Source of the DNA: an uncultured virus (IMG/VR IMGVR_UViG_3300043435_001124)
Lineage: Duplodnaviria; Heunggongvirae; Uroviricota; Caudoviricetes
Length of the DNA stretch: 20,000 bases
Virus record (IMG/VR): IMGVR_UViG_3300043435_001124
Strand: one strand, 5' to 3'
In this document: positions 1 through 20,000 of the stretch, piece after piece
Layout: every line of letters begins with the position of its first letter
How positions within the stretch are numbered: the stretch's first letter is position 1
The notes under the pieces: model-generated
What the model saw: the letters and a program-made list of their open reading frames with translations, nothing else
Told to the model about the DNA's origin: nothing
The model's database searches: none
Program-made: the position numbers and the translations under genes

Positions 1-1329
1 AGTTCTAGTAATCCCCTACCAGTCACAGGAAATATTGGATTGAGTTCATCTGGAAATATTGTAAGAGTTGGTCTTGGAACCACAACTATTGAATTGGTAG
101 ATAACAATAAACCATTTCCAGTTTATCTTGCAAATATAACGGCAACAAGTAAAAGAAGATTGGAAATTTCTACATACGAAACTAATTTCTTTAATACATT
201 CCAATTCAATAAAGAAACTGATGTTTGGGATGAAAGAGTATCTATTGGAGGAAATTCAATTCATATTCCAACATTAAGTGGAATTGGAATGTCTGTAACT
301 TCTTCTGCTGGTTCTGAAGTCATTCGTCAAACCAGAAATGTAATGAAATACATTCCCGGTAGAGATTGTGATTTAGCATTTGCAATTAGATTAACAAATC
401 CTGTTATTGGAGTTCGTAGAAGATTTGGATTATTTGATGAAAATGATGGTATTTACTTTGAGGATGGTGGAGATGGTGATTATTATTGTTGTGTAAGAAA
501 TAGTAATGGTGCATCTGCAGGTATTGGGACGACTACACTAACTAGAATTCCTCGTAGTCAATGGAATGGAGACAAATTAGATGGTAATGGCGTAAGTCGA
601 ATTACTGCAGATCCTGATGCTCAACAAATAGTTAATTTTCATTATGAATGGTATGGTGCAGGAAGAATTGAATATCAATTTGTTATTGATGGAACAATAC
701 ACACGATTCATACTATAGATAATGCGAACAAATTAAAAGGTCCTTGGTGTGCAACTCCATTTTTACCAATTAGATGTGAAATTACCAACGTAACTGGTGC
801 TGCAGGAACTCACTATCTTTATCAGGGTTCTAATTCATTAACCACTAATGGACTTCAAACTAAATCAGGAATTGCTGGTAATATTTCATCTCCAATTACA
901 GGTACAGATCTTGGTTCTTCCTATACTTTTACGCCAGTTTTAAGTATTCGTCTTAAGACAATAGCACTTAAAGGTATTGTATTACCTACATTCTTTCAAG
1001 TTGCTACTGTTGATAATACTAATTTATTTTACAGATTAATAAGAAATGCCCCACTTACAAATCCAGTTTGGGTAGATAATCCAGATCCCAATGGATTTAC
1101 CCAATATGATGTTTCGGCTTCGGGAATAGGAACAACTGGTGTAATAATTGATTCTGGATTTTTTATTACTGGTGGTGGTGCAGCAGCAATTGCATTAGAC
1201 AAAGAAACCATCTATCAAATTGGTAGGAGTGGAATTGGAACTATTAGTGATACATTTACAATTGCTTGCGCGTCTGCAATTTCAAATAAAAATGCAGTTG
1301 CTGCTCTTACTTGGATTGAGCAGAGGTGA
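1..1329 (+). CDS. Putative virion structural protein, 5'-truncated by the window edge
   Basis: Frame 1 is open from base 1 (SSSNPLPVTGNIGL...) to TGA 1327-1329, so the TTG at 40 is probably not the true start. Beta-rich, G/T/S/N-rich sequence with recurring G(I/L)GT(T) motifs and NPLPV/KPFPV motifs resembling cyanomyovirus structural proteins. Confidence 0.65.
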   Translation, partial: SSSNPLPVTGNIGLSSSGNIVRVGLGTTTIELVDNNKPFPVYLANITATSKRRLEISTYETNFFNTFQFNKETDVWDERVSIGGNSIHIPTLSGIGMSVTSSAGSEVIRQTRNVMKYIPGRDCDLAFAIRLTNPVIGVRRRFGLFDENDGIYFEDGGDGDYYCCVRNSNGASAGIGTTTLTRIPRSQWNGDKLDGNGVSRITADPDAQQIVNFHYEWYGAGRIEYQFVIDGTIHTIHTIDNANKLKGPWCATPFLPIRCEITNVTGAAGTHYLYQGSNSLTTNGLQTKSGIAGNISSPITGTDLGSSYTFTPVLSIRLKTIALKGIVLPTFFQVATVDNTNLFYRLIRNAPLTNPVWVDNPDPNGFTQYDVSASGIGTTGVIIDSGFFITGGGAAAIALDKETIYQIGRSGIGTISDTFTIACASAISNKNAVAALTWIEQR

Positions 1330-1341
1330 GTAGGTAATTAA

Positions 1342-1398
1342 ATCCTCGCAGCATTCATAGCATTCGGATTCTTCCTCTTTCTAATGTCTTTGCTATAA
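1342..1398 (+). pseudogene. Start-less remnant of a small hydrophobic membrane-peptide ORF (ILAAFIAFGFFLFLMSLL*)
   Basis: 18 consecutive non-charged, mostly hydrophobic codons ending in TAA 1396-1398. An in-frame TAA (1339-1341) lies immediately before them and there is no canonical start at the 5' end. Confidence 0.35.
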
Positions 1399-1413
1399 TA
1401 TCTTCCTCTGGTC

Positions 1414-1442
1414 TTTACAAAAACTCACAAGTACCCTATACT
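1414..1442 (+). promoter_or_regulatory. Sigma70-type (early) promoter
   Basis: TTTACA (1414-1419), 17 nt spacer, TATACT (1437-1442), 20 nt upstream of ATG 1463. Confidence 0.7.
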
Positions 1443-1462
1443 GGTAAAAAGATTTCAAAAAA

Positions 1463-1786
1463 ATGAAAAAGTATAATGATGAATATTTTTCAGTGATTGA
1501 TAAAAGAATTGGAAAAAAAATTGTAGATTGTGGTGAATATTCGGATGCAATGATGATGTTTGACACAGATCCACACAATCGCCAAATTATTAAAAATAAA
1601 TTTCTGATGGGTCAAGTTGTTGATATTGAGATGCCAAAGGCACTCCCAACCTCAGATATTGTTGTAAATATGGATGGTGGAGTTGGTGGTTCCTGGAAAG
1701 TAAACGAATCAACAGGAAATGGACCTAGTGAATCACTACCACAAATCAAACTTCCAGAAGGACAAAAAAAACCAGTAGTAGTATGA
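1463..1786 (+). CDS. Hypothetical phage protein (107 aa)
   Basis: ATG ORF downstream of a promoter. Its stop overlaps the next ATG (ATGA). Confidence 0.8.
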   Translation: MKKYNDEYFSVIDKRIGKKIVDCGEYSDAMMMFDTDPHNRQIIKNKFLMGQVVDIEMPKALPTSDIVVNMDGGVGGSWKVNESTGNGPSESLPQIKLPEGQKKPVVV

Positions 1787-1878
1787 TGCAAAATATCAAT
1801 TGGATTAATATTCTATTAGACCTTTATATCATTTATTATGGGTTCAACTATGGGAGAAATAATAAAGATGAATCATAA
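1783..1878 (+). CDS. Small hypothetical protein (31 aa, MMQNINWINILLDLYIIYYGFNYGRNNKDES)
   Basis: Manual translation. ATGA overlap with the previous stop and a hydrophobic core. Below the ORF-track size cutoff. Confidence 0.55.
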   Translation: MMQNINWINILLDLYIIYYGFNYGRNNKDES

Positions 1879-2002
1879 GACAACGCTATCAGAACAGTTT
1901 CACTACATTTATATCACACTCAAAGAAACTCTAAATATTTTTGGTACACATCTTAAGAATGCCACTTTATTCTACTTCAGACGAACTTTTGTACAATCTT
2001 GA
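1868..2002 (+). CDS. Small hypothetical protein (44 aa, MNHKTTLSEQFHYIYITLKETLNIFGTHLKNATLFYFRRTFVQS)
   Basis: Manual translation. Fills the gap between neighbours and overlaps the HNH gene start by 44 nt. Confidence 0.45.
   Translation: MNHKTTLSEQFHYIYITLKETLNIFGTHLKNATLFYFRRTFVQS
1931..1937 (+). promoter_or_regulatory. Candidate T4-like late promoter (CTAAATA)
   Basis: TAAATA box 21 nt upstream of HNH ATG 1959. Confidence 0.5.
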
Positions 2003-2327
2003 AGCAACTACGAGTTCCGAAGCAAAAAGAAAATGGAGACAATCAATCAAAGAAAAATGGAATTATGAATGTGCATATTGCGAATCTTATCAGAATTTAA
2101 CATTAGATCATATTACTCCAAGATCTAAAGGTGGAAGTGACCGAGTTACAAATGTCTTATGTGCTTGCAGAAAATGCAACACTTCCAAAGGTCATCAAGA
2201 TTGGTATGATTGGTATATGCAACAACCATTCTTTACAACTGAAAAATTATCTGCTATTATAGAATGGCGAAAGCAAACAAATGATAATGAATACTATACG
2301 TATCATCCAAGAAAAAATATAATTTAA
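1959..2327 (+). CDS. HNH endonuclease (Zn-binding, McrA-like)
   Basis: CAYC...LTLDHITPRSKGG...NVLCACRKCNTSKG motif. ATG 1959 preferred over TTG 1941. Confidence 0.92.
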   Translation: MPLYSTSDELLYNLEATTSSEAKRKWRQSIKEKWNYECAYCESYQNLTLDHITPRSKGGSDRVTNVLCACRKCNTSKGHQDWYDWYMQQPFFTTEKLSAIIEWRKQTNDNEYYTYHPRKNII

Positions 2328-2422
2328 TGGACACATACAGTATTCGCCCACTGCTAGAAACGGCAGTGGGTATTATCATTTCAATTTTAACAATCCTTAT
2401 ACCGCTAGTTGTACTATTATGA
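2327..2422 (+). CDS. Small membrane peptide (31 aa, MDTYSIRPLLETAVGIIISILTILIPLVVLL)
   Basis: TAATG overlap with the HNH stop and ATGA overlap with the glutaredoxin start. Single hydrophobic segment. Confidence 0.65.
   Translation: MDTYSIRPLLETAVGIIISILTILIPLVVLL
2346..2371 (+). terminator. GC-rich hairpin, possible terminator or RNA-processing signal
   Basis: GCCCACTGC-TAGAAACG-GCAGTGGGT (8 Watson-Crick pairs plus G-U), followed by an interrupted T-rich tract. Confidence 0.45.
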
Positions 2423-2658
2423 GATTCACAGTTTATTCAAAAAACGGTTGCCCCTATTGTTCTAAAATAGAACAGGTACTACGATTAAGCAATCTGGAAC
2501 ATAAGATCTACAAATTAGATGAAGATTTTTTAAGAGATGAATTCTATTCTCAGTTTGGATTAGGAACTACATTTCCTCAAGTAGTTCTTAATGATCAAGA
2601 GCATCTCGGGGGATGTACAGATACCGTTAAATATTTGCAGGAAAATAAAGTAATCTAA
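2419..2658 (+). CDS. nrdC: Glutaredoxin (T4 NrdC-like)
   Basis: CPYC active site, TFPQV cis-Pro motif and GGCTD motif. Confidence 0.93.
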   Translation: MRFTVYSKNGCPYCSKIEQVLRLSNLEHKIYKLDEDFLRDEFYSQFGLGTTFPQVVLNDQEHLGGCTDTVKYLQENKVI

Positions 2659-3018
2659 ATGGAAACAACCTTTTACGAAGTTTATTACGATGTAGAAAAG
2701 GCAATTGATTATGCATTTAAAGGTCAGTTTGTATTGAAGTTTTATGATTATTTAAAAATTAAAAAAGTTCTCCTACGAGAAGTTGGAGAATTTATTGAAA
2801 GTAAAACTGCATCAAATATTAGTGAGGTTGTACTAGATTTAGATACTTATCTTGAAGGTGGTTCTGATAATGAACATAAACAACTTCGGGAAGCATATGG
2901 ACATCTTTCAAAACCAGAAGCAAGAAAGATAAGAAATTATTTGTATGACATTCTTAATGATGCATGGAAATACAGCAATGACAAAAAACCAGGACGACGA
3001 AAGAAACAAACTAAATAA
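2659..3018 (+). CDS. Conserved cyanomyovirus-type hypothetical protein (119 aa)
   Basis: Abuts the glutaredoxin gene. YLEGG...QLREAYGHLSKPEARKI motif recalled from T4-like cyanophage core hypotheticals. Confidence 0.8.
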   Translation: METTFYEVYYDVEKAIDYAFKGQFVLKFYDYLKIKKVLLREVGEFIESKTASNISEVVLDLDTYLEGGSDNEHKQLREAYGHLSKPEARKIRNYLYDILNDAWKYSNDKKPGRRKKQTK

Positions 3019-3193
3019 CTCTCGGAACCTCCATATTAATCGGGGGTTTGAGTTGATGCTAAGAAACAATAATAGGGGGGAGAAACCATCAGAACCAAAC
3101 ACATTTCAAATTCGTTTTGGTAAGATGATGTCTCTCTTCAAACGAGAGATACATTTTCAATTTGAATTCTTTTTAGATATGAAAAAAAAGTAA
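2945..3193 (+). CDS. Hypothetical protein (start uncertain, could be ATG near 3056)
   Basis: Fills the gap to the next gene. A CTAAATA box at 3011-3017 may serve a downstream start. Confidence 0.6.
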   Translation: MTFLMMHGNTAMTKNQDDERNKLNNSRNLHINRGFELMLRNNNRGEKPSEPNTFQIRFGKMMSLFKREIHFQFEFFLDMKKK

Positions 3194-3211
3194 CTCTCAA
3201 GGAGAATACCA

Positions 3212-3448
3212 ATGGAAACAACAGTTATTCTTACATTCACAACTCTTTTTTGTGTAATGTTTTTAATGATTGGACTAATCGGAGGTTGGATAGTTAAACA
3301 GTATCAAGTGGAAAGAATTTATGGTATTCGTAACATTCATCCAGAATTCTTTGACAATAACGGAAATATAATTCCTGACGAGGTTGTCGCGGTTAGATTT
3401 GAAGAAGGATTCTTTGATGATGATGATGAAGATTGTGATGAAGATTGA
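3212..3448 (+). CDS. Small membrane protein with acidic tail
   Basis: AGGAG SD upstream, N-terminal TM helix, HPEFFDNNGNIIPDEVVAVRFE motif and D/E-rich tail. Confidence 0.85.
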   Translation: METTVILTFTTLFCVMFLMIGLIGGWIVKQYQVERIYGIRNIHPEFFDNNGNIIPDEVVAVRFEEGFFDDDDEDCDED

Positions 3449-3454
3449 TAAATA
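3448..3454 (+). promoter_or_regulatory. Candidate T4-like late promoter (ATAAATA)
   Basis: Box at the start of the intergenic gap upstream of ATG 3496. Confidence 0.55.
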
Positions 3455-3495
3455 AACAAGATTGTATTATACTAAACTGAATTGTATTAAAAATT

Positions 3496-4071
3496 ATGCC
3501 TGTAACAAAAATAAAAACTGAAGCACCAATTGCAAAACTCCAACCAAATGCATTTCAATATGAAATTTTGGAATTGGTGTCAAAACAAAGAAGTGATGTA
3601 AAAAAAGTAGAAGTACTTAAAGAATACCGTAATGATGCTCTGATAAGTCTTTTCATTTGGAACTTTGATGATAGTGTAGTTAGTATTTTACCTCCAGGAT
3701 CAGTTCCTTATGCTGATCCATCTGATCAATCGTCTATAGGGGGAAATCTAACTGAATTGATTGATAGTAAAGCAAAAAACACCAATTTGAAAAATGGTGC
3801 ATATGCAGGAACTGAAGAGTTGATGAATAAGCAACGCACATCTCTTCGTAATGAGCACACAAATTTTTATATTTTCCTAAAGGGTGGAAGTAGTACTCTT
3901 TCTCAAATTCGTAAGGAGACTATTTTTATCAACATGCTTCAAGGACTTCATCCTTTAGAAGCAGAACTAGTTTGTCTAGTAAAAGATAAAAATCTTACAA
4001 ATAAATATAAAGTAAGTTGGGATAATGTTAAGGGGGCATATCCTGATATTCTTTGGGGAGGTCGTTCGTGA
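3496..4071 (+). CDS. Conserved T4-like phage hypothetical protein (DUF6433-like)
   Basis: LPPGSVPY and RKETIFINMLQGLHPLEAELVCLVKDK motifs. Confidence 0.75.
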   Translation: MPVTKIKTEAPIAKLQPNAFQYEILELVSKQRSDVKKVEVLKEYRNDALISLFIWNFDDSVVSILPPGSVPYADPSDQSSIGGNLTELIDSKAKNTNLKNGAYAGTEELMNKQRTSLRNEHTNFYIFLKGGSSTLSQIRKETIFINMLQGLHPLEAELVCLVKDKNLTNKYKVSWDNVKGAYPDILWGGRS

Positions 4072-4403
4072 GTAAAACTGTATTAGTAGAGGAAGAAACT
4101 ATGCAATGGACACCAGAAGAAAAAAAAGAAACTTCTTCTCGTTATGGTTGTGAAATTCTTTTTGAACGTACTACACTTGCTCAGGTAAAAGATCTTTCTT
4201 TACCGAATGATGCTTATCTAATTTTGTACCGTGTAAATGCTGAGACTCATGTAGACTTATGTCGTGGAACTGGAGTTAAAATCTTTGATATGTATTATGA
4301 CAAGTTTGGTCCTGGATCAGTTCAAAAAATTGAATTTGGATATGGAAGAGTTTCTCCTAGAATATGGGGATATAAAGCACCTGAAGGAAAGAAAAAAAAA
4401 TGA
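4068..4403 (+). CDS. Conserved hypothetical protein
   Basis: GTGA overlap with the upstream stop suggests GTG 4068 as start (ATG 4101 is an alternative). IFDMYYDKFG motif. Confidence 0.75.
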   Translation: MSKTVLVEEETMQWTPEEKKETSSRYGCEILFERTTLAQVKDLSLPNDAYLILYRVNAETHVDLCRGTGVKIFDMYYDKFGPGSVQKIEFGYGRVSPRIWGYKAPEGKKKK

Positions 4404-4588
4404 CTGCAGGATTTGATAATAAACTAAAAGTAGAAATTAATTCAACTGAAGTTGATAAACTACTAAAGCAATACAAAAAAATTAAAAAATATATGAAATC
4501 TTCCTTGTATAAAGTGAAGAAAATTGATGGAACAGAAAAAGTTGTGTCGGAACTTTTAAAAGAATATGAGGATAATCCTCTGAATTAA
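4400..4588 (+). CDS. Hypothetical protein (62 aa)
   Basis: ATGA overlap with the previous gene. Confidence 0.75.
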   Translation: MTAGFDNKLKVEINSTEVDKLLKQYKKIKKYMKSSLYKVKKIDGTEKVVSELLKEYEDNPLN

Positions 4589-4592
4589 ATAA

Positions 4593-4919
4593 ATGGGTAA
4601 GCATTTTTTATTGAATCTATATGGGTGCTCATCAGTTCTGTTGAATGACGAGCGTTTTCTTGTTGATTTACTAGAAAATTGTGCAGTTGTATCTGGAGCA
4701 ACCGTATTGAAAACAGTATCTCATAAGTTTGAACCTCAAGGTGTTACTATTATTTGCTTACTTTCCGAAAGTCATATTAGCATTCATACTTGGCCTGAGG
4801 AACATAAGGCATCGGCAGATATTTTTACTTGTGGGATAGTGGATCCAAAGATTGGTTGTGATATAATGATAGCGCAACTCAAACCAATTGAATATAAACT
4901 TAATTATATTCAACGATAA
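4593..4919 (+). CDS. speD: S-adenosylmethionine decarboxylase proenzyme (class 1B), auxiliary metabolic gene
   Basis: GKHFLLNLYGC, HKFEPQGVT, LSESHISIHTWPE (E-S autocleavage/pyruvoyl site) and DIFTCG motifs. Confidence 0.93.
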   Translation: MGKHFLLNLYGCSSVLLNDERFLVDLLENCAVVSGATVLKTVSHKFEPQGVTIICLLSESHISIHTWPEEHKASADIFTCGIVDPKIGCDIMIAQLKPIEYKLNYIQR

Positions 4920-4954
4920 AAAAAAGGAGAGGATTGACATTCTCTCTTTTTTTA
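4917..4954. terminator. Intrinsic, possibly bidirectional terminator hairpin after speD
   Basis: A-tract + GGAGAG, loop containing TTGACA, then CTCTCT + T-tract. Confidence 0.65.
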
Positions 4955-4962
4955 TGTAAACT
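4934..4962 (+). promoter_or_regulatory. Sigma70-type (early) promoter
   Basis: TTGACA (4934-4939), 17 nt spacer, TAAACT (4957-4962), 21 nt upstream of ATG 4984. Confidence 0.8.
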
Positions 4963-4983
4963 GATAAGAGACATACTATTGGA

Positions 4984-5151
4984 ATGAATAACGAACGATT
5001 AAAACTAATTGTGAGAAATCTGGATCTTTTGATTCAATCTTTAAAAGAGGAACTTGAAGATGTTCCAGAAATTTCTTATGAGACTACATCCTCATATGTT
5101 GAGGATGATGTTGATGAATACTATACTGAGGATGACGAAGAAGATGTATGA
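4984..5151 (+). CDS. Small acidic hypothetical protein (55 aa, MNNERLKLIVRNLDLLIQSLKEELEDVPEISYETTSSYVEDDVDEYYTEDDEEDV)
   Basis: Manual translation. First ORF after the promoter, with an amphipathic helix and acidic tail. Missed by the ORF track. Confidence 0.8.
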   Translation: MNNERLKLIVRNLDLLIQSLKEELEDVPEISYETTSSYVEDDVDEYYTEDDEEDV

Positions 5152-5332
5152 AGACATTACGCCTTATGAAAGGGCGCTTGCAAGATTTGGTGATAAGTGT
5201 GCTCTCATAGCAGGACTTGAACTTGCTAATAAAATTTCTCCAGAAGAAGCATATCAACAAATAAAAGATATGTATAAGGAATTGAAAAAACTTCGCAAAG
5301 CAGAAAAGAAAAATTGGGAGACACCAAACTAA
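5144..5332 (+). CDS. Small helical protein resembling a conserved cyanobacterial hypothetical (62 aa)
   Basis: True start probably ATG 5144 (MYEDITPYERALARFGDK...). LE..KISPEEAYQQIK.MYK.LK motif. Confidence 0.75.
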   Translation: MYEDITPYERALARFGDKCALIAGLELANKISPEEAYQQIKDMYKELKKLRKAEKKNWETPN

Positions 5333-6087
5333 TGAAACCTATTAAAGCAAAAGATCTACTGGAACTAGATCAAGAAATGAAAGTTGTGATGATTCGTCAG
5401 TCACAACTTCCCCAGACTCTTGTTTGGCAAGCAGGTAAGAATGATTATTCTGAAGTACCTATTCATACGGTGATGCCCCCCGTAGAAAAGGAATGTGGTA
5501 AATGGGTAATTGAACATCTACTTGCAAATGAAAGAGGTCATTGGGGACCACTAGAACATCCTGCAATTTCTTTTGATTGTGTTGGATTCGTTCATAATGT
5601 AATGGTTCAGGCACGAACTCATCGTGTTGGAGTTTCTTTTGATGTTCAATCTCAGCGTTATACTGGTCGTCGTGTACTGAAGGTTGCAAAGGGTGAACTG
5701 AAACCACAACAAGTTTTCTATGTGCGCCCAGAAGGTCTCTACCTGGACCGTAAAGGGCATAAGTATGAATGGACGAGGGAAGACTACGAAAGGCAGTTAA
5801 AGTTCTGTCTGGCGGCATCTGAGAGGTATGAGGAGGGTTATACTAAGCGTGGTATGGCAGAGGAACATCTTCGGGATTATCTTCCACAGAATATTCGTCA
5901 AAACTTCGTTGTTACATTCTCTCTTCGTGCAGTGTTACACTTTCTGGATCTTCGTGCTAAACTTGATGCTCAGGTGGAAATTCAAGCACTTTGCGAAGGT
6001 ATGATTCCTGCAATTAAAGAATGGGTTCCTGAGATCTTTAGTTATTATGAGGAGAAAAGACTTCATAAGGCACGTTTGAGTCCTTGA
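5332..6087 (+). CDS. thyX: FAD-dependent thymidylate synthase
   Basis: GHWGPLEH and QARTHRVGVSFDVQSQRY (ThyX RHR-x-S motif variant), HFLDLR...AQVEIQ. TAATG overlap supports ATG 5332. Confidence 0.95.
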   Translation: MKPIKAKDLLELDQEMKVVMIRQSQLPQTLVWQAGKNDYSEVPIHTVMPPVEKECGKWVIEHLLANERGHWGPLEHPAISFDCVGFVHNVMVQARTHRVGVSFDVQSQRYTGRRVLKVAKGELKPQQVFYVRPEGLYLDRKGHKYEWTREDYERQLKFCLAASERYEEGYTKRGMAEEHLRDYLPQNIRQNFVVTFSLRAVLHFLDLRAKLDAQVEIQALCEGMIPAIKEWVPEIFSYYEEKRLHKARLSP

Positions 6088-6088
6088 T

Positions 6089-6095
6089 CTAAATA
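6089..6095 (+). promoter_or_regulatory. Candidate T4-like late promoter (CTAAATA)
   Basis: Intergenic, 22 nt upstream of ATG 6118. Confidence 0.55.
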
Positions 6096-6117
6096 CTCAT
6101 ACACATTATTAAAACTT

Positions 6118-6360
6118 ATGGCAATTTATCCAATCAAAAGTAAAGAAACTGGTGAGACTAAAGTGATTGAAATGAGTGTTCACGACATCACACAGTGGTA
6201 TCAAGACAATCCAGAATGGTCCCGCGATTGGAGTCAGGGATGTGCAACTCCAGGAGAAGTTGGTGAGTGGAAAGACAAACTCATTGATAAACATCCCGGA
6301 TGGAATGAAATTTTGGATAAAGCATCTAAAGCACCTAAATCACTCGTAAAGAAAATCTAA
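6118..6360 (+). CDS. Conserved hypothetical protein preceding phoH
   Basis: MAIYP..SKETGE N-terminus and GWNEIL...SKAPKS C-terminus. Syntenic position before phoH. Confidence 0.82.
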   Translation: MAIYPIKSKETGETKVIEMSVHDITQWYQDNPEWSRDWSQGCATPGEVGEWKDKLIDKHPGWNEILDKASKAPKSLVKKI

Positions 6361-6361
6361 A

Positions 6362-7132
6362 ATGACAAGAAGAAAAAGAACCAATCAAGATACTCAGTCT
6401 GTTGGCGGTGTTCCTATGACTACGAAACATATGAAGCGTAGAAAACCATTAAACTCTGATTTACTTTTAGATGTTCAACCTCTAACAGATAATCAAGGAA
6501 AACTATTTGAATCCTATGATGAAGGTAAGCACATTGTTGCTTATGGAGCAGCTGGAACTGGTAAAACTTTTATCGTTCTCTACAATGCACTCAAAGATGT
6601 TCTTAATGATAGGACACCTTATGATAAAATATACATCATTAGGTCTTTAGTGCAGACTCGCGAAATTGGATTCTTGCCAGGTAATCACGAAGATAAATCA
6701 GCACTCTTTGAAATACCATATAAAAATATGGTAAAATATATGTTCCAACTGCCGTCTGAAGATGAGTTTGAGATGCTATACGGCAATCTTAAATCTCAAG
6801 GTACTATTTCTTTTTGGTCTTCTTCTTTCTTAAGAGGAACTACTTTTGATAATTGCATTCTTATTGTGGACGAATTCCAAAATATGAATGGACACGAAAA
6901 TGATTCTATCATCACTCGTGTTGGCGAAAACTGTAAAATTATGTTCTGTGGTGATGCTTCGCAGAGTGATTTAGTGCGACAGAATGAGAGAAATGGAATT
7001 CACGATTTTATAAAAATTCTTCAAATTATGCCATCATTTGATTTTATTGAATTTGGTATTGAAGACGTATGCAGAAGTGGATTGGTTAAAGAGTACTTAA
7101 TTGCAAAACATTCCTTAAATATTACCATATAA
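6362..7132 (+). CDS. phoH: PhoH-family ATPase
   Basis: Walker A GAAGTGKT, IGFLPG, FLRGTTF, Walker B IVDEFQN, GDASQSD and RSGLV motifs. Confidence 0.96.
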   Translation: MTRRKRTNQDTQSVGGVPMTTKHMKRRKPLNSDLLLDVQPLTDNQGKLFESYDEGKHIVAYGAAGTGKTFIVLYNALKDVLNDRTPYDKIYIIRSLVQTREIGFLPGNHEDKSALFEIPYKNMVKYMFQLPSEDEFEMLYGNLKSQGTISFWSSSFLRGTTFDNCILIVDEFQNMNGHENDSIITRVGENCKIMFCGDASQSDLVRQNERNGIHDFIKILQIMPSFDFIEFGIEDVCRSGLVKEYLIAKHSLNITI

Positions 7133-7133
7133 A

Positions 7134-7802
7134 ATGTTCACACATATTGATTTGAATCTCCCAAAACTTACGAGGGAGAGTATAGATGGAGTTCGTTATT
7201 ATAACATTGGTGAAGAAAATAAAAAACTGGTGTCTATTACCTCCGTTATTAGTCATTATAGTAAAGCAAAGTTTGCAAAATGGCGTAAAAGAGTTGGAGA
7301 AGAAGAAGCAAATAGAATCACAAAAAGAGCAACCAGTCGTGGTACTGATACTCATACTCTCATTGAGAGTTATTTGCTAAACGAAGAACTCTCAGAGGTT
7401 CAACCAATTTCAGAAATGTTATTTAAATTGGCGAAACCAACTCTAAATCGTATAAATAATATTTACTGTCTAGAAAGTTCTTTACACAGTAAAATTTTGG
7501 GAGTTGCAGGTTCTGTCGATACTATAGGAGAATTTGATGGTGAACTTGCAGTTATTGATTATAAGACTTCCGCAAAACCAAAGCCCCGTGAATGGTTAGA
7601 AGGATATTTTGTTCAAACTATGTTTTATGGAATGGCTTTATATGAGATGACGGATATTCAAATTAAAAAGTTAGTTATTATAATGACCTGTGAGAATGGA
7701 GAATGTGTTGTTTACGAAGAAAGAGATTTAGAAAAATATATGAAACTCGTTATTCAGTATATCAAAAAATTTGTAAACGATAAGTTAGAACAAATTGCTT
7801 GA
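7134..7802 (+). CDS. PD-(D/E)XK exonuclease
   Basis: SITSVI, RGTDTH, AGSVD, IDYKTS and YFVQ..Y motifs. Follows phoH as in T4-like cyanophages. Confidence 0.9.
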   Translation: MFTHIDLNLPKLTRESIDGVRYYNIGEENKKLVSITSVISHYSKAKFAKWRKRVGEEEANRITKRATSRGTDTHTLIESYLLNEELSEVQPISEMLFKLAKPTLNRINNIYCLESSLHSKILGVAGSVDTIGEFDGELAVIDYKTSAKPKPREWLEGYFVQTMFYGMALYEMTDIQIKKLVIIMTCENGECVVYEERDLEKYMKLVIQYIKKFVNDKLEQIA

Positions 7803-7827
7803 CATATAAGGACTAAAGGTTTATAAT
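7799..7827 (+). promoter_or_regulatory. Perfect-consensus sigma70 promoter for the gp33-gp59 operon
   Basis: TTGACA (7799-7804), 17 nt spacer, TATAAT (7822-7827). Confidence 0.9.
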
Positions 7828-7874
7828 AAACAAAAGTGAATTAAATTATTGTGCCACTTACGCTCGTTCAATTA

Positions 7875-8141
7875 ATGACTTCTGATTACAATAGAGAATT
7901 AGAAAAAGTATTAGAAGAAAAGTTTTTCTGTCCCTCAAGATTTGCTCAAGAAGTTGAGAAACTTGTAGTTCAAGAGAGTGTATCTTATATTGATGCAATA
8001 ATTGCTTTTTGTGAAATCAACAAAATTGATTTAGAATCTGTACCTAAACTTCTTTCAAAACCACTTAAAGAGAAGATTAAGTGCGAAGCAACTGAACTTA
8101 ATTTTCTTAAGAAAACTTCAAAGGCACGATTAGTATTTTGA
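7875..8141 (+). CDS. gp33: Late-promoter transcription co-activator gp33
   Basis: SYIDAI..FCE....DLESVPKLLSKPLKEKIK.EA..LNFL motif and position before gp59. ATG 7875 preferred, GTG 7851 is an alternative. Confidence 0.88.
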   Translation: MTSDYNRELEKVLEEKFFCPSRFAQEVEKLVVQESVSYIDAIIAFCEINKIDLESVPKLLSKPLKEKIKCEATELNFLKKTSKARLVF

Positions 8142-8731
8142 AATTGGAACCATTTGAATCATATCAAAAATATCTTGCTCTTAAGAATCATTTCACGAAT
8201 AAAAAATATAATTACTTCACATATAATGGAAAAGTAAAAGCAAATCTCCAATCTTTCTATAAACGCAAAGATAGATTTTGGTTTGAAAAATTGTCCAGAA
8301 ATAAAACTGATGAGGAAATATTAAACTTTTTTGTGGCAAATTTTGCTTCTTGTGATGATCCACAATCACTTTGGATTGGTCAAATCATTAAGGAAGGAGA
8401 AGATAATTATAAGAACTGGATGCGCAAGACTCAATCACTTTCTTATATTTTTAAAGAAGAAATAAGCATTTTTAATTCAAAAAACTTTGATGAGATGTTT
8501 AGTATTCAAGGTAACAAGCATCCTTTAATTATTAAGAATTATCTTCAGAAAAAAATATCATTAGAAACTTTAATTATTTTAAATAATATTCTCGAGTACA
8601 CAAAAGAGTTTGATAAGAAACTTCAAGACCCTGTTTGGGAATTTGTATCTATGAGAATTGAAAAATATACTCCCTTCATACATATTGATGTAAACAAATT
8701 TAAGCAATTATTGAAGGAGTGTGTGTTGTGA
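8138..8731 (+). CDS. gp59: Helicase loader gp59
   Basis: YLALKNHF...YNYFTYNGK...FYKRKDRFWFEKLS and ISLETLIIL motifs. TTG start overlaps the gp33 stop. Confidence 0.9.
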   Translation: MKLEPFESYQKYLALKNHFTNKKYNYFTYNGKVKANLQSFYKRKDRFWFEKLSRNKTDEEILNFFVANFASCDDPQSLWIGQIIKEGEDNYKNWMRKTQSLSYIFKEEISIFNSKNFDEMFSIQGNKHPLIIKNYLQKKISLETLIILNNILEYTKEFDKKLQDPVWEFVSMRIEKYTPFIHIDVNKFKQLLKECVL

Positions 8732-9069
8732 GTTTCTTCAATTCCGATATAGTTAGAGCAGAGATGAGTGAAATATCTATTTTACAAGACGATATTTATA
8801 GAAATATATTCACTTTTCCCGCAATGAATACTGAGGAAAAAAAGTTTCATATAAGTCTTTTAGAAAAACTTTTAAGTAAGCAAAAAATTCTTTATACTCG
8901 TCTGAGTTTATCTGATGATCCAGAGGCAATTGAGATGAAAGAAAAAATTGTTGAGTCTGCAACAATGATGGGTATGTCACCAAATGTTGATATGAATATT
9001 ATTTTTAATAATATGATGAGATTAATTGAAACCATGAAAGAACAACTTGACTTTCCTGAAGAGGGGTAG
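8728..9069 (+). CDS. DUF1825-like cyanophage/cyanobacterial protein
   Basis: SFFNSDIVRAEM...KQKILYTRLSLSDDPEAIEMK motif. GTGA overlap with the gp59 stop. Confidence 0.8.
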   Translation: MSFFNSDIVRAEMSEISILQDDIYRNIFTFPAMNTEEKKFHISLLEKLLSKQKILYTRLSLSDDPEAIEMKEKIVESATMMGMSPNVDMNIIFNNMMRLIETMKEQLDFPEEG

Positions 9070-9075
9070 TAGAAT
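9047..9075 (+). promoter_or_regulatory. Sigma70-type promoter for gp32
   Basis: TTGACT (9047-9052), 17 nt spacer, TAGAAT (9070-9075). Confidence 0.8.
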
Positions 9076-9136
9076 AATTATGGGCTGGACGATCCCTTAA
9101 GCAAAGTCATAAAGGCCAAATCTGCACTGAAATAAA

Positions 9137-10081
9137 ATGTCATTTGAATCTCTAAAAAAACAATCTAAACTTGGTTCTCTTACTGATAAACTAGTAAAAG
9201 AAGTTGAAAAAATGAATACTAGTGGTGCTGGAGGAACCGATGAACGCTTCTGGAAACCGACTATGGGCAAAGGAGATGTAGGTTCTGCAGTTATCCGTTT
9301 CCTTCCTGCTCCCGGTGATGAAGATCTACCTTGGGTAAAACTATATAATCACGCATTTCAGGGAACTGGTGGTTGGTTGATCGACAACTGCTCCACTACA
9401 ATTAGTCAGAAGTGTCCAGTATGTGCGTCAAACACTGAACTTTGGAACTCCGGAAACGACCGCGATAAAGAAACAGTTCGTCAACGGAAGCGTAAACTAT
9501 CATATTATTCAAACATCTATGTAATTAAAGATCCTGCAAATCCAGAAAACGAAGGTAAGATCTTTCTCTTTAAATTTGGTAAGAAAATCTTTGATAAGAT
9601 TCTGAACGCAATGCAACCAGAATTTGAAGATGAGGCACCCATCAATCCGTTTGATTTTTGGGTGGGCGCAAACTTCCGTCTCAAGATTCGTAAGGTAGAG
9701 GGTTATTGGAACTACGATAAGTCAGAGTTTGATTCACCAGAACCTCTTATGGATGATGATGATGCTCTAGAAGCACTCTGGAAGAAAGAATATTCGCTCT
9801 CTGCAATTGTTGCTCCTGATCAATTCAAGTCCTATGATGAACTTGAAAAGCGTCTAAATTCTGTTCTTGGTATTGGTAAAGTTGCTCCCAAGACATCTAC
9901 TGCTGATGAAGAAGAGCGTTATGAATCTTATGCTTCAAAGCAAAACACTGAAGAAAATGTGATGCAGGAACTTGAAGAATCTTATCGCAAGAGTAAGAAT
10001 GTAGAACTTCCTAAAGTTACTTCAAGTGATGATGAAGAAGATGATGCGATGAGTTACTTTTCTAAACTAGCGAATTCTTGA
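9137..10081 (+). CDS. gp32: Single-stranded DNA-binding protein gp32
   Basis: DERFWKP, AVIRFLPAP, Zn ligands H...C..CPVC, FGKKIFDKI, NYDKSEF and acidic tail ending SYFSKLA. Confidence 0.96.
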   Translation: MSFESLKKQSKLGSLTDKLVKEVEKMNTSGAGGTDERFWKPTMGKGDVGSAVIRFLPAPGDEDLPWVKLYNHAFQGTGGWLIDNCSTTISQKCPVCASNTELWNSGNDRDKETVRQRKRKLSYYSNIYVIKDPANPENEGKIFLFKFGKKIFDKILNAMQPEFEDEAPINPFDFWVGANFRLKIRKVEGYWNYDKSEFDSPEPLMDDDDALEALWKKEYSLSAIVAPDQFKSYDELEKRLNSVLGIGKVAPKTSTADEEERYESYASKQNTEENVMQELEESYRKSKNVELPKVTSSDDEEDDAMSYFSKLANS

Positions 10082-11212
10082 TTACTCAAATAGTCTGATA
10101 TTATCGCCTCTTTTTAAGGTGGAGTTCACATATTGATCTCCACCTTTTTTGTATGTCATCAATTCTTCCATATCATTAAAAATAACACTTAGATATATTG
10201 GTTTCAAAATATAGATATTTCTTTTTTCTTCTTCAATTTTTAATTCATACTCATAATTTGTTACCGGTCTTATGAAAGAAGTTGAAGGAACTTGAACTGT
10301 ATTACTAAGTCCAGCATCCCAATATTCATAGTAATATGCGGTTAAACTTTTAATTGTAAGTTCATCAACCCAATTAAATCCCGTATAAATCCACAAATTT
10401 CCAGTTTCAGAGTCAACTACGGCATTTCCCGATACTGCATTTGGAAATTGATTTTGTAAAACTTCATCTGATGAATTTAGTATAGATCCAATAGGTGTAA
10501 ATGTGGTATTTAATGTAAAAATAATTTTCTCTTTTTTGGATGTGGATATTACCGGATTACTGATAATAGGAACTGATGGGAGTTCATAAGTAAATCCTTT
10601 ATCAAAAACTGTCGTTGCAATGAATTTACCATTATATTCTCTTTCAGATATTCCATCAATCGTGACTTGACTACCCACAAATATTCCAGGAATATTCGTT
10701 GTCATATCAACTTTTATATTTGTACCGGTAGCAGTTATATCCGCAATAGTTGAATTTATAATTTCAATAAAATTTCCATTTGTTTTCCAAGTGGGAGAAA
10801 TTGTTAAACCACCTTTAAGAACTGTAATACCTAATGAGTTCTTAATTTCTTCTGTTTCATAATGATGAATACCATTATAAAGATTATCATAAGAACCATA
10901 ACGCTCTAACATAACCTTTTCAAAGGTTATTTGAGTCATCGGCCATTCTGATTGAATATTCAGAATGTTATTTGAAAGAAGAACAACCCAATCTAATGTT
11001 TCTTCATCATAAAACTTATAAGCAACATTATCAGGCCGTTCATCACCAATAATTGAATACTTCTCAAAGAATTGGAGATTAGCAAAAATATCTTCTCTTA
11101 ATTTTCCACGCTTAAAAAGATTTTTTACCGGAATATATTCGGAGATATATTTGTCTCCTATGTCTCTAGAAACATATTCAAAGTTTGGAACCTGTCTGAA
11201 GTAAGATGCCAT
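10082..11212 (-). CDS. gp53: Baseplate wedge subunit gp53 with an internal insertion
   Basis: LysM-like ERPDNVAYKFY...DWVVLLSNNI...EWP, HHYET and VTNYEYE..IEEEKRNIYILKP motifs. Confidence 0.9.
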   Translation of the reverse strand: MASYFRQVPNFEYVSRDIGDKYISEYIPVKNLFKRGKLREDIFANLQFFEKYSIIGDERPDNVAYKFYDEETLDWVVLLSNNILNIQSEWPMTQITFEKVMLERYGSYDNLYNGIHHYETEEIKNSLGITVLKGGLTISPTWKTNGNFIEIINSTIADITATGTNIKVDMTTNIPGIFVGSQVTIDGISEREYNGKFIATTVFDKGFTYELPSVPIISNPVISTSKKEKIIFTLNTTFTPIGSILNSSDEVLQNQFPNAVSGNAVVDSETGNLWIYTGFNWVDELTIKSLTAYYYEYWDAGLSNTVQVPSTSFIRPVTNYEYELKIEEEKRNIYILKPIYLSVIFNDMEELMTYKKGGDQYVNSTLKRGDNIRLFE

Positions 11213-11213
11213 T

Positions 11214-12620
11214 TTAGTAACCTATTGAAGAATCTAATCCGCCACCAATTGCTTTATCTGCTTCTGCATAATCATCATCATAAATTGCTTCAAGTTCTGT
11301 AAATTGAAGACCTATTTCATAAGAAGTCATAGCACCATCTCCAAAAGTAGCATAACTTCCTGCAGGAGTATAATTCACAGTACACCCAGTAAGAGCACAT
11401 TCTTTTATTCTATTAATCCAAGGATGATCTTTCTGAGTTATTCCGTAAATGTATTTAATCTCAAATGTATGAGGTGCCTTTAAAAATAAATCAGTTTCTG
11501 CTCTCTTTACTGACATTCCTTGTTTAAAAAATCTTATAATATTGCGAATATTTTTTGATTCATTTGGTTCTCTTGCGGATAAAGTAAAATTAAATTGGAA
11601 AGTTCTAAGTTGAGGACCTTCAAATAGTAACTCTATATTTGGATTTATTATTCCTCCAAGTACTCTAGGAACAAGACCTTTAACTTGTGCTGCCTGTCCT
11701 GCAAAATATGCCGCCGCCGCATTCTTTAGAGATTCCATAGCACCACTTGATGCAAATAATTTTTCTATGCCAGTTATTGATTCTGTAGCACCAACGACAC
11801 CATTGTTAATACTGCCGAGTGCAACTGCTGCTGCGATTCCTTCAAATGCATTCATGGTGTCTTCTCCCCATTTAACAGTATTTGTGTCTGAAATGGAAGG
11901 TTGAATAGGAAGAACAACAGTACTTCCTCTTGTTTTAGCCTCTAGTCTATCTTCAACTGCCTTTCCTTCTCCCAATAATTTGGGACTTAATTTTCTTGGT
12001 CTATATTCAAGCATAGTGAATTGTATATAATCTTGTGTCTCATCCATATTAATTGGATATCTTAATAAAGATTTATCTGGATATTGAGTTACTAATCTTG
12101 TTTTCTTACTACCTGCTATTTGAGTATTAGTTAAATTAGTTAATCCCTGTTCAACTCTACCGGCAGTTGCTCCAGTTTCTCCGTCAGGTTGGTCTCCAGA
12201 TGGTGGCGTATCTACTCGTCCGTTCTGTAGTAATTCGTTAGTTCTTTTTTGTCTCGTTTGTAGATCAACATTCAAGTCTCTTTGGGCATTATTTGAAGTC
12301 TCTCTCGCTTTATCTTTTACTTGTTGTAGTGCTTGTGGTTGTTGAGCAAATGCTTTTTTTTCGTTTTCTGTTATTCCATTTATTCCCAAGAATGCATCAT
12401 TTGGAATAAATTTTCCTTTATTTGGACCTGTTGAGGGAATTGTTCCAACTGTGGCATCAAACTCATCAGCAAGTGCCGAATCTATGATTTGAGATCTATT
12501 AAATCTTTTTAACGTAATTTCTCCAGTTTCCGTATTTACTAATGTATAATATGTTTGAGTAGAATCAACTGATGGAAGAGGGAATTGATTTTTATTTCTT
12601 GATCCATATACATTCGCCAT
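11214..12620 (-). CDS. gp48: Baseplate tail-tube cap gp48
   Basis: LRYP..DYIQF, NPNIELLFEGPQLRTFQFNF, IIRFFK, CALTGCTVNYTP and LQFTELE motifs. Confidence 0.9.
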   Translation of the reverse strand: MANVYGSRNKNQFPLPSVDSTQTYYTLVNTETGEITLKRFNRSQIIDSALADEFDATVGTIPSTGPNKGKFIPNDAFLGINGITENEKKAFAQQPQALQQVKDKARETSNNAQRDLNVDLQTRQKRTNELLQNGRVDTPPSGDQPDGETGATAGRVEQGLTNLTNTQIAGSKKTRLVTQYPDKSLLRYPINMDETQDYIQFTMLEYRPRKLSPKLLGEGKAVEDRLEAKTRGSTVVLPIQPSISDTNTVKWGEDTMNAFEGIAAAVALGSINNGVVGATESITGIEKLFASSGAMESLKNAAAAYFAGQAAQVKGLVPRVLGGIINPNIELLFEGPQLRTFQFNFTLSAREPNESKNIRNIIRFFKQGMSVKRAETDLFLKAPHTFEIKYIYGITQKDHPWINRIKECALTGCTVNYTPAGSYATFGDGAMTSYEIGLQFTELEAIYDDDYAEADKAIGGGLDSSIGY

Positions 12621-12679
12621 CAGAACTCCTCCCTAACAAGGAACATAAGAATCAAATTTGTTTCCCTTTTACGCAACAT
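12620..12679 (-). CDS. Candidate 19-aa leader ORF (MLRKRETNLILMFLVREEF) coupled to gp48
   Basis: ATG 24 nt downstream of a TATAAATA box. Its TGA overlaps the gp48 ATG (TGATG) and it contains the GGGAGGAG SD of gp48. Confidence 0.35.
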   Translation of the reverse strand: MLRKRETNLILMFLVREEF

Positions 12680-12703
12680 TAGAAATGGAAGTTCCTTATT
12701 CTT

Positions 12704-12711
12704 TATTTATA
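12704..12711 (-). promoter_or_regulatory. T4-type late promoter TATAAATA for gp48-gp53
   Basis: tatttata on the + strand is an exact TATAAATA on the - strand, intergenic. Confidence 0.8.
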
Positions 12712-12732
12712 GTATATAAAAATAAATTTTAA

Positions 12733-13179
12733 TTAAAAAAGTTCGTTTTCTGTAATGACTTTGAACTTTATCATTCTATCTTCACACCACTCCACGATGG
12801 ATTTCCATTTTGATTGATTAACGGCATAAGTATTCACTTCATTAATATAAGTTTTATTTTTCTTTTTTCCTTGTACTGGCGGTACTGTTTGTCTTTTTGG
12901 TTTTATTTCTATTACATACTTTTGTATTTTTCCATTATCTTCTAACATTTCTACAATAAAATCCGGAAAATATCTACATACTTTTTCTTTTACTGGATTA
13001 TAATATGGTATAGAAAATTCTTCAGACCCATATCTTAATATATTTGGAGACCTATCACACCACTGCATAAACTTAAGTTCCCAACTGCTGCGGTAGATTA
13101 TATTTTGAACGTCTCCAATATATTTTTTTGGATTTCTTGGATTAAATCTACCCTGATGATATTTTGAATCACGAGGCAT
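12733..13179 (-). CDS. gp4: Head completion protein gp4 (TnsA-like nuclease fold)
   Basis: YRSSWE..FM.WCD, SEE..IPY, YFPDF, IEIKP, N.SKW and ITENEL motifs. Confidence 0.92.
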   Translation of the reverse strand: MPRDSKYHQGRFNPRNPKKYIGDVQNIIYRSSWELKFMQWCDRSPNILRYGSEEFSIPYYNPVKEKVCRYFPDFIVEMLEDNGKIQKYVIEIKPKRQTVPPVQGKKKNKTYINEVNTYAVNQSKWKSIVEWCEDRMIKFKVITENELF

Positions 13180-13633
13180 TTTTCCATCCTTTATGTGATT
13201 TTCTTTTTCCAGAAAGAACAGAACCTAATTTTGATGGGTTTAAATTTAATTCTTTACTTATATGAGTTATGCAATCAAATTCAACTATTTCCCCATCCTT
13301 AGAAATTATTTTTCCTCCTTTTTGTAGATGTGGATAAGTATGTCCTTTATTATGTGCAGGTTTTCCTCTTCTTTTTTCTACAGATGCTTTAATTGCTTTA
13401 CTCATATCCCTTCCACTTTTCGCTTCTCTCATCAATTCCAAAGTTTCTTCAGAATAGATTCCAATTTTTCCTTTATTCCAAGGAGTGTGATTTTTTTCAA
13501 ATCCTCCAAGAGAATTGTTAATTTTTTCTACGGAATCAATATATTCTATTTTAATAATTTCACTACCATCAATATTAAAAACATCACATAATGTTTTAGT
13601 ATTCCAGTATTCTACTTTTTTTATATTTGACAT
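13169..13633 (-). CDS. NUMOD3/HTH DNA-binding protein related to homing endonucleases, with no recognisable nuclease domain
   Basis: PWNKGK...YSEETLELMREAKSG and GKPAHNKG repeats, C-terminal HTH ending SVLSGKRKSHKGW. No GIY-YIG or HNH motif seen. Confidence 0.75.
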   Translation of the reverse strand: MSNIKKVEYWNTKTLCDVFNIDGSEIIKIEYIDSVEKINNSLGGFEKNHTPWNKGKIGIYSEETLELMREAKSGRDMSKAIKASVEKRRGKPAHNKGHTYPHLQKGGKIISKDGEIVEFDCITHISKELNLNPSKLGSVLSGKRKSHKGWKNAS

Positions 13634-13640
13634 ATTGAAC

Positions 13641-13648
13641 TATAAATA
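13641..13648 (+). promoter_or_regulatory. T4-type late promoter TATAAATA for the tail-tube-like gene
   Basis: Exact consensus, 26 nt upstream of ATG 13675. Confidence 0.85.
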
Positions 13649-13665
13649 TATAATAAACTGTAGAA

Positions 13666-13673
13666 TATTTATA
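13666..13673 (-). promoter_or_regulatory. T4-type late promoter TATAAATA for the NUMOD gene and gp4
   Basis: Exact consensus on the - strand, 32 nt upstream of ATG 13633. Confidence 0.8.
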
Positions 13674-13674
13674 G

Positions 13675-14556
13675 ATGGCTGCGCCTCGCCCAAGTAGAGT
13701 TAAATTAAGTGAAATAAAAACTAAGTTACTGAGACCAGCATTAACCTCTCATTATATTTGCGACTTTCAACCACCAGATTCTGCAAATGGTTTTTTATTA
13801 GCAAGAGTACTTAATACACCAACAAAAAGAGCAGATAGATTATCTCTCGCTTGTTCTGATGCGTCTCTTCCGGGATCTTCCTTACAGACTCACGATATTA
13901 CTAATGATTTTACCGGAGTTACTGAAAAACACGCATATCGCCGCTTGTATGACGACAGAGCAGATTTTAGTTTTTATGTAGATGCTGAGGAATATTATGT
14001 AATTGATTTTTTTGAATCTTGGATTGGATATACTGTGAATGAACAATATGGAGAAAATGGGGTAAATATTGAAAGGAGAGCGTATAATTACCGTGTCAAT
14101 TATTCAAAATATTATACTACTGATGCTCTTTCTATCACAAAGTTTGAAAGATCTTATGGTACTCAAGAAGCAAAAGGAAGTTCTTCGTTAAGATATAATT
14201 TTGTGAAAGCATTTCCGATTAGTATTAATTCTATGCCAGTATCTTATGATTCCTCACAGTTACTTAAATGTACGGTCTCATTTACTTATAGTCGTTATTG
14301 GATTCAAGGATTAAATCTACGAGGAAAAACTGGCGAACCTGGTCAAACACCTGACACTGGAGTACCAAAATCTCAATTTGATATAACTCCACAAAAACTG
14401 GCAGAAGTAAATTCAAACTTTGGATTTACTTCAAATGTAGCATTAAGTAAAGGTAATATTTCTCCTGGCACAGTATTTGATACTCAATTGAGAACTGAAT
14501 CTCTTTTGGATAGTAGTGCTTATGGATCTCGATTAAGAGATATACCTCTTTTTTAA
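13675..14556 (+). CDS. Tail-tube-fold protein (gp19/gp54-like baseplate tail-tube initiator)
   Basis: LACSDASLPG, FFESWI and Y.FVKAFPISINSMPVSY...LKCTVSFTY motifs of the gp19/gp54 family. Confidence 0.8.
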   Translation: MAAPRPSRVKLSEIKTKLLRPALTSHYICDFQPPDSANGFLLARVLNTPTKRADRLSLACSDASLPGSSLQTHDITNDFTGVTEKHAYRRLYDDRADFSFYVDAEEYYVIDFFESWIGYTVNEQYGENGVNIERRAYNYRVNYSKYYTTDALSITKFERSYGTQEAKGSSSLRYNFVKAFPISINSMPVSYDSSQLLKCTVSFTYSRYWIQGLNLRGKTGEPGQTPDTGVPKSQFDITPQKLAEVNSNFGFTSNVALSKGNISPGTVFDTQLRTESLLDSSAYGSRLRDIPLF

Positions 14557-14570
14557 TTTAGCATAATCAT

Positions 14571-14578
14571 TATAAATA
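14571..14578 (+). promoter_or_regulatory. T4-type late promoter TATAAATA for gp26 and downstream genes
   Basis: Exact consensus, intergenic, 29 nt upstream of ATG 14608. Confidence 0.85.
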
Positions 14579-14607
14579 AAGTAACTGAGTTTCTATATAA
14601 AGAAATT

Positions 14608-15324
14608 ATGCTTCCTAAAATTGCTACACCAACTTATGAACTTGAGTTGCCATCAACTGAGCAAACTATAAAGTTTAGACCGTTTCTAGTGAAAGAAGAA
14701 AAACTTCTTGTAATTGCACTAGAATCGGAAGATACTAAACAGATTACAAATGCAATCAAAACAGTCATTAAGAATTGCATTGAAACCAAAGGAATTAAAG
14801 TGGAAACACTTCCTACTTTTGATATTGAATATTTGTTTTTAAATATTCGTGCCAAGTCAGTTGGAGAAGAAATTGATGTAAATATCATTTGCCCTGATGA
14901 TGAAGAAACTAGTGTTTCTGTTAAAATTAATGTAGATGATATTAAAGTTCAAACAAATGAAGATCATACAAATAAAATAAAACTTGATGATACTTTAATG
15001 ATGGAAATGAAATATCCTTCATTGGAACAATTCATTAAGAATAACTTTGATATTTCAAATAATAGTGCAATTGACCAATCATTTGAACTTGTTGCATCTT
15101 GTGTGAATAAAATCTATAATGAAGATGAGGTATGGGCAGCTGCTGATGTGACTAAGAAAGAACTTATGGATTTCTTGGATCAAATGAATACTTCTCAATT
15201 TAAACAGATTGAAAAATTCTTTGAGACTATGCCTAAGTTATCTCATACTATTAAAGTAAAAAATCCAAATACTGAAGTTGAAAGTGAAGTTGTTCTTGAG
15301 GGTCTATCAAGTTTTTTCGCTTAG
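14608..15324 (+). CDS. gp26: Baseplate hub assembly protein gp26
   Basis: LPKIATPTYELELPS, FRPFLVKEEK, FDIEYLFLNIRAKSVGE, MKYP, FFETMPKL and EGLSSFF motifs. Confidence 0.92.
   Translation: MLPKIATPTYELELPSTEQTIKFRPFLVKEEKLLVIALESEDTKQITNAIKTVIKNCIETKGIKVETLPTFDIEYLFLNIRAKSVGEEIDVNIICPDDEETSVSVKINVDDIKVQTNEDHTNKIKLDDTLMMEMKYPSLEQFIKNNFDISNNSAIDQSFELVASCVNKIYNEDEVWAAADVTKKELMDFLDQMNTSQFKQIEKFFETMPKLSHTIKVKNPNTEVESEVVLEGLSSFFA
15298..15318 (+). promoter_or_regulatory. Candidate -1 ribosomal frameshift site (internal SD-like GAGGG plus T_TTT_TTC)
   Basis: Heptamer 15312-15318 is correctly phased in the gp26 frame. The -1 frame reads TTT TTT CGC TTA GGA ATG into gp51. Confidence 0.65.
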
Positions 15325-15326
15325 GA

Positions 15327-15506
15327 ATGGTTCATATGGATCTTGAGAGTTATTTTAAATTGAATTTCTCATTGATGCAGTATCATAAATATTCATTAAC
15401 AGAGATTGAAAATTTGATACCTTGGGAAAGAGATGTTTATGTGGAACTTCTCAAGCAACATATAGAGGAAGAAGAGTCCAAACAGAAACTACAAGGTAAT
15501 GGATAG
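15327..15506 (+). CDS. gp51: Short baseplate hub assembly catalyst gp51-like ORF (59 aa)
   Basis: Manual translation MVHMDLESYFKLNFSLMQYHKYSLTEIENLIPWERDVYVELLKQHIEEEESKQKLQGNG. YSLTEIENLIPWER motif. Missed by the ORF track. Confidence 0.88.
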   Translation: MVHMDLESYFKLNFSLMQYHKYSLTEIENLIPWERDVYVELLKQHIEEEESKQKLQGNG

Positions 15507-18327
15507 TAATCCAGGAAAAACTTCTACAGAAAATATTAACGAAGTAATTCTTAGATTGCTGAGGTTAAAATCTGGAACGGAACTGGATTATCAGACTTAT
15601 GCTAAAAAAATAAAAATTAAATTAGCATCTTCAAGAATGGTGGGAGCATTTATTCCTGCCGAAGAAGATATATTATTAAGAGAAGAGTTTAAGAGAGTTA
15701 GAAATAAAGAAGGTAGATTTGTAATATTAACGAGTAAAAAAACAAAAGTATCTTCACCTCCACCACCTTCAGGATCTAGTGGAGGTGGTGGATCTCCTCC
15801 AAAAACAGGATCAATTGTAAAAGCAAAATCCGGAAAAATAACTGCAGATAATTATTATTATCAAAATTATGTTGAACCAGTAAATGTAAAAGATGTAACT
15901 AAAAATGTTGCAAAAGTTTCTAAACAAACAGATCCATTAATAAGAATAAGTGACATTCTTGATTCAATATTAGAAACTTTAACTAATATTAATAATTTTG
16001 ATAGAGAACAAGCAACCAGACAGAGAACAGATGCTGAAAATAGAAGAAGAGGTCAAAGAGAAACTGATTTAGAATCAAAACCATTTGAGGGAATTAAAAA
16101 AGCATTATCTGCAATTACAAAACCATTCCAATCAATATGGGATAAAATTGTTAATTTTATTACTAATGTTATTCTTGGTAGAATAGTAATTAAGTTACTT
16201 GAATGGTTTGGTGATCCTAAAAATCAAGAAAAAATACAAAGTATTATAAGATTCTTAGGAGATCACTGGCCCACTCTCTTAGCATTATACTTAAGATTTG
16301 GAACTGGTATTGGTAGATTTGTTGGGAAATTAACTAGATCATTAGTAAAGGGATCATTTAAACTTGTTAAACTTGTTGCTGGACTTGCTGCAAAATTAGG
16401 ATTAAAACGAGCAGGAAAAATAGCATCATTTCTTGGTGGACCAAGAGGAAAAGCAATAGCAACTGGTGTTGGAATTGCTGCTGATGTTGCTGTTACTGCT
16501 GGAACTGCATTTGGTGCAAGTAAACTATTTGGTGGAGAAGATAAGAAGCAAGAACCTGTTGCTCCAGAACCAGTTCAACAATTCTCTGGTGGTGGTAGTG
16601 TAAAAATACCGAAGTTTGCTGGTGGGGGGTTTGCAAACTTTGGTAATATGTTTAAGGGAGCAGGAATGGGTTCAATGTTTGGACCTATGGGAATGCTTGC
16701 TGGTGCTGCATTGGGATCTGGTAAACCTCAAGAAATGTTTAGTGGTCTTGTTAAAGGCCCAGGTGGACCAAAAGATGATAAGATTCCTGCAAATCTTAGT
16801 AATGGTGAATTTGTTATGTCTGCCGGTGCCGTTAAGAAGTATGGTGTAGGTACTTTAGAATCAATGAATGCTGCTGGAGGTGGTACTAATATTCCAAAAA
16901 TTGCAAATGGTATTGTTCATGCTGCTGGTGGTGGTTATGTTGGGATGGATGTTGAAAAAGGACATAAATTATGGATAGAATACCTTAATAACAATCCAGA
17001 TGCAACTTCTCGTGGAGGAAAACTTTATGATCGCATAGATCCCAAGACAAGAGAACCTATTAGTGATAATTATAAAAAATATCATAGACAATTTATGCGG
17101 GAGTATATGAAAAATGGAAAACCCCCAGAATGGGCGAATATTAAATCAAAAACTACTAGAGTGAGTTCTCCATCTCCAGGATCCACACAGACACCACCAA
17201 CATCTTCTAGACCACCTTCATCAACTTCAAGTGCAAGACCTCAACCTGGTGTGGGACTTTCTACAAATGCAAAACCACCAGTTCAAAAAATTAACACAAA
17301 TATGAACGTCCCTGGTGGTCGTATTCGTGGAGGTTCTCTTTCTGCGATAATGATGGCCCTTGAAATGAAGCAAAGAAAAGATGAGGGGCAAACAAATGTT
17401 CAAGCAGGATTAGGAGCAGGAGGTTCTGCCTTGGGTGGTCAACTTGGTTGGATGGCAGGAGCAAAAGCAGGTGCAGTTGCTGGAGCAGCACTTGGAACTA
17501 TTGTTCCGGGAGTGGGAAATGGTGTCGGTGCTGCTGTTGGTGCAATCGTGGGTGGTCTTGCTGCTGGTTATGGTGGAGCAATGTTGGGAGGAAAACTTGC
17601 TGATAATATTTCTGGAGTAAATGCGGTAAAGGAAAGAAATAGTCGTGGTGGAATTGGTGGTTCAGTTGTTGGTGGATATGGATTAAAGAAGCAGGAATTT
17701 AAAGATGCTCCTAAAACATCAATAATAACTGATGATAAGGGAAGACCTTCTATTGGACATAAAGCATTAAGAAATGGAAAATTACATTATGTGAGGGGTC
17801 CTCAACCAGGAACTGGTACTAAAAATCCATTAGAAATGCTTGGTAGATTTATTAATCCAAGTGCTTATAAGGAAAATGATGCAAAACTTGAGAGACAAAA
17901 GCATAAAGAAGCAATGGTAAATGCATTAGAGGGTTATCAAGCACAAAACATGGCCCCTGACGCTCAAGCAAGAATGATGAAACAAATGGGTGGAAATCTA
18001 AAAGATGTTCAAAATGATTTGAATTATAGAAACAAACCTAAACCCAAACCTAATTTAACTAGAAGACAAGAAGATATTGCAAAATATAAGGCATCAATGG
18101 GACCAAAATATTCTGCTGCAAATATATCTTCATCGCAACGACGAAGAACACCAAATATAACACCTTTACCAAGACCAAAACCAAAACCAATAGTTGCTGG
18201 TGGTGGAAGTGGTGGAAGAAGGGGAGGTGGATCAAGACCATCATCAGGTTCAAGAGTACCGTCTCATAGTGCAACACATAGTAGGGGAACTTCTCTTTCA
18301 GCAACTTCATTGGGGATTTGGGTATAA
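15499..18327 (+). CDS. Large tape-measure-like / baseplate-hub-associated virion protein (942 aa)
   Basis: Coiled coil, amphipathic helices, glycine zipper, and the GPGGPKDDKIPANLSNGEFVMSAGAVKKYG motif common in tape-measure proteins. Follows gp26/gp51. Confidence 0.7.
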   Translation: MDSNPGKTSTENINEVILRLLRLKSGTELDYQTYAKKIKIKLASSRMVGAFIPAEEDILLREEFKRVRNKEGRFVILTSKKTKVSSPPPPSGSSGGGGSPPKTGSIVKAKSGKITADNYYYQNYVEPVNVKDVTKNVAKVSKQTDPLIRISDILDSILETLTNINNFDREQATRQRTDAENRRRGQRETDLESKPFEGIKKALSAITKPFQSIWDKIVNFITNVILGRIVIKLLEWFGDPKNQEKIQSIIRFLGDHWPTLLALYLRFGTGIGRFVGKLTRSLVKGSFKLVKLVAGLAAKLGLKRAGKIASFLGGPRGKAIATGVGIAADVAVTAGTAFGASKLFGGEDKKQEPVAPEPVQQFSGGGSVKIPKFAGGGFANFGNMFKGAGMGSMFGPMGMLAGAALGSGKPQEMFSGLVKGPGGPKDDKIPANLSNGEFVMSAGAVKKYGVGTLESMNAAGGGTNIPKIANGIVHAAGGGYVGMDVEKGHKLWIEYLNNNPDATSRGGKLYDRIDPKTREPISDNYKKYHRQFMREYMKNGKPPEWANIKSKTTRVSSPSPGSTQTPPTSSRPPSSTSSARPQPGVGLSTNAKPPVQKINTNMNVPGGRIRGGSLSAIMMALEMKQRKDEGQTNVQAGLGAGGSALGGQLGWMAGAKAGAVAGAALGTIVPGVGNGVGAAVGAIVGGLAAGYGGAMLGGKLADNISGVNAVKERNSRGGIGGSVVGGYGLKKQEFKDAPKTSIITDDKGRPSIGHKALRNGKLHYVRGPQPGTGTKNPLEMLGRFINPSAYKENDAKLERQKHKEAMVNALEGYQAQNMAPDAQARMMKQMGGNLKDVQNDLNYRNKPKPKPNLTRRQEDIAKYKASMGPKYSAANISSSQRRRTPNITPLPRPKPKPIVAGGGSGGRRGGGSRPSSGSRVPSHSATHSRGTSLSATSLGIWV

Positions 18328-18333
18328 TAAGAA

Positions 18334-20000
18334 ATGGCAAACCTAGTACCGCACTCAAAATCATCTATAATTAAACCAAAACAATCTGCAATCATCAAAG
18401 CAGATAAGTTTTTAAATGCGAAGACAAAATCAACAAAAGTAAATGAAAATTCAGTTAAACCAAAACAATCTGCAATCATCAAAGCAGATAAGTTTTTAAA
18501 TGTAAATCCAAAATCAACAAAAGTAAACGAAAATTCAGTTAAACCAAAACAATCTGAAAATTCTTCTGAAGATATTATTTTACAAATAGAAAAAAAAGTT
18601 ATAAAGATTGATAAACTTTTAAAGGATTCTTTTGCTCTTAAAAAGAAGCAACAAAAAAAATCAACAATCAAAGAAGAACAAAAAGAATTTGAAAATAGAG
18701 AAAAAGAATTAGAAAAGAAAAAACCAAAGAAAGAACCAGGAATAAATTTACCAACTCTCCCTAAAATGGGATTTATAGATTGGATTAAGAACTTTGTTTT
18801 TAATACTATCTTGGGATTTCTTGCTGTTCGCTTAATAAAGTTCTTACCTACACTATTAAAAATCTACCCAGTTATTATAGGTGCTGGCGAATTTTTAATT
18901 AATGTTGGTGGCAACTTACTGAATAGTTTAGTATCTTTTGTTGATTGGGGATACAAGGCAGTTGATGCAACTAGTGGATTTATAAAAAGTATTGGTGGTG
19001 AGGGATTATCAAAGGTTTTTGATAATTTTACGGGTGCAGTTGATAATGTACTTGAATTTGCCGTGATGGCCGCTCTCTTATCTTCGGGTGGTGATGATGA
19101 GAGTGGTGGTCTTGGTGGTAAAGGTGGAAAACGAGGATATGATTCTCAAGGAAGAAGAGTTGGTAAGAATGTACAACAAAGATATGAAAGAAGATTTGGA
19201 AAAGATAAATTTGTAGATAGATTTGGTACAAAAAATTTAAAAAATGTAGCACAAGGTGCTAGAAGAGGAGCATTTCAGCAAGGTACTCGTAATGCTTTTG
19301 TTGGTCTTGCTGGTAAAGGTGGAGCAAAATCTATTCTTAAATTTGTAAGACCGTTAACTAATAAATTACCTATTATTGGTGGATTATTAAATTTTGGACT
19401 TTCTGTTGCATTAGGTGAAGATCCTGGTAGAGCTGCTTTTAAGGCAATTGGTTCTACTCTTGTAGGTGCTCTAGGTGCCGCAATTGGTTCTCTTGCCTTT
19501 GGTGTTGGTGGTATTATTGGTGGTATTATTGGTGGTATTGGTGGTGATGCATTAGGTGGTGCTCTTTATGATATGTTTTTTAAGGGAAAAAAACCAACTC
19601 AAAAACAAGGAAAGACAAATAAACTTGCGGGAGGAGGATCACCAATACCTCCTACAAGAGGAGGAAAATCTTCTAGTTCAACTCCAAAGAGAACATTAAA
19701 GAAAAAGAAATCAACAAGAACCTTAACATTTACTCCCAGAAAGATACATCCGGGAAGAAGTTCTGGTGGTGAAGCAAAAGTTCAATCAGTATTTCCAAAT
19801 CCAGAAAAGAAGGCATGGTGGGATCCTCTTGGAGTTTTTACTGGTAAAAAACAAGAACAACAACCTCAACAGAAAAAACCAAAAGGAAAGACTGCAAATC
19901 CTCAAGAGTTTTTGATAAAGAGTAATGATATTTTTGGAAGAGCAAAAGGAACTGCTGGTAAAATGATCAGCGGGTTTTCTACTTACATTATCAAATCATT
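18334..20000 (+). CDS. Second large tape-measure-like protein, 3'-truncated by the window edge (>555 aa)
   Basis: ATG 18334 (MANLVPHSK...) with frame 1 open to the window end. Coiled coil, IDWIKNFVFNTILGFLAVRL helix, LPIIGGLL...GAAIGS...GGIIGGIIGGIGG glycine zipper. Absent from the ORF track because it has no stop. Confidence 0.75.
   Translation, partial: MANLVPHSKSSIIKPKQSAIIKADKFLNAKTKSTKVNENSVKPKQSAIIKADKFLNVNPKSTKVNENSVKPKQSENSSEDIILQIEKKVIKIDKLLKDSFALKKKQQKKSTIKEEQKEFENREKELEKKKPKKEPGINLPTLPKMGFIDWIKNFVFNTILGFLAVRLIKFLPTLLKIYPVIIGAGEFLINVGGNLLNSLVSFVDWGYKAVDATSGFIKSIGGEGLSKVFDNFTGAVDNVLEFAVMAALLSSGGDDESGGLGGKGGKRGYDSQGRRVGKNVQQRYERRFGKDKFVDRFGTKNLKNVAQGARRGAFQQGTRNAFVGLAGKGGAKSILKFVRPLTNKLPIIGGLLNFGLSVALGEDPGRAAFKAIGSTLVGALGAAIGSLAFGVGGIIGGIIGGIGGDALGGALYDMFFKGKKPTQKQGKTNKLAGGGSPIPPTRGGKSSSSTPKRTLKKKKSTRTLTFTPRKIHPGRSSGGEAKVQSVFPNPEKKAWWDPLGVFTGKKQEQQPQQKKPKGKTANPQEFLIKSNDIFGRAKGTAGKMISGFSTYIIKS
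18371..18556 (+). repeat. In-frame 84-bp tandem repeat, about 2.2 copies (28 aa unit KPKQSAIIKADKFLNxxxKSTKVNENSV)
   Basis: Units start at 18371, 18455 and 18539 with TTAAACCAAAACAATCTG and differ at only a few positions. Confidence 0.95.

Follow-up and report, generated by a model that had tools for sequence, protein, structure and literature searches.

We analysed a window of 20,000 nt from an uncultured virus (IMG/VR record IMGVR_UViG_3300043435_001124), a piece of a T4-like phage genome in which gp32, gp53, a gp48-like gene, gp4, PhoH and thymidylate synthase are present. The best cultured relatives of its gp26 are cyanophages (81% and 72% identity), and DNA near-identical to the window is carried by lake-water metagenomes (17 runs). 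The gp26-like protein was recognised by Pfam as PF12322 (E 3e-76, 256 bits, with a cut-off of 24.5) and by PHROG as phrog_150 (E 4e-81). A search of NCBIfam returned 0 families for six proteins, and Pfam contains no family for the C-domain encoded in the -1 frame behind gp26. The features of the region are collected in Table 1. Upstream of gp26 lies the motif TATAAATA, which, from T4 biology, we take to be a late promoter; its consensus occurs within 90 nt upstream of gp26 in only 12 of 120 representatives.

Table 1. Features in and around the gp26-gp51 junction of the window
Feature	Position	Strand	Basis or remark
Tail-tube-family gene, probably a gp54-like paralogue	13675..14556	+	PF23849 E 1e-12; phrog_45 E 1e-30
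T4-type late promoter consensus TATAAATA	14571..14578	+	29 nt 5' of gp26 start
gp26-like gene, predicted short chaperone form (TAC-N), 238 aa	14608..15324	+	PF12322, phrog_150, chaperone structures
SD-like GAGGG within Glu-Gly codons, likely stimulator	15298..15302	+	9 nt 5' of heptamer; codon bias
Slippery heptamer T_TTT_TTC (Phe-Phe), putative -1 shift site	15312..15318	+	In frame; one codon 5' of stop
-1 frame extension (TAC-C), 62 codons past the putative shift	15318..15506	+	phrog_634 E 7e-28; T4 gp51 alignment
gp26 stop TAG	15322..15324	+	-1 frame: inside Leu/Ile/Val codon
Annotated gp51-like ORF, 59 aa	15327..15506	+	Part of TAC-C from ATG 15327
Candidate 5-bp hairpin over ATG 15336	15329..15342	+	10 nt 3' of heptamer; clade-limited; two G-U pairs here
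942-aa gene, likely chaperone client	15499..18327	+	Start overlaps TAC-C stop; local tape-measure matches

An initial annotation, made from the sequence of the window alone, had proposed that a programmed -1 frameshift fuses gp26 to the gp51-like ORF. Its coordinates for the end of gp26, the heptamer, GAGGG, AGGA and the two ATG codons all hold on recheck. The fusion itself stands: between the TGA at 15297-15299 and the last position of the gp51-like ORF, 15506, the -1 frame contains no stop. The shifted product is computed to be 299 aa long, not about 298. AGGA at 15323-15326 adjoins ATG 15327 and sits 9 nt 5' of ATG 15336. An in-frame T_TTT_TT is found at 4 of the 5139 codon positions of 20 window ORFs, and the sole case near a stop is the end of gp26. 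Contigs from both of the DNA runs compared match positions 14500-15700 without any difference or gap (depth ~100 and ~40; either run is possibly the source of the window).

We identified relatives of this junction with five gp26 queries against IMG/VR (at most the best 80 matches for each), together with 13 of 60 listed phage records and T4. The 335 loci examined, with the window included and T4 left out, gave 325 usable loci and 246 distinct junctions; six of the others ran off the contig end, three had a short flank, and one (Mendera) had no C-domain match, although its -1 frame is open and its heptamer present. T4-type phages with two full genes are absent from this set, as the queries did not reach them, and the junctions share kinship, so that counts overstate their independence. 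All 246 distinct junctions place the C-domain in the -1 frame, which continues past the gp26 stop without interruption, and 244 of the 246 contain an in-frame T_TTT_TTN. The conserved heptamer, constant -1 phase and stop-free linker for which the initial annotation had suggested aligning T4-like junctions are thus seen across the set. The two exceptions, Vibrio phage D504 (A_CTT_TTC) and Serratia phage Kevin (G_GTT_TTC), recorded as loci L091 and L093, are Ackermannviridae-like and have the same -1 phase; their relaxed sites perhaps represent single-tRNA or weaker slippage.

Within the 244 heptamers, the seventh base is C in 199, T in 24, A in 20 and G in one, the codon 5' of the T run occurs in eight variants that all end in T, and the second Phe is replaced by Leu only as TTA or TTG (21 cases). 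Other Phe-Phe or Phe-Leu pairs of the gp26 genes contain the run in 12 of 421 cases, and the chance of keeping it, calculated from codon usage, is 0.30-0.38 per gene. The T run is retained by 43 of 43 representatives below 60% identity, for which the joint probability of 1e-22 is too strong, the sequences being kin. A -1 frame stop directly precedes the heptamer in 16 of the 244 junctions, and a shift would therefore be confined to the heptamer. At loci L062 and L064, a synonymous change creates a -1 frame TAG in this position, and a shift further upstream is not possible there. In five junctions (L251, L285, L301, L303 and L319), the gp26 stop lies 24 nt 3' of the heptamer, which is still in the register of the C-domain; the short form of these loci would be seven residues longer, and the two frames overlap over a longer distance.

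We compared the two parts of the locus with the corresponding proteins of T4. T4 gp26 consists of PF12322 alone, and T4 gp51 of PF12322 over residues 1-201 and phrog_634 over residues 147-246. The N profile of the window family aligned end to end with T4 gp26 (probability 99) and with residues 6-187 of T4 gp51 (probability 90), and the -1 frame profile aligned in hhalign with residues 200-244 of T4 gp51 (probability 77, E 2e-5, one gap), beginning at the second Phe of the slip site. Because the N and the -1 frame profiles both align to T4 gp51, this protein is, as judged from the profiles, the putative frameshift fusion encoded in a single frame. This agrees with the earlier suggestion that the gp51-like ORF is the T half of a G/GT pair of tail chaperones, as does the match of gp26 to a chaperone fold.

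This fold was identified with an AlphaFold2 model of gp26 (mean pLDDT 90, 69 sequences), for which the best three of 48,161 chains were 3FGX, 2OB9 (HK97 gp13) and 3KLU, at Z 8.1, 7.5 and 7.4. The match lies within residues 1-95, with 84-86 residues aligned at an rmsd of 3.6-4.0 Å, and the Z scores are moderate, the next kind of structure reaching Z 4.2. All three chains are named as tail assembly chaperones in a published account (PMC9603447). A Foldseek search of the same model against the PDB was non-significant, with no match at E 0.001 and 2OB9 in fourth place at E 0.58, and the gp26 profile found nothing below E 0.16 among PDB sequences. The structural comparison, made with gp26 where the initial annotation had called for the fusion, returned chaperones as its top three matches, and from fold, homology and the lambda model we infer that the gp26-like protein acts as a tail assembly chaperone.

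We investigated the sequences flanking the heptamer for possible stimulators of a shift. The initial annotation had noted GAGGG 9 nt 5' of the heptamer, within the 9-14 nt at which internal SD sequences stimulate -1 shifting in dnaX, and an SD-like 4-mer is found 5' of the heptamer in 69 of 69 near relatives (54 under a strict definition). At the Glu codon 14 nt ahead of the heptamer, 69 of 105 representatives use GAG, compared with 32 ± 4.5 expected, and only three of 105 have GAA-GGT there, the commonest spelling of Glu-Gly at other pairs (22 of 50). The energy of the duplex with the anti-SD gave a modest signal, with 80 of 120 representatives below the null (-7.6 vs -6.2; control windows -0.5 to +0.8), and the codon counts are better evidence for the bias than this energy. 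The codon pattern indicates selection on the RNA for an SD-like sequence, beyond the need of the protein, and its spacing from the heptamer is that of dnaX. GAGGG is too far from either ATG to serve in initiation, and its predicted function is probably to aid the slip.

Downstream of the heptamer, we additionally identified a candidate hairpin that was absent from the sequence-only reading. It was tested in near relatives defined by identity (85 rows, 69 representatives), in which 84.6% of cells are paired and all five pairs have two-sided changes; the pairing exceeds that of 500 shuffles and six slid controls, in a comparison favoured by the helix having been chosen by eye in the same sequences. 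Above 55% identity, folding is stronger than in synonymous shuffles for 32 of 35 and 14 of 16 representatives, compared with 10-23 of 35 and 7-11 of 16 for the control windows (four per band). Below 55% identity there is no folding excess (12 of 31 and 21 of 38 representatives), and the junction of the window shows no advantage over shuffles (z -0.3 to -0.9); on these two results a family-wide hairpin was rejected. RNAalifold predicted no consensus structure at the hairpin site, and the hairpin energy is -2.8 vs -1.7 kcal/mol, the latter being that of the window. The candidate hairpin may aid the shift in the clade of the window. It may instead damp internal initiation at ATG 15336, since the helix covers this ATG and 10 nt is a long spacer for a stimulatory element. 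That the selected internal SD, U_UUU_UUN and the clade hairpin over a retained AUG together form a full bacterial-type cassette, undescribed in T4-like phages, appears rather doubtful; such a cassette would give three products (the short form, the long form and a free C-domain throttled by the hairpin) in a ratio tuned by clade.

The start of the -1 frame was examined for signs of independent initiation. Of 244 junctions, 112 lack ATG among the initial 14 codons of this frame, and 73 lack ATG, GTG and TTG alike. On a quick tree of 120 representatives, the presence or absence of ATG changes 17 times, at least nine of them on well-supported branches. A complete relative of 258 kb, with a gp26 89% identical to that of the window, has a linker without ATG and a single copy of each domain, and no second copy of gp26 or of the C-domain was found in three of three complete relatives. 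The linker codons show the coding-type conservation upstream of the ATG that the initial annotation had named as a check (0.77/1.44/0.46 bits by codon position), with a coding pattern at codons 5-7 and the His of codon 7 retained in 110 of 120 representatives. Among the 244 junctions, gp26 terminates with TAG in 180, far more often than the downstream ORF (35 of 244) or other window ORFs (2 of 26); this preference is consistent with a requirement for G to encode Ala or Gly in the -1 frame, in which the codon over the stop is Leu in 100 junctions, Ile in 95 and Val in 49.

Two separate genes are annotated, with the shift unmarked, in 12 of 12 annotated relatives, as would be expected if translation of the gp51-like protein always began independently, either at its own start or by re-initiation once gp26 has terminated, with the T run reflecting a conserved Phe-Phe end and nothing more. 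ATG 15336 is retained in 63 of 69 near relatives in the clade of the window, T4 gp26 also has Phe-Phe near its C terminus with no -1 partner gene behind it, and stop-ATG overlaps (TGATG or TAATG), which also fit coupled translation, occur in 5 of 13 annotated phages, several of them distant. Phe-Phe, however, leaves T_TTT_TT unforced, as the per-gene chance given above shows, and 73 junctions have no start codon among the initial 14 codons of the -1 frame. Even where ATG 15336 is kept, an SD-like 4-mer precedes it in only 12 of 63 near relatives, and drift in phase would be expected of separate genes, whereas none of the 246 junctions drifts. We therefore consider two independently translated genes very improbable as the sole source of the C-domain. 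A free small product of 56 aa may nevertheless be made from ATG 15336 in this genome, since that ATG is kept in the clade and AGGA lies 9 nt 5' of it here. In the record of Aeromonas phage Ah1 (L089), the C-domain frame at 1617-1784 begins without a nearby ATG and carries no annotation, and in PP712906.1 (L092) a gp26 homologue by Pfam and PHROG at 874-1722 is labelled deoxynucleotide monophosphate kinase, likely a shifted annotation.

The same frame would be reached if RNA polymerase, instead of the ribosome, slipped on the T run and added an extra U to some mRNAs, and the invariant part of the site is indeed its six Ts, the seventh base being variable. Slippage in transcription mostly needs runs of 8-9 or more, the T run always stands in X_XXY_YYZ codon phase, and the ribosome is implicated by the SD-type bias 9 nt 5' of it. 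RNA contigs show no indel at the T run, these contigs coming from relatives (5-7% of words) and being blind to rare variants. Polymerase slippage is, in our estimation, a very improbable source of the long product. Finally, the break falls at a homopolymer and the T4 homologue is in-frame, as might also result from an error in sequencing or from the recent splitting of a gene; however, all 246 junctions, among them those of cultured isolates, have the identical break, and the probability of either is negligible. An assembly slip or sequencing artefact as the cause is refuted, because the assemblies from two DNA runs agree base for base and the phase is constant across relatives.

The initial annotation had placed the gene pair between tail tube and tape measure genes, which holds only roughly: the upstream gene belongs to the tail-tube family, and the downstream gene has only local matches to tape measures. 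Three tail-tube-family paralogues are present in two of two complete relatives, and the gene 5' of gp26 is not the top-scoring one; it belongs to this family but is probably distinct from the main tube gene. The 942-aa downstream gene matches tape-measure families (phrog_25241, phrog_3547 and others) only in short stretches, with E values of 2e-10 or weaker, and the neighbours of the gp26/gp51 pair vary among other phage groups. This gene (15499-18327) and the next (18334-20000) are long, look related and stand in tandem; both contain a helical region as well as Gly-rich stretches, and the second has a near-duplicated stretch of 26 residues at its start; the tape measure protein may be either of the two.

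Between gp4 and the tube-family gene, overlapping the start of gp4, we noted a 154-aa ORF on the minus strand (13169-13633), one end of which resembles NUMOD/I-HmuI DNA-binding regions and which weakly matches HNH families. Pfam recognises no nuclease domain in it, and it may therefore be the remnant of a homing endonuclease. A perfect sigma-70 consensus (TTGACA-16-TATAAT, 13627-13654) is overlapped by two facing late-promoter motifs TATAAATA (plus strand at 13641, minus strand at 13673) in the 41 nt that separate the divergent genes here.

The frame arrangement, its conservation, the homology to T4 gp26/gp51 and the predicted fold are observed or computed; we infer a ribosome shift, its rate, the two stimulators and a chaperone role in this phage. 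We consider it very likely that tandem tRNA-Phe slippage at the heptamer, helped by SD-like pairing, yields a minority long chaperone. A single late gene would then give rise to two tail assembly chaperones. Most translation would terminate at TAG, yielding the short form of 238 aa (TAC-N, the equivalent of T4 gp26), and a minority of ribosomes would slip by -1 on U_UUU_UUC, with two tRNA-Phe moving from UUU-UUC to UUU-UUU, and add 62 codons to produce the 299-aa long form (TAC-NC, the equivalent of T4 gp51). GAGGG 9 nt upstream would probably promote this slip, and within the clade the small 3' hairpin might do so too. On the model of lambda gpG/gpGT, the tape measure protein would be coated by the short form and tied to tail assembly by the long one, in a short:long ratio set by the shift.

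In lambda, gpG and gpGT are the short and long products of a -1 slip near the stop, upstream of the tape measure, and the window is alike in its predicted slip near a stop, 5' of a tape-measure-like gene. The lambda slip site, G_GGA_AAG, differs from U_UUU_UUC in the window; the 238-aa short form of the window additionally has ~140 residues beyond the chaperone fold, its long-form tail is 62 aa, and its upstream gene is a tube paralogue. The chaperone fold itself is common to the gp26 model and HK97 gp13 (2OB9). In E. coli dnaX, an SD-like sequence ~10 nt 5' of A_AAA_AAG and a strong hairpin accompany a shift that leads to a shorter product. The window is similar in its SD-like sequence ~10 nt 5' of the heptamer and its possible 3' stem-loop, whereas its heptamer, T_TTT_TTN, does not match that of dnaX, its shift would lengthen the product, and its hairpin is weak and clade-limited. 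T4 gp26 (208 aa) and gp51 (249 aa) share the PF12322 family with the gp26 of the window; in T4, however, they are encoded by two full, divergently oriented genes, in place of one gene with a 62-codon -1 tail.

Vladimirov, Gautam and Davidson (Virology 2022) reportedly treat T4 genes 26 and 51 as chaperones and describe frameshifting in several other T4-like groups. In a later paper, poly-T sequences are given as "-1 frameshift signals" in "TAC-N genes of T4-like phages", with credit to Vladimirov 2022 (PMC12846349), and a passage of another states, with the same credit, that some T4-like phages instead carry the long form as a fused gene of its own beside a short one (PMC10885494). As far as these passages go, the frameshifted chaperone reading is already described computationally for T4-like phages (2022) and the present locus is a further example, so that the possible novelty raised in the initial annotation falls away. 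Open-licence papers, searched by title and start of abstract, included none treating the gp26-gp51 junction, and no experimental test of the T4-like poly-T shift was found in the accessible literature. The SD-type codon bias and the clade-limited hairpin may be new, as a small addition.

The picture of tail assembly, already drawn by the 2022 paper, is unchanged by these results. They would identify an annotation error across T4-like cyanophages and related groups, in which the ~55-aa "gp51 baseplate hub assembly catalyst" would be the tail of a 300-aa frameshift product and the label "baseplate hub subunit gp26" would be replaced by that of a chaperone. The junctions additionally provide a large natural alignment for a putative U_UUU_UUC shift site, with two candidate stimulators that can be tested.
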